The notes below the pieces were generated by a model. That model saw only the letters and a program-made list of their open reading frames with translations, ran no database searches and was not told the DNA's origin. The position numbers and the translations under genes are program-made. A DNA stretch of 64,000 nucleotides from Elusimicrobiota bacterium (GTDB lineage: Bacteria > Elusimicrobiota > Elusimicrobia > UBA1565 > UBA9628). The stretch lies in contig JACRDT010000012.1 of NCBI GenBank assembly GCA_016212795.1, positions 19,975 to 83,974 of the forward strand, read 5' to 3'. Positions 1 to 64,000 of this stretch are shown here, in pieces (position 1 is the stretch's first letter; every line of letters starts with the position of its first letter).

Positions 1-1
1 C

Positions 2-886
2 GGCATCCCCGTCCAGGGCACGGTCGCCAAGGAGGTGAAGGGCGGCTTCGAGGTCCGCATCGGCGGCGGCGTGCGGGCCTTCTGCCCCTTCTCCCAGATG
101 GGAGTCCGCAAGGACGAGAACCAGGCCGAGTACGTCGGGAAATCCCTCATGTTCAAGATCACCGAGTGCGCGGAGCGCAACGTCGTCGTCTCCCGGAAGG
201 CCATCCTGGAGGTCGAGCGTCAGGAGAAGGCGCGGGCGCTGAAAGAGTCGATGAAGGTGGGGATGCGGGTAGAGGGGAAGGTGACCTCCATCCAGAAGTT
301 CGGCGCCTTCGTCGACCTCGGCGGCGTGGAGGGGCTGATCCCGGTCTCCGAGATCGCCTGGGGCAGGACGGAGAAGGTGGGCGACAAGCTCTCGGTGGGC
401 CAGGCCGTCGAGGTGGTCGTCAAGAAGCTGGACTGGGAGAGCAACAGGGTGTCGTTGAGCATGAAGGACGCCCTCCCCGACCCCTGGGAGCGCGCGGCCG
501 AGCTCTGGCCCGTGGGCTCCTACCATCACGGGACCGTCGTCAGGCTCGCCACGTTCGGCGCGTTCGTCTCCATGGGCGAGGGGGTCGACGGGCTCGTCCA
601 CATCTCCAGGATGGCCTCCGGCAGGAGGATCGGCCATCCGCGCGAGGTGCTGAAAGAAGGGCAGACCGTCGAGGTCCGGGTGGAGGCGGTCGACCGAGAG
701 GGCAAGAAGCTCTCGCTCTCCCTGGCGGCGATCACCCGCGCGGCGGAGGAGGAAGCCGCCACCCTGAAAGCCTACCAGGACCAGGCTTCGGCCGCCCCGC
801 AGAACATCGGGTCGCTGGGGGAGATGCTCAAGGCCAAGCTGGGGCAGGAAGAAGACCCGGCGCGGGACGCGGACGAGACGGAGTAG
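2..886 (+). CDS. rpsA: 30S ribosomal protein S1, C-terminal portion (5' end lies upstream of window)
   Basis: Frame-2 ORF open from the first base; repeated S1 OB-fold motifs (..GxV..I.KFGAFVDLGGVEGLIPVSEI.., ..GTVVRLATFGAFVSMGEGVDGLVHISRM..); stop TAG 884-886. Confidence 0.8.
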   Translation, partial: GIPVQGTVAKEVKGGFEVRIGGGVRAFCPFSQMGVRKDENQAEYVGKSLMFKITECAERNVVVSRKAILEVERQEKARALKESMKVGMRVEGKVTSIQKFGAFVDLGGVEGLIPVSEIAWGRTEKVGDKLSVGQAVEVVVKKLDWESNRVSLSMKDALPDPWERAAELWPVGSYHHGTVVRLATFGAFVSMGEGVDGLVHISRMASGRRIGHPREVLKEGQTVEVRVEAVDREGKKLSLSLAAITRAAEEEAATLKAYQDQASAAPQNIGSLGEMLKAKLGQEEDPARDADETE

Positions 887-905
887 GCGTCCGGGCGGGA
901 CCGCC

Positions 906-2912
906 ATGCCCGGCAAGAAGAAGCTGCGCGTGGCGTTGTGCTCCTGGGAGACCGGCCGCGCCGGCGAGGGCCTGGGGGTCAAGGTCGGGGGCCTGGGCCA
1001 GGTGGTCGAGGAACTCCCGCCGGAACTGATCCTCGCCGCGGCCCGCCAGGGCCTGGCGCTCGAGGTGGAGACCCTCTCCCCGTGCTTCGCCCACTACGAC
1101 CGCAGCAGGCTCAGGAAGCTCCCTCTCAGGGTCCCGGCCGCCATCGAGGGTCACGCGTTCGAGTTCGACGTCTACGAGCACCGTTTCCTCGAATCGGTCG
1201 AATCCCCCGATGAGACCACGGCGGAGGTGGGGTTCAAGTCCGTCTATTTCTGGGACGAAGGGCAGCTGCATTGGACCAAGGCCGACGCCGTCTACCCGCA
1301 CGACCCCTGGCTGGGGCTCAAGATGTACTCGGCCGTCGCCCAGGCCATGGCCGGCTACATCCGACAGGGGGGCTTCCAGACCGTGCACTTGCACGACTAC
1401 CACGTGGGGCTGGTGCCGTTCTTCCTCGGGGACGGCTTCCTGCGGCGGGTCCCGGCGCACCTGACCATCCACAACGCCAGCTACCAGGGCGTCACGCCTC
1501 TCCAGGGGGGAGGGTACGCCACGCTGGACCGCGTGGGCCTGCCCGGCGAGAAGCTGTTCCACAAGTACTTCGACTTCTTCGACAACGTGAACCTTCTCAA
1601 GGGGTGCATGCTCAAGGTCGCCGAGCACGGCGGCCGGGTCACGACGGTGAGCGGCGACCTCGCGGGCTCCTGGGGCTACGCCGCCGAGCTGCAAGAGAGC
1701 CACGCCGCGCTCCTCGAGCGGGCCCGGCGCATCGCGGGCCGCGAGCCCGGCCGGGTCTTTCTGCCCAACCGCCATCTCGACGTCCTGGAGAAGCTGCCCG
1801 TGGCGGGCATCACCAACGGCCTGCGCCGCCGCCACCGGCCGGAGTCCATGCCTGAGATCGATTGCGTGCACCTGCGGGAGGAGTCGGACCGCCTCAAGGC
1901 GCGCTACGGGAGCGGCGTGCGCCTGTTCGGGAGCGACGAGGTCGAGCGGGAGATGCTCGCCCGCGACCACCGTTTCGACGCGGGCCGCCTCGAGGTCAAG
2001 GCCGAGCTCAAGCGCCTGCTCCACCTGGAGGTCTTCGGCCGCCCGGCGCCTCCGGGCGACCCTTGCGACCTGCGGCACCGGGCGAGAGGAGAACATCCGC
2101 GCCCGGCGCCTCCGGGCGGCCCTTGCGCCCTGCGGCACCGGGCGAGAGGAGAACATCCGCGCCCGGCCCGGGGCGCGCCCGCCGTCTTCGGCGTGGTGGG
2201 CAGGCTCGTGGAGCAGAAGAACCTCGGGCTCGTCGCCGACATCGCCGACCGCGTCCTGGGCCACGACGCCATGGCGCGCTTCGTCGTCCTGGCCTCCGCC
2301 CCCCTCGACGACGCCTGGGCCCGGGGCGTGGAGGGCCGGTTCCGCGACCTGGCCGGCCGCCACCCGGGGCGGGTCTGCTTCAACAACGGGTTCGACCCGT
2401 GCCTGGGCAAGCTCATCCTGGCCGGCTCGGACTTCATCCTGCTGCCCTCGCGCTTCGAGCCCTGCGGCCTGGTGGACTACGAGGCCGCGCTCCTGGGCAC
2501 CATCCCCGTCGGCCGGGCCACCGGGGGCCTGACGAAGACCCGCCACTGCGCTTACCTCTACGAGTGGCAGGACGTGGCCGACCCAGGCGGCGAGGCCGAG
2601 GCCTTCCTGGCCAAGATCAAGGAGGCCCTGGGCGTGTTCCGCGAGGACCACCCGCGCCACCAGGCGCTCATGCGCTCGGCCATGGCGACCGACACGGATT
2701 GGGGGCCGTCGGCCGCGCAGTACGTGGACCTCTACCGCTACGGCCTGCTGGCCCGGGACTGGGCGGCCGTGCGCCGGGGGTCCCCCGAGGAGTTCGCCGC
2801 GTCGCTCGGGCCCGACCGCGAGCTGTTCGCGCGCTTCTTCGCCCCGGCCCTGGCCGAATACGGCCACCCCTTCGACCGGGAGCTCGCGCGTCTCCTGGGC
2901 GAAGTTCTATAA
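906..2912 (+). CDS. glgA: Glycogen/starch synthase-like glycosyltransferase (GT5, GlgA family), unusually long (668 aa) with internal repeat insertion
   Basis: N-terminal KVGGLGQVV (cf. GlgA KxGGLxDVV) and HLHDYHVGLVPFFL (cf. HxHDWH); C-terminal GT-B motifs GRLVEQKN, SRFEPCGL, GTIPVGRATGGL; ATG 906 follows rpsA by 19 nt. Confidence 0.75.
   Translation: MPGKKKLRVALCSWETGRAGEGLGVKVGGLGQVVEELPPELILAAARQGLALEVETLSPCFAHYDRSRLRKLPLRVPAAIEGHAFEFDVYEHRFLESVESPDETTAEVGFKSVYFWDEGQLHWTKADAVYPHDPWLGLKMYSAVAQAMAGYIRQGGFQTVHLHDYHVGLVPFFLGDGFLRRVPAHLTIHNASYQGVTPLQGGGYATLDRVGLPGEKLFHKYFDFFDNVNLLKGCMLKVAEHGGRVTTVSGDLAGSWGYAAELQESHAALLERARRIAGREPGRVFLPNRHLDVLEKLPVAGITNGLRRRHRPESMPEIDCVHLREESDRLKARYGSGVRLFGSDEVEREMLARDHRFDAGRLEVKAELKRLLHLEVFGRPAPPGDPCDLRHRARGEHPRPAPPGGPCALRHRARGEHPRPARGAPAVFGVVGRLVEQKNLGLVADIADRVLGHDAMARFVVLASAPLDDAWARGVEGRFRDLAGRHPGRVCFNNGFDPCLGKLILAGSDFILLPSRFEPCGLVDYEAALLGTIPVGRATGGLTKTRHCAYLYEWQDVADPGGEAEAFLAKIKEALGVFREDHPRHQALMRSAMATDTDWGPSAAQYVDLYRYGLLARDWAAVRRGSPEEFAASLGPDRELFARFFAPALAEYGHPFDRELARLLGEVL
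2041..2170 (+). repeat. 60-bp in-frame tandem duplication (2 copies with 2 mismatches, plus a partial third) inside the glgA-like CDS
   Basis: 2041-2100 and 2101-2160 are near-identical (RPAPPGDPCDLRHRARGEHP / RPAPPGGPCALRHRARGEHP); partial third unit 2161-2170. Confidence 0.9.
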
Positions 2913-2933
2913 TACAGGTTCCAGCCGATCCCG

Positions 2934-5105
2934 ATGACCAGAACGAATCTCCTCGCGGCGTCGCTCGCCGGCCTGCTGCTTTGGGCGTGGGCCGCGGCAG
3001 CGGCCTCGCCGTCGGCCGCGGCGCCGGCCCCGCCTCCCGTGGAGGGGGCTTCCCGCCTGGCCAAGTCCCATTTCCTCAAGGGAAGCCTGCTCGAGAAGCG
3101 CGGGGAGTACGTTCAAGCCCTGCAGGAGTACGAGAAGGCGTTCTCGTACGACCCCGGGTCAGCGTACATCTGCCGGCAGGCGGCGCAGGCCGCCATCGAG
3201 GCGGGCAAGAACGACGACGCCGCCGTCTGGGTCGCGAAGCTCGACGCCCTCGACCCGGCGAACCCCCAGACCAAGGTGCTGGTGGGCCGGGTCCAGTGGG
3301 TCTCGGGCAAGGTGGAGGAGGCGGAGAGGACGTTCGAGGAAGCCTTGAAGCTCAACCCCCAGGCCAGCGACACCATCTTCTCGCTGGCCAGCCTCCTGAG
3401 CACCCGCTCCCCCGAGAAGGCCAAGAAGCTCTTCTTGCGCTACATGGAGGAGGATCCGGACAACGCGGTCGAAGGGCATTACCAGATCGGCCTCATGGAG
3501 GCGCGCGAGGGCAAGGTCAAGGAGGCGGAGGCGAGCTTCCGGGCGGCGTTGGGGCTGGAGCCGGACTCCCTGTCCATCAGGTACAGCCTCGCCGAGCTCT
3601 ACGAGGTCGCCAGGGACACCGACGCGGCCCTGGCCGAGTATCTTGAGATCCAGAGGCTCGACTCCCGGAACGTGGAGCTCGTCAACCATATCGGCGAGAT
3701 CTACCAGGTCAAGGGGATGCTCGACGAGGCCCGGGCCCAGTTCGAGTCCGCCAAGGCCCTCTCGCCGAGCGACCCCGTCTCCAGCCTGTACCTGGCCACG
3801 CTCTGCGAGGCCCGGGGCGAGCACGCCCGGGCCGCGGAGCACCTCAAGACCAGCGCGGCCCTCAAGGACGACATCTGGCTGAACCTGCGCCTGAGCTACT
3901 TCCTGACCCAGGCGGGCCGGCTCAAGGAGGCCGTCGCGGTCCTCGAGGACGCCGCCAGGCGCTGGCCCGCCAACGACGAGGTGGCGTATTATCTCTCGCT
4001 CGGCTATGACGACCTCAAGCTCGGCCCCAAGGCCATCGCGCTCCTGCGCTCCATCCTCGCCCGCAAGCCCGCCTATCGGGACGCCCGCTACCAGCTCGCC
4101 GTCCTGCTGGAGCGGTACGGGAAGATGGACGAGGCCGAGAAGGAGTTCCGCAGGCTGCTGGAGGCCAACCCCGACGACGCCGGCATCCTCAACTACCTGG
4201 GCTATTCCCTCGCCGACCGCGGGGCGAAGCTCGACGACGCGGAGGAGCTCATCGACAGGGCCGTGGAGCTCGACCCAAAGAACGGGGCCTTCCAGGACTC
4301 CCTCGGCTGGGTCTACTTCAAGCAGGGGAGGTCCACGGAGTCGGTGCGCGAGCTCGAAGGGGCCGTGCGCAAGCTGCCGGAGGACTCCACGATCTGGGAC
4401 CACCTCGGGGACGCCCACTCCCAGGCGGGCGACCCGGAGGCGGCGTGGCGCGCCTGGATGAAGGCCCAGTCCCTGGAGCCGTCGAGCGTCAAGTTCGGCA
4501 AGAAGGCCGCCCGCGTCCAGGACAAGTTCGACCCGGTCCGGCTGGGCGGGTTCTTCCTGGACCACGTCGGGCAGGTCCAGGGCGGCATCGAGAAATACAG
4601 CGGCCTTTGCGAGGTGAAGATGATGTTCCTCGGCAAGACCTTCACCTACAACGGCGTGCTGACCGCGCGGGGCGCCGCGCTCGACGTCGACATCCTGGGC
4701 CCGCTCTTCACGCCGATCATGCGCGCCCGCCTGGGCGAGGATGGGTTCACGATGGACCCCATCCGCATCGAGGGCGTCTCGACCGAGGCCCTCATGGACG
4801 AGGCCTTCCGGGCCTTCCAGACCATGAGCGACTACCTGTCGGGCAAGGTCTTCCGGGACAAGCCGGTCACCTACGGGGCGTCCTGGTTCAACCAATGGGT
4901 GGAGATGCCGGACTCGAGGCTCTTCCTCGGCGCCGACCGCCTGCGCGTGGAGCGGCTCGAGCCCAAGGACAAGGAAGGCGTCGGGCTGGCCCTGGGCGAC
5001 TTCGTCGTGCAGCGCGGGCGCCACGTCCCTTCGCGCCTGACCGTGGAGGGGAAAGGCTTCAGGCTCGCCATCAAGATGAAGGGCCTCAACGTCGTCTTCA
5101 AGTGA
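2934..5105 (+). CDS. Secreted TPR-repeat protein with C-terminal LolB/DUF4292-like lipoprotein-localisation fold
   Basis: Signal peptide MTRTNLLAASLAGLLLWAWAAAAA; many TPR-like repeats; C-terminal ~230 aa resemble LolB/DUF4292; position directly upstream of ispE matches classic lolB-ispE synteny. Confidence 0.65.
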   Translation: MTRTNLLAASLAGLLLWAWAAAAASPSAAAPAPPPVEGASRLAKSHFLKGSLLEKRGEYVQALQEYEKAFSYDPGSAYICRQAAQAAIEAGKNDDAAVWVAKLDALDPANPQTKVLVGRVQWVSGKVEEAERTFEEALKLNPQASDTIFSLASLLSTRSPEKAKKLFLRYMEEDPDNAVEGHYQIGLMEAREGKVKEAEASFRAALGLEPDSLSIRYSLAELYEVARDTDAALAEYLEIQRLDSRNVELVNHIGEIYQVKGMLDEARAQFESAKALSPSDPVSSLYLATLCEARGEHARAAEHLKTSAALKDDIWLNLRLSYFLTQAGRLKEAVAVLEDAARRWPANDEVAYYLSLGYDDLKLGPKAIALLRSILARKPAYRDARYQLAVLLERYGKMDEAEKEFRRLLEANPDDAGILNYLGYSLADRGAKLDDAEELIDRAVELDPKNGAFQDSLGWVYFKQGRSTESVRELEGAVRKLPEDSTIWDHLGDAHSQAGDPEAAWRAWMKAQSLEPSSVKFGKKAARVQDKFDPVRLGGFFLDHVGQVQGGIEKYSGLCEVKMMFLGKTFTYNGVLTARGAALDVDILGPLFTPIMRARLGEDGFTMDPIRIEGVSTEALMDEAFRAFQTMSDYLSGKVFRDKPVTYGASWFNQWVEMPDSRLFLGADRLRVERLEPKDKEGVGLALGDFVVQRGRHVPSRLTVEGKGFRLAIKMKGLNVVFK

Positions 5106-5962
5106 AGATCCAATGCCCCGCCCGCATCAGCCTCTTCCTTGACGCCGCGGCGGACTCGATCCCCGGAGCGGCGCTCTTCGCCAAGATCAACCTCTACGAC
5201 GACCTTGAGCTCGCCGTCTCGCGCTCCGGCGGCGTCGAGCTGGCCGCCGAGTCGCAAGACCCCCTGCCGCAGGGTCCGGGCAACAGCGTCCTGGCGGCGG
5301 TCCGCGCGTTCCGCCGGGCCTTCGGGGTGGGGCTGGGCGTGCGCCTGCGGCTGGTCAAGCGCATCCCCATCGGCGCGGGCTTGGGGGGGGCGGCGTCGGA
5401 CGCGGCCGGCGCTCTCCGGGGGATGGCAAGGCTGTTCGTGCCGTCCCCCGGAAGGGTCGGCGTCAAGCTCATGAAGCTGGCCAAAGAGCTTGGCCGTGAT
5501 GTTCCGTTCTTTCTTCAGCCCTCGCCTGTCTGCGCGGTGCGGGGAAGCCGGCTCCAGCCGGTGGCGGTGACGAGGGTCCTGCCGTACCTGATCGTGGTCT
5601 ACCCGGGCTTCCGGACGGCGGCGAGAGGGGGGCGGACGGTCTTTCCGAGGTCCCCTCGCCCCGTCGAATTGACAAGGCTTTCCCTTCTTGATAAACTGGT
5701 CCGCAGCCTGGAAGAAGGCAGGTCGCTCCCTCGGTGGGAGGAGTTCCTCTTCAACCGTTGGGAAGAGGCCGGTTCTCCCGTCCAGGCGCGGGTGGCCCAG
5801 GTCAGGCGCATCCTGGAGCGGCTGGGCTTGCGCGGCGTGCGGATGGCCGGGTCCGGGACGTCGGTTTTCGGGTTCGTTTCTTCCTTCACCGAAGGGGAGA
5901 GGCTGGTGAAGGTCCTCCGGGAATACCCTTGGAGGGCGTTCCTTACTTGCTGCAACGGTTAG
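5102..5962 (+). CDS. ispE: 4-diphosphocytidyl-2-C-methyl-D-erythritol kinase
   Basis: GHMP-kinase motif KRIPIGAGLGGAASDAAG; GTG start 5102 overlaps upstream stop (GTGA); length 286 aa typical of IspE. The listed 505-aa ORF 4445..5962 is the same frame read through the upstream gene in another frame. Confidence 0.8.
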   Translation: MKIQCPARISLFLDAAADSIPGAALFAKINLYDDLELAVSRSGGVELAAESQDPLPQGPGNSVLAAVRAFRRAFGVGLGVRLRLVKRIPIGAGLGGAASDAAGALRGMARLFVPSPGRVGVKLMKLAKELGRDVPFFLQPSPVCAVRGSRLQPVAVTRVLPYLIVVYPGFRTAARGGRTVFPRSPRPVELTRLSLLDKLVRSLEEGRSLPRWEEFLFNRWEEAGSPVQARVAQVRRILERLGLRGVRMAGSGTSVFGFVSSFTEGERLVKVLREYPWRAFLTCCNG

Positions 5963-5968
5963 ACAACT

Positions 5969-6274
5969 TTGGAAATCACTGAGATCCGCGTGCATCTTCG
6001 CCATGAGGACAAGCTCAAGGCTTTCGCCACCGTCACGTTCGATAATTGCTTCGTCGTGCGCAACATGAAGATCATCGAGGGCAACAAAGGCCTCATCCTA
6101 TGCATGCCTTCCCGCAAGCTGCCGGACGGGACCTACAAGGACATCGCCCATCCGATCAATGTCCCGTTCCGCAAGCTGCTGGAAGACAAGGTGATGTCCT
6201 GCTATCAGGAAGAAATCAAGAAGGCCGGCAAGAACCCCCCGCCGGCCCCCGGTCCGCACGACGACGGGGAATGA
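5969..6274 (+). CDS. spoVG: Septation protein SpoVG
   Basis: MEITEIRVHL..KLKAFATVTFDNCFVVRNMKIIEGNKGLILCMPSRKLPDGTYKDIAHPIN is a near-canonical SpoVG sequence; TTG start 6 nt after ispE stop. Confidence 0.85.
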   Translation: MEITEIRVHLRHEDKLKAFATVTFDNCFVVRNMKIIEGNKGLILCMPSRKLPDGTYKDIAHPINVPFRKLLEDKVMSCYQEEIKKAGKNPPPAPGPHDDGE

Positions 6275-6336
6275 TGGCACAGCGCGTTCCCCGCGGAAGG
6301 AAGGCCTGATGAAACATTATGTCCCCCCCGGACGGA

Positions 6337-6363
6337 GTCGTCCCCCCCGCGGGGGGGGACGAC
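6337..6363 (+). repeat. Perfect 12-bp G/C homopolymer hairpin (GTCGTCCCCCCC-GCG-GGGGGGGACGAC); variant of the C7-GCG-G7 hairpin family
   Basis: 6337-6348 is the exact reverse complement of 6352-6363 with a GCG loop; lies 63 nt after spoVG stop and 7 nt before tRNA-Gln. Confidence 0.85.
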
Positions 6364-6369
6364 GACATC

Positions 6370-6440
6370 TCCCAGGTGGTGAAACGGTATCACAGCGGAC
6401 TTTGAATCCGTTATTCCTGGTTCAAGTCCAGGCCTGGGAA
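6370..6440 (+). tRNA. tRNA-Gln (anticodon TTG)
   Basis: Hand-folded cloverleaf: acceptor TCCCAGG/CCTGGGA (7 bp), D-arm GTGA-AACGGTA-TCAC, anticodon arm GCGGA-CTTTGAA-TCCGT (T33, anticodon TTG, A37), T-arm CCTGG-TTCAAGT-CCAGG, discriminator A; T-arm and variable region closely match E. coli tRNA-Gln. Confidence 0.8.
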
Positions 6441-6454
6441 TACCTGGTGAAGCC

Positions 6455-7861
6455 ATGAACAGGATAGGACGCAAGCCAGCCCGCTCGACGGGCGTGCTCA
6501 TCCTGGCCGCGGGCCAGGGCACCAGGATGGAGTCGGCGTTGCCCAAGGTCCTCCACCCCGTCGGCGGCCGGCCGATGATCTACTACATCCTGAGGGTCGC
6601 CAACGCCCTCAAGCCGGCGGCCATCGGCGTCGTGGTCGGGCACGAGGCCCAGGCCGTCAAGGACGAGGTCCTCCAGATCGCCAAGGACTGCGGCATCGTG
6701 CGCCCCATCCAGTTCATCCAGCAGAAAAAGCCGCTGGGCAGCGGCAACGCGGTGGTGGAGTCGATCCCTTTCCTCAGGAAGGCCACGGGCGCGATGGTGC
6801 TCTGCGGCGACACGCCGCTCCTGACCTACGAGAGCCTGGCGTCGCTCCAGCGCATCCACGAGGAGCAGAAGGCCCAGGCGACGCTCCTGACGGCGCGCCT
6901 CGTCCACCCCAAAGGCTACGGCAGGATCCTCCGCAGCCCCACCGGCGACGTGCTGCGCATCGTCGAGGAGTCGGTCGCGACCCCCAAGGAGGCCGCGATC
7001 AACGAGGTCAACTCGGGGGCCTACTGCTTCGAGGTCGCCGCCCTCCTGGCGGGCCTGGGCGAGATCGGGGCCAAGGGGCCCAAGGCGGAGCATTTCCTGA
7101 CGGACATCCTGGAGCTGGTGCGCAACAAGGGGGGGAGGATCAACGCCCATCTGAGCTCCACCCCGGAGGAGGTCCTGGGCATCAACAACCGCGTCCAGCT
7201 GGCCACCGCCGAGCGCATCATCAACCGGAGGATGCTCGAGAGGCTGATGCTCTCGGGCGTCACCGTCCTCGACCCGTCCTCCACCCACGCGGACGCCGAC
7301 GTCGAGGTGGGGCAGGACTCGGTCATCGAGCCGTTCACCGTCCTGCGGGGCAGGACCAAGATCGGGACCCGCTGCCGCGTCGGGCCGTTCTGCTTCCTGG
7401 AGAACGCCCAGGTCGGCAACGAGTGCGACATCCGCCTCTCGCAGGTGCGGGACTGCCGGATCCTGGAGAAGTGCTCGATCGGGCCGTACAGCAACATCCG
7501 GCCGGAGTGCGTGATCGGGCCCCGCGCCAAGGTCGGCAATTTCTCCGAGGTCAAGGCCTCGCGGGTGGGGTTCGGGTCCAAGGTCCCCCACCTCAGCTAC
7601 ATCGGCGACGCGGAGATCCGCGAGGACGTGAACGTCGGGGCGGGCACCGTGACCTGCAACTACGACGGCAAGCAGAAGCACAAGACGACGATCGAGGCGG
7701 GGGCCTTCATCGGGAGCGGGACCATGCTGGTCGCCCCCGTGCGGGTCGGCAAGAAGGCCGTCACCGGCGCCGGGGCGGTCGTCACCAGGGACGTCGCCGA
7801 CGGGACGACGGTCGTGGGCGTGCCGGCCAGGCCCTTCGCCAGGAATGGCGCGAAGGCATGA
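6455..7861 (+). CDS. glmU: Bifunctional UDP-N-acetylglucosamine pyrophosphorylase / glucosamine-1-phosphate N-acetyltransferase
   Basis: N-terminal LILAAGQGTRMESALPKVLH; C-terminal left-handed beta-helix hexapeptide repeats (VGPFCFLENAQVGNECDIRLSQVRDCRI..); 468 aa. Confidence 0.9.
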   Translation: MNRIGRKPARSTGVLILAAGQGTRMESALPKVLHPVGGRPMIYYILRVANALKPAAIGVVVGHEAQAVKDEVLQIAKDCGIVRPIQFIQQKKPLGSGNAVVESIPFLRKATGAMVLCGDTPLLTYESLASLQRIHEEQKAQATLLTARLVHPKGYGRILRSPTGDVLRIVEESVATPKEAAINEVNSGAYCFEVAALLAGLGEIGAKGPKAEHFLTDILELVRNKGGRINAHLSSTPEEVLGINNRVQLATAERIINRRMLERLMLSGVTVLDPSSTHADADVEVGQDSVIEPFTVLRGRTKIGTRCRVGPFCFLENAQVGNECDIRLSQVRDCRILEKCSIGPYSNIRPECVIGPRAKVGNFSEVKASRVGFGSKVPHLSYIGDAEIREDVNVGAGTVTCNYDGKQKHKTTIEAGAFIGSGTMLVAPVRVGKKAVTGAGAVVTRDVADGTTVVGVPARPFARNGAKA

Positions 7862-7940
7862 AGCTTTGATGCCCAGTCCGGAGCTCCCTGGGAGCCGCGA
7901 AGCGGCCGCCAGGGGATCACGCAGGAAAAGGGGGTCGTGC

Positions 7941-8957
7941 ATGAGTCCTCAGATCGTCTGGCCGGAGACCATGGTGAGCGCGAAGCCCGAGGCGAAGCCC
8001 GGCGCCGCGCCCCAAGTCCGGCTCTTCGGGCAGTTGAAGCTCTTCTCGGGGAACGCCAACCGGCCGTTGTCCGAGGCGATCGCCAAGTACCTCAAGACGG
8101 ACCTGAGCAGCGCGGACGTCGGACGCTTCGCGGACGGCGAGATCAGCGTCCGGATCGAGGAGAACGTCCGGGGCTGCGACTGCTACGTGATCCAGCCGAC
8201 CTGCCGCCCGGCCAACGAGCACTTGATGGAGCTGCTGGTCATGCTCGACGCCCTCCGGCGGGCGTCGGCGGGGCGCATCACCGCGGTCATCCCCTACTTC
8301 GGCTACGCCCGCGCGGACCGCAAGACCGCCCCGAGGATGCCGATCGCCGCCAAGCTCATGGCCAACCTGATCACGACGGCCGGCGCGAACCGGGTCATCA
8401 CCATGGACCTGCACGCGGGCCAGATCCAGGGCTTCTTCGACATCCCGGTGGACCATCTTTACGCGGCGCCCGTCGTCATCGAGTACATGAAGAGGAAGAG
8501 GCTCGTCAACCCCGTGGTCGTGTCGCCCGACGTTGGCGGCGTCGAGCGGGCGCGCGCCTTCGCCAAGAGGCTCACGGCGGACCTGGCGATCATCGACAAG
8601 CGACGGCCGCGGCCCAACGAGGCCTCGGTCTACAACCTCATCGGCGACGTGAAGGGGCGGGTGGCGGTCATCCTCGACGACATCGTGGACACCGGCGGGA
8701 CGCTGACCAAGGTGGCCAGCAAGATCCGCGAGTCCGGCGCCGTCAAGGTGTACGCCGCGTGCGTGCACGGCGTGCTGTCGGGCTGCGCGGCGGACCTGGT
8801 GAAGAAGTCGGATCTCGAGGAGCTGATCCTGACCGACTCCATCCCCGTCTCGCACCTGGCGGGCAGCAAGATCAGGGTGTTGTCCATCGCGCCGCTCATG
8901 GGAGAAGCGATCTCCCGCAATCACCAGGGACAATCCATCAGCGCGCTCTTCGTCTGA
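7941..8957 (+). CDS. prs: Ribose-phosphate pyrophosphokinase
   Basis: KLFSGNANRPLSEAIAKYL, PRPP-binding site VAVILDDIVDTGGTL; ATG 7941 preceded by AAAGGGGG Shine-Dalgarno (alternative in-frame ATG at 7971); upstream part of the listed ORF (from 7845) overlaps glmU and is rejected. Confidence 0.85.
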   Translation: MSPQIVWPETMVSAKPEAKPGAAPQVRLFGQLKLFSGNANRPLSEAIAKYLKTDLSSADVGRFADGEISVRIEENVRGCDCYVIQPTCRPANEHLMELLVMLDALRRASAGRITAVIPYFGYARADRKTAPRMPIAAKLMANLITTAGANRVITMDLHAGQIQGFFDIPVDHLYAAPVVIEYMKRKRLVNPVVVSPDVGGVERARAFAKRLTADLAIIDKRRPRPNEASVYNLIGDVKGRVAVILDDIVDTGGTLTKVASKIRESGAVKVYAACVHGVLSGCAADLVKKSDLEELILTDSIPVSHLAGSKIRVLSIAPLMGEAISRNHQGQSISALFV

Positions 8958-8981
8958 GCGCGGCAATCAAGGGGTAGCGTC

Positions 8982-9794
8982 ATGACAGAGCAGATCCAGA
9001 TCGATGCGAAGATTAGGGAAGGCGGCGGGCGCGACACGCGCAAGGTCCTCTCCGACCTGCGGGCCAAGGCCAGCATCCCGGGCGTCGTCTACGGCGGGAA
9101 GAAGCCGTCCGTGAAGGTGTCGCTGTGCGTCAAGGACCTCATGACGGCCAGGAAGAAGGGGGGCGTCAACGCCATCCTGCGCCTGAAGCTCGGCGCGGAC
9201 GTCGAGACCGTCATCGTCAAGGACATCCAGCGCCACCCGGTCACCGAGGCTCCGATCCACGCCGATTTCCAGCGGATCTCGCTCACCGAGAAGATCGAGG
9301 CCAAGGTGCCGGTCCACATCGTGGGCGAGGCGCCGGGCGTCAAGTCCGAGGGCGGCATCCTGCAGCACGAGCTGCGCGTCATCACGGTGCGGGCCCTGCC
9401 GGCGGCCATCCCGCAGAACATCCCGGTGGACATCTCGAACCTCAAGCTCAACGACCGCTTCCTCGTCAAGGACCTCAAGGTCGGCGAGGGCGTGGAAGTG
9501 CTGCACAACCCGGAGCAGACCCTGGTCCATGTGACCATGGTCAAGGAAGAGGTCATCGAGGTGGCTCCTGTCGCGGGCGCGGAAGGCGTCGTCGCCGAGG
9601 GCGCCGAGCCCGAGGTCATCGCCAAGGGCAAGAAGCCCGTCGAGGGCGAGGAAGGCGAGGAGGCCGCCCCCGCGGAGAAGGGCAAGGCTCCCGCGGCGGC
9701 GGCGGGCAAGGCCCCCGCCGCGCCGGCGGGCAAGGCCCCTGCCGCGCCGGCGGGCAAGGCCCCGGCGGAGAAGCCCGGCAAGCCCGCCAAGTAG
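8982..9794 (+). CDS. rplY: 50S ribosomal protein L25 / general stress protein Ctc with Ala/Pro/Lys-rich C-terminal tail
   Basis: L25/Ctc beta-barrel N-domain (KASIPGVVYGGKKPSVKVSL..); C-terminal low-complexity repeats AGKAPAAPAGKAPAAPAGKAP. Confidence 0.85.
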   Translation: MTEQIQIDAKIREGGGRDTRKVLSDLRAKASIPGVVYGGKKPSVKVSLCVKDLMTARKKGGVNAILRLKLGADVETVIVKDIQRHPVTEAPIHADFQRISLTEKIEAKVPVHIVGEAPGVKSEGGILQHELRVITVRALPAAIPQNIPVDISNLKLNDRFLVKDLKVGEGVEVLHNPEQTLVHVTMVKEEVIEVAPVAGAEGVVAEGAEPEVIAKGKKPVEGEEGEEAAPAEKGKAPAAAAGKAPAAPAGKAPAAPAGKAPAEKPGKPAK

Positions 9795-9806
9795 GATACC
9801 GCTGGC

Positions 9807-10379
9807 GTGGCGCTGCGCCTGGTCGTCGGCCTGGGCAACCCCGGGCCGCGCTACGCCAGGACGCGACACAACGCGGGCTTCAGGGTCGTGGAGGCCCTGG
9901 CGGGTGCGGAGTCCCGCTGGCGGGACTTCCGGGGTCTCGGGCGTTGCGTCCGGCGGGAGGGGGTCGTGGTGGCCGAACCGCTGACCTACATGAACGACTC
10001 CGGGAGCTTCGTCTCGGCGCTCTGCCGCTTCCACAAGGTCCAGGCGGCCGAGCTGCTGGTGTGCTTCGACGACATCTCCCTGCCCCTGGGGAGGCTCCGG
10101 CTCAAGGCCGCGGGATCGTCCGGCGGCCAGAAGGGCATGGAGTCCATCATCGCGCACCTGGGGACCGCCGCCATCCCGAGGCTGCGCGTGGGGGTGGGGC
10201 CGCTGCCCCCGGGCTGGGAGGCGACCGACTTCGTCCTGGGGCGCTTCGCGGCGGCCGAGGAGACCGTGTTCGCCCGGGCGGTCCTGGACGCCGCCGACGC
10301 GGTGCGCGTCGCCCTCCAAGACGGGCTCGAGGCGGCGATGAACAGATTTAACTCGCCCCCCCCGCGGGGGGGCGAGTAG
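9807..10379 (+). CDS. pth: Peptidyl-tRNA hydrolase
   Basis: LVVGLGNPGPRYARTRHNAGF, MNDSG, CFDDISLPLG motifs; GTG start; the C-terminal ~8 codons run into the G/C hairpin repeat, so the true 3' end may be slightly variable. Confidence 0.85.
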   Translation: MALRLVVGLGNPGPRYARTRHNAGFRVVEALAGAESRWRDFRGLGRCVRREGVVVAEPLTYMNDSGSFVSALCRFHKVQAAELLVCFDDISLPLGRLRLKAAGSSGGQKGMESIIAHLGTAAIPRLRVGVGPLPPGWEATDFVLGRFAAAEETVFARAVLDAADAVRVALQDGLEAAMNRFNSPPPRGGE

Positions 10380-10465
10380 TGGGGGGGCATATTCTGTTTC
10401 ATAAGGAACTCCTTAATAAAACGGCATCGGCCCCCCGCTACTCGCCCCCCGCGGGGGGGCGAGTG
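10352..10465 (+). repeat. Composite ~115-bp imperfect palindrome built from two head-to-head copies of a ~48-bp unit (CGGCATYGG-Cn-GCTACTCG-C7-GCG-G7-CGAGTGA), each containing a C7-GCG-G7 hairpin
   Basis: 10352-10376 hairpin CTCG-C8-GC-G7-CGAG; 10441-10463 hairpin CTCG-C6-GCG-G7-CGAG; the left half is the reverse complement of the unit; central spacer AAGGAACTCCTT is itself palindromic; related copies at 30786-30826 and 49297-49375. Confidence 0.85.
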
Positions 10466-10500
10466 ACTTGGGGGCGAGTGACTTGGAGGCGAGTGATATG
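10457..10500 (+). repeat. Three tandem ~14-15 bp units G(G/A)GGCGAGTGA(C/T)(T/A)TG immediately 5' of, and overlapping, the ATG of the next gene
   Basis: gggcgagtgacttg / ggggcgagtgacttg / gaggcgagtgatATG read directly from the sequence. Confidence 0.8.
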
Positions 10501-10719
10501 AGCCCAGAGGCGAAGGTCATCGTCGGCATCGTCTTCCTGCTCCTGGGCCTGGGCTACACCTACCGGCCCGGCCTCATCCAGCGCATGAACGCTTTCCTGC
10601 GGGAATACGTGCTCAACGACGCCCGCATCGCGTTGGAGCGCAGGAAGTGGGGGATGTTCTTCCTCCTGATGAGCCTTCTGTTCATCTACATGGGCTACAC
10701 GGCCATGGGCCTGAGATGA
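10498..10719 (+). CDS. Small two-TM membrane protein (73 aa), hypothetical
   Basis: MSPEAKVIVGIVFLLLGLGYTY..FFLLMSLLFIYMGYTAMGLR; stop overlaps pmbA start (ATGA), implying translational coupling. Confidence 0.5.
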   Translation: MSPEAKVIVGIVFLLLGLGYTYRPGLIQRMNAFLREYVLNDARIALERRKWGMFFLLMSLLFIYMGYTAMGLR

Positions 10720-12074
10720 AGCGCGCTCTCGTCGACCTCGCCCTCCGCTCCCTGGACTGGATCAAAAAGCAGTCGGCCAGCCTCGAGGCCGAGGTGTTCC
10801 TGGCCTCGGGCGAGGACCGCGGCATCGAGCTGAGGAACGGGGTGCTCGAAAGCCTCCAGAGCGTCAAGTCCGAGGGCGTGGGGTTGAGGGTGCTCGACGG
10901 CGGCAGGGTGGGCTTCGCCTCGGCGGGGGGGATGGACCTGGAGACGGTCCAGGGCCTCTACCGGAAGGTCGCCGAGCTCATGGAGCACCTCGAGCCCGAC
11001 GACAAGATGGGCTTCCCCGCGGCCGCGAAGGACTTTTCCCCGGAGGAGGCGTTCGAGGCTTCCCTGTGGGACGACTCCTTGTTCGGCGGCAGGCTGGAGG
11101 GCTGGCAGCGGCGCCTCGGCGCGGTCCAGGCGCGGGTCATGGGCGGCGACAAGCGCATCCGGACGGTCCTGCGGCTCGGCTACGGCGAGTCGCGCGGCGA
11201 GGTGGTGGTCGCCAACACGAGAGGGGTCGCGGCCTACGAGAGGGGCTCGTCGGCCACGGTGGGGCTTTCGGTGCTCGCGGCGGGCAAGGATGAGGAGCTC
11301 CAGGTCGGGGCCGCCTTCCAGTCCTCCCGGCGCAAAGCCGATCTCGACCTCGACCGGCTCGCCGACGACGGCGCCCGGCGCGCCACCTCGCTCCTCGACG
11401 CCCGCAAGCTGCCGGGCGGCCGCCGGGCGGTGGTCATCGACCCCTGGGTGGCCGGCGAGCTGCTGGACCTGGTGGCGGAGCTCCTCTGCGCCGACTCGGT
11501 CCAGCGGGGAAAATCCATGCTGGCGGGCAGGATCGGCCGCCGGATCGGCTCGGAGCTCGTCACCATCGTCGATGACCCGAAGATCGCCGGCGGCATCGCC
11601 AGCTCCGTCTACGACGACGAGGGCTGCCCGACCGTCAGGAAGACCATGGTCGAGCGGGGCGTCCTGCGGGACTATTTCTACGACACGTACACGGCCAACA
11701 AGGATGGGCGCCCGTCCAACGCCAGCGCCAGCCGCGGCTCCTACAGGGGCATCCCCGGGCCCGCTCCCTCCAACCTCCACATGGCCGCGGGCTCGACTTC
11801 GCGCGAGAAGGTCATCGCGGACACCAACGACGGCATCCTGGTCCTCGACATCCTGGGGATGCACATGGTCGACCCGGTCGCCGGCGAGATCTCGGTCGGG
11901 GTCTCGGGCATCGCCATCGAAGGCGGGCGCTTGACCCACGCCGTCAAAGGTTGCATGATATCGGGCAACATCCTGGAGCTCCTCGGGGGGATCGACATGG
12001 TCGGTGATGACCTGACGTTCTACGGCGCGCTGGGCTCGCCCACGTTCCGGATATCGGAGATGACGGTGGCGTGA
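10716..12074 (+). CDS. pmbA: TldE/PmbA-family metalloprotease component (cytoplasmic, no HExxxH)
   Basis: 452 aa; PmbA/TldD fold signatures (..GYGESRGEVVVANTRGV.., ..GILVLDILGMHMVDPVAGEISVGVSGIAIEGG..); ATG 10716 overlaps upstream stop. Confidence 0.75.
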   Translation: MKRALVDLALRSLDWIKKQSASLEAEVFLASGEDRGIELRNGVLESLQSVKSEGVGLRVLDGGRVGFASAGGMDLETVQGLYRKVAELMEHLEPDDKMGFPAAAKDFSPEEAFEASLWDDSLFGGRLEGWQRRLGAVQARVMGGDKRIRTVLRLGYGESRGEVVVANTRGVAAYERGSSATVGLSVLAAGKDEELQVGAAFQSSRRKADLDLDRLADDGARRATSLLDARKLPGGRRAVVIDPWVAGELLDLVAELLCADSVQRGKSMLAGRIGRRIGSELVTIVDDPKIAGGIASSVYDDEGCPTVRKTMVERGVLRDYFYDTYTANKDGRPSNASASRGSYRGIPGPAPSNLHMAAGSTSREKVIADTNDGILVLDILGMHMVDPVAGEISVGVSGIAIEGGRLTHAVKGCMISGNILELLGGIDMVGDDLTFYGALGSPTFRISEMTVA

Positions 12075-12075
12075 C

Positions 12076-12249
12076 ATGGCGATCGACCCCGAGCTCCTGA
12101 AGATCCTGGCCTGCCCCGTCTGCAAGACCCCCGTGGACTACCGTCCCGCCGAGTCCGCGCTCTTCTGCGCCAAGTGCCGCCGGCGCTTCGCGGTCAAAGA
12201 CGACATCCCCAACATGCTGCCGGACGAGGCGACCGTCCTGCCGGAGTAG
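12076..12249 (+). CDS. Trm112/UPF0434 (DUF343) family small zinc-ribbon protein, 57 aa (not in supplied ORF track)
   Basis: MAIDPELLKILACPVCKTPVDYRPAESALFCAKCRRRFAVKDDIPNML matches the Trm112p-like family consensus (ELLxILxCPxCKgxL...CxxCxxxYPIxDgIPxLL); ATG 1 nt after pmbA stop. Confidence 0.65.
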   Translation: MAIDPELLKILACPVCKTPVDYRPAESALFCAKCRRRFAVKDDIPNMLPDEATVLPE

Positions 12250-12264
12250 TTGCTCCGCGTTGGC

Positions 12265-13920
12265 ATGACGAGCGAATCCCGCCGCTGGATCGCCGTCAGT
12301 TTCGGCGTCTTCATCGGCGTGGAGATCCTGCTGGGGGTCGTGGTGGCCAAGCTCCTCGTCGGGAGCTTCGTCAGCCATGTCACCGCCCTGAAGCTCGAGC
12401 TCATCCTCGTCCTGTCGAGCTATTTCCTCGGGGGCTACATCGTGGGGTACGTCTCCCCCTCGGTGCGGACCTGGGAGCCGGCCGTCGGGGCGGCGCTCGC
12501 CGTGGCGTTCACCTTCCTCATGGGCTTTTTCTCGCCGCTGTGCTTCTTCGGCTTGGCCCTCCGCAGGGCCGGGGTCGGGGCGGCCATCGCCTTCTGCCTG
12601 GCGCTCGCGGGGGCCAGGCTCGGGGAGAAAGCGGCCGCCAAGCATCTCCGGACGCTCGCCCTGGGCTTGCTTGCCGCGGCCTTCTCCCGCCAGGCGCTGG
12701 CCGCCTCGCCGGAGGCCGACAAGGCCATCCCGCAAGACCGCGCCGTGGCCATCTCCAGCCCGGCGCTGGCCGTCTCGCCGGAGGCCGACAAGGAGATCCC
12801 GCCAAGCCACGCCGTGCCTCTCTCCCTCTCGGCGGAGGCCGACAAGATCATCCTGCAGGGGCTTGACGCGGCCTACGGTTTCGACTTCGAGCGCGCCGCC
12901 TCGTTGTTCGCGGCTGTTTCCCAGGGGGCGCCGGAGCATCCCGCCGGTCCGTTCTTTCTCGCCTCCCTCCATTGGCTGGAGTTCTCCCAGAACGCCGACA
13001 TCCCCGGGACGATCGATGCCCTGGAGCCCAAGTTCAACGAGGTGATGGACGAGGCCTTCAGCCGGGCCAAGAAGATGCATGAGAAGAACCGTGACGACCC
13101 GGAGGCGAACTTCTACCTTGGGGCGGCCTACGGCATGAAGGGCCGCTGGCAGCTCCTCAAGCGGCAGTGGATACGCGCCGCTTCCAACGGCTACAAGGGC
13201 TACAAATACCTCCAGAGGACCATCGAGCTCTATCCTGGGTTCTACGACGCCTATCTTGGCCTCGGGATGTACGATTATTATTCCGACACGCTCCCCACCG
13301 TCCTGAAGTTCGCCGCGAACCTCATCGCCCGCGGCGACAAGCAGCGCGGACTGCGCTACATCGATCTGACCATGGCGAAGGGCCACTACAGCGTCACCGA
13401 GGCGAAGCTCTTCCTCGTCGGGGTCCTGGCCGGCTACGAGAAGCGGCCCCAGAGGGCTCTCGAGATCGTCCAAGAGCTGCGCCACGAGCGGCCCAACAAC
13501 CTTTTCTTCATCTTCATGGAGGTGATTGCCCGCATCAACTCCAAGGACTGGTTCGGGGCCATCGCCTTCGGCGAGTTCCTGATCCCGAGGGTGCGGGAGG
13601 TCCCCTATACGAAGCCGCATGTGAGCCTCTTCGACCTTTACCTCGGGGACGCCTATCTGGGAGCCAAGGACTACGACAGGGCGTTGGAGACCCTCAACCG
13701 CTGCATCGAGCAGGCCCCCGAGCCCCGCAAGGCCACGGTCACTTATTGCCGCCTGCGCATGGCGCAGGCCTTCGACCTGCTGGGGCGCCGGGAAGAGGCG
13801 CTGAAGTGCTACGCGGATGTCAAGCGCCGTCCTGATTTCTTCGACTCCCAAGACAAGGCCAAGCGCGGCCTCAAGCGCCCGCCGACCTACGATGAGGTCG
13901 TCGCGCAGTTCTTCGAGTAA
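12265..13920 (+). CDS. Membrane-anchored protein with short SPEADK(A/E)IP repeats and a C-terminal TPR-like (possibly DUF3808/TTC39-like) domain
   Basis: 4 predicted N-terminal TM helices; repeats ALAASPEADKAIPQD / LAVSPEADKEIPPS / LSAEADKIILQG; TPR-like C-terminus; start ATG 12265 or TTG 12250. Confidence 0.55.
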   Translation: MTSESRRWIAVSFGVFIGVEILLGVVVAKLLVGSFVSHVTALKLELILVLSSYFLGGYIVGYVSPSVRTWEPAVGAALAVAFTFLMGFFSPLCFFGLALRRAGVGAAIAFCLALAGARLGEKAAAKHLRTLALGLLAAAFSRQALAASPEADKAIPQDRAVAISSPALAVSPEADKEIPPSHAVPLSLSAEADKIILQGLDAAYGFDFERAASLFAAVSQGAPEHPAGPFFLASLHWLEFSQNADIPGTIDALEPKFNEVMDEAFSRAKKMHEKNRDDPEANFYLGAAYGMKGRWQLLKRQWIRAASNGYKGYKYLQRTIELYPGFYDAYLGLGMYDYYSDTLPTVLKFAANLIARGDKQRGLRYIDLTMAKGHYSVTEAKLFLVGVLAGYEKRPQRALEIVQELRHERPNNLFFIFMEVIARINSKDWFGAIAFGEFLIPRVREVPYTKPHVSLFDLYLGDAYLGAKDYDRALETLNRCIEQAPEPRKATVTYCRLRMAQAFDLLGRREEALKCYADVKRRPDFFDSQDKAKRGLKRPPTYDEVVAQFFE

Positions 13921-13950
13921 GAAGTCCGATGGCGCTCCCGCCGCGCCCGG

Positions 13951-15669
13951 CTACTTCGAGAAGTACGGGTGCCCCAGGACGGGGGGCTTGTCGGGCTTCT
14001 CCTCGGATCTCTTGAGCTCCAGCTCGGCCACCAGGACGTCGGGGTGCACGATGCTGGCGGCGACCTCGCCGCGCGCGTACCGGTAGGGGCCGAGCTGGTA
14101 GTAGTTGAAGACGTGCTCGGCGGAGCCTGCCAGCGCGATGTCCCGCAGGGCCCTCAGGGTCACGCTGGTGAACTGGGCGTTGCGCAAGAGCTCTTCCCGG
14201 CCGTCCTTGACGTAGACCTTGTAGACGAGGGCCGGGGCGGCCAGCATGTCGTTCTCCCCGCGTTTGGCTTCGTCGAAGATGCGCCGGATGACGACCCCGT
14301 AGTCGAGGCCGAAGGCCTTGGCGGCCTTGAGGAGCTCCTCTTTGAGCTCGGCGTCGCCGGCGGTCTTGTCGGCCTTGATGACGAGGTTGCCGATGTGGGC
14401 CGTCGGGAACTCCTCGAAGGCGCCCCGGCCGTGGCCGTTGGAGAGATTTCGCTCCTTCACCGGCGAGCGGCCCATGAGGAGGTCCTTGAGCGTCCCGCGC
14501 TCGATGAGGTCCACCTTCCGGGCGCGGATGCCCTCGTCGTCGACCTTGTAGTACCCGGCCAGGGGGGTGCCCCCGAACTCGCGCAAGGTCGGATCGTCGT
14601 AGACGCTCAGGATGGGCGAGACGACCCTCAGGCCCAGGCGGCTCGCGAAGGACCCCGAGTGGAAGTCGGGCTTCATGCGCTCCTCGTCCTCGAGCCACAG
14701 GGAGCGGGGGAAGGACAGGTTGCGCGCCAGCAACTGGTCGAAGAACTGCCCGGCCGCCTGCCCTTGGAGCAGGACGGGGCCCGTGTAGGGGTCCTCCCAG
14801 TTGGGCGCCGCGGCCAGGGCCGTCAGGTCCTTGGCCAGGGCCTGGGCCTCGGCCTCCAGGGCCTCGTAGGGGGGCAGGGACGCGGGGTCCTGGCGGATGA
14901 CGCGGCGGCGGTCGGAGAGCTTCATGCCGTCGGGCGCCTGGGCGGAGGCTTCCATGTAGACCTCGACGTCGTGGCTGTCCTTCACCACGTCCCGGCTCTG
15001 GCTGTCCGTGACGTAGAGGTGCTGCTGGGTCCAGAACAGGCTGACCTCGGACCGCTGGACGACCGGGTAGGCCTTGAAGACGGCCGAGAGCTTGCGGATG
15101 TTCTCCTCCCAGGCCGCCCGGTCGAAGGAGAGCACCGTCGGGTTCGTCAGGGAGGTGTCCGCCGGATCGGCCGACAGGTCCGGGAGCTCCTCCTTGATGA
15201 GCCGCCGCTGCTTGTAGGCCTTCTTCTTCGAGAGGGTCTCGTGGGCTTCCTTGTAGACCCGGTCCGTCGCCGACCAGAGGTCGAAGCGGAGGGCGTCGTA
15301 GTCGTCGTCGACCACGATCGACTCGGTGTCCGGGCCGAACCGCCAGCCGCCGCGCTCGACGTAGTGGGTGTTGTCGAAGGACGCGTTGCCGACGCGCAGG
15401 TCGACCTTGAGCCTGCGCGAGCGCTCGTCCTGGAAGTCCTTGATCGCGCCGAAGGACCCTTCGACCTCGATGCGGCGGACGTCGCGGGCCGTGTAGGACA
15501 CGAAGTAGGGCGTCCCCAGGCCTCCCATATCGAGGCGGGCCATGGTGCGCTTGAGCTCGTCTTTCATGGCTTTGAGCAGCACCGGGGAGCCCGGGTCCAC
15601 GCCCTCGCCGGAAACGCCGGGCGCGGGCAGGGCCAGGAGGCCGGTGAGGAGGAGTGTCATCGCGGTCAT
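13951..15669 (-). CDS. Secreted TldE/PmbA-like protein (no HExxxH) with signal peptide
   Basis: MTAMTLLLTGLLALPAPGVSG signal peptide; TldD/PmbA C-terminal signatures (..SNGHGRGAFEEFPTAHIGNLVIKADK..); GGGGAGG Shine-Dalgarno; 4-nt overlap with upstream tldD-like gene. Confidence 0.7.
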   Translation of the reverse strand: MTAMTLLLTGLLALPAPGVSGEGVDPGSPVLLKAMKDELKRTMARLDMGGLGTPYFVSYTARDVRRIEVEGSFGAIKDFQDERSRRLKVDLRVGNASFDNTHYVERGGWRFGPDTESIVVDDDYDALRFDLWSATDRVYKEAHETLSKKKAYKQRRLIKEELPDLSADPADTSLTNPTVLSFDRAAWEENIRKLSAVFKAYPVVQRSEVSLFWTQQHLYVTDSQSRDVVKDSHDVEVYMEASAQAPDGMKLSDRRRVIRQDPASLPPYEALEAEAQALAKDLTALAAAPNWEDPYTGPVLLQGQAAGQFFDQLLARNLSFPRSLWLEDEERMKPDFHSGSFASRLGLRVVSPILSVYDDPTLREFGGTPLAGYYKVDDEGIRARKVDLIERGTLKDLLMGRSPVKERNLSNGHGRGAFEEFPTAHIGNLVIKADKTAGDAELKEELLKAAKAFGLDYGVVIRRIFDEAKRGENDMLAAPALVYKVYVKDGREELLRNAQFTSVTLRALRDIALAGSAEHVFNYYQLGPYRYARGEVAASIVHPDVLVAELELKRSEEKPDKPPVLGHPYFSK

Positions 15670-17495
15670 GGGAGCCTCCCCATCCTGTCGTGGTGCGGCG
15701 GCGGCAGTATCGGAGGCTTCTCGGACGCCTTGAACTTCTTCTCCACCTCCACCTCGGTGAGCAGGAGGCTCGGGGCGATGGCCGAGACCGGCACGCTGCC
15801 GGACTCGGCGCCGCAGGTGCCGTTGAAGACGTCGTCGTCGTCCGCCGCGGCGACGATCTTCGTGAACGACGCCAGGGGCGTGCCCACGATGTCCACGCCG
15901 CGGACGACCTCGTCGGGCCTGCCGTCCGGGTAGACCCGGTAGACCAGCAGGGGGATGACCTTGAAGGACTGGGTGGCCCCCCGCCCGGTCATCGTGAACC
16001 CTCCCGAGATGTCGTCGAAGACCAGCCCGTAGGGCTTGCGCTGCAGCTTGATCTGGGCGATGAGCATCTCCCGGAGCTTCGCGTAGGGGACGCTGCGCGA
16101 GGCGGTGACGATGGTGTTGCCCATGCGGGCCACGATCGGGTGCCCGGGCTCCCGCCTGCCGTGCCCGTTGGAGGCCGGGAAGCCCTTGATGGGCGAGCGC
16201 GTCATGAGGAAGCCCTTGAGGATGCCGTTCTCGACCAGGGACACCCGCCGCGCGGGGACGCCCTCGTCGTCGAACTTGTAGAAGCCCCGCAGGAACTGGT
16301 CCTTGAAGCGGGGCAGGGTGGCGTCGTCGGCGACGCTGATGAAGTCCGCGGTGATGGGCTGGCCGAGCTTCTTGGTGAAGGTCTGGCCCTCCCGCTCGAG
16401 CTTCTGGCGGTGCCCCTCGACGCGGTGGCCCATGATCTCATGGAAATAGACCGCCGAGGCGCGGGCGCGGAAGATGGCCGGCCCCGTGTAGGGTTCGACG
16501 AGGGGGGCCTTGGTGAGCGCGTCGAGCTCCCTGGCGGAGCGCTCGATGTCCTGGAGGATCATCGCGTCCGCCGGCAGGCCTTCCAGGGCGTCGGAGTCGT
16601 AGCTCTGATGGCGCATGAGGTCCATGCCGTCGGCGGTCCGGGCCCTCAGGGAGTAGCTCAGGCGCGCGTAGCGGTTGCCGGTCACGACCTCGGTCCTCTC
16701 CGTGTTGACGATGTAGCGGTTGATGGCCTCGGCGTCGAGGCTGACGTGGGAGGCGATGATGAAGGGGTACTTCTTGAAGATGCCCGAGAGGTTCTTGAGG
16801 CGCCGGCGCCAGGCCTCCTTGTCGGGGGCGTGCGGGGGGACGGTCTCGTAGGAACGGGCGGGCTGCTGCAGGGAGAAGTCGTCGGACTTGTCCTCCTCCT
16901 CGGCGGTCACGGCCTTGTTCGTGAGGACCTTGGTGTAGTTCTCGCGGGCGGCCTTGAAGACCCTGTCCGTGTGGAGCCAGATGGCCGACCGGATGGCGTC
17001 CTCGTCGTCGGACTCCGGGAGGGAGGAGGAGCCGCTCCCGTCGCGGTCGAACCACCCGCCCATGCCCTTGACCTGGTGGGTGTTGTCGAACCGCCGGTCG
17101 CCGATGCGGGCGTCGATCGTGAGCTGGCGGGAGTGCCGGTCGGATTCGTAGCGGATGGCGCCGAGCAGGGCGCTCAGGTAGTACTCCTTGTCGTCCTCGA
17201 CCTCGTAGGAGAGGAAATAGAGGGGCGGCTTCTCCGCCAGCTGGAGCGGCTCGAAGGAGCGGCCGAGCTCCTTGCGCAGCGCCCGCAGCAGGGCGTCGTC
17301 GTCCGGCGACCGCGCGCCCTCCAGGGGCGCGCCGGGAGCGGAGGGGACGCTCGCGGGCGGCGCTTCCTTGCGCGAGGCCCCCTCCGGCGAGGGGGCGACG
17401 GCCGGCGCCTTCGGCTGCTGGGACGGCGGGCGCTTGCCTGCCGGCGCGGCGCTCAATGACAGGCACAGCGTGGCGATCCAAAACGGACCAATCAT
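15666..17495 (-). CDS. Secreted TldD-like zinc metalloprotease (HExxxH present)
   Basis: Signal peptide MIGPFWIATLCLSLSAAPA after AGGAGG Shine-Dalgarno; HEIMGHRVEGH motif; ..SNGHGRREPGHPIVARMGNTIV.. family signature; tandem with, and overlapping, the tldE-like gene. Confidence 0.7.
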   Translation of the reverse strand: MIGPFWIATLCLSLSAAPAGKRPPSQQPKAPAVAPSPEGASRKEAPPASVPSAPGAPLEGARSPDDDALLRALRKELGRSFEPLQLAEKPPLYFLSYEVEDDKEYYLSALLGAIRYESDRHSRQLTIDARIGDRRFDNTHQVKGMGGWFDRDGSGSSSLPESDDEDAIRSAIWLHTDRVFKAARENYTKVLTNKAVTAEEEDKSDDFSLQQPARSYETVPPHAPDKEAWRRRLKNLSGIFKKYPFIIASHVSLDAEAINRYIVNTERTEVVTGNRYARLSYSLRARTADGMDLMRHQSYDSDALEGLPADAMILQDIERSARELDALTKAPLVEPYTGPAIFRARASAVYFHEIMGHRVEGHRQKLEREGQTFTKKLGQPITADFISVADDATLPRFKDQFLRGFYKFDDEGVPARRVSLVENGILKGFLMTRSPIKGFPASNGHGRREPGHPIVARMGNTIVTASRSVPYAKLREMLIAQIKLQRKPYGLVFDDISGGFTMTGRGATQSFKVIPLLVYRVYPDGRPDEVVRGVDIVGTPLASFTKIVAAADDDDVFNGTCGAESGSVPVSAIAPSLLLTEVEVEKKFKASEKPPILPPPHHDRMGRLP

Positions 17496-17577
17496 GTGTC
17501 CTCCTGCAGACGGTAGATTGTAGTACACACGGCAAGGAGTCCGCTAGTTGACAGTCGGGTGGCATAGGAGGCATCAT

Positions 17578-18729
17578 GTGCGCGCGATGCGAATCCGGTG
17601 GCGCGGCGGGCTGGCGGCGGTCGCGGCGCTGGCGTTGGCCGGGTGCACGTCGCGGGCGGATCTGGCGGAGCGCGCCTACGGGCGGGGCGACTACGCCGAG
17701 GCCATGGGGCTGGCGCGGCCCCTGGGCGAAAAGGGCGACCCCAGGATGCAGAACCTCGTGGGGCTGATGTCCGCCAAGGGGGAGGGCGTGCCCGCCGACC
17801 CGACCCAGGGCGCCGTCTGGTACCGCCGGGCGGCGGAGCAAGGGCACCTCTCGGCCGCGATCAACCTGGGGGTGCTCTACGCGGACGGCCGGGGCGTCAC
17901 CAAGGACGGCGCCGAGGCGCTGAGGTGGCTCCGGGTGGCGGCGGACAAGGGCGAGGAAGTGGCCCAGAAGCTCATCGGGGACCTCTATCTCGACGGCGAT
18001 TGCGTCCCGAGGGACGACGCCGAGGCCGCCCGCTGGTACAAGAAGGCCGTGGACCACGAGTACAGCCCGTTCGACAAGGGCTACGCGCCGGCCCAGCATC
18101 GCCTGGGCCTGCTCTACGAGCGCGGCTGGGGCGTCCCCCGGTCCGGCGCGGAGGCGGCCAAGTGGATGCGCAAGGCCGCGGAGCAGGGCAACGCCGGCGC
18201 GCAGGTCGACCTCGGGCTGCTCTACCAGGGAAAGTCCGGCGTCAAGCGCGACTACGCCGAGGCGGCGCGCTGGTTCGGCAAGGCCGCGCTCGCGGGCGAC
18301 GCCTCCGCGCAGAACTTCCTCGGGGTCATATACGAGAGGGGCAACGGCGTGGCCAAGGACGAGACCGCGGCGTTGGCCTGGTACCTGAAGGCGGCGGACC
18401 AGGACCATCGGCTCGCCCAATACAACGCCGGCGTGCTCTATGACGAGGGGCGCGGCATCCGCCAGGACCTCGGCCAGGCGGTCGCCTGGCTGCGCAAGTC
18501 CGCGGAGGGAGGCGAGACCCGCGCTCAGAACCGCCTCGGGATGTCGTATTTCAAGGGGCGGGGGGTCCCGCGCGACTTGACGCTGGCCTATGTCTGGTGC
18601 TGGCGCGCCGGCAAGAAGGGCCTGACGGTCGGGCTGGAGAACGCGGCGGTCATCAAGAAGGCCATGACGGCCAAGCAGTCGGCCGAGGCCCGGAAGATGA
18701 TCGAGCTCGTCGACAAGAAGCGCCCGTGA
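17578..18729 (+). CDS. Sel1-like repeat (SLR) lipoprotein
   Basis: Lipobox LALAGCTS; about 8 Sel1 repeats (..AEAARWYKKAAEQGHAGAQ..LG.LY..G.GV..D); GTG 17578 is 6 nt after AGGAGG (ATG 17587 is an alternative start). Confidence 0.7.
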   Translation: MRAMRIRWRGGLAAVAALALAGCTSRADLAERAYGRGDYAEAMGLARPLGEKGDPRMQNLVGLMSAKGEGVPADPTQGAVWYRRAAEQGHLSAAINLGVLYADGRGVTKDGAEALRWLRVAADKGEEVAQKLIGDLYLDGDCVPRDDAEAARWYKKAVDHEYSPFDKGYAPAQHRLGLLYERGWGVPRSGAEAAKWMRKAAEQGNAGAQVDLGLLYQGKSGVKRDYAEAARWFGKAALAGDASAQNFLGVIYERGNGVAKDETAALAWYLKAADQDHRLAQYNAGVLYDEGRGIRQDLGQAVAWLRKSAEGGETRAQNRLGMSYFKGRGVPRDLTLAYVWCWRAGKKGLTVGLENAAVIKKAMTAKQSAEARKMIELVDKKRP

Positions 18730-18750
18730 CCCGCCGGGCTTCGCCTGCCG

Positions 18751-19392
18751 CTATTCGAGCGGCACGAGCTTGGCCGGGTCGTAGGCCGGGCCCGCCTTGG
18801 AGAAGACCAGCATGAGGTGGTTGACCCGGGTCTGGTCGTACTGGTCGTGCCAGCGGACGAGGAACTCGGCCTTCGGGATGAACGCGTAGTTGCCCAGGGT
18901 GGACGGGTCCATGAAGTAGAGGTTCCGTTCGTCGTGGCCGATGGCCACGGCGTAGTGCCCGTCGTCCCAAGCCCCGGCATAGTCGACGGCGCCCTCCGCC
19001 CAGGCCTGGAAGGCCACGATGACGGGCTTCCCGGCGTCCAGCGCCGCGGTGAGGTCCTCCAGCGGGGCGTCGAGCGCGGCCTTCGCGTCGATGCCGTGTT
19101 CGCGGGCGAGCTCGACGATCTTCCAGTAGCGCGTGCCCTGCTCCGGGTCGGACCCGAGCTTGCGGGCCAGCTCGTCTTCCCGGATGTCCTCCCCGTAGTA
19201 GCCGAGGATGGATTGGAGCGCGGCGGCGCCGCAGGTGTAGGGCGTGGATTGGCGCACCAAGGGAAGGCGGATGAGGTCCTTGGGGGCATGGGCGGCCGGA
19301 GCGGCGGACGGCCTGGCCGCCGAGCGGGGAGTCCGGGGCGACGCGGCGCAGCCGGCCAAGCCGACGGCGATCCCGAGGATGGCGGCTATCAT
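18751..19392 (-). CDS. C39-like (papain-fold) cysteine peptidase lipoprotein
   Basis: Lipobox GLAGC; catalytic Cys context STPYTCGAAALQSILGYYG and His context GHYAVAIGHD typical of the Peptidase_C39_2 family; start overlaps GNAT stop (ATGA). Confidence 0.6.
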   Translation of the reverse strand: MIAAILGIAVGLAGCAASPRTPRSAARPSAAPAAHAPKDLIRLPLVRQSTPYTCGAAALQSILGYYGEDIREDELARKLGSDPEQGTRYWKIVELAREHGIDAKAALDAPLEDLTAALDAGKPVIVAFQAWAEGAVDYAGAWDDGHYAVAIGHDERNLYFMDPSTLGNYAFIPKAEFLVRWHDQYDQTRVNHLMLVFSKAGPAYDPAKLVPLE

Positions 19393-20021
19393 GCCAGCAG
19401 CAGGCCCATGGCGTGGAGGGCCGCGCCCGCTTTGAGTTCGCCGCGCGCGAGCTCCCGGAAGCCCAGGCTTTCGTAGAACCCGCGGGGACCGTCGCCGCAG
19501 ACGAGGTGGACGCCCGGCACGCGCTCCTCCCTCAAGCGCAGGATGAAGAGGTCCATGAGGCGCCTGCCCACGCCCTTGCCGTGGAACGCGGGGTCCACGT
19601 TGACGTGCAGGTGGGCGGGATAGATGGTCAGGACGGCGCCGAGGAACTTGAGGGCGAGCCGCCGCGCCGGGTCGGCCTCCAGGCCGAGGAATTTCCTGCG
19701 GAAGGCCCGGGCGTCGGGGCTTTCCTTGAAGACGCCGAGCGACTTCCAGAGGAGGGGCCAGCGGTGCAGGAAATGACGGCGCAGGACGAACGGCGCCGTC
19801 GCCGGGCACCCGGTCAGGTAGCCGATGACCTTGCCGTCGTGCCGCGCGGTGTGCGTCCAGTCCGGCGCCCACCTCTCGTAGGGGCCGACCCAGTACTCGG
19901 CGAAGAACCCCCGGCGCTCCTCGGGGATCCCCTGGCCCGACGACGCCGTCCTGCAGCAGATCCCGCGGATCGCTTCCCAGTCCTGGGCCCCGCCCGGCTT
20001 GCCGTAGGCGATGTCCATCAT
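19389..20021 (-). CDS. GNAT-family N-acetyltransferase
   Basis: Acetyl-CoA binding motif HGKGVGRRLM; 210 aa; overlaps both neighbours by 4 nt. Confidence 0.65.
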   Translation of the reverse strand: MMDIAYGKPGGAQDWEAIRGICCRTASSGQGIPEERRGFFAEYWVGPYERWAPDWTHTARHDGKVIGYLTGCPATAPFVLRRHFLHRWPLLWKSLGVFKESPDARAFRRKFLGLEADPARRLALKFLGAVLTIYPAHLHVNVDPAFHGKGVGRRLMDLFILRLREERVPGVHLVCGDGPRGFYESLGFRELARGELKAGAALHAMGLLLA

Positions 20022-21610
20022 GGGCGCGTCCCTGCAGGGGATTTCCAGATCGCGCGGTAGCGCTCCAGGAGCTCCTCATAAGACCGGCGGGCCGATTCGG
20101 CGCGCTTGCGGTCGAGGTTCCCCCAGGCCTTGGCGGCGTTGAGGTAGGGCGGCGGCCAGGCCGGGTCGAGGGAGACGGCCGCGTCGAACTCCTCCGCGGC
20201 CTGGCGGAGCCGGCCGAGCTCGAGCAGCGCCGTGCCGAGGTCGTTGCGGATGCGGGCGTCGCGCGGGGCCAGCGCCGAGGCTTCCCGCAGCACGTCCTCG
20301 GCGCCGGCGTATTGGCGCAGCCCCAGCCGGGCCAGCCCGAGGTAGCGCAGGACGCCCGCGTCCCTCGGGGACAAGGCCCTGGCCCGGTCGAGGTCGTACG
20401 CGGCCCCCGGGAAATCCTCGGCCAGGAGGCGGTAGCATCCCCGCAGGTAATGGGAGAACGCGTTCTCCGGCGCGCAGGCGACCGTCTGGTCGCAGAACGC
20501 CTCAGGCTGGCGGTAGGCGCCGCTGCGGGCGGCCGACGAGCCGGCCCAGACCACGGCGACGGCGTAGAAGACGAGACGGCCCTTCATGCCGCGCAGGTGG
20601 GCGGCCAGGGCCAGGCAGGGGCCGGCGGCCGCCAGGTACAGATAGCGGTCGGCGACCGGGTTGTAGTGCGCGAACGCCACGACGTGGAGGAAGGGCGCCA
20701 GCGCGGCGACGGTCCAGGCCAGGCCGAAGAGCGTCGCGGGGTCGCGGCGGCGCAGCCAGGCCAGCGCGGCCGCGGCCGCGGGCAGGAGATAGAGCGCCGG
20801 CCCTGGCTTGAGCGAGCGGACCATGCACAAGGGGAACGGCCAGAGGATCGAGCCCAGGTACCAGCCGAGCGCGAGGTAGGGCTGCCTCGGGGCCGCGATG
20901 TCCAAGGGCCCGGGGGGGACGAGCCAGGCGAACCGCACGAGCAGGTAGAGCCCCGCCGCGGCGGCGTGGGGGAGGGCGGCCGCGAGCAGCCTCGCGCGGC
21001 GGCCGGGCCGCAGGATGGCGATGTCCGCCGCGATCAGGAGGAGCGCGGCCAGCCCCGTCTCCTTGGAGAGCAGCCCCACGACCAGGCAACTCCACGACGC
21101 CGCCAGCCAGGGCGCGGGCTTGCGGGCGCTGGCGGCGCGGTCCCAGCAGAGCCATGCCGCGACGCAGCACGCGGCGGCCATGATGTGCCCCTTGTAGGCC
21201 GAGACGGCGAGGGCCTCCGTGTGCGTCGGGAAGACGAGGAAGAGCGCTCCGGCCAGGGCCGCTTCCAGGCGGCCGGCGAAGCGTCGGGCCGCCAGGTACA
21301 CCGCGAACGAGGCCAGTGCGTGGAGGCCGAGGCCCGCGAGCCGGTAAGCCCAGGCCGGCTCGTGGAGGAAATAGTGGAACAGGGTGACCAGCGGCTGGTA
21401 GGTCCGTTCGGTCGTGAAGGCGAAGTAGCCCGGCGAGAAGAGCCCGGCCGCGAAGTTCCGCCAGGGGAGCTCGAAGACGCCCTGCTTGAGGACGTAGGAG
21501 AGGTCGTCGAGGAATACCGGGGCCGGCAGGATGGCGCCGTAGACGGCCAGGACGCCGGCCGAGTAGGCCGCCGCCACGACCGCCGAGAACCTGGCTTCTT
21601 CGGAGCGCAT
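20018..21610 (-). CDS. Polytopic membrane protein (GT-C/PMT-ArnT-like fold) with C-terminal TPR repeats
   Basis: About 11 TM helices followed by TPR repeats (..AYDLDRARALSPRDAGVLRYLGLARLG..); start taken at internal ATG 21610 (MRSEEARFSAVV..). Confidence 0.55.
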   Translation of the reverse strand: MRSEEARFSAVVAAAYSAGVLAVYGAILPAPVFLDDLSYVLKQGVFELPWRNFAAGLFSPGYFAFTTERTYQPLVTLFHYFLHEPAWAYRLAGLGLHALASFAVYLAARRFAGRLEAALAGALFLVFPTHTEALAVSAYKGHIMAAACCVAAWLCWDRAASARKPAPWLAASWSCLVVGLLSKETGLAALLLIAADIAILRPGRRARLLAAALPHAAAAGLYLLVRFAWLVPPGPLDIAAPRQPYLALGWYLGSILWPFPLCMVRSLKPGPALYLLPAAAAALAWLRRRDPATLFGLAWTVAALAPFLHVVAFAHYNPVADRYLYLAAAGPCLALAAHLRGMKGRLVFYAVAVVWAGSSAARSGAYRQPEAFCDQTVACAPENAFSHYLRGCYRLLAEDFPGAAYDLDRARALSPRDAGVLRYLGLARLGLRQYAGAEDVLREASALAPRDARIRNDLGTALLELGRLRQAAEEFDAAVSLDPAWPPPYLNAAKAWGNLDRKRAESARRSYEELLERYRAIWKSPAGTRP

Positions 21611-21759
21611 CCCCGCCACAATATACGAAAGGCGGCCCGAAGCCGCAACCTCGGAGGGCTTCACGGGAGGCCGGGAGCCCGTCCAGGGCGCCGGACTCAT
21701 AATGCTATAATCTTCCTCGCCGTCGGGTCCGTCTCTTCCCCGCGGGACCCCGTTTCGAT

Positions 21760-24339
21760 ATGTCCAACGCGCCGACCCTCAAGGACCCCGTCGCCGTCCT
21801 GCGCCGCTCCCGGCTGATGCAGTCCTTGCCGGAGGCCGGGCTGAAAGCCGTGTCGGCCGCCATGCGGCCCAGGGCGTTCGACCCTGGCCGGCTGCTCATC
21901 AAGCAAGGGGAGCCGGGCGGCTGCTTCTACCTCATCGCGTCCGGCTTGGTCGAGGTGCAGGTGCGCACGGAGGGGGGCACGACGGCCGTCGTGGCCACGC
22001 TGCGCGAGGGGGATTGCCTCGGGGAGATGTCCCTCCTGTCGGGCGACGTCACCTCGGCGGACGCGCGGGCTCTCGAGCGGACCGAGACCCTGGCGCTGGA
22101 AGCCGGCGCCTTCGACGCCCTCCTGCAGGCCCATCCCGAGCTGCTGCGCGAGTTCGTCCGCATCCTGTCGCGCCGGCTGGGCGCGACCGACGTCGCGGTG
22201 GGGCTGGCCCGGGAGGACGAGAAGGCCCTCGCCCAACTGCTGCGGGAAGGGAAGGCCGACCAGTACGGCGAGCTGATCGGCAAGCACGCGACGATGACAG
22301 CGCTGAACCGGGAGATCGACAAGCACGCGTCGTCGGATGACCCTTTGCTCGTCCTGGGCGAGCGCGGCACGGGCAAGGAGATCGTGGCCAGGCTGGCCCA
22401 CCTCCGGGGGCCCCGCAAGGACGCGCCGATCGTCAGCGTGCAGTGCGACCAGATCAGCGAGACGCCCTGGGGCGACAAGCTCTTCGGCCTCCACCACAAG
22501 GGCGCCGGCACCCCGCGCTCCCGCGGCGTGTGCTACATGACCCTGGCGGAAGGCGGGACGCTCGTCCTCAAGGATGTCGAGCTGCTCCCCGTCCCCATCC
22601 AGGAGCGGCTGGCGGAGTTCATCGAGAAGAACCCGGGGGCCAAGGCCGGCCTGCGGTTCATCGCGACCTCCCGGGCGCGCCTGGTCGAGCTGGCCCAGAC
22701 CGGGAAGGTGTCCGAGTCGCTGGCCCGGGCCTTCGCGGGCGGCGCCATCGTCGTGCCGCCGCTGCGGGACCGCAAGCGGGACATCGGCGAGCTGGCCCGC
22801 CATTTCGTCCGCCGGCACGCCGAGCGGCTCAACAAGCCGGTCCAGGGCCTCAGCGACCAGGCCATGACCAAGCTGGTCTCCCACGACTACCGCGGCGCCA
22901 ACATCCAGGAGCTCAAGGAAGCCCTGGAGCGCGCCGTGGTCCTCACGGACGACAAGACGGTCGGCGCCGAGGAGATCTTCCTCGGCCATCCCGCCAAGGC
23001 GCGGCGGCACATCTTCAACTTCCTGTCCCTCAAGACCGCGCTGGTGCGCCGGGCGCTGGTGGTGGTGCCGAGGATGGTGCGCCCCTTGAGCGCGGTCTTC
23101 TTCGCCTTCATCCTCTACCAGTGCTTCGCCGGGACCCCGCGGGACGGCGGCAACCTGGGCGTCGTGCTGGTGTGGGCGGTCTGGTGGCCGGCGCTGGCCC
23201 TGTCGTTCTTCGTCGTGGGGCGCCTGTGGTGCGCGGTCTGCCCGATGGCCCTGGCCGGGTCCGGAGCGCAGCGGGTCCGGGGGCTCAAGTGGCGCATCCC
23301 GGCGTGGCTGAAAGACCACGACACCTATCTCGCGCTGGCGGGCTTCACCGGCATCATCTGGCTCGAGGAGGCCACGGGGATGCGGCACGCGCCCGTCGCC
23401 ACGGGGCTGTTCCTGCTCTCCATCCTGGCGGGCGCCGCGACCGCGAGCGTCCTCTTCCCCCGTCGGACCTGGTGCCGGCATCTCTGCCCCCTGGGCTTCT
23501 TCGCCGGACTGTGCTCGGAGTCGGCCATGCTCGAGCTGCGGCCGACGGCGGACATCTGCTCGGCCAAGTGCACGGGCCATGCGTGCTACAAGGGCGACGA
23601 GCGGGTCGCGGGGTGCCCCGTGTTCAACCACGTGATGTTCATGGACTCGAACCAGCACTGCGTCCTGTGCATGAACTGCGTGCAGACCTGCCCCAACGAC
23701 TCGGTCCAGCTGAACCTGCGGCTGCCCGCCTCCGAGCTGTGGTCGCGGCCGAACGTGGAGAAGGGCGCGGCCAGGTTCTTCGCCGTGCTGCTGGGCCTTC
23801 TGCCGTGCCTGGCCTTCATCCAGCATTGGGATGCGACGCTCCAGGCGGGGTGGGCGTGGCTCCTGGCGGGGCACCGCACCGCGTCCCTGACCATCATCCT
23901 CGGCCTGGGCGTCGCGGCGCCTCTGGCCCTGCTCGAGTTGATCGTCCGCCCGCTCCACGACCCCGAGGACCCCTTGCCGGCCGAGCGGGTCTGGCGCAAG
24001 GTCCTGGCGTGGGGGCCCCTGGTGACGGCCGGGTTCGCGTGCTATCAGCTCGCCTATCTCCCCGGCATGGGCAACCTGCGGCTCGCCCTGGGGTTCCTGC
24101 CGCTCGAGGGAGGAGGGGTCCGGTCGCTGTGGCTGCCGGTGCTGGGCTTGAGCCGGGTCGCGATCATGGCCGCCGGGCTGATGACCTCCGCGGCCGTCAT
24201 GTGGAAGCTCGCGCATGACGCCAAGGGGAGCGGCGGCAAGAGGCGGCTCTGGGGGCATCTGCTGAACCTGGCCTGCGCCACGGCTTACGCGGCGGCCCTC
24301 ACCCTGCTCATGGTCAGACCCAGGTGGCTGGGATTATGA
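21760..24339 (+). CDS. Three-module protein: cNMP-binding (CAP effector) domain + sigma54-activator-type AAA+ ATPase lacking GAFTGA + NapH/NosR-like polytopic membrane polyferredoxin
   Basis: cNMP motifs GEPGGCFYLIASG..GEMSLL; Walker A GERGTGKE; bEBP core (..IVVPPLRDRKRDIGELARHF..DYRGANIQELKEALERAV) with the GAFTGA position reading GAGTPRS; no HTH; C-terminal TM region with CAVCP and CRHLCP (CX2-3CP) motifs plus one atypical cluster CSAKCTGHAC..GCP and one canonical 4Fe-4S cluster CVLCMNCVQTCP. Confidence 0.75.
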   Translation: MSNAPTLKDPVAVLRRSRLMQSLPEAGLKAVSAAMRPRAFDPGRLLIKQGEPGGCFYLIASGLVEVQVRTEGGTTAVVATLREGDCLGEMSLLSGDVTSADARALERTETLALEAGAFDALLQAHPELLREFVRILSRRLGATDVAVGLAREDEKALAQLLREGKADQYGELIGKHATMTALNREIDKHASSDDPLLVLGERGTGKEIVARLAHLRGPRKDAPIVSVQCDQISETPWGDKLFGLHHKGAGTPRSRGVCYMTLAEGGTLVLKDVELLPVPIQERLAEFIEKNPGAKAGLRFIATSRARLVELAQTGKVSESLARAFAGGAIVVPPLRDRKRDIGELARHFVRRHAERLNKPVQGLSDQAMTKLVSHDYRGANIQELKEALERAVVLTDDKTVGAEEIFLGHPAKARRHIFNFLSLKTALVRRALVVVPRMVRPLSAVFFAFILYQCFAGTPRDGGNLGVVLVWAVWWPALALSFFVVGRLWCAVCPMALAGSGAQRVRGLKWRIPAWLKDHDTYLALAGFTGIIWLEEATGMRHAPVATGLFLLSILAGAATASVLFPRRTWCRHLCPLGFFAGLCSESAMLELRPTADICSAKCTGHACYKGDERVAGCPVFNHVMFMDSNQHCVLCMNCVQTCPNDSVQLNLRLPASELWSRPNVEKGAARFFAVLLGLLPCLAFIQHWDATLQAGWAWLLAGHRTASLTIILGLGVAAPLALLELIVRPLHDPEDPLPAERVWRKVLAWGPLVTAGFACYQLAYLPGMGNLRLALGFLPLEGGGVRSLWLPVLGLSRVAIMAAGLMTSAAVMWKLAHDAKGSGGKRRLWGHLLNLACATAYAAALTLLMVRPRWLGL

Positions 24340-24749
24340 CGGGCAAGGGAGCGCGGGGCCCGCTCGTGCGGCTGCTCGTCCTCCTCATCGGGCTCCACAG
24401 CTGCGCTCTGGGCCTGCTGATGCTCTTCAAGCCGGGCCTGATGACGCGGCTGTTGGGATTCCCTGGGGGGATCCCGGTCTTCTTCCCGTCGCAGTCCGGC
24501 ATCTTCCTCCTCATCCTGGGGGCGTGCTACCTCCGGGCCCTGTCCGAGAGCTCCTACCTCTGTGTCATCGTCGGCTCGAAGGCGGCGGCCGTCCTCTTCC
24601 TCGTCGCGCACGCGGCCTTCCTCGGCGCGCCTCCCACCGTCTGGCTGGCGGCCGCCGGCGACGGCGGCATGCTGGCCGTCCTGGTCGCGGCATGGCGCTG
24701 GGAGAGCCTTCGGCCGGCGCCGCCGGTCGCGGCGTCCGACCGGCCGTAG
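24336..24749 (+). CDS. Small 4-TM membrane protein, hypothetical
   Basis: ATG 24336 overlaps stop of the fusion gene (ATGA); hydrophobic LVRLLVLLIGLHSCALGLLMLF.. Confidence 0.5.
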   Translation: MTGKGARGPLVRLLVLLIGLHSCALGLLMLFKPGLMTRLLGFPGGIPVFFPSQSGIFLLILGACYLRALSESSYLCVIVGSKAAAVLFLVAHAAFLGAPPTVWLAAAGDGGMLAVLVAAWRWESLRPAPPVAASDRP

Positions 24750-24759
24750 TCCGCGCGCC

Positions 24760-27147
24760 ATGATCGACCGCCCGTCGGCAGCCAGGCGCCGTCTCTCGGA
24801 CCGGGCCTTGGGCCGGGCGGTCTTCGCCGCGGGTTGGTGCGTATGGCTCGCGCTGGAGGCCTCGCTCCTGCCCGTCGACGTCATGGACCTGGCCTACCTC
24901 CTGTCGCTCGAGCACGGCAGGTGGGTCATCCAGGAGTTGGTCCACCCGGCGTTCGTGCCCCTGCTCGCCGGCTGGCGCGGGCTCCTGGGGCTCTTCGGCT
25001 ACTCGGGCGCGATGCTCTTGCCCGTCGGCGCTCTGAACCTGGCGGCCAGCGCCGGCCTGCTGGCGGGGCTGTTCTTGTGGGTGGAGAGCTGGACGGCCGA
25101 TTCCCTGGCCGCGGCCTTGAGCGTCCTGCTGGCCGGGTTCATGGAGGGCGTCGCCCCGGGCTGCTTGAGGCCCACGCCCTACGCCCTGGCGGCCTGCGCG
25201 AGCGCGGCGTGCCTGGTCCTGTTGTCCGGCCTGGCCCCTGGGGGCCAGGCCGTCGCAGGCGCCGGGAGTTCTTTGCGCTACGCCGCGTCCGGCGCCGCGG
25301 GGGGGCTTGCGGCCTCGCTCCACGCCTCCGCCATGTCCCTGGTCCCCGTCGCCGCGGCGGCCGTGTTCCTCGACGGCCGGGCGCGGCCGTCCCGCGGCCG
25401 CTCGCTGCTGGCGTGGGCGGGGGCGTTCCTGGCGGTGGTCCTCGCCAGCTGCGCCGCCCTCCGCGCCCGCCACGGCATCGGGTGGGAGTTCCTCAGGTCG
25501 ATCGACCCGGTTCGGGCGTTCTTCGCCGTGGAGCAGCACCCCCGGACCTCCATCTTCACGAGCGGGGACCTCGGCAAGCAAGTCGCGGACTATGGGTGGA
25601 CCCTGTTTTGGCAGGGAGGGCCTTTCTTGTTCCTCGTCGCGGCCATGGTGCCGGCCGCGTTCTTCCTCAGGCGCCGCGGTCCCGCCGGGTCGTCGGGATC
25701 CTCCACGCCCGCGCCCGCCTTGCCGCTGGCCGTGTCGTTCCTGAATCTCCTCGCTTTCGCGGCGTTCTTCCTTATCAACAACACCAGCAACGGCTTCATC
25801 TTCGCGGGCCTGCTCCTGCTTCCCCTGCCGCTGGCCCTGGCGGCCGCGGAGCCGCGATTGCGCCGGCTGTTCGTGCCGGCCTCCCTGGCGGCCCTGGCGT
25901 GGAGCGCCCTGTGCCTGCCTCGTCACACGATGGCGCGAAGCAACGACCCGATGCTCGCCGAGGTGCGGTCCCTGGAATCCTTGCTCGGCCCGCGCGACGT
26001 CCTGCTCCTGCCGGGCTCCCCCTATCCCGAGGCGCTCTACCTCCGGCATTTCAACATCCTGGACATCGGCGACTGGGATGACGGCCCGCCCTTCCCGGAG
26101 GTTCCGCGGGCGCGGCCCGGGCCAGGACTGCTGGAGAGGGTGGATTCCTATCTGCGCCGCGGGCGCAAGGTCTTCTTCTCTGCGGGTGATGTGGATTTCC
26201 TCCCGGCTTTGACCCTCCATGGCGCCTGGAAGGACCGCCAGGTCTTCATGCCGGCCAAGCTCGCGCCGGGGGACAGAAAGGAGGAGGCGGCCGGCCTCAT
26301 GCGGCTGTTCGGGTCCCGCTTCGAGCTCGCCGCGGCCGGCCGCTCGCCCCGCGGCGTGGTTTTTTATCGGTTGGCCAGGCGCGGCGTCCTCAGGACGGGC
26401 TCCGAGGTTGGCGCTGGCGGACTTCCCGGCGAGCGCCGCTTCTCCCTGGATGCCGGCCGTTGGCGGGTGGGGTACCTCCGGCGCTGGCTGGCGCTCGCGC
26501 CGGAAGACGAATATGCGCTGCGCGACTTGGACGAGGCGGTCGCCGAGTCGAAGGTATTTTTCCCCGCGGACAGGGGTCTCGTCGTCGAGGCCGCGAGCTT
26601 GGCCGGGCTCTGGGCCGTCCGGATGGGCAGGCCCCGGCTGGCCGCCTCGATCCTCGAGCGCGCGGCGCGGGCCCGGCCCGACGACGCCGAACTCCAGGGC
26701 GAGCTGGCGTCCGCGGCGTGGTCTTCAGGGCAAAGGGACGCGGCCCTTCGGGCCCTCTCCAGGGCCGAGTCGCTCCGGCCCGACGAGCGCAACCGGCACC
26801 GCATGGCCATCCTCCACATGGAGCTCGGCCGCCACCGGCCCGCTCTCGAGCTCCTCGACGGCTTGGTCCGCGAGCATCCGGTCGACGGCCGCTACCTCAG
26901 CGACCGCGGCATCGTCAAGGAATACCTGGGGCTGAGGAAGGAAGCCCTGCGGGACCTGCGGTCCGCGCTGGAGCGTGACCCCGGCTGCCTGCCAGCGGCG
27001 CTCAGCCTGGGCGGGATCTACTCCTCGCAGGGGCGCCCGCGGGAAGCCCTGGCCGTCTACGACAAGGCTCTCTCCCGCCCCTCCTCGGCCGAGCTGCGTC
27101 CCCTCCGGGAGCGGGTCCTCGCCGAGAGAGCGAAGCTGAAGCCCTGA
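24760..27147 (+). CDS. Polytopic membrane protein (GT-C-like) with C-terminal TPR repeats, paralogous in architecture to 20018..21610
   Basis: Multiple TM helices for ~450 aa, then TPR repeats (..LERAARARPDDAELQGELASAAWSSGQRDAALRAL..); ATG 24760. Confidence 0.55.
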   Translation: MIDRPSAARRRLSDRALGRAVFAAGWCVWLALEASLLPVDVMDLAYLLSLEHGRWVIQELVHPAFVPLLAGWRGLLGLFGYSGAMLLPVGALNLAASAGLLAGLFLWVESWTADSLAAALSVLLAGFMEGVAPGCLRPTPYALAACASAACLVLLSGLAPGGQAVAGAGSSLRYAASGAAGGLAASLHASAMSLVPVAAAAVFLDGRARPSRGRSLLAWAGAFLAVVLASCAALRARHGIGWEFLRSIDPVRAFFAVEQHPRTSIFTSGDLGKQVADYGWTLFWQGGPFLFLVAAMVPAAFFLRRRGPAGSSGSSTPAPALPLAVSFLNLLAFAAFFLINNTSNGFIFAGLLLLPLPLALAAAEPRLRRLFVPASLAALAWSALCLPRHTMARSNDPMLAEVRSLESLLGPRDVLLLPGSPYPEALYLRHFNILDIGDWDDGPPFPEVPRARPGPGLLERVDSYLRRGRKVFFSAGDVDFLPALTLHGAWKDRQVFMPAKLAPGDRKEEAAGLMRLFGSRFELAAAGRSPRGVVFYRLARRGVLRTGSEVGAGGLPGERRFSLDAGRWRVGYLRRWLALAPEDEYALRDLDEAVAESKVFFPADRGLVVEAASLAGLWAVRMGRPRLAASILERAARARPDDAELQGELASAAWSSGQRDAALRALSRAESLRPDERNRHRMAILHMELGRHRPALELLDGLVREHPVDGRYLSDRGIVKEYLGLRKEALRDLRSALERDPGCLPAALSLGGIYSSQGRPREALAVYDKALSRPSSAELRPLRERVLAERAKLKP

Positions 27148-27175
27148 TCCCGATCCCGGCTTGGCGTATGCGAGG

Positions 27176-27526
27176 TCAGTCCCACATGCGCCTGGTCGGG
27201 ACGCCGAGCGTCCTTTCCGCGATAACGGCGGATATGCGCTTGCGCGGGATCGGCAGCACGACCAGATCGCAATAGAGCGCGTCGAAGAGTTTGCGCAAGG
27301 TGGCGAGCTGCGGCTCGAAATGCCCTTTCTCCATCGACGCCAGGTTTCCCTGGGAGACTCCCGCGCGCCCAGCCAGCTGGCGCTGAGTCATGTGCAGAGC
27401 GACGCGCAGGGTCCGAACCCATTGGCCCGCCTCAAGGCGCACGGCGGCGGGCGGCGCGGCGCCGGCGCATTGGAGCCGGTGCAGGGCTCTCCTGTGAGCG
27501 ATCGTCACGCCGCTGAGCTTGGGCAA
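27176..27526 (-). CDS. XRE-family helix-turn-helix transcriptional regulator
   Basis: HTH LHMTQRQLAGRAGVSQGNLASMEKG; 116 aa. Confidence 0.7.
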   Translation of the reverse strand: MPKLSGVTIAHRRALHRLQCAGAAPPAAVRLEAGQWVRTLRVALHMTQRQLAGRAGVSQGNLASMEKGHFEPQLATLRKLFDALYCDLVVLPIPRKRISAVIAERTLGVPTRRMWD

Positions 27527-27553
27527 GGGGTCCTCCGAACCTCCATATGGCTA

Positions 27554-27573
27554 TGATTCGACATATCGAATCA
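27554..27573. promoter_or_regulatory. Operator-like palindrome TGATTCGA-CATA-TCGAATCA in the XRE promoter region
   Basis: 8-bp inverted arms with 4-bp spacer, 28 nt upstream of the XRE start; second copy at 27756-27775. Confidence 0.5.
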
Positions 27574-27663
27574 AAATCACACGGACATGAAAAGGGCCCC
27601 TGCCCCCGGTCGGAGAGCGGCGCCGCGCTTCGACCTCGGCGGGGGCGAAGGGTCGAAGTCCAC

Positions 27664-27716
27664 GATGACCGCCCACATGCGCCTGGTCGGACGTCTGGCG
27701 CCCTTCGTTTCGGCGC
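27664..27716 (-). pseudogene. Remnant of a second XRE gene 3' end (encodes ..PTRRMW..), part of a degenerate tandem duplication
   Basis: cccacatgcgcctggtcgg repeated at 27180-27200 and 27668-27688; minus-strand translation AETKGARRPTRRMWAV vs XRE C-terminus AERTLGVPTRRMWD. Confidence 0.3.
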
Positions 27717-27755
27717 TAAGCCCCGGAAGGCGTCGTTTGGGTTCCCATGCAGCTA

Positions 27756-27775
27756 TGATTCGACATGTCGAATCA
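27756..27775. promoter_or_regulatory. Second copy of the operator palindrome (perfect: TGATTCGA-CATG-TCGAATCA) within a degenerate duplicated segment
   Basis: About 55-bp segment 27751-27806 is ~85% identical to 27551-27605. Confidence 0.45.
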
Positions 27776-27891
27776 AAACGATATGGACATCAAAGGGGCC
27801 CCCCTTTGAACTCGGCGCCGTTGAGGTCAGTCGGGCCCTGCTTGGAGTCCTGAACGTCCTGTTTGGCAGTAGCGGCGGCGGTCTGATAGCG

Positions 27892-28377
27892 TCAGGAGCG
27901 GCCGGATTCGAGGGCCTTGATGCGGCCCTCGTGGTCCTTGACCTGGGCCTGGACTTCGGTCAGGGAGTGGCCGTGGAGCACGGCGGCCCGGTCGTAGCTC
28001 TGCGCCTTGCCGGCGAAGGAGTCGATGGCGCTAAGGATGCGCTGGATGTCCTCCTTGGTGGAGAGCCCTTTCATCGTTTGCTGAATGCCGCGGATATCTG
28101 ACTGCGTTTGCACGATTGCCTTGGCGAGGCGGTGCTGGACTCCTTCGATCTTTCCGTCCAGACGAGTCTCGACGGCCTTGAGCTCGCCGCGCAGGGCATC
28201 CGTGGTCGTCTTGATGTCGGACTTGAGCTCTCCGCGCACGGTGTCCGCGGTGGATTTGATCTCGCCGCGCAACATGGCCGCGGTGGCCTGAAGTTCTCCC
28301 CGCAGCATGGCTGCCGTGGCATCGAGGTGGCCCCGCGTGGCCGGGCTGCTCGCTTCAGCGTGAGTCATGTCGTCCAT
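27892..28377 (-). CDS. Coiled-coil protein with AAMLRGEL heptad-like repeats, hypothetical
   Basis: ..TAAMLRGELQATAAMLRGEIKSTADTVRGELKSDIKTTTDALRGELKAVETRLDGKIEG..; start ambiguous (ATG 28377 after a GGGGGAA Shine-Dalgarno, or upstream to 28461). Confidence 0.45.
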   Translation of the reverse strand: MDDMTHAEASSPATRGHLDATAAMLRGELQATAAMLRGEIKSTADTVRGELKSDIKTTTDALRGELKAVETRLDGKIEGVQHRLAKAIVQTQSDIRGIQQTMKGLSTKEDIQRILSAIDSFAGKAQSYDRAAVLHGHSLTEVQAQVKDHEGRIKALESGRS

Positions 28378-28589
28378 TATATCATTCCCCCGGAACCGCG
28401 TAAGAGTCGAAAGCCCCATCCGGCCGTGGGCCTCCGCCATGTATACGAATGAAAGGCCCATTTGGTTCCGCGCGCTGGAATGCCCACGATCTGGCGGTCA
28501 AGAGAAACGCTGCCCGATTCCCGCCTCTGCGTTGTCGAAATAGGATAGAATGAACCACTGACCGGACTCACGCAGGACGGGGTGGCACG

Positions 28590-30770
28590 ATGACGCTCTG
28601 CAGACGCTTCCGGCTCGTCGCATGGGTGCTGGCCCTTGGCGCCATGGGCGGCCCGGGAGCGACGGCCCAGGACCGGTGGCCGGACCTCGCCGCGCCCGCC
28701 AAGGCCGTGGGCGGGGGCGGGCACGACGCGGCCGTGGTGGTGGGCGTGGAGGATTACCTCCTCGTGGCCGACGTGCCGGGGGCCGAGGCCAACGCCAAGG
28801 CGTGGTACGACTACTTCACCGAGACGCGCGGGCTGCCGGTCCAGAACGTCAAGCTCGTGACCGGCGTGGACGCCACCCGCGAGGAGATGCTCGCCGCGGT
28901 GCGCAGCGCGGCCGGCAAGGCCGGGCAGGATGGGACGCTGTGGTTCGTGTTCATCGGGCACGGGGCGCCGTCCAAGGACGGCAAGGACGGGCTCCTGGTG
29001 GCCGTGGACGCCCAGCAGAAGGCCGCCACCCTCCAGGAGAGGAGCCTCAAGCGCTCGGAGCTCCTCAAGGCGCTCTCTGAGAGCCGCGCCGGCTCCATCC
29101 GGGTCGTGCTCGACGCGTGCTTCTCCGGCAGGCTGGCGGACGGCGGCTCGATCGCGCCGGGGCTTCAGCCCCTGGTCACGGTATCGATGGCCGATCCCAC
29201 CGACGCCAGGATGGTGGTCCTGACGGCAGCCAGAGGCAACCAGTTCGCCGGCGCCCTGCCTGGAGCCAGGCGACCCGCGTTCAGCTACCTGGTGCTGGGG
29301 GGGCTTCGCGGCTGGACCGGGAAGGCCACGGTGACTGCCGGGGACCTGTGGCGCTACGCCGTCGACGCCCTGGAGGCTACCCTGCGCGGCAGGGACCAGT
29401 GGCCCGAACTGATCGGCCGCCAGGACGCGGTGGTCGGCGCTGCCGCGGGCGAGAAGGGCCCGAACCTCGCCGGCCTGGCCAAAGCCACGGCAGGGGCAGG
29501 GGCGCAGGATGAGATGTTCCGGGTCTCGAACCTGCCGCGGGTCCCCAAGGCCCAGGCGCCCGCGGCCGTCGCGGACATGGCCGGCGGGGCGGATTTCCGC
29601 AACCTGGACGTGGAGGCGCTGGGGCGCTACGACGAAGCCACGAAGTTCGACGAGGGCGAGGCTTCTCCCGAGGAGAAGGCGTCCAAATGGCTCGAGCTGG
29701 CCAAGAGCGCGCCGCAGTTCGCCGGGAAAGCCGAGGCGAGGGCGGCCCAATGGGACCGCTACGCCCAGGAGCTCGCCGCGGGCCAGGAGGCGCGTCAGAA
29801 GCGCGCCGAGGCCATGGACAGGGACTGGGAGAAGTTGGGCAAGCTGTTGGCCATGAGGGTGGTGCCCGACGCGGACAAGAAGCGCTGGGCGGCGGCGTTC
29901 GTCGAGGCGTACGGCAGGACCTCGCGGGAGAACCCCTATGTCGCGGACCTGGCCAGGCACCTGCCGCCGGGGACGGTCAAGGTCGAGCCCGGAGCCAAGG
30001 CGTCCGCCGGCGGCCGCGCCGGGTCGGTCCAGGCCGGCAAAGCCGGCGTCGAGTGGGTGAGGATCCCGGGCGGGACCCTCGCGATGGGCGCCGACGACCG
30101 GCCGGAGACGAAGCCCCGGCATCCCGTGACGGTCAAGGCCTTCCAGCTGGCGAGGACCGAGGCGACCAACAAGCAGTACCGCGCCTGCGTCGAGGCCGGG
30201 GCCTGCTCCCCCGCGCATGCCTCGGACGGGACATGCCGGGTGTGGGACGGCGGCCAATGGGCTCTCGGCAGCCTGGCGGCCTCGTTCCAGGCCGACGACC
30301 ACCCCGTGGTGTGCGTGGACTGGGGCCAGGCGAAAGCCTTCGCCGAATGGGCCGGGGGGAGGCTCCCGAGCGAGGCGGAGTGGGAGCACGCGGCCCGCGG
30401 CGCCGGCAAGGAGCGGGCGTACCCCTGGGGCGACGAGGAGCCCACGTGCGAGCGGGCCGTGATGAGCCAGGACGACAACGGCTGCGCGAGGAACGCGACG
30501 TGGCCCGTGTGCTCGAAGGCCGCCGGGAACACGGCGCAGGGGCTCTGCGACATGGCGGGCAACGTCGGGGAGTGGACGCAGGACTGGTATCACGCCTCGT
30601 ACGACGGCGCGCCGGCCGACGGTCTCGCCTGGGAGAGGCCAGCGTCCGCGGCCCGGGTCGTCCGCGGCGGGGGCTGGGGCAACGACGCCGACGGCGTCCG
30701 GGCCGCGTACCGCGTCGGCTACGACCCGGGCGAGCTCAGCGACTACCTCGGCGTGCGTCCCGCCCGCTGA
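28590..30770 (+). CDS. Secreted caspase-like (peptidase C14) domain fused to a formylglycine-generating-enzyme (FGE-sulfatase/SUMF1-like) domain
   Basis: Signal peptide; caspase His/Cys dyad contexts FVFIGHGAP and RVVLDACFSG; C-terminal FGE fold (WVRIPGGTLAMGADD..HPVVCVDWGQAKAFAEWAGGRLPSEAEWEHAARG..GNVGEWTQDWY). Confidence 0.8.
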   Translation: MTLCRRFRLVAWVLALGAMGGPGATAQDRWPDLAAPAKAVGGGGHDAAVVVGVEDYLLVADVPGAEANAKAWYDYFTETRGLPVQNVKLVTGVDATREEMLAAVRSAAGKAGQDGTLWFVFIGHGAPSKDGKDGLLVAVDAQQKAATLQERSLKRSELLKALSESRAGSIRVVLDACFSGRLADGGSIAPGLQPLVTVSMADPTDARMVVLTAARGNQFAGALPGARRPAFSYLVLGGLRGWTGKATVTAGDLWRYAVDALEATLRGRDQWPELIGRQDAVVGAAAGEKGPNLAGLAKATAGAGAQDEMFRVSNLPRVPKAQAPAAVADMAGGADFRNLDVEALGRYDEATKFDEGEASPEEKASKWLELAKSAPQFAGKAEARAAQWDRYAQELAAGQEARQKRAEAMDRDWEKLGKLLAMRVVPDADKKRWAAAFVEAYGRTSRENPYVADLARHLPPGTVKVEPGAKASAGGRAGSVQAGKAGVEWVRIPGGTLAMGADDRPETKPRHPVTVKAFQLARTEATNKQYRACVEAGACSPAHASDGTCRVWDGGQWALGSLAASFQADDHPVVCVDWGQAKAFAEWAGGRLPSEAEWEHAARGAGKERAYPWGDEEPTCERAVMSQDDNGCARNATWPVCSKAAGNTAQGLCDMAGNVGEWTQDWYHASYDGAPADGLAWERPASAARVVRGGGWGNDADGVRAAYRVGYDPGELSDYLGVRPAR

Positions 30771-30785
30771 GGCCTGCGGCATGTG

Positions 30786-30826
30786 CCCCCCCCCGCTACT
30801 CGCCCCCCCGCGGGGGGGGCGAGTGA
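30786..30826 (+). repeat. Copy of the ~48-bp unit: C9-GCTACTCG-C7-GCG-G8-CGAGTGAC (hairpin 30799-30823)
   Basis: Read directly; 15 nt after the caspase-FGE stop and 46 nt before speD ATG. Confidence 0.85.
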
Positions 30827-30871
30827 CAGCTTGACACCGGGGCCGCGAGCTAGGCATGATGTCTGCCTGGC

Positions 30872-31810
30872 ATGTTCTTCGAGGGACGAGAGAAGAAGGT
30901 GGAGATCGCCTTGGCGCCGGGGAACCCTCCCCTGCGCGGCCGGGGGCGCGCGTACTGGGCGCGCATCGTGGCGGCCTCGCGCGCCCGGATCATCTCGGAG
31001 CTGTCCAACGACCGGATGGACGCGTACCTGCTCTCCGAGTCGAGCCTCTTCGTCACCGACCAGTGGCTCACCATGATCACGTGCGGCCGCACGGACCTGG
31101 CCGCCGCCGTCCTGCGGATGGCCGACGACCTGGGCGTCGAGAACCTCCAGTACCTGATTTACGAGCGCAAGAACGCCTTCTTCCAGGAGTTCCAGCCCAC
31201 CAACTTCCTCGACGACCTCAAGAAGCTCTCGCGGAGGATCCCGGGCCAATCCTACCGCTTCGGCGACGGGGACGACCACCACGTCTTCCTCTTCCACCTC
31301 GACCGGCCCCACCGGGCGGACCCCGACGACCGTACCCTCGAGATCCTCATGCACGGCATCGACGCGGCCGCCGCGCGCACCTTCATGGCCGGTCCCCAGC
31401 ACCGAGGGAAGTTCATCAGGGAGCGGTCCGGGGTGTGGTCCATCCTCCCGGGCTTCGAGGTCGACGACCACCTTTTCGAGCCCATGGGCTATTCGCTCAA
31501 CGCCGTCCGCGGGGCGAAGTACTACACGATCCACGTCACCCCGCAGAAGGTCGGCTCGTACGTGAGCTTCGAGACCAACCTGGTGGGGGCCGGCGCCAAC
31601 AAGACCGTCCGCCGGGTCCTGGACATCTTCAAGCCGCGCTCCTGCGACATCATCCTCTTCCAGCCCCTGGGCCAGCGGCGGGACATCCGGTGCTCCTACC
31701 TGCTCAAGCGGGCCGTCCGCCAGCACCTTTCCAACGGCTACCGGGTGACCTTCGACCACCGCTTCAGGCCCGTCAGGGTCCCGGCCCCGGCCGTCGAGGT
31801 GCTCCTGTGA
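30872..31810 (+). CDS. speD: S-adenosylmethionine decarboxylase proenzyme, eukaryotic-type (class II)
   Basis: MFFEGREKKVEI N-terminus and self-processing site LSESSLFV (cf. eukaryotic AdoMetDC ..YVLSESSMFV); 312 aa. Confidence 0.75.
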   Translation: MFFEGREKKVEIALAPGNPPLRGRGRAYWARIVAASRARIISELSNDRMDAYLLSESSLFVTDQWLTMITCGRTDLAAAVLRMADDLGVENLQYLIYERKNAFFQEFQPTNFLDDLKKLSRRIPGQSYRFGDGDDHHVFLFHLDRPHRADPDDRTLEILMHGIDAAAARTFMAGPQHRGKFIRERSGVWSILPGFEVDDHLFEPMGYSLNAVRGAKYYTIHVTPQKVGSYVSFETNLVGAGANKTVRRVLDIFKPRSCDIILFQPLGQRRDIRCSYLLKRAVRQHLSNGYRVTFDHRFRPVRVPAPAVEVLL

Positions 31811-32685
31811 CGGCCCCGCGCCCGGGCCGGCGCCCCAAGGCGGCCCGCTGGGTCGACGAGGTCTACCAGGGGGTCATCCGCACGGGCTTTCGGCTCGAGC
31901 GCCGGCTCTTCCTGGGCCGCAGCCCCCACCAGCGCGTCGAGGTGGTCGAGACCGCGGGGCACGGCAGGCTCCTCCTCATCGACGGGATGACCATGGTGTC
32001 GGAGCGCGACGAGTTCGTCTACCACGAGATGATCGCGCACGTCCCGCTCTGCGTGCACCCCCGGCCGCGGCGGGTCCTGGTCGTCGGCGGGGGGGACGGG
32101 GGCACGGTGCGGGAGGTCCTGCGCCACCCCAGCGTGGAGTCGTGCACCCTGGTCGAGATCGACGGGCTCGTGGTGGACGCCAGCCGCCGCTACCTGCCCC
32201 GGATCGCCCGGGCGCTGGCCGGCCCCCGCAGCCGGGTGCTCATCGAGGACGGCGTGAGCTTCGTGCGCCGCACCGCCGAGCGCTTCGACGTGGTCATCGT
32301 GGACTCGACCGAGCCTTGCGGCCCGGCCAAGGAGCTCTTCGGGCCGGCGTTCTACCGGGACGTTCGCCGCGTGCTGGCCGACGACGGGATCGTGGTCAGC
32401 CAGGCCGGCTCGCCGTTCTACGAGCTGGGCACCATCAAGAACCTGCTGGGCATCCTGCGGCCGGTCTTCCCGGTCGCCCAGCCCTACCTGTTCACCAATC
32501 TGACCTACCCCGGCGGGCTTTGGGCCTTCACGTACGCGTCCCGAGGCCTGCGCCCGGTGGCCGACCTCAAGCATGGCCGCAGCCGGGGCTTGAAGGGGTT
32601 GTCGTGGTACAGCCCGGCCGTGCACGCCGCCGCGTTCGTCCTGCCGGCGTTCATGGAGCGGGCTCTCGGACGGAGGTCGTCATGA
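31807..32685 (+). CDS. speE: Spermidine synthase
   Basis: VLVVGGGDGGTVREV and DVVIVDSTEP motifs; GTG start overlaps speD stop (GTGA). The supplied 609-aa ORF (30856..) is this frame extended upstream through speD in a different frame. Confidence 0.8.
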   Translation: MTAPRPGRRPKAARWVDEVYQGVIRTGFRLERRLFLGRSPHQRVEVVETAGHGRLLLIDGMTMVSERDEFVYHEMIAHVPLCVHPRPRRVLVVGGGDGGTVREVLRHPSVESCTLVEIDGLVVDASRRYLPRIARALAGPRSRVLIEDGVSFVRRTAERFDVVIVDSTEPCGPAKELFGPAFYRDVRRVLADDGIVVSQAGSPFYELGTIKNLLGILRPVFPVAQPYLFTNLTYPGGLWAFTYASRGLRPVADLKHGRSRGLKGLSWYSPAVHAAAFVLPAFMERALGRRSS

Positions 32686-33704
32686 GGCGCGTCCTCATCA
32701 ACAAGCCGGGGTCGCACGACGTGCTCAAGCTCGTCACGGAGGCGGACCCGCGTCCAGCGGCGGGCCAGGTGCTCGTGCGCGTCCGGGCCGCGGGCGTCAA
32801 CTTCGCGGACTGCATCGTGCGCATGGGGTACTACCAGGCCGCGCGGGGCCTCTACCCGATGACCCCGGGCTTCGAGTTCGCCGGCACGGTGGAAGCCCGC
32901 GGCGAGGGCGTGTCGGAGCCCGAATTGGGCGCGTCCGTCTTCGGCATCACCCGGTTCGGCGGCTACTCCAGCCACGTCGTGGCGGAGCCCTGGCAGGTCT
33001 GGCCCTGCCCGGAGGGCTGGGACGCGGCCGAGTGCGCGGCGTTCCCCGCGGTCGCCTTCACGGCGCACTACGGCCTCTTCCACGCCGCGAGGGTCGCGGC
33101 CGGCGAGTCGCTGCTCGTGCATTCCGCCGCGGGCGGCGTGGGGACCGCCCTGCTGCAGCTGGCCGCCATCGCGGGCTGCCGCAGCCTGGCCGTGGTGGGG
33201 TCGGCCCACAAGATCAGGCTGTGCCGGGAACTCGGCGCGTGGGACGTCATCGACCGCTCGACGGTGGAGCTCTGGGGCGAGGCGGACCGGCTCGTCCCGG
33301 AGGGCTTCGACGTCGTCTTCGACTCGGGCGGCGTGGAGACCCTCCGGGAGGGCTACAGGCGCCTGGCGCAGGGGGGCCGGCTGGTGACCTACGGCTTCGC
33401 CGAGATGTTCCCGAGGGGCAAGGACGTCAGCCTGCCGGGGCTGGCCCTCAGCTATCTGCGGATGCCCAGGTTCAACCCGCTCGAGCTCACCGCCGCCAAC
33501 CGCGGGGTCATCGGGTTCAACGTCGTGCACCTTTTCGGCAAGCGGGACATGGCGTCCAAGGCCATGGCCGAGCTCCTTGGGTGGATCCGGGAGAAGCGCA
33601 TCAGGAAGACCCCGGTGGCCCGCTACCCCATCGACGCCGTGATCGAGGCGCACCGCGCCCTCGAGTCGGGCCAGACCGTGGGCAAGCTCGTCTTGATGAT
33701 GTAG
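32682..33704 (+). CDS. qor: Zinc-independent medium-chain dehydrogenase/reductase (quinone oxidoreductase-like)
   Basis: MDR fold with NADPH motif AAGGVGTALLQLA; ATG overlaps speE stop (ATGA). Confidence 0.75.
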   Translation: MRRVLINKPGSHDVLKLVTEADPRPAAGQVLVRVRAAGVNFADCIVRMGYYQAARGLYPMTPGFEFAGTVEARGEGVSEPELGASVFGITRFGGYSSHVVAEPWQVWPCPEGWDAAECAAFPAVAFTAHYGLFHAARVAAGESLLVHSAAGGVGTALLQLAAIAGCRSLAVVGSAHKIRLCRELGAWDVIDRSTVELWGEADRLVPEGFDVVFDSGGVETLREGYRRLAQGGRLVTYGFAEMFPRGKDVSLPGLALSYLRMPRFNPLELTAANRGVIGFNVVHLFGKRDMASKAMAELLGWIREKRIRKTPVARYPIDAVIEAHRALESGQTVGKLVLMM

Positions 33705-33742
33705 CCGTCTGACCCCAAGGTCGGTCGGCGAGGAGGCGTTCG

Positions 33743-34939
33743 ATGAGGAATCTCATTCTCTGTCTTGCGTTGGCCGTGGCAGTCGCCGCTCCCCGGGCCT
33801 GGGCCGCGTTCGGCGTGCCGGGCTTCGAGCTGGCCGTCACCGTGCCGGTCGAGACCACGCTGGAGGCGCCGGACGTCCGGCCGGCGGCCGAGGTTTGGCC
33901 CGAGATGTTCGCCTCGGCCAAGAAGAGCATCGATGTGTGCGAATTCTATGTCACCCCCAAGGCCGGCGAGCCCCTGGAGCCGGCCCTGGCCGAGCTCGAG
34001 AAGGCGGGCAAGCGCGGGGTCAAGATCCGCTTCCTGGCCGAGAACAAGATGGCCAAGGCTTCCGCGGAGGGCTTCGAGCGCTTGAAGGCGATCCCGAGCC
34101 TGGAGCTGCGGGTCATCGACTTCGGCGCGGTCAAGAAGGACGGCATCGTGCACGCCAAGTACTTCGTCGTGGACGGCAAGGAGGCCTACCTCGGGAGCCA
34201 GAATTTCGACTGGCGCTCGCTCAAGCACATCCACGAGCTGGGCGTGAGGGTCTCGGAGGCGCGCATCGTCAAGCAGATGGCGGCCGTCTTCGAGACGGAC
34301 TGGCTCAACCAGGCCAAGGCCTCCTCCGGCAAGGCCGTCACCCCCCTCAACAAGGCCAGGCCCGCGGCGCAGGCGGGCGAGAAGGCTTACCTCGTGGCCA
34401 GCCCCTGGGCCTTCAACCCCGCCGGGGTGGGCGACTCCGAGAGCGAGCTCGTGCGCCTCATCGACGCGGCGCAGAAGGACGTCGCGATCCAGCTGCTGGA
34501 CTACGCCCCTCTGACGCGCGACAAGCGCTTCTACCCGCCGATCGACAACGCCCTGCGCGCCGCCGCGGCCCGCGGGGTCTCGGTCAAGCTCATGGTCTCC
34601 CATTGGAACACGGACCATCCCGCCGTCGACCACCTCAAGAGCCTCTCCCTCATCCCCGGCGTCGAGCTCCGGGTCGTGACCATCCCGGTGGCCAAGGAGG
34701 GCCCGATCCCGTTCTCCCGGGTCATCCACTCCAAGTACATGGTCGTGGACGGCAAGCTCCTTTGGCTGGGCACGAGCAACTGGAGCGGCGGCTACCTGGA
34801 CAATTCGAGGAACCTGGAGCTCGTGCTCAAGGATGAAGCCATGGCCGCCAAGGCCGCCTCCATCCACCGGCAGCTCTGGGAGTCGGCCTACGCCGAGAAG
34901 CTCGACGTCGGCAAGGAGTACCCCAAGCCCCAGAAGTGA
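33743..34939 (+). CDS. Secreted phospholipase D-family protein with two HKD motifs
   Basis: Signal peptide; HKD motifs VHAKYFVVDGKEAYLGSQNF and IHSKYMVVDGKLLWLGTSNW. Confidence 0.8.
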   Translation: MRNLILCLALAVAVAAPRAWAAFGVPGFELAVTVPVETTLEAPDVRPAAEVWPEMFASAKKSIDVCEFYVTPKAGEPLEPALAELEKAGKRGVKIRFLAENKMAKASAEGFERLKAIPSLELRVIDFGAVKKDGIVHAKYFVVDGKEAYLGSQNFDWRSLKHIHELGVRVSEARIVKQMAAVFETDWLNQAKASSGKAVTPLNKARPAAQAGEKAYLVASPWAFNPAGVGDSESELVRLIDAAQKDVAIQLLDYAPLTRDKRFYPPIDNALRAAAARGVSVKLMVSHWNTDHPAVDHLKSLSLIPGVELRVVTIPVAKEGPIPFSRVIHSKYMVVDGKLLWLGTSNWSGGYLDNSRNLELVLKDEAMAAKAASIHRQLWESAYAEKLDVGKEYPKPQK

Positions 34940-34975
34940 GCCGGCCGCCGGGGTTGACCGGGGGCGGAAGAGCCG

Positions 34976-37900
34976 TCATCGCTGCACCGCCACGGTGACG
35001 GTCCTGGAGCCTCCGGCTCCCTGGGCCAGGACGTGGTAGACCCCGCTGGCCACGGGCCGGCCATGCATGTTGGTCCCGTCCCAGGACGCCAGGCCGGCCG
35101 AGTTCGCGTTGAAATCCTTTATGAGCTCGCCGGTCTGGGTGTAGATTCTCAGCCTCGCGAGAGCCGGCAGGTTGAAGAAGCCCATGGCCGCGTGGCCCTG
35201 CGCGGGTCTCAACGGGTTGGGGATGGCTTTCACCCTGGAGAGCGTGTCGGCGGGGTTGGACACCATGATCTGGAACACCGAGAGGTGCCGGGTCGCGGCT
35301 GAGACCTTGTTGCCCGCGCCGTCCACGGTGGAGAGCAGCGGGACCCAGCCCAAGGCCGGGTCGTAGCGGGCCAGGATCAGCTTGCTCTCGTCCTTGCCCG
35401 CCACGTCCGAATCGCGGTATGGGACGGCGATCGTGACGCTGCGAAAGGGCTGGATGGGCTTGTCCAAGACCACCTCGAGCCCGACCGCGAGAGCGCTCAT
35501 GCCCGCGGGTGCCGGCCCGGTCGGGAAGGACGCGGGGGAACGCAGGGTGATGCCGACCGCCTCGGAGAAGGCCAGGGCCGGGATGGCCAGGGACGCCTCC
35601 CCGGTCGGGGAGACGTACGTCAGCGTGCCGCCCGCGGCCGCGCTGACGGCCGCGCTCGAGGGCTGGGTGACCATGACGGACGCGTCGGTCGACAGGTCCC
35701 CGAAGGCTTCCACTCCTTCCTGAAGGACCCGCCACTGGAAGTCGTAGGTCCCCGTCGCGGACGGCGCCTTGGCCGCCACCACCCAGGAGCCGGTCGCGCC
35801 CGGGAGCACCGAGACAGAGGCGCTCAAGGTGGACCGGCTCGTCCCCCATGTCGCGTTGTCATCCGGGTTCCTCGAAGCGAGCTTGTAGCCGCTGGCCGCG
35901 TCCCAGGTCAGGGTCCCGGCGTTGCGGAAGGCGACGGTCGCGCCGAAGACCTCGCCCGCCGTCACCGCGAGGGGAACGCTCTGCGAGACGAAGACGGACT
36001 GGTTGGGCGAGGAGGCGCCCGACTTGAGCTCGGAGAGCAGGCGGATGAGGAAGCCCGCCTCGCCGATGTGCCAGGTCCAGGCCCGCCCGGGCAGGAACTT
36101 GGCGCGCGTGCCGGCGTCGAAGCTCTCCACGGTCGCGAGGTCCCCGGCCGCCTTGCCGGCCACGGCCAGGGCCACCCACGGGAAAGGGTCGGCCTGGTTG
36201 GAGACCCAAGAGGACTTGTGGTTGTCCAGGAACTTCTGCCACAACGCGCCCTTGCGGGCCGCCGCTTCAGGCAGGCCGAAGACGATGGGCCAGAGGTTGG
36301 CCGCGGCGTCGGCGTAGAAGGTGGACCAGTCGGTCGACCCGCCGCGGAACTTCACGTAGTTGCCTTCCGCCGGCTTCCAGAGGTTCGTCTCGATGGCGGC
36401 GCGGACCGCCGCGGCCTTGGCTTGGTAGGTCGATGATGCGGCATCGCCCGCCGCTCCCAGGAGGAAGGCGAAGTCGAGATAACCCTTCCACACCTCCACG
36501 TTGTCCATGAGGAGCTCGAAGGCGTAGTCGGGCTTGCCGTAGGTGAGGTCGGTGGCCTGCAGGGTCGCGTCGATGGCGCCGGCCACGGTCTTGAGGTCCG
36601 CGAGGCTGGCCTGGACGAAGGCGAGGTCGCCGCTCACGTCGTAGTACGTCCTGAAGAGGGACAGGAAGGTGGCGGCATAGGAGTCGGAGGAGTCGTAGCT
36701 GCCGGCCGAGACCTCGTTGCCGGCCACGATGTCGTAGTCGTAGACCGTCCCATGGACGGCCAGATGGTCCGGGCGGTTCAGATGCGCCAGATACCACTGC
36801 AGGTACTGCTTGACTCTGGCGGCTCGGGACGGATCCGCCTTCAAGGCCTCGGTCAGGGCCAAGTTGGCGAAATAGGGAACGACCTTGCCGCCCGGAGCGT
36901 TCAGGAAGGAGCCCGTGGGCCTGGAGAGGTCCCCGAAGATCCAGGCCGCCTCGTCTTGGATGCGGCGGTCGTAGGAGGTCGAGCCGTGGAGGAAGTTCGA
37001 GAGCGCATGCCAGGCCGGGGCTTTGCTGCCGTCGGGCCGGAACAAGCCGAAGCCCGGGCAGGCCCCGGGAGGGTTGGGTTGGTCGTTCTGGCATTCGTTG
37101 TCGATGATCTGCCAGAAGAAGGCGAGCGGGATCCCGGCGTCGAGGAAGGCCCGGGCCGCGATGTCGGTGCGGTTCCCGGAATCCGCGAATTGGCCCTCGG
37201 TGAAGCCGTACTCGGCGATGAGGAGGTCCCTCCCTTGGGCCGACGGGTGGCGGCGGATGAAGGCCAGGTCGTCGAGTATCTTGCGCCGCAGGTTGGCGGT
37301 GGGGGTGCTCGAGATGGTCTGCCAGGAGGAATAGGACATGAGGTCGGAGTCGGCGCCGGCGAGCACGTCCTTGAGCCAGCATGGCCTGTCCCGGCGCGCG
37401 AACTCCACCTGGGTGAATTCCGCGGCGTCGAGCACCCGCACGCCCGGGAGCCCCGCAAGCTCGGTCCTGGCCTGAACGACGCCTTCGTGGCGGGCGTTGA
37501 GCCAGTCCGTGAAGGCCTGGGTCTGGGTCGCGTCGGGCTGGTAGTAGGGCTCGAAGTTCTCGTCCATGAGCCAGTCGCCTTCCCAGTTCTTGAGGATGAA
37601 GGTCTTGCCCGTGCCCTGGTAGGTCTGCAGGAGGTATTCCGCGAGGTCGTGGAACTCGGCCTTCTCGTTGGCGTATCTCGCGGGGCCCAGGGCGCCGCGG
37701 GGATGGGTGTTGATCCACGGTTCGTTCACGAAGGAGTGCGCCGTGACGACGAACGTCGTGAAGCTCATGCTGAAGAGCTGCTGGAACGGCGCGGTCTGGG
37801 CCAGGGCCTTGAGGCTGGCGATGGGGCCCGCGCCGAAGTCCGTGGCGGGGTAGACGGTCGGGTAGCCCGGGGTGAGGTAGACGAAGATCGCGTTGGGGTT

Positions 37901-38692
37901 GAGGTTGGCGACGAGCTTGGCCCCTTCGAAGAGGAAGGGCTCCGTGGTCAGGCGGTAGTCGCCCCCGCCGTGGAAAGCGCTCAGAGTCTGGGTGGCGATG
38001 GAAGGGACCGCCGCGGTCAGGCTCGCCTGGACGGCCAGATTGACCTTGCCGATGTGCCCTCCGATGGAGACCTGTCTGGTCCAGTACCCGGCGTCTTCGG
38101 CCGCCCAGGCGGGGCCCGAGCCCGTCCAATAGCCGTTGCCGTCCGTGGTCTGGCCCAGGTCAGCGTCGTTCTGGACTTGGACGCCGTTCTTCCAGCCGGA
38201 CCAGAGGATGGCGGCGCCGGCGGGCGCGCCGACCACGGTGTAGAAAGGCGTCTCGCCCGCCTGGTAGGCCGAGTGGTCGGAGTCGAGCCTCGGACGTACC
38301 GTGATGGACAGGTTGGGAGTCGTTTCCCCGAACCATTCCACCCCTTCCTGCACCATCCGCCATTGGAAGTTCGCGGGGCCGGGGGTGGGGGTGCCGAAGA
38401 CCCTGAAGGAGAAGGCGGCGTTCTGACCGGGAGCGACCGGGGCGGTCAACGCCACCCTGCCCGTGGTCTGCATCCAGATGCCGTTGTCTTGAGGGTTCTG
38501 CGACCCCAGCCGGTGGAGGGCGGCTTCGCTCCAGGTGGTGTCGCCGGTGTTCTTGAAAGTGACCTGGGCGTAGTAGGTGACGCCTGAGATCATCTCCGTG
38601 GGCACGTTCTGGGACACGAATTGGGCGTCGTTGAGGGCATGGCATGGGGCCGCCATCAGCCCGAGCAGGGCGCCGGCCAGGGCGTTTCTCAT
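34976..38692 (-). CDS. Large (1238 aa) secreted multi-domain glycoside-hydrolase-like protein with two NBR1/CARDB-like Ig domains and a C-terminal T9SS-type (Por_Secre_tail/FlgD-Ig-like) sorting domain
   Basis: Signal peptide; duplicated F(V)SQxVP..V.F.N.G..TW..FQWR(M/V)(V/L)QEGVE.FG domains at N-terminus and ~aa 830; central TIM-barrel/(alpha/alpha)6-like GH-type regions; C-terminal ..LRIYTQTGELIKDF..WDGTNMHGRPVASGVYHVLAQG.. resembles T9SS CTDs. Confidence 0.65.
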   Translation of the reverse strand: MRNALAGALLGLMAAPCHALNDAQFVSQNVPTEMISGVTYYAQVTFKNTGDTTWSEAALHRLGSQNPQDNGIWMQTTGRVALTAPVAPGQNAAFSFRVFGTPTPGPANFQWRMVQEGVEWFGETTPNLSITVRPRLDSDHSAYQAGETPFYTVVGAPAGAAILWSGWKNGVQVQNDADLGQTTDGNGYWTGSGPAWAAEDAGYWTRQVSIGGHIGKVNLAVQASLTAAVPSIATQTLSAFHGGGDYRLTTEPFLFEGAKLVANLNPNAIFVYLTPGYPTVYPATDFGAGPIASLKALAQTAPFQQLFSMSFTTFVVTAHSFVNEPWINTHPRGALGPARYANEKAEFHDLAEYLLQTYQGTGKTFILKNWEGDWLMDENFEPYYQPDATQTQAFTDWLNARHEGVVQARTELAGLPGVRVLDAAEFTQVEFARRDRPCWLKDVLAGADSDLMSYSSWQTISSTPTANLRRKILDDLAFIRRHPSAQGRDLLIAEYGFTEGQFADSGNRTDIAARAFLDAGIPLAFFWQIIDNECQNDQPNPPGACPGFGLFRPDGSKAPAWHALSNFLHGSTSYDRRIQDEAAWIFGDLSRPTGSFLNAPGGKVVPYFANLALTEALKADPSRAARVKQYLQWYLAHLNRPDHLAVHGTVYDYDIVAGNEVSAGSYDSSDSYAATFLSLFRTYYDVSGDLAFVQASLADLKTVAGAIDATLQATDLTYGKPDYAFELLMDNVEVWKGYLDFAFLLGAAGDAASSTYQAKAAAVRAAIETNLWKPAEGNYVKFRGGSTDWSTFYADAAANLWPIVFGLPEAAARKGALWQKFLDNHKSSWVSNQADPFPWVALAVAGKAAGDLATVESFDAGTRAKFLPGRAWTWHIGEAGFLIRLLSELKSGASSPNQSVFVSQSVPLAVTAGEVFGATVAFRNAGTLTWDAASGYKLASRNPDDNATWGTSRSTLSASVSVLPGATGSWVVAAKAPSATGTYDFQWRVLQEGVEAFGDLSTDASVMVTQPSSAAVSAAAGGTLTYVSPTGEASLAIPALAFSEAVGITLRSPASFPTGPAPAGMSALAVGLEVVLDKPIQPFRSVTIAVPYRDSDVAGKDESKLILARYDPALGWVPLLSTVDGAGNKVSAATRHLSVFQIMVSNPADTLSRVKAIPNPLRPAQGHAAMGFFNLPALARLRIYTQTGELIKDFNANSAGLASWDGTNMHGRPVASGVYHVLAQGAGGSRTVTVAVQR

Positions 38693-38714
38693 GGTGTCGT
38701 CGGTGCTCCAAGCA

Positions 38715-39707
38715 TTAGAACCTCGCCGAGACCGACGCGCGGTGGACCTGGCCCATGGAGCCGAAGGGCACGAGCCCGTAGTCCACGGAGAGCTTGTCGT
38801 AGGCGAGCCCCACGCCGAAAGAGAAGCCGGTGAACCCTCCCACCTCGCCGACCGTGCGCGAGTTGAAGCCGCTCCGGCCGGCCAGGGACCAGCCTCCCTT
38901 CACCGGGAAGACGTACTCGGACCCGAGGCCCACGAACGGGTCGGCGTCGTTCGGGAACCCGACGTCCATGGAGGCGGTCCAGCGCTCCGTGATGACGCCG
39001 GAGCTCCCCAGCCGGAACATGAGCGGCAGCCCGGCCGATTCCTGCTCGAACTTGAGGTCCCCGCCCATGTTGGCGGCCGTGGCGGCGAAGCGCAGGCGGC
39101 CGTCCCCATAGGCCGGCGTCAGGAGCCCAAAGTCCGCCGCCGCGGTCTGGTCCGAGTCGAGGAGCTTGGAGCGGATGAACTTGACCCCCAGCCCCGCGGA
39201 GAACCCGTCGAGGAAGGCCGGTTGCCCGACATCCCCCAGCCGGCAGGCGTAGCCCCAGGCGAGGGCCAGGTCGTAGGGAGTGAACGTGCCGACCTCCGTC
39301 CCGGTGGCGTCGTCGGTCTCCGTGATGCCGCCTGCAGAGAGGTACTGGAAGCTCGTCCCCAGAGCCCCGTGCTTGCCGAGGCTCTGGCCGTAGGCCGCGT
39401 ACTCGAAGTAGCTCGAGCCGATGCCTGAGGCGTGCATGAAGGTCGCCGAGCGCTTTTCGATCTCGGTCAAGCCGGCCGGGTTCCAGTATAGGGCGCTGGC
39501 ATCGTCGGCCACGGCCGAGTAGGCCTCGCCCATGGCGACGGCCCTCGCCCCCACGCCGAATTTGAGGAACCCCGCGGCCTTGGTGCCGCGGTCGCCTGAT
39601 CCGAAGGCCCAGACACGGCATGGAGCCAGAAGGGCGAAGAGAATTGCCAGGAGCCCATACGTCGCGACGGCGAACGCGCCCAGGATCCTCGGTGTTCTTG
39701 CTGGCAT
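38715..39707 (-). CDS. FadL/PorV-family outer-membrane beta-barrel protein
   Basis: Signal peptide; hatch-domain motif GARAVAMGEAYSAVADDASALYWNPAGL (cf. FadL [26 protein letters not shown]); C-terminal aromatic residue; 23 nt upstream of the large secreted protein on the same strand. Confidence 0.6.
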   Translation of the reverse strand: MPARTPRILGAFAVATYGLLAILFALLAPCRVWAFGSGDRGTKAAGFLKFGVGARAVAMGEAYSAVADDASALYWNPAGLTEIEKRSATFMHASGIGSSYFEYAAYGQSLGKHGALGTSFQYLSAGGITETDDATGTEVGTFTPYDLALAWGYACRLGDVGQPAFLDGFSAGLGVKFIRSKLLDSDQTAAADFGLLTPAYGDGRLRFAATAANMGGDLKFEQESAGLPLMFRLGSSGVITERWTASMDVGFPNDADPFVGLGSEYVFPVKGGWSLAGRSGFNSRTVGEVGGFTGFSFGVGLAYDKLSVDYGLVPFGSMGQVHRASVSARF

Positions 39708-39864
39708 GGCCGCAGATGGGCTCGGCGAACCCGATCCCAATCCTACAAAAAGGACACGTTTTCGGACCAGAGTCGAGGTCGCCAACGGAGCCTCGGGGCC
39801 CGAAATTTCTCGCCGCGGCCGGGCGGGCGTAGAGTTTCGGTTCCGTAATTGCTATTAAAACAGC

Positions 39865-41976
39865 ATGGCGGCCCGCGGCATCCTCTTCCTGGTCACCACG
39901 GACAACGCCTTGGTCAACGAGATGGCCGGCTCGGACCGGGGCAAGGAGTTCGAGCTCGTCGTCTCGGCAACCCTCGAAGAGGCCGAGAAGCAGATGTCCA
40001 CGCGCTTCGACCGCCGCCTCATGAGCGTGATGGTCTTCGACCTGGGGAGCGTGGACGAGAAGGCTTGCCGCCGGCAGGTCGACCTCCAGAACAGCCGCGC
40101 CCGGGGCTCCACCTTCTTCCTGAAGCCCGAGCCCGACGTCTCGGCCTCCAAGCCCGGCCCCCTCCGGGAGCTCGGCTGGCCCCTGCCCGCCGCGTTCGTC
40201 GACGAGGCCGCGCTGGTCCAGCGGCCCGTCGTGTTCCTGGCGTCCAGGCCGGTCTTTTTGGCGCGCGCCATCGAGCTGAGCTTCAAGCCCACCGGGATCC
40301 AGCCTGTGGTCCTGCAGACCGCGGAGGGCATCGCGGAGTTCATCCAGCAGTCGCCCAGCCCCATCCTGGGCAAGGGCAGGGGCATCTACGGCAGGCTGCT
40401 CGAGGGCCTCTTCGGCAAGGAGCCCGAGGCCCCGCAGCAGCCCGCGGCGGGGCCCCCCGGCATCCCCCCGAGCCTCCTGGGGCACGTCGTGGTCGCCTTG
40501 TTCGACGGCACCCGTTCGGAGGCCGAGAGCCTCGACGCGAAGCTGCGCGCCTCCATGCCGGAAGCGGTATGCTACCGGGTGACCAACGCCGACCCTCTCG
40601 TCGAGGCGGGCCGGGCCCTCGAGAACGGCATGCCGGTCGTCCTGGGCCGCGGCCTGGCCAGGCACATCGTCCCCATGCTGGTGTGCTCCGACATCAAGTC
40701 GTTCGCCCCGGTCAAGGTCCCGGTCCTGATGGTCGACCGGGAGCCGGACAAGGTGGCCGACCTCGCCAGGGCGCTGATGGCCGACGGGTACCAGGTGGAG
40801 GTCGTCAAGACCGAGGAGGAGGCGCTGCGGCTGGCGGGGGCCAAGGGCCGCTTCCACGTCGTCGTGATCGGCGTCTCCTTCGCGATGTCCTTCACCTACG
40901 CCGTGGACGCCGGCCCCGGCCTCGCGCGCAAGTTCCACGACCTCGACCCCGACCTGAGGTTCGTCTTCGTCATGGACCTCTACCCGCTCGAGCGCTCGGT
41001 GCGCGAGATGAGCCGGCTCATCGAGCTCGGGGCCGACGACATCATCCTCAAGCCCGTCGAGCCCACGCGCCTGGTGATGGCCGTGGACCGGTCCGTCAAG
41101 CGCCGGTCGCTCGCCATCGAGCAGTCGCGCCTGGGCCAGGCGGGCCTCGTCCAGGCCGCCTTCGGGCAGGCCTCCCAGACCGTCAGCCTCGTGGGGGGGC
41201 GCTACGACATGGTGCTCCAGCTCGGCGAGGGGGGGATGGGGATCGTCTTCCTGGCCACGGACCGGCAGCTGGGCCGCAAGGTCGCCATCAAGAAGATGCG
41301 CGCGGAGGTCCGGGCCAACGCCGCCCACCGCGACAGGTTCATGGAGGAGGCCAGGCTGGTCTCGCGCCTGGTGCACCCCTACATCGTGGGCGTCCACGAC
41401 GTGCTCGAGCACCGGGGGGAGATCTACCTCGTGCTCGACTTCGTCGACGGCAAGCCGCTCTCCGACCTGCTGGCGGACAAGCGGCGCATGACCTTCGACC
41501 AGGGCCGCAAGGTCCTGGAGCAGGTCTGCCAGGGCATCGATTTCGCCCACCGCAACAACATCCTGCACCGGGACCTGAAGCCCTCCAACATCATGATCGA
41601 CAAGAACGGCTACGCCAAGGTCATGGATTTCGGGCTGGCCCGCGAGTTCAAGGACGCCGTCTCCATGCTGACGCAGAAAGACGCCGGCGGCACCCTGGCC
41701 TACATGGCGCCGGAGCAGCACCTGGGCCGGTGCGGGAAGGCCTCGGACGTCTACTCCCTCGGGATCTGCTGGTACGAGATGCTCAGCGGCGAGCGGCCAT
41801 TCAAGGGGCCGGACTTCCTGGCTCAGAAGGAGCGCATGCACTACCCCACCCTGTCCAGCCTGGTCCCCGGCCTGCCGCCGACGACCGACCAGGTCGTGGC
41901 GCGCGTCTTCGAGCCCGACCCCCACAAGAGGATCTCGGGCGCGGCGGGCTTCTACGACGCCGTGCGGGCGTTGTAG
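39865..41976 (+). CDS. Multi-receiver (REC-like) domain protein fused to a C-terminal Hanks-type Ser/Thr protein kinase
   Basis: Kinase motifs GEGGMGIVFLA..VAIKKM, HRDLKPSNIMID, DFGLAR, APE; N-terminal ~440 aa contain CheY-like segments (..PVLMVDREPDKVADLARALMADGYQVEVVKTEEEALRL..). Confidence 0.8.
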   Translation: MAARGILFLVTTDNALVNEMAGSDRGKEFELVVSATLEEAEKQMSTRFDRRLMSVMVFDLGSVDEKACRRQVDLQNSRARGSTFFLKPEPDVSASKPGPLRELGWPLPAAFVDEAALVQRPVVFLASRPVFLARAIELSFKPTGIQPVVLQTAEGIAEFIQQSPSPILGKGRGIYGRLLEGLFGKEPEAPQQPAAGPPGIPPSLLGHVVVALFDGTRSEAESLDAKLRASMPEAVCYRVTNADPLVEAGRALENGMPVVLGRGLARHIVPMLVCSDIKSFAPVKVPVLMVDREPDKVADLARALMADGYQVEVVKTEEEALRLAGAKGRFHVVVIGVSFAMSFTYAVDAGPGLARKFHDLDPDLRFVFVMDLYPLERSVREMSRLIELGADDIILKPVEPTRLVMAVDRSVKRRSLAIEQSRLGQAGLVQAAFGQASQTVSLVGGRYDMVLQLGEGGMGIVFLATDRQLGRKVAIKKMRAEVRANAAHRDRFMEEARLVSRLVHPYIVGVHDVLEHRGEIYLVLDFVDGKPLSDLLADKRRMTFDQGRKVLEQVCQGIDFAHRNNILHRDLKPSNIMIDKNGYAKVMDFGLAREFKDAVSMLTQKDAGGTLAYMAPEQHLGRCGKASDVYSLGICWYEMLSGERPFKGPDFLAQKERMHYPTLSSLVPGLPPTTDQVVARVFEPDPHKRISGAAGFYDAVRAL

Positions 41977-42061
41977 CCCCGTTGGTCTGTATGTTGCAAA
42001 GGGATGAGGTGACGGGGGGCCGCGGGAGCGTTCGGGCGGCCCGAGACCAGGAGGGATTGTC

Positions 42062-43063
42062 ATGGACATCATCAACGAATTGCGCGCGAAGGCCAAGGCC
42101 AAGCGCCGCCGGATCGTGCTCCCGGAGGGGGACGAGCCCCGGACCGTGCAGGCCGCCGCGATCCTGACGAAGGAGGCGATCGCGGACGTCATCCTCGTGG
42201 GCGACCGGGACAGGATCGCCAAGGTCGCCAAGGAGAAGGCCGCCGACATCTCCAAGGCGCAGGTCCTCGACCCTGCCAAGGACCCCAGGCGCGCCGAGTA
42301 CGCCGCGGCGTTCTTCGAGGCCCGCAAGCACAAGGGCGTCAGCGAGGCCGACGCGGCCAAGCAGATGGACGACCCCCTGACCTACGGGATCATGATGGTC
42401 AACGCGGGCGCGGCCGACGGCTACCTGAGCGGCGCGGACCACGCCACGGGCGACACGGTGCGCCCCGCGCTCCAGATCATCAAGCCCGCCAAGGGCGCGG
42501 CCACCATCTCGAGCTTCTTCATCATGGTCTTCGCCGACAAGAAGATCGGCGAGAACGGGATCCTGATCTTCGCCGACTGCGCCATCGTCCCCGACCCCCC
42601 GCCGCTCAAGCTGGCGTCCATCGGCGTCGCCTCGGCCCGGGCCGCCAAGATCCTCTGCGGGTTCGAGCCCAAGGTGGCGTTCCTCTCGTTCTCGACCGCC
42701 GGCTCCGCGAAGCACGAGTACGTCGACCGCGTGGTGGAGGCCGTCAGGATCGCCCGGGAGAAGGCCCCGGACCTGCAGATCGACGGCGAGATGCAGGCCG
42801 ACGCGGCCCTCGTCTCGGCCATCGGCTCCAAGAAGTTCCCGGGGAGCAAGGTGGCGGGCGTCGCCAACGTGCTGGTGTTCCCGGACCTCAACGCCGGCAA
42901 CATCGGCTACAAGCTCGTCCAGCGCCTGGCCGGCGCCGAGGCCATCGGCCCCATCCTGACCGGCTTCAACAAGCCGGTCAACGACCTCTCGCGGGGCTGC
43001 AGCGTCGACGACATCGTGACCATGGCCGCCGTGACCTCGATGCAGACCGAGATCAAATTCTGA
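42062..43063 (+). CDS. pta: Phosphate acetyl/butyryl-transferase (short-form Pta)
   Basis: 333 aa; Pta family signatures (..GADHATGDTVRPALQII.., ..VLVFPDLNAGNIGYKLVQR..). Confidence 0.8.
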   Translation: MDIINELRAKAKAKRRRIVLPEGDEPRTVQAAAILTKEAIADVILVGDRDRIAKVAKEKAADISKAQVLDPAKDPRRAEYAAAFFEARKHKGVSEADAAKQMDDPLTYGIMMVNAGAADGYLSGADHATGDTVRPALQIIKPAKGAATISSFFIMVFADKKIGENGILIFADCAIVPDPPPLKLASIGVASARAAKILCGFEPKVAFLSFSTAGSAKHEYVDRVVEAVRIAREKAPDLQIDGEMQADAALVSAIGSKKFPGSKVAGVANVLVFPDLNAGNIGYKLVQRLAGAEAIGPILTGFNKPVNDLSRGCSVDDIVTMAAVTSMQTEIKF

Positions 43064-43208
43064 CGCCGCTCGAGGCGCTGCGCCGGAAGGGGCGCCGCTC
43101 CCGGTAGGACGCCCGCCTCGTCGGGATGACGCGGTTTGTCGGGACTTGCGGGGCCAACTATGTCTATAATTACGTTGACATGACGCCCAGGCCCCCGAAG
43201 GCGCGGCG

Positions 43209-52095: not shown

Positions 52096-53016
52096 ATGCT
52101 GAGACTCGCCGCGCTCGCCTTGTGCTTTGCCGTCCCCTCGTTCGCGACGCCTGCCGTGCCCGTCCACGACGCCGAGTTCGCCGGGACGGTCGCCAAGATC
52201 GCCTCCGAGGCCAAGGGCCTGGCCGCCGATTTCTTCGCCGCGTCCCATTGGATGCAGGACCGGGAGGTCGTGGCCCTGCTGCGCGACCAGGACCCGCAGG
52301 TGCGCGTCGCGGCCCTGAAGTACGCCCGCTCCATGCCCCTCATCCAGGACGTCGACGTGCGCCGCGAGGTCGGCGCCATGGCCTCCAACGAGCGCGTCCT
52401 CGACGTGCGCCTGGAGGCCGTCAGGACGCTCTACTGGGTGGCGCAGTACAACGACTTCCAGCGCCAGCTCTTCGACCTGGCCCGCCACGACGCGCAGCCG
52501 CGGGTGCGCGCCATGGCCTACAAGGCCCTGCATAGCGCGGCCGCCCACAGCTCGTCGGTGTGGAGGTACATGCTCTACGCGGCCCGCAACGAGAAGAACC
52601 TCGAGGTCCAACAGGCCGTGGCCTGGTCGCTGTTCGAGTGCTCCGGCCAGCCGGACGTGCGTCGGGAGCTCGAGCGAACGGCGTGGAACGCCGGTCTCGA
52701 CGCGGGCCTGCGCCTCGAGGCGGTCAAGAGCCTCTACGGCGCCATGGTGTACAGCGAGATCAGCCGCGGGATGATCCGCCTCGCCTACGACGTCGGCCAG
52801 CCCAAGGATCTGCGCCTGGCCGCCATCCTGGCCCTGAGCGCGGTCACCGGCTCGGAGGTCTCGCGCGCCATCGAGGGCCTGCTGCGCGATCCCGACCCCG
52901 GGATCCGCGCCGCGGCCGTCCAGGCCGCCGGGGGGCTGTCCGAGGAGTTGCGCCGGTTCTTCCACCTCGGGTACAAGCTCAACGACCGGTACGTCAGCCC
53001 CATCGAGAACGAGTAG
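52096..53016 (+). CDS. Secreted HEAT/PBS-lyase-type repeat protein
   Basis: Signal peptide MLRLAALALCFAVPSFA; repeated ..D..VR..A...L.. HEAT-like units (DPQVRVAALKYA, VRLEAVRTLY, QPRVRAMAYKAL, LRLEAVKSLY). Confidence 0.6.
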   Translation: MLRLAALALCFAVPSFATPAVPVHDAEFAGTVAKIASEAKGLAADFFAASHWMQDREVVALLRDQDPQVRVAALKYARSMPLIQDVDVRREVGAMASNERVLDVRLEAVRTLYWVAQYNDFQRQLFDLARHDAQPRVRAMAYKALHSAAAHSSSVWRYMLYAARNEKNLEVQQAVAWSLFECSGQPDVRRELERTAWNAGLDAGLRLEAVKSLYGAMVYSEISRGMIRLAYDVGQPKDLRLAAILALSAVTGSEVSRAIEGLLRDPDPGIRAAAVQAAGGLSEELRRFFHLGYKLNDRYVSPIENE

Positions 53017-53039
53017 GCTCGCCGCCTGAAGGGTCGTCC

Positions 53040-56000
53040 CTACGCCGCCTCAGGCTGGGCTGGCTGGCCGAACACTGCCGCGAGCTCGGCCAGGAGGGCC
53101 TTCATGCCCGGAGGCCTGGCCGAAGGGTCCGCCTTGAGGCATCGGACGACCAGGTCCTTGAGCTTCTCTGGCACGGCGTCGGGCAGGGCGGCGTAGGACT
53201 CCCGCTCTTTGACCTCGCGCAGGCCCTTGCCGGTCAGGAAGGGCAGGTCGCCGGTGAGGAGCTCGTAGGCGGTCACGCCCAGGCTGTAGACGTCGCACGC
53301 GTAGCCCGGCCTGCCCGCGTGCTGCTCGGGCGCCATGTAGGCCGGCGTGCCAGTGGCCTGGGTCTGCTCGAGCCCGACCGCGTCCACGTGCCGGGCGATG
53401 CCGAAGTCCATCATCTTGACCGCTCCCTTGCGGTCCATCATGATGTTGGCGGGCTTGACGTCCAGGTGCGCGACTCCCTTCTCGTGGGCGTGGCCGAGCG
53501 CCTCGCAGGCCAAACTCAGCAGGCGCACGCACTGCCTGGGCTGGAACGCGCCCCGGCAGGCCAGGAGGTCGGCGACGGTCTCGCCGTCGACGTACTCGAA
53601 CACCAGGTAGGTGGACCCCTCGTGCTCGACCGTCTCGTGGAAACCCACGATGCCCGCGTGCTTGAGCTCGGCCAGGGTGGCGGCCTCGTCCAGGAGGAGC
53701 CGCCTGTGCTCGGGGTCCCGGGCGATGCTCTGGCGCAGGCGCTTGAGCGCGACCTCGCGGCCGGTTTGGCGGTCTCTCGCCTTGTACACCAGGCCCATGC
53801 CGCCCACGCCCAGGGGCCTTAGGATCTCGTAGCGGGAGGCCACCATGGCGGCGGCGGGCGGCTCGGTCTCTGGCACGACGGCCCCGGCGGCGGAGGCGGC
53901 CGCGCGGGTGTCCCGCATGGCCATGACCGTGGTCAGATGCGTCAGCTCGTCGGGCGAGATGGCGTCGATGCGCTGGAGCCTGACGTCGGCGTCCTTGTAG
54001 CCTCGCGTCTTCTTGAGGAGCTCCTGGTAGGTCGCCTTGGCCCGCCCGAAATCGCCGTGGCGCTCGCAGAACACGGCCCAGTAGTAGCGCAATTCGGGCG
54101 CGGCCTCGACGGCGATGCGGCTCTGCGCGTCCTGGAACAAAGCCCTGGCCTGTTCGAAGCGGTCCTGCCGCTGGAGGGCTCTCAAGGCGCAGCCGTATTC
54201 GCGGGCGCTCCAGCGGCTCCGGGAGACCTTCTCCAGCGCGTCCATCGCCGGCGCTTCCTTGCCGTCCTCGATGAGCGCCTCGGCGAGGAGGACGCGCTTG
54301 TCCTCGGGCAGCTCGTCGGCGGCCAGCTCCTCCAGGCTCCCGTCCTTGGCGTGCAGGGAGACCAGCAGCCCCCAATCCTCGCCCTCGAGCGCGGGCTTCT
54401 TCTTGAGCAGGACGAGCCCGGCCCCGGCCCGCCCTCGCTGCAGGAACGCCTGGGCATAGCCCGAGTAGAACCCGGGCGGCCGGCCCGTCCCCGCCTGGGC
54501 CGCGAAGTCGTCGGCTTGGCCCGCGTCGTCGAACACCTGGGCCACCAGGTAGGAGTCCGTCTCCGCTTTCCAGGCGGTGTCCACGACGGCGCCCAGGACG
54601 CCAGCGGCCTCCCGGCCGAGCTTGAGCGAGTCGAGCTGGTTGGCGATGCCGAGGCGCTCGCCGTAGGCGACGAACTCGGTGGAGAGCGCCCCGGCCCTGC
54701 GCAGGGAGATGACGCGGTGGAGCACCTTGTAGGCCGCGGCTTCCTTGCCCGTCGGGCGGCAGTCCTTGAGCAGTTCGTGCGCCGCGTCGTAGGCCCCGGC
54801 CCGCAAGAAAGCCATGGCAAAGGCGGCGCGGGCGGGTTCGGCCAGGCCCGAGGCAGTCTGCGGGAAGTCGCGCGACCGGCCGGCCTTGACGTAGTCGAGC
54901 GCCACCCGATCCATCTCCGCCTCGTGGCGCGACGCGGCCGTGAGCTCCGCCTCGGTCCGGGGCCTGAAAGCCGCCGACCCAAGCCGGCCGGTCGAGGAAC
55001 CGGCCGCGGCGGCGGCGAACGGCAGGCTCTCGGGTTCCTTCTCCTGCGGCGGGGCGGCCTTGGACCTGCGGCCCGCCGCCACCCCCACGCCGACCAAGAA
55101 CACGAGCACGATGACCCCGGCGACCAGCCAGATCAGGTTCTCCCGGCGCTGTTCGGCCTGCTTGCGGGACTGCTCTCGAAGGGATTCCAGCTTCTCCACG
55201 ACGGTCGGCAGGTCGAGGGCCTTTTGGGCGGCTTCGACCTCCACGATCGCGGCCTGGAGATCCTCCTTGTCCTCGAACCCCTGGGCGACGGCCAGGCGGC
55301 GCTCATATTCTGCAATCCTGCCCAGCATCGCCTTGGCTTCGGCGCGCAGGTCGCCTCCGGCCCGGGATCGGCCGTCCAGCGCTTTCTTGATGGTCTCCTT
55401 CGCTTCCGCCAGCCGGCCTGTCGTCGCCAGGCACAGGCCCCGGTAGTCGTTCCAGACCGCGTCCGGCCTTGAGGAGAGCACGACGTCGAAGTCGGCCATC
55501 GCCGCCGCGTGCTCGCCCTGGTGGTATTTCGCGGCCCCGAGCAGGTTCCTGATCCCGGCGTCCGACGGGTCGAGCTGTGCCGCCCTGTCGAGGATGAGAT
55601 GGGCCAGCTTCGGGTCGGTCTTCACCAGCGGGCCGGCTCTGGCCAGGAGCGCGGCGGCCGTGGTTCGGCGGTACTGCTGGTTATCGGGCGAGAGCTCGAC
55701 GGCCTTGTTGAGGGAGTCGATGGCCTGCTCGACGTCGCCCTGGGCGAGCAAGCGCTCCCCGTCCTTGAAATGGCCGGCGGCCGCGGTCTCGGTGCCGGCC
55801 CGGAGGGCGGCCCTGGCGGCGTCGCGGTGCTCGGCCGCCTCGGAGACGGCGGGATTGAGCTCGAGGGCCTTGTCGTAATCCTTGATCGCGCGCTCGTACT
55901 GCCTGAGGCCTGCGTAGGCGAACCCGCGATTAGCGAAGGCAAGGGCGAGACGAGGGTCGAGTTCGATGGCTTTATCAAAATCCCGGATCGCGCGATCGTA

Positions 56001-56768
56001 TTGCTTAAGGCTGGCGTAGTGGAAGCCGCGGTTGTTGTGGGGCATGGCAAGATTCGGTTGGAGTAGGATGACCTTGTCGTCATCCTGTATTGCGCGGTCG
56101 TATTGGCCGAGGACACCGTAGAGTATGCCGCGGTTCTGGTAGGCATCGACATAGTCCGGCTTGAGTTTGATGGCCGTGTCCAAATCTTGAATCGCGCGGT
56201 TGTATCGTTTGAGTTCGATGTTGACTGTGGCGCGCACAAGGAAGACATTACTCATGGTATCGGAATTCATGCGCGACTTTTTCGACAACAGGATGGCTTT
56301 GTCGAGGTCTTGTGTTGCCCGATTATATTGCTTGAGGCTGGCGTAAGTGACACCGCGACTGGCGTAGGCCTCGGCGAAATTCGCATTGAGTTCGATGGCC
56401 GTGTCCAAGTCCTGTATCGCCGGATCGAATTGGTTGAGGCTGGCATAGTTGGCGCCGCGCTTCATGTGAGCCCAGGCCTTGTAATACACCTCGTCCTCGG
56501 GGGTCCACTGCGCCAGCGCCTTGGTGTAGAGCTGAATCTTTTCGGCGGGGTTCGCGGCCTCTTCGCCCGCGTTGAACAGGTCGCGGAAGCCGCTAGGGTT
56601 GGCCGCGGGGGCCGCGGCGCTGGAGCTCAGCGAGCGGCCTCCCAGCTTGGGGGTACTCCAGCGGCGCTCCTCGGCTCTCGCGGATGGGACCATGGCCAGG
56701 ACGAGCGCGAGGGCCGCGAGCCGGCGCGCCGAGGGTCTAGTCATCGGGAGTCGCCATCCCGCCAGCAT
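53040..56768 (-). CDS. Receptor-type Ser/Thr protein kinase: signal peptide, periplasmic TPR array, single TM, cytoplasmic TPR-like region and C-terminal kinase domain
   Basis: TPR repeats with AIQDLDTAIELNANFAEAYASRG consensus; TM IWLVAGVIVLVFLVGVGVAAG; kinase motifs GVGGMGLVYKA..VALKRL, HLDVKPANIMMD (non-RD), DFGIAR, APE; start ATG 56768 or 56744. Confidence 0.8.
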   Translation of the reverse strand: MLAGWRLPMTRPSARRLAALALVLAMVPSARAEERRWSTPKLGGRSLSSSAAAPAANPSGFRDLFNAGEEAANPAEKIQLYTKALAQWTPEDEVYYKAWAHMKRGANYASLNQFDPAIQDLDTAIELNANFAEAYASRGVTYASLKQYNRATQDLDKAILLSKKSRMNSDTMSNVFLVRATVNIELKRYNRAIQDLDTAIKLKPDYVDAYQNRGILYGVLGQYDRAIQDDDKVILLQPNLAMPHNNRGFHYASLKQYDRAIRDFDKAIELDPRLALAFANRGFAYAGLRQYERAIKDYDKALELNPAVSEAAEHRDAARAALRAGTETAAAGHFKDGERLLAQGDVEQAIDSLNKAVELSPDNQQYRRTTAAALLARAGPLVKTDPKLAHLILDRAAQLDPSDAGIRNLLGAAKYHQGEHAAAMADFDVVLSSRPDAVWNDYRGLCLATTGRLAEAKETIKKALDGRSRAGGDLRAEAKAMLGRIAEYERRLAVAQGFEDKEDLQAAIVEVEAAQKALDLPTVVEKLESLREQSRKQAEQRRENLIWLVAGVIVLVFLVGVGVAAGRRSKAAPPQEKEPESLPFAAAAAGSSTGRLGSAAFRPRTEAELTAASRHEAEMDRVALDYVKAGRSRDFPQTASGLAEPARAAFAMAFLRAGAYDAAHELLKDCRPTGKEAAAYKVLHRVISLRRAGALSTEFVAYGERLGIANQLDSLKLGREAAGVLGAVVDTAWKAETDSYLVAQVFDDAGQADDFAAQAGTGRPPGFYSGYAQAFLQRGRAGAGLVLLKKKPALEGEDWGLLVSLHAKDGSLEELAADELPEDKRVLLAEALIEDGKEAPAMDALEKVSRSRWSAREYGCALRALQRQDRFEQARALFQDAQSRIAVEAAPELRYYWAVFCERHGDFGRAKATYQELLKKTRGYKDADVRLQRIDAISPDELTHLTTVMAMRDTRAAASAAGAVVPETEPPAAAMVASRYEILRPLGVGGMGLVYKARDRQTGREVALKRLRQSIARDPEHRRLLLDEAATLAELKHAGIVGFHETVEHEGSTYLVFEYVDGETVADLLACRGAFQPRQCVRLLSLACEALGHAHEKGVAHLDVKPANIMMDRKGAVKMMDFGIARHVDAVGLEQTQATGTPAYMAPEQHAGRPGYACDVYSLGVTAYELLTGDLPFLTGKGLREVKERESYAALPDAVPEKLKDLVVRCLKADPSARPPGMKALLAELAAVFGQPAQPEAA

Positions 56769-56890
56769 TATACCCCGCCCTTGGCCGGCCAGCAAGGCCG
56801 CTGGCTGGCATATGTTCTGGCCGGCGGAAGCCGTCCGGCGATCAGAAAGGTTCGGGTGGAACTTTCTTGCCGCCTCGATCGTATGCATAG

Positions 56891-58111
56891 GTGGGCGCTG
56901 ATCCCAGGCTGAAAGGAGGTCCCTTGGACTTGCTTGCGAGCAGTGTCGCCGTGCCAGACGATGGGGAGTTATCCACCGAACTTTCCCGGGAAAGTCCGGT
57001 GGATAAGTCGCCTGGCCGACAGCTTGTCGTTCCAGGCGCGATCCCCGCGGACCTCTCCGGCTTGGATGATTCGGAGGTTCTCCGGTGGGTCCGAACGTTC
57101 GCGGTTCGAGAGAGGCGCGCGACGGTCGCCTTGCTCGCGGTCCTGGGCGAGGTGGAGCGGCGGGGCCTTCACCTCCGGGAGGGTTATGCATCGCTTTTCA
57201 TGTTCTGCGTGAAGGACTTGCGCCACTCGGAGGGCGCCGCCTACAAGAGGGTCCACGCGGCCCGGGCGGGAAGGCGGTTCCCCGAGATATACTCGCTGCT
57301 TCGCGACGGAGCTCTGTCGCTCAGCGCGGTGGCCATGCTCGAGCCGCATCTGACGCCCGAGAATAAGGACATGCTGCTGACCCGAAGTCAGGGTCTCGGC
57401 AAGAGGCAGCTCGAGATGGTCATCGTCGGCATGGCGCCCCGGCCGGAAACGCGGGATGCCGTGCGGAGGCTGGACGTCGCTGCAGGCGCGACGGCGGCGG
57501 AGCACCCTCGGCTGTCTACGGGCGCGTCCGTTGGGGCGGCTCAGGCGGAACTTGGCGGCGGGAATGGAAGCTCGCTGGAGGGGCTGTCATGCCAGCCTTT
57601 GGGGCTATCAGGTTCCAGCCCGGACCATTCCCTGGCGCGCATCCAGCCGCTTTCTCCGGGTCGGGTCAAGTTCAGCTTCACGGGCAGCTCGGAGCTGCTT
57701 GAAATGGTCGAACGGGCGCGGGACCTGCTCAGGCACAAGCATCCGGAGGGGGGGCTTGCGAACGTCTTTGCGGAACTGGCTCGATTCTACCTGGACAGGA
57801 AAGATCCAAGCCGCAAGGTGCGCGCGGGTCGCGCACGACCGCGGGGGAGGAAGTCCGGTGGGAACGCCCGGCGCATCCCGGAGGCCGTCAAGCGCGAGGC
57901 ATGGACGCGCGACCAGGGGCGCTGCGCGTACGTCTCGCCTTCGGGCCGCAGGTGCGGGGCGGCGGCTTGGCTCGAGTACGATCACATCAGGCCATGGGCG
58001 CTCGGCGGGAGGTCGGATGACGGGGGGAACATCCGGCTTCTATGTCGGGCGCACAATCAGTGGGAGGCGCGAGCGCGATTCGGGGAGGGGCGCTTCAAGA
58101 GGCGGGGGTAG
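56891..58111 (+). CDS. DUF222-family protein with C-terminal HNH endonuclease domain (13E12-repeat-family-like)
   Basis: HNH motif CAYVSPSGRRCGAAAWLEYDHIRPWALGGRSDDGGNIRLLCRAHN; N-terminal DUF222-like region; third codon positions visibly less GC-biased than in neighbouring genes; true start uncertain (GTG 56891, or GTG 56996 inside the palindrome). Confidence 0.6.
   Translation: MGADPRLKGGPLDLLASSVAVPDDGELSTELSRESPVDKSPGRQLVVPGAIPADLSGLDDSEVLRWVRTFAVRERRATVALLAVLGEVERRGLHLREGYASLFMFCVKDLRHSEGAAYKRVHAARAGRRFPEIYSLLRDGALSLSAVAMLEPHLTPENKDMLLTRSQGLGKRQLEMVIVGMAPRPETRDAVRRLDVAAGATAAEHPRLSTGASVGAAQAELGGGNGSSLEGLSCQPLGLSGSSPDHSLARIQPLSPGRVKFSFTGSSELLEMVERARDLLRHKHPEGGLANVFAELARFYLDRKDPSRKVRAGRARPRGRKSGGNARRIPEAVKREAWTRDQGRCAYVSPSGRRCGAAAWLEYDHIRPWALGGRSDDGGNIRLLCRAHNQWEARARFGEGRFKRRG
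56970..57005. promoter_or_regulatory. 36-bp imperfect palindrome TATCCACCGAACTTTCCC|GGGAAAGTCCGGTGGATA in the divergent region between the kinase gene and the HNH gene
   Basis: 18-bp arms with 2 symmetric mismatches; both strands therefore encode the mirror peptide YPP(D/N)FPGKVRWI in the spurious ORFs. Confidence 0.6.
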
Positions 58112-58226
58112 CCATAGGCCTGTCCCAGCGGGTCCGGGCGGCGGCCGCGGGACTGTCGGCCGCGTGTCTTGATCGGTCTTGACCGGCGGGCTTTTCCGGG
58201 CAGGGCCCAAATGGTACCATGGGCCG

Positions 58227-58964
58227 ATGGCCAGGCCGGGGTTCAGGGCTCAGATGGACGCGCTCATCGGCCGCAACATCGCCATCCATTTCGGGGCGGC
58301 CGGCACCCTGCTCCTCATGGTCGCGCAGGCCCCCATCATCGGCTACTTCATCGGCCTGGGCTGGAAGGGCCAGGAGGCCGTCCCGCAGACCTACTTCATC
58401 ATGTCCGTGGCGGCGCTGTGGATGGGCTGCATGAACGCCTGCACCTCCATCGTGGTCGAGCGGCAGGTCTACCTGAGGGAGCGCATGTTCGACCTGAACA
58501 TCTGGTCCTACCTGTTCTCCAAGATGAGCGTGCTGGCGGTCGTGGGCGGCCTCCAGAGCCTCCTTCTGCTGGCGACGCAGGGCCGCTTCATGCATCTGAA
58601 GAGCTCCGTGCTCGCCCAACTGCTCTTCTTCGTCAGCCTTTCCATGACCGGCCTGGCCGCGGGCGCGTTGGGGCTGCTCATCTCGTCTTTGGCCAGGACG
58701 TCCTACGGGGCCGTGGTGGCGGTGCCCATCGTGCTGCTGCCGCAGGCCATCTTCACCGAGGTCCTGCTGGGGGAGAACGTCAAGAACGCCGTTCCGGCCG
58801 TCATCGAGAAGCTGACCCTCACCAAGTGGTGCTACCAGGCGCTCATGGACGTCCACCAGGGCGTCCATGTCCTCGACCAGGCCAAGAGCCTGGCCGCCCT
58901 CGCCTTGGCCCTCGGGCTGTTCCTCGCCCTGGCGGCCGGCAAGCTCAAGCTGGAGGAGAGTTGA
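58227..58964 (+). CDS. ABC-2 type transporter permease
   Basis: 6 TM helices; ABC-2 family signature region (..LYLRERMFDLNIWSYLFSKMSV..). Confidence 0.6.
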   Translation: MARPGFRAQMDALIGRNIAIHFGAAGTLLLMVAQAPIIGYFIGLGWKGQEAVPQTYFIMSVAALWMGCMNACTSIVVERQVYLRERMFDLNIWSYLFSKMSVLAVVGGLQSLLLLATQGRFMHLKSSVLAQLLFFVSLSMTGLAAGALGLLISSLARTSYGAVVAVPIVLLPQAIFTEVLLGENVKNAVPAVIEKLTLTKWCYQALMDVHQGVHVLDQAKSLAALALALGLFLALAAGKLKLEES

Positions 58965-59419
58965 TGAAGAGGCTGTTCGCCATCGTCGTCGTGCTGGCCG
59001 CCGGGACCGGGGCCGCCTTCCTCATGTCCGAGGGCTACGTGCCGGGCTGGCCGAGCGACAAGGCGGCCATCAGGCAGAAGTCCGTGCGCTTCCTCGAGTG
59101 CCTGAAGTTCAAGAACTTCGAGGAGGCGGCCGTGTTCCATACGCCGGCCGAGCTCAAGGACCACCCGAACATCCCCAAGCAGCTCGAGAGCTTCTTCAAG
59201 ATCCCGCACGAGAACCTGGACATCCAGGACATCAACATCGACTTCATGGAGTTCGACTCGACCGGAGCTCGCGCCAAGGTCAAGACCACCACGGGCGTCC
59301 ACGTCCTCAACAGCAAGGAGGACCGGCGGGTGGAGGCGATGATCTATTGGAAGAAGGTGGACGGGCAGTGGTTCATGGACCTGCGGACCACGCTTGAGCG
59401 CGGCGCCGGCGGGCTTTGA
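58964..59419 (+). CDS. Small secreted protein (151 aa), hypothetical
   Basis: Signal peptide MKRLFAIVVVLAAGTGAAF; start overlaps permease stop (TGATG). Confidence 0.5.
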   Translation: MKRLFAIVVVLAAGTGAAFLMSEGYVPGWPSDKAAIRQKSVRFLECLKFKNFEEAAVFHTPAELKDHPNIPKQLESFFKIPHENLDIQDINIDFMEFDSTGARAKVKTTTGVHVLNSKEDRRVEAMIYWKKVDGQWFMDLRTTLERGAGGL

Positions 59420-59541
59420 GTTTGCGAGCGCAGCGAGCGAACCACCCGCTGTAAGCGCCCTCGAAATGGCCGTTTTGTCCCCAACGCAACGGCCGGTCCC
59501 CCGCAGGGGACCGGCCGTTGCGCGTGGCCTTCGGCCCCGCG

Positions 59542-60543
59542 CTACAAGCCCTTCCAGAGCGCCTGGCCCTTGAGGGTCGAGAGGACGGACTCGGGCGCTC
59601 CCAGCGACTTGACCGCGGCGCCGGCCACCGGCTTGCCGAGCATGTCCTCCGGCAGGTCCGCGGCGACGGGCGGCTTGTACCAGCACAGGGGCCTGGTCCC
59701 CAGCTTGTCGCCGGCGCTGGCGTTGCAGGTCCCTGGGACCGGGTCCTTGTCGCTGACTTCCTGCGAGAGGGGCTTGTCGCACAGCGAGCCCTGGAAGTAG
59801 GTGTCGAGGCGGCACTGGGTCTTGGGGTGCTTCTCGTACATGGTGGACACCACGGACGGGTCGGGCGTCTCGAACTTGTACTCCTTCTCGTCGTTGCCCA
59901 AGGCCTTGAACAGGGCGGTGACGGACTTGCCCGCCATGGAGCCCCTCAGGCAGAGGGCGCGGTCCTTGCCGCCGGCGAAGGTGTCGTCGCAGTACTTCTC
60001 GGCGTATGGGTCCGCCGCCAGCTTGGGCCGGCTGAACTTGGCGGCGGCGACGTCGGCGAAGACCCGGCGGAGGCACTTGAGGTTGGCGGCGTAATCGGCC
60101 TGGCCCTCGATCGTGGCCCAGGAGCCGAACCAGCCCGACGATTTCGGGGCGCCGCCCAGGTGGTGGGACATCTCGTGGCAGGCCACCAGGGTGAAGCCGT
60201 CCTGCGTGATGGCGGCGTGGCGGGCGAGCCCGCCGAACATCGAGATGATGTACTTGTTGCCCTGCTGCTGGGCGTAGGCGTTGACCGTGCCGTCGTCCCA
60301 CTTGCGCTCGATGCTGAGGACGGCGCCGCGGGCCGCCACGATGGGTTTGTAGATCTTCTCGACGGCGTCGAGCACGGCGTTGAACTGGGACTGGTCGATG
60401 CCTTTGTCGTCCTTGGACCCGGCCAGGATGACCATGTCGTTCTCCGGCAGGAAGCCTGGACAGACGTCGACGGCGGGCTGGCGGACGGCGGCGCCGCCGA
60501 AGACGAGCGCGGCGATCAGGGACATCAGGACGGATCGCGTCAT
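59542..60543 (-). CDS. Secreted cysteine-rich putative zinc metallopeptidase (HExxH)
   Basis: Signal peptide MTRSVLMSLIAALVFGGAAV; HEMSHHLGG zincin motif; GGAGG Shine-Dalgarno 8 nt upstream; 10 Cys residues. Confidence 0.55.
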   Translation of the reverse strand: MTRSVLMSLIAALVFGGAAVRQPAVDVCPGFLPENDMVILAGSKDDKGIDQSQFNAVLDAVEKIYKPIVAARGAVLSIERKWDDGTVNAYAQQQGNKYIISMFGGLARHAAITQDGFTLVACHEMSHHLGGAPKSSGWFGSWATIEGQADYAANLKCLRRVFADVAAAKFSRPKLAADPYAEKYCDDTFAGGKDRALCLRGSMAGKSVTALFKALGNDEKEYKFETPDPSVVSTMYEKHPKTQCRLDTYFQGSLCDKPLSQEVSDKDPVPGTCNASAGDKLGTRPLCWYKPPVAADLPEDMLGKPVAGAAVKSLGAPESVLSTLKGQALWKGL

Positions 60544-60563
60544 GGGTGCACCTCCGAGGCTAT

Positions 60564-61844
60564 TCATTTTCCCATCTCCACGAGATAGGCGACGGCGACT
60601 TTGGCGAACTTGAAAGCGTGCAGGGAGTTCCCTCCCGACTGGGCGAGGGTGTCGTTGGCCGTATGGATGTTCGGGTTGTCCTCGTCGAACTTGGCTTCGA
60701 AGGGGAGGGAGGCGCTGTAGCCGTTCCTGGTCCAGGAGGCGTGGTCCGAGCACGCGTAGCCGCACTTGGTCGTCCCGACGCGGTAGTCGGTGTAGGCCGC
60801 GATGAGCTTGCCCAGGAAGGCGTTCTGGGCCTCGCTGACGTTGTCGGCGATCAGGTAGATGTCGTCGGCCGACCCTCTGTAGTTGGTCATGTCGAACTGG
60901 AGGACTCCCTGGACGGCGACGCCGTTCTGCTTGAAGTTGTCGGCGATCTCCCGGGAGCCCCGCAAGCCGGCCTCTTCCGCGGCGTAGGCGATGAACTTGA
61001 CCGTGGACCCGGGCTTGTAGCCGGAGGCCACGATGACCCTCGCGGACTCGGTGAGGACGGCGATCCCCGAGGCGTCGTCGTCCGCGCCGGGCGCGACGTT
61101 GTCGCCGCCCCCCCAGCCGGCGATGGAATCCAGGTGGCCGCCCAGGACCACGACCTTCCCGGGCTCGGCTTTCCCGCGGACCGTCAGGATCACCGACTCC
61201 TGGGCCCAGCCGCCGTGGCGGAAGAGCTCGACCGTGATGTCCGGCCTGCCCTTCGAGAGCTCCTGCCAGTAGTCCCGCAGCCATCGGGCGGAGGCCGCGC
61301 CCGTCTCCGAGCGGTAGTACCGGTTCTTGAACGCGGCAAGGCGTTTGATCGTCTCCGTGATGGCGGCCTCGTCCACGAGCTTGAGCATGGGCACGACGGT
61401 CTCCCGCTGGTCGATCTCGTAGGCCCGAGCCATGGCGAGGGGCGGCTCGGCCATGTCGGCTTTGGCGGCCCGCAGGGTCGGATGCGCGAAGAACCCTCCG
61501 CACTTGCGGAGCCGATGGTGCATGATGTCCGAGAGGGCGTCGAGCTCGGCCACCGTGACCTCGAAGATGGAGACCAGGCTGTTCTGGCTGACGGGGACGC
61601 GCCGGGAGAAGTCGAATTCCCCTTTCAGCGCGGCCACGTCGGCGTTGGAGACGCTGATCCAGACGGCATCGTCGGCGCGCTCCGGCGACGATGCCAGGCG
61701 CCGGCCCGTCATGCCCGCGGCTTCTCGGGCGGTCGCGATGGCGGGGCGGACGTCCACCCCCTGGTCGAACCCGGCGTCGGGCGCGGCCGAAGACGTGGCC
61801 GCGGCCATGAAAGTCAATACGAGGAACGTCCGAAGTCCGCCCAT
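60564..61844 (-). CDS. Secreted M28-family aminopeptidase
   Basis: M28 metal-ligand motifs GGHLDS, DDDASG, EEAGLRGS, CSDH; signal peptide MGGLRTFLVLTFMAAATSSA. Confidence 0.8.
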   Translation of the reverse strand: MGGLRTFLVLTFMAAATSSAAPDAGFDQGVDVRPAIATAREAAGMTGRRLASSPERADDAVWISVSNADVAALKGEFDFSRRVPVSQNSLVSIFEVTVAELDALSDIMHHRLRKCGGFFAHPTLRAAKADMAEPPLAMARAYEIDQRETVVPMLKLVDEAAITETIKRLAAFKNRYYRSETGAASARWLRDYWQELSKGRPDITVELFRHGGWAQESVILTVRGKAEPGKVVVLGGHLDSIAGWGGGDNVAPGADDDASGIAVLTESARVIVASGYKPGSTVKFIAYAAEEAGLRGSREIADNFKQNGVAVQGVLQFDMTNYRGSADDIYLIADNVSEAQNAFLGKLIAAYTDYRVGTTKCGYACSDHASWTRNGYSASLPFEAKFDEDNPNIHTANDTLAQSGGNSLHAFKFAKVAVAYLVEMGK

Positions 61845-61967
61845 AACCACCCCCAACCCCAGCGGTTTAGGCCCCGGCGGGACCATTGGGCCTATTATAG
61901 CATAGGACCAATGGCCCCCTGTCAAGGAAAATCTGCGGCCCTGCGGTTGCGCGGGGCGGGAGGGCGG

Positions 61968-62765
61968 TCAGGCGGCCGGCGGGGGCTGCTCGGGGGCCTT
62001 GAGGGCCTTGAGCGCCAACGCCAGGTAGATGCCGACGACGACCAGCGCGATGACCGCGAAGTACGGCGGCACCGAGGGCGTGAAGAGGACGACGGTCTGG
62101 AGCGCGATGACCAGGGTCTGGGCGTAGAGCGTGACGCCCAGGAGGGAGGCGTAGGATACGTTGGCGTCGAAGGCGGCGTTGAGCATGAGCCCGACCAGCG
62201 AGTAGAACAGGGTCGCGCCGACCTTCCAGCAGACGAACGCGAAGGGCGTGACGAACAGCAGGGAGACGTAGACGATGATCGGCACGATCCGCCCGAATTC
62301 CCGGTAGGTGTTGGCGTCGACCGTGACGGGCTTGGCGCTCGGCGTCTTGGAGAGGTCGTTGACCTCGATCTTGCCGGGCTGGCGCATGAGGTAGACGGCG
62401 TTGCTCGTGAGGTAGACCTGGACCTTGTTCTCCTCCATGATGGCGGGGGTGACAGGGTCGACGCGCGTCGTATCGATGAGCATCCCGACGTCGGGGAGCT
62501 TGGGGTAGCGCAGGGTGATCGGCGACGGGGACGGGCTGGTGACCTTGCCGTCGGCGAAGGTCAGCTGGGGGACGTTCTGGGCGAGCCAATCCGTGACCTC
62601 GACGATGGCCGGGGCCAGGCGCACCTTTGCGGCCAGGACCATGGCCAGGGTGAAGATGGCCGAGAGATAAAGAAGGTATAGGAAGGACCTCTTCAAGGAC
62701 TGCTGGGCGACCTTCCGATAGAACTTGATGCTCGTGATGCCGTTGATGGGGTCGAGGATGAACAT
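61968..62765 (-). CDS. DUF1189-like polytopic membrane protein
   Basis: MFILDPINGITSIKFYRKVAQQSL N-terminus and 5-6 TM helices; start at ATG 62765 (upstream low-complexity extension rejected). Confidence 0.55.
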   Translation of the reverse strand: MFILDPINGITSIKFYRKVAQQSLKRSFLYLLYLSAIFTLAMVLAAKVRLAPAIVEVTDWLAQNVPQLTFADGKVTSPSPSPITLRYPKLPDVGMLIDTTRVDPVTPAIMEENKVQVYLTSNAVYLMRQPGKIEVNDLSKTPSAKPVTVDANTYREFGRIVPIIVYVSLLFVTPFAFVCWKVGATLFYSLVGLMLNAAFDANVSYASLLGVTLYAQTLVIALQTVVLFTPSVPPYFAVIALVVVGIYLALALKALKAPEQPPPAA

Positions 62766-62781
62766 GATGGGGGAATGATAC

Positions 62782-62806
62782 AAAAAAAACCCACGGGTTG
62801 CCGTGG
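62782..62806 (-). terminator. Hairpin CCACGG-CAAC-CCGTGG followed by T8 on the minus strand (A8 + hairpin on plus), 17 nt upstream of the DUF1189 start
   Basis: Read directly; lies in a divergent intergenic region, so its role is unclear. Confidence 0.35.
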
Positions 62807-62907
62807 CCGTGCGGCGGCTGCGGCGTGGGGCGTAGGCCCTTGGGCCCGGCTCGAGGTAGGGCTTAGGCCTCTGGATGGAGGGCTCGGAATCTGGCATCTA
62901 TATAGGA

Positions 62908-64000
62908 ATGCTATCGCCCTCGATCCTCCTCGCCTGCCTCGCCGCCCTGGGTCCCGCCGTCGGAGCCGTGCCGACGCAGGAGGCTTGGTCGGCCGAGAGG
63001 CTCGACTCCCTCTTCGACGGGGCGCTGGCCGCGGCCGGCACGCCGCTGCCGGTCCCGGCGCAGGCCGCGGGCGTCTCCCCGGGCGCCGCGCCGGACCAGG
63101 CGGCCGCCGCCCCGGACTCGGACCCGGGCAAGGTCTCGCCGGTCAAGGGCGTCTCCAGCACGGGCCGGGTGAACCTCTCCGGCCCGGACGAGGACGCCGG
63201 CAAGAGCCCGGTCTCGCCCATGGGGCTGAGGCCCCCGGTCGATGAGATCCCGAACAGCGATTGGCGGACCGTGGGCCACATCGAGGACGCCATCGCCGAC
63301 CAGAACCCCTCGTCGCGCGAGAAGCAGGACTTCTGGGACAAGCTGCGCAACCAGGCCTTCTGGCATGACGTGGGCGACCAGCTCTGCCAGCAAGCCAAGA
63401 TCCCGCTCGATTACGCGCTCAAGGTCGGTGACCATCTCAGCGGCAAGCCCGGCTTCCAGCGGTCCTTGCGCACGGGCGTGGACGGGAAGATCGTGCTGGT
63501 GGACCGCGCGGAGCTGCGCTTGAGCCTGGGGGGCTCCCTGAAGGCCACGGAGCTGGCGGGCTCGCCCGTGTCGGTGTCCGCGGGGGTCGACATCATCGGC
63601 ATGTCCATGGTGGCGCGGACCCTGAAGGGCGCGAAGGCCTGCCGCGAGCTCGACGAGCTCGTCGATTTTCGGACGATCAAGATGGTCTACCCGCTGGAGG
63701 CGGACCGGTTCGAGAAGATGGAGGTGGGCGAGCTCTGGTCCATGCCCCTGGTGATGAGGGCCAGTTTCGGGGCGGGCGTCGGGTACCCGGTCGCGGGCGT
63801 GACGCCGGTGACGGTCTCGTTCGGCTACTCCCGCGAGGGCGGGGTGAACGTGACCCTCAGGCGCCTGGACAAGGACTCCCTGCGCGTGCGCATCCGCATC
63901 GACTACGCCAGGGTCCACGGGCCGGGCGTCGGGCTGGACTACACCGTCACGGGGACGCATTGGTACGAGGAGTACCGGGTCCTCGGCCGCGACCTGGCGA
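62908..64000 (+). CDS. Secreted hypothetical protein, 3' end beyond window (not in supplied ORF track)
   Basis: ATG 62908 after AT-rich tctatatagga; signal peptide MLSPSILLACLAALGPAVGA; 364 codons open to the window end with host-like GC3-rich codons (..DYALKVGDHLSGKPGFQRSLRTGVDGKIVLVDRAELRLSLGGSLKATELAGSPVSVSAGVDIIGMS..). Confidence 0.6.
   Translation, partial: MLSPSILLACLAALGPAVGAVPTQEAWSAERLDSLFDGALAAAGTPLPVPAQAAGVSPGAAPDQAAAAPDSDPGKVSPVKGVSSTGRVNLSGPDEDAGKSPVSPMGLRPPVDEIPNSDWRTVGHIEDAIADQNPSSREKQDFWDKLRNQAFWHDVGDQLCQQAKIPLDYALKVGDHLSGKPGFQRSLRTGVDGKIVLVDRAELRLSLGGSLKATELAGSPVSVSAGVDIIGMSMVARTLKGAKACRELDELVDFRTIKMVYPLEADRFEKMEVGELWSMPLVMRASFGAGVGYPVAGVTPVTVSFGYSREGGVNVTLRRLDKDSLRVRIRIDYARVHGPGVGLDYTVTGTHWYEEYRVLGRDLA

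Follow-up and report, generated by a model that had tools for sequence, protein, structure and literature searches.

A recurrent palindrome accompanies a family of HNH nuclease genes across several bacterial phyla and is probably recognised by the enzyme

An HNH nuclease gene at the edge of an operon-splitting insertion

The stretch of DNA analysed here (the window, 64 kb) contains on its forward strand a gene for an HNH nuclease, annotated by NCBI at 56,924–58,111, with alternative starts at GTG 56,891 and GTG 56,999. The gene forms the right edge of a 6,245-bp lineage-specific insert (51,982–58,226), which, by junction alignment, extends from the stop codon of an ABC-transporter ATPase gene to the start codon of a permease gene. 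The ATPase on the left flank (51,190–51,981, forward strand; Pfam ABC_tran) is 65–70% identical in amino acids to its counterparts immediately upstream of the permease in seven relatives; the right flank (58,227–59,419, forward strand) encodes the ABC-2 permease (58,227–58,964; Pfam ABC2_membrane) and a 150-residue partner, p150 (58,964–59,419), with 68–75% identity to relatives. As further cargo the insert carries a HEAT-repeat protein gene (52,057–53,016, forward strand; Pfam HEAT_2/HEAT), with a GC content at third codon positions (GC3) of 0.96, and, on the reverse strand and divergent from the HNH gene, a gene for a protein with a signal peptide, TPR, a transmembrane segment and a Ser/Thr kinase domain (53,040–56,744; Pfam Pkinase and TPR), whose GC3 is 0.89 overall and 0.68–0.74 in codons 100–300.

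ATPase, permease and p150 are contiguous in the seven related Elusimicrobia; the ATPase gene ends where the permease gene starts in these relatives (L098–L107), with overlapping or abutting stop and start codons, and the HEAT, kinase and HNH genes are absent within ±8 kb. Judged by this comparison of sequences, the HNH gene is not ancestral at the window locus and arrived within the 6.2-kb insertion, so that the presence/absence comparison proposed in the initial annotation comes out in favour of a gain, the polymorphic unit being the three-gene insert as a whole. Terminal direct or inverted repeats and target duplications were not found at its ends.

The nuclease and its domains

The longest form of the HNH ORF (56,891–58,111, forward strand) starts at a GTG and encodes 406 residues; the NCBI-annotated protein (P0001) starts at TTG 56,924 and has 395. 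A Shine-Dalgarno-like AAAGGAGG (56,912–56,919, forward strand), read from the sequence, precedes this TTG and a second one at 56,930. Residues 1–55 are not conserved among relatives and are predicted to be disordered.

The C-terminal part (57,866–58,090) is an HNH nuclease domain of the beta-beta-alpha-Me type with a CCCH zinc site. It scores 21.7 bits against Pfam PF01844 (HNH; gathering cut-off 21.4), all 23 aligned relatives match this profile as well, and the motif C345..C355..E362-Y-D364-H365..N380..C385-R-A-H388-N389 is invariant across them; the canonical HNH motif seen initially is thus borne out, with catalytic and zinc residues intact. Foldseek gives weak matches of the domain to McrA and colicin DNases, and a weak top match of the full-length model to EcoKMcrA; some sources annotate members of the family as McrA. 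Like free-standing HNH homing and type IV McrA-like enzymes, the protein joins a beta-beta-alpha-Me nuclease to a DNA-binding module that sits apart from it at the N-terminus. Unlike these, it has no McrA-type N-terminal domain and no phage, intron or intein context, and no family in the PADLOC anti-phage defence models matched at E≤0.01. An RNA-guided IscB/OMEGA nuclease was considered and rejected, as the NCBIfam score is 14.2 bits against a cut-off of 175 and the similarity is confined to the HNH segment. The omega RNA that such a nuclease needs, besides RuvC and PLMP domains, did not appear either: Rfam yielded nothing at E<0.1 in 54,000–61,000, where the one match, to the CC2171 sRNA (59,341–59,517), is at chance level (E 0.14; 22 bits, gathering score 75), and in 12 related loci it yielded two tRNAs and nothing else. 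A Y1 HUH catalytic domain (IS200/IS605 TnpA-like) was likewise rejected, Pfam giving HNH and DUF222 only.

The N-terminal domain (57,056–57,478; residues about 56–196) is all-helical in its model (pLDDT 94). As to the DUF222-like N-terminus noted initially, 11 of 23 relatives match PF02720 at E<0.01 (best 3.7e-7), but the window protein itself scores 18.4 bits, below the cut-off of 24.4, over profile positions 8–88 of 306; it appears from these profile scores to be a distant DUF222 relative rather than a clear member. The model resembles ParB/Noc DNA-binding domains most, if weakly: the top Foldseek neighbours are Spo0J-parS, ParB, Noc-NBS, SopB and VirB (TM 0.4–0.6, E 1.8–9), and neither Pfam nor the PDB gives a sequence-level match to a ParB-type domain. 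The two domains are joined by a low-complexity linker (residues 198–253; 57,482–57,649), which has pLDDT<50 and is variable in the alignment; in the Eisenbacteria clade the equivalent linker carries a palindrome.

The A/T richness at third codon positions noted initially is confirmed. The ORF as a whole has a GC3 of 0.78; its conserved part alone reaches 0.80, its N-terminal extension 0.64. The gene falls outside the distribution of the 39 other called window genes (mean 0.931, sd 0.048, minimum 0.81) as the lowest in the window, at z about −3, with the caveat that the TPR part of the adjoining kinase is likewise low (0.68–0.74). Low GC3 characterises the family at large (57 of 65 loci) rather than marking a recent transfer. 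The closest relatives of the protein are from Elusimicrobia (38–46% identity), so the taxonomic profile speaks against the acquisition from another phylum that had been suggested; no near-identical copy was found among 5.8 billion proteins.

Promoters and palindrome at the window locus

Upstream of the HNH gene, GGAACTTT-N14-CGTA (56,858–56,883, forward strand) has the −35 and −10 elements expected of an ECF-type promoter, would place the transcription start at about 56,890, and is conserved as a motif in relatives. ECF promoters have a −35 element containing AAC and a −10 element containing CGT, 16–17 nt apart. The pattern GGAACTTT-N9-14-CGTA has this one match in the window, with 0.00 expected, and GGAAC-N16-18-CGTA precedes 28 of 34 homologues of the Elusimicrobia clade (clade A) in sense orientation, an enrichment of about 500-fold over far flanks; the elusimicrobial members of the family thus share what looks, from this motif, like a dedicated ECF-sigma promoter. 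The Acidobacteria and Eisenbacteria clades have only two short motifs in common in the upstream ~200 nt, and no alignable RNA. The kinase gene probably has a sigma-70-type promoter of its own, which we read as TTGCTG-17 nt-TATAAT (56,767–56,795, reverse strand).

The palindrome was first described as 36 bp, TATCCACCGAACTTTCCCGGGAAAGTCCGGTGGATA (56,970–57,005), at or just before the 5' end of the gene. It extends to 38 bp (56,969–57,006), without a loop, in 19-bp arms with one mismatch, and consists of outer TTATCCAC arms around an inner core of ACTTTCCC and GGGAAAGT. It falls within the delimited ORF: the annotated TTG is 45 nt ahead of it, the first residue that relatives conserve follows about 45 nt after it, and the alternative start GTG 56,999 sits within it. 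The distance to the kinase ATG (56,744) is 225 bp, in line with the ~200 bp given initially. The further idea of an operator shared with the kinase promoter finds no support in the layout: seen from the palindrome, the putative kinase promoter lies beyond the HNH promoter, and the palindrome itself is downstream of the HNH promoter.

Searching the 64-kb window for a second copy of the palindrome returned none (0.03 chance matches expected), and the best local alignments for extra half-sites near the promoter or a decayed 3' copy fall within the null distribution or close to it. One exact match of 11 nt, at 57,851–57,861, is in the top 0.5%.

A palindrome class tied to the gene family

Of 81 homologous loci, 49 carry loopless palindromes of 20–42 bp (core AAC-N5-CCGG-N5-GTT) next to the gene or within it, an enrichment of about 60-fold, and the window palindrome belongs to this class. 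Palindromes of the form xAC-N14-GTx occur at 0.70 per kb next to the homologues, 0.23 per kb inside them and 0.011 per kb in far flanks; an unfiltered palindrome scan gives 0.94 per kb near the homologues against 0.24 per kb far from them. About 40% of the family loci have no detectable perfect palindrome, as do half of the promoter-bearing Elusimicrobia loci. The 60 instances found represent 41 distinct sequences with a conserved outer AAC(T); 35 of the 41 have CG at the centre and none has GC. The outer AAC and the central CCGG are retained across phyla; the middles of the arms vary, yet stay strictly symmetric.

Both the position of the palindrome (5', linker or 3') and its outer motif track the protein tree. 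Arms of the TTATCCAC type are found only in the subclade of the window locus, L002, L004, L009 and L013; in other clades the palindrome is in the linker or 3' of the gene. Gene-internal palindromes always fall into the disordered linker and share one reading frame by descent. Those 3' of the gene occur in all three frames, so the constraint is on the nucleic acid; an explanation at the level of the peptide was rejected for this reason. Where two palindromes flank one gene, they are identical (L016, L019, L030, L035, L044, L046), and L108 and L186 have the gene likewise bracketed by identical copies. The two HNH copies of a single MAG (ERP119705_co15_213), L005 and L044, carry different palindromes.

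In metagenomes, 33 of 86 instances of AACTCGGTCCGGACCGAGTT lie beside or inside a gene of the family. At least ten solo copies of the same 20-mer occupy short intergenic spacers beside unrelated genes; they fill spacers of 30–50 nt inside operons without a 5' bias. At L137 two palindrome copies flank a toxin-antitoxin module. The density of solo copies is about 1 per 100–200 kb, as estimated from 700 kb of flanks.

By these comparisons across loci, the association between gene and palindrome is family-wide and clade-specific, and it looks cognate. The link between palindrome and HNH gene made at the single locus is thereby extended to a companion across the family; further copies, a search for which had been proposed, turned up for the palindrome class, which recurs beside family genes, and not, within the 64 kb, for the window sequence itself. 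We did not find this association described in the literature searched.

Genomic setting of the family

The branch of the family to which the window protein belongs comprises 8,725 clusters at 50% identity (E≤1e-30). Across 80 loci no conserved partner gene was found; the only recurrent neighbour, uvrA, beside which and divergent from which the HNH gene stays stably in 8–9 other Elusimicrobia species, is confined to one syntenic group and represents a single evolutionary event. Plasmid, phage and viral collections hold no full-length relative, and matches in IMG/VR cover the HNH domain only. Some MAGs have several copies of the gene, many of them on short contigs or at contig ends. In the pair L057/L061 the HNH genes are 65.6% identical and their flanks 83–84%, with sharp boundaries.

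A candidate stress-induced nuclease with a probable DNA site of its own

We tentatively read the locus, with a probability of roughly 0.4, as a nuclease cassette induced by stress, with the palindrome serving as the site that its protein binds or cleaves. The gene is predicted to encode an active, site-specific HNH nuclease. It would be one of very many related chromosomal cassettes that stand alone, are composed of promoter, palindrome and ORF, and have the mycobacterial 13E12/DUF222 HNH proteins as distant relatives, with the 38-bp palindrome as the cassette's own cis-acting site. The ParB/Noc-like helical domain probably recognises the palindrome, which would be either a symmetric site bound by a dimer or DNA extruded into a hairpin or cruciform, and we infer that this recognition positions the HNH domain to nick or cut there. 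Because the palindrome lies downstream of the promoter and over a candidate start codon, binding, or folding of an RNA hairpin, would also throttle expression of the gene itself, a putative autoregulation. Production of the nuclease would be limited to a particular stress by the dedicated ECF-sigma-type promoter and its presumed sigma factor. The cassette reached its position through the lineage-specific 6.2-kb insertion that splits the ABC-transporter operon, an event in which the nuclease may have taken part.

Comparison with ParB-parS and Noc-NBS (and SopB, VirB and KorB) lends this some plausibility, as these are the best structural neighbours of the N-terminal domain and have sites scattered in the chromosome. 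ParB/Noc-type proteins can also have sites within or adjacent to the gene that encodes them. Such proteins bind palindromes of 14–16 bp as dimers, and the window core, ACTTTCCC and GGGAAAGT, agrees with the Noc site (NBS consensus), TATTTCCC and GGGAAATA, at 12 of 16 positions, which may be coincidental (PMC7383237). Unlike them, the window protein has no CTPase/ParB N-terminal domain, carries its domain fused to a nuclease, and gives no significant sequence or profile match, with Foldseek E-values above 1. Against an own-site reading count the family loci without a detectable perfect palindrome, the single copy in the window and its lack of a flanking partner. The symmetric variable middles of the arms fit base pairing in a hairpin at least as well as contacts of a dimer on duplex DNA, binding of a host factor would explain the solo copies beside unrelated genes just as well, and an intact cleavage site within the nuclease's own locus would need protection or tight control.

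In a wider form, which we consider doubtful, DUF222-like HNH proteins at large would be a class of palindrome-specific nucleases, the HNH counterpart of REP/RAYT with a ParB/Noc-type DNA-binding domain, co-evolving with their palindromes lineage by lineage and acting through stress-induced nicking and rearrangement. If so, each lineage would keep 1–2 copies of a perfect palindrome of 20–40 bp in or beside its own gene, further copies would be seeded or maintained in intergenic spacers, nicking induced by the sigma factor would promote local recombination, insertion and rearrangement, for example the operon-splitting insert, and the 13E12/DUF222 superfamily would gain a defined DNA substrate.

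Weighing the alternatives

The bracketing of the gene by identical palindromes, the solo copies in intergenic spacers and around the toxin-antitoxin module, the several gene copies in some MAGs, often at contig ends or on short contigs, and the symmetric variation of the arms, which suits hairpin recognition, would also be expected if the palindromes were mobile or mobilisable hairpins, REP/RAYT-like or IS-like, that the HNH protein nicks and spreads together with the bracketed cassette; solo copies would then be progeny or recombination scars. The family resembles REP/RAYT systems in a single- or low-copy, vertically kept nuclease gene that is bracketed, in several homologues, by its own class of short palindromes, in the extra solo copies (for the clade-C palindrome, in metagenomes), and in having its own palindrome sequence in each gene lineage. 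We nevertheless regard this as unlikely: the catalytic domain is HNH rather than that of a Y1/HUH transposase, the palindromes are perfect, loopless and in some clades inside the ORF, and their copy number appears low, given the sparse solo copies in the flanks and the single palindrome in 64 kb. The gene is moreover kept beside uvrA, and at the window locus the insert has no target duplications or terminal repeats and the gene no near-identical copies.

Quite unlikely, in our view, is that the palindrome is an operator at which a host stress regulator (LexA, DnaA or another) represses a nuclease induced by DNA damage or replication stress. The precedent is the mycobacterial 13E12/REP13E12 family, which has the same order of a helical DUF222-type N-terminal region and a C-terminal HNH domain, forms stand-alone chromosomal genes with several copies in some genomes, and has been linked to genome rearrangement (PMC13157036); most 13E12 genes of M. 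tuberculosis are bound by LexA at palindromic SOS boxes, some intragenic, and are induced by damage (PMC3381160). Palindrome and promoter are within ~240 nt of each other in Elusimicrobia; in L016 the palindrome overlaps both the −10 element and the start codon, at the window locus the start codon. The orthologous locus and uvrA are divergent, and the DnaA-box consensus is matched by the TTATCCAC(A) outer arms of the window locus, L002, L004, L009 and L013. The window protein differs from 13E12 proteins in scoring below the DUF222 cut-off and matching the first third of the profile only, in its ECF-type promoter, in its host phylum, and in a palindrome of the AAC-N5-CCGG-N5-GTT type with TTATCCAC arms instead of TCGAAC-N4-GTTCGA; the latter, the mycobacterial SOS box, occurs with up to two mismatches 3 times in 64 kb (2.25 expected) and never near the gene. 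A single global regulator would not tolerate the different palindromes at the two HNH copies of one MAG, and the linker and 3' positions in other clades, as well as the solo copies inside operons, do not suit an operator.

An element acting purely at the RNA level, a hairpin in the leader or first codons (elsewhere 3') that governs translation, termination or mRNA stability with no protein partner, we judge improbable. The hairpin is stable (−18.6 kcal/mol as DNA and −31.5 kcal/mol as RNA; z −5 to −6, and −5 for the RNA) and would sequester GTG 56,999; in the predicted leader fold the Shine-Dalgarno sequence pairs with 57,049–57,058, and the palindrome abuts or overlaps the start codon in L002, L004 and L016. 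The sole mismatched pair is, however, A.C on the plus strand and G.T on the minus strand, so that only the antisense RNA would form a G.U pair. Conservation of the outer AAC and central CCGG across phyla argues for sequence-specific recognition, the palindromes upstream of the promoter in L005, L013, L014, L044 and L057 would not be transcribed with the gene, and solo copies occur elsewhere in the genomes.

A classical free-standing homing endonuclease, recently acquired across phyla and with the palindrome as target or insertion scar, much as the initial annotation proposed, is very improbable: presence here and absence at the same locus in relatives, low GC3 and faster divergence than in the flanks (L057/L061) would fit, but the insert carries two native-looking cargo genes, the empty sites hold no palindrome and, with their stop and start codons overlapping, could not accommodate one, leaving no evidence of a cognate target in HNH-free alleles, there is no intron, intein, terminal repeat, near-identical copy or full-length relative in plasmid, phage or viral collections, the best relatives are of the same phylum, the promoter is conserved and of host type, and the gene is stable beside uvrA.

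Implications

Genes of the DUF222/13E12-HNH type number in the thousands; in M. tuberculosis they sit at inversion breakpoints. New here are the operon-splitting insert, the palindrome as a hallmark of the family, and the shared ECF-sigma-like promoter. The locus records an insertion that is clean and datable and divides an operon exactly between a stop and a start codon, and the dedicated stress promoter, if read correctly, offers a handle on regulation. A conserved, lineage-specific palindrome that travels with the gene is a concrete candidate substrate: its type recurs with this gene family in several bacterial phyla, which makes the palindrome the probable recognition site of the enzyme itself.

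The HNH gene and its family

The HNH gene is a single long ORF on the forward strand (56891-58111; 406 aa counted from GTG), for which the public annotation of the window DNA (P0001) takes TTG 56924 as the start, giving 395 aa. The nuclease motif recognised in the initial annotation is borne out: residues C345, C355, E362, D364-H365, N380, C385 and H388-N389 are invariant in an alignment of the window protein with 22 relatives, HNH is matched by all 23 aligned sequences in a profile search, and the window protein lies marginally over the Pfam cut-off for HNH (21.7 against 21.4 bits). A DUF222-like N-terminus was proposed along with it: 11 of the 23 aligned sequences match DUF222 at E<0.01, but the window protein itself stays under the Pfam cut-off (18.4 against 24.4 bits), its match covering positions 8-88 of the 306-position profile. 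The DUF222-type HNH genes are a known, uncharacterised kind, of which this gene is a new and distant member. Its family comprises 8,725 clusters (50% identity, E<=1e-30); the best relatives of the window protein are from Elusimicrobia, at 38-46% identity, and no close relative was found, the next best standing at 46%. Other members occur in Vicinamibacterales and further Acidobacteriota, Eisenbacteria, Armatimonadota, Polyangiaceae and Thermodesulfobacteriota; plasmid, phage and viral collections yielded no full-length member, and the PADLOC defence models no match.

In the full-length structural model, residues 58-195 (helical), residues 254-311 and the HNH domain are confident, and disorder is predicted for residues 1-55 and 198-253; modelled as a lone domain, residues 56-196 reach a pLDDT of 94. 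The closest structural neighbours of this N-domain model are ParB-family DNA-binding domains (Spo0J-parS, ParB, Noc-NBS, SopB, VirB), with TM-scores of 0.4-0.6 and E-values of 1.8-9; a ParB-like N-domain, as suggested by the model, is a lead, not a demonstration. A PDB sequence search with the window protein gave matches at the HNH level only.

The atypical codon usage is confirmed: no other called gene in the window has a GC3 as low as that of this ORF (0.78; conserved part, 0.80), the 39 others having a mean of 0.931 (sd 0.048, minimum 0.81). In 57 of 65 loci across the family, the HNH gene has a lower GC3 than the genes that flank it, and in 38 of these it is the lowest; as judged from composition, the reduced GC3 is a family trait rather than a mark of recent foreign origin. 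Acquisition across phyla is unsupported, since the best relatives are Elusimicrobia and the drop in GC3 is typical of the family. The TPR part of the divergent Ser-Thr kinase gene (53040-56744, reverse strand) is likewise low in GC3: codons about 100-300 (55800-56600), which encode the TPR repeats, have a GC of 0.52-0.59 and a GC3 of 0.68-0.74, at a genome GC of 69%, and the same part contains a 143-nt internal repeat (55897-56039 and 56326-56468, 72% identity).

An insertion in an ABC transporter operon

Downstream of the HNH gene lie, on the same strand, an ABC-2 permease gene (58227-58964) and a gene for a 150-aa protein. The permease has orthologues of 65-75% identity in seven other Elusimicrobia (loci L098-L107), and in all seven the ABC ATPase gene is immediately 5' of it, its stop codon overlapping or abutting the permease start; in the window, the ATPase gene (51190-51981, forward) is found 6.2 kb upstream. 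In the junction alignment, homology stops at the ATPase stop codon and restarts at the permease ATG, which places a 6,245-bp segment (51982-58226) precisely at the boundary of the two genes. The segment comprises a HEAT-repeat protein gene (forward, GC3 0.96), the TPR/Ser-Thr kinase gene (reverse, GC3 0.89) and the HNH gene (forward, GC3 0.78-0.80), the last of these at its right edge and 115 nt short of the permease start. None of the three is found within ±8 kb of the ABC operon in the relatives, and no repeats are common to both ends of the insert. The HNH gene is thus missing from the junction in seven relatives, and the insertion, as read from the alignments, is lineage-specific; that the nuclease caused it does not follow from this absence.

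Elsewhere in the family the gene can be stable: eight or nine Elusimicrobia species share one syntenic HNH locus, divergent from uvrA, so that long vertical inheritance is possible; no conserved neighbour besides uvrA was found. Several MAGs have two or three copies, many copies are on short contigs, and the HNH gene is less conserved in DNA identity than its flanks (65.6% vs 83-84% between L057 and L061, 86% vs 94% between L005 and L006). Of the mobility originally suggested, the absence at the locus in relatives stands, but a classical homing element is not supported, and the uvrA locus is stable.

Several further features were seen around the operon. The S1-domain gene that lies directly 3' of it in L101, L103 and L107 has its homologue at 2-841 of the window, 58 kb away, so that further rearrangement has taken place in the window lineage. 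In L099 (9260-10393), a Hint/intein-type gene (Hom_end_hint) and a RelB/ParE toxin-antitoxin pair follow the ABC locus; in that species, cargo resembling that of mobile elements thus adjoins the operon. In the window, the operon and the next gene converge on a 38-nt GC-rich hairpin (59485-59522; CGCAACGGCCGGTCCCC-CGCA-GGGGACCGGCCGTTGCG), probably a bidirectional terminator.

Promoter and start region

A promoter motif, GGAACTTTCTTGCCGCCTCGATCGTA (56858-56883, forward), precedes the HNH starts. Of 34 Elusimicrobia-clade loci, 28 have its general form, GGAAC-N16-18-CGTA (usually GGGAACTTTTT...CGTA), in sense orientation and no more than 260 nt from the conserved start; 334 kb of far-flank DNA contain just 4 matches, so that the motif is enriched about 500-fold at the gene. 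With TTT, it is unique in the window. AAC in the -35 and CGT in the -10 element at such spacing are hallmarks of ECF-sigma promoters, and the gene therefore appears to belong to a specific alternative-sigma regulon. A weaker second instance (GGAACCAAATGGGCCTTTCATTCGTA; 28444-28469, reverse) precedes an ORF of low GC3 (0.81) for a 180-aa coiled-coil (apolipoprotein-like) protein; this ORF may be in the same regulon. Clades outside Elusimicrobia have other conserved upstream motifs. Acidobacteria and Eisenbacteria clades (L021, L032, L035, L048, L052, L075, L078 and others) show two, at -190 to -260 from the start, about 150-190 nt apart with unconserved DNA between them: a TTGACA box between ATTTC/TTTC repeats, and TCGAAAAC-N4-5-GTGnTAnAAT, followed directly by either a leaderless ATG or a roughly 45-nt leader.

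The promoter motif is followed by AAAGGAGG (56912-56919), TTG 56924, TTG 56930 and the palindrome, whose right arm contains a further possible start, GTG 56999, in the context GTG-GAT-AAG. In the close relatives L002 and L004, GTG-GAT-AAC directly after the palindrome reads into the conserved N-terminus, and in L016 an ATG is situated in the right arm. Relatives start about 4-8 residues ahead of the conserved LSDxxL motif, which aligns with window residue 55; residues 1-55 are thus an unconserved extension, of predicted disorder and a GC3 of just 0.64. Codons 56924, 56930 and 56999 are all candidate starts; whichever is used, the promoter motif precedes the palindrome, which is thus probably co-transcribed with the gene.

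The palindrome as a hallmark of the family

The near-perfect palindrome reported at the gene is real: it spans 56970-57005, or 38 bp at its full extent (56969-57006), has a single mismatched pair, and is unique, no second copy being found in the 64-kb window (0.03 expected). It had been placed at or just before the 5' end; it does belong to the 5' region, but lies inside the delimited ORF. The folding energy of its single strand is -18.6 kcal/mol for DNA and -31.5 kcal/mol for RNA (z -5 to -6). An 11-nt exact copy of the right arm (AAGTCCGGTGG) occurs within the HNH ORF, just ahead of the nuclease domain (57851-57861), and ranks among the top 0.5% when compared with a null for local alignments. 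The window contains other repeats. Upstream of a Cro/C1-type HTH gene (27176-27526, reverse), the palindrome (T)TGATTCGACATGTCGAATCA occurs twice (27554-27573 and 27754-27777), both times within a stretch of about 50 nt that is itself duplicated, and the two copies have the look of a local operator pair. About 114 nt at 10351-10464 are self-complementary (blastn, 81% identity between the stretch and its reverse complement) and form a long, imperfect inverted repeat; tandem direct repeats lie in coding regions at 2040-2167 (68 nt, 97% identity, period 60) and 12673-12841 (about 100 nt, 81% identity, period 69).

Loopless perfect palindromes, scanned in 80 related loci, adjoin many homologues. 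Those with arms of at least 10 nt, taken without a sequence filter, reach 0.94/kb near the gene vs 0.24/kb elsewhere; the form xAC-N14-GTx reaches 0.70/kb beside the gene, 0.23/kb within it and 0.011/kb in the far flanks, and is present at least once in 49 of 81 loci. The 60 instances represent 41 distinct 20-mers with conserved outer AAC(T) and a central CG in 35 (GC in none; CCGG, in 25, being commonest); the positions between are variable yet symmetric. The inner part of the window palindrome, GAACTTTCC|CGGGAAAGTyC, fits this class, each arm being one base under the norm; its extra outer TTATCCAC arms are found only in the nearest protein relatives (L002, L004, L009, L013), 65-fold enriched near their genes. 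ParB-family proteins (Spo0J, ParB, Noc, SopB, VirB) bind palindromes as symmetric dimers, and the window core, which is absent from all other fetched loci, is like the Noc site TATTTCCC|GGGAAATA at 12 of 16 positions (PMC7383237).

Placement tracks the protein tree: palindromes lie in the 5' region in Elusimicrobia, in the disordered interdomain linker in the Eisenbacteria clade, and just 3' of the HNH domain in the Vicinamibacteria-type clade, where it is frequently accompanied by another copy about 250-270 nt upstream. Linker copies keep a single reading frame, fitting common descent; 3' copies occur in any frame, so that the constraint acts on the nucleic acid. The two palindromes around one gene are identical (L016, L019, L030, L035, L044, L046), and two HNH copies of one MAG (L005, L044) have differing ones. 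At 0.3-1.7 kb upstream of HNH genes in Elusimicrobia there are also long perfect palindromes of unrelated sequence, one of 40 bp (L005, 5026-5065) and one of 43 bp (L044, 406-448), the former being kept in L006 and situated at the edge of an indel.

When the commonest clade-C palindrome, AACTCGGTCCGGACCGAGTT, was used to query JGI metagenomes, at least 120 stretches matched. Among the matches listed, 80 loci with 86 instances were examined: 33 have an HNH-family gene beside or around them, 10 have none despite flanks of at least 1.3 kb on each side, and the rest have one or both flanks too short to classify. AACTCGGTCCGGACCGAGTT is thus strongly but not exclusively tied to the family. The solo copies among these matches occupy short intergenic spacers by unrelated genes, free of 5'/3' bias; on one contig (L137, 1728-3905), which has no HNH gene, two of them stand on either side of a segment with a MazE/MazF-like toxin-antitoxin pair and a gene for an ADP-ribosylglycohydrolase.

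What the palindrome is for

The best-supported reading of these sequence patterns is that the HNH gene is a self-contained, stress-induced nuclease cassette and that the palindrome is the cognate site of the cassette itself. The palindrome would be bound by the N-terminal domain and acted on by the HNH domain; given its place at the window locus, binding or folding of the RNA would also hold down HNH expression. The cassette's own protein is favoured over a global host regulator because palindromes differ between two copies of one MAG, are co-inherited with the protein tree, and enrich for HNH genes when searched for first.

Gene-linked plus solo palindromes resemble REP elements with their RAYT genes, or alternatively the dispersed sites at which a site-specific protein binds DNA. 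A REP/RAYT-like mechanism is kept alive by the variable, strictly symmetric arm interior, which fits hairpin or cruciform recognition at least as well as duplex binding. For the Elusimicrobia clade, a host regulator acting at the palindrome, or an explanation through RNA only, is possible. Relative to the clade promoter, the palindrome lies 48-236 nt upstream or 14-86 nt downstream, leaders that contain it being correspondingly longer, and a perfect one is missing in about half of the promoter-bearing loci. In M. tuberculosis, LexA is bound at palindromic SOS boxes of most genes of 13E12, the mycobacterial DUF222-HNH repeat family (PMC3381160); the window HNH gene has no SOS box of the mycobacterial type. 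An operator shared with the kinase, as once suggested, is unlikely, because the probable kinase promoter (TTGCTG-17-TATAAT, about 56767-56795, reverse, as read from sequence) and the palindrome are on opposite sides of the HNH promoter.

In the literature searched, no description was found of the gene-palindrome association, the dedicated promoter or the solo copies. The link between HNH gene and palindrome gives a testable candidate substrate for a long-enigmatic family.
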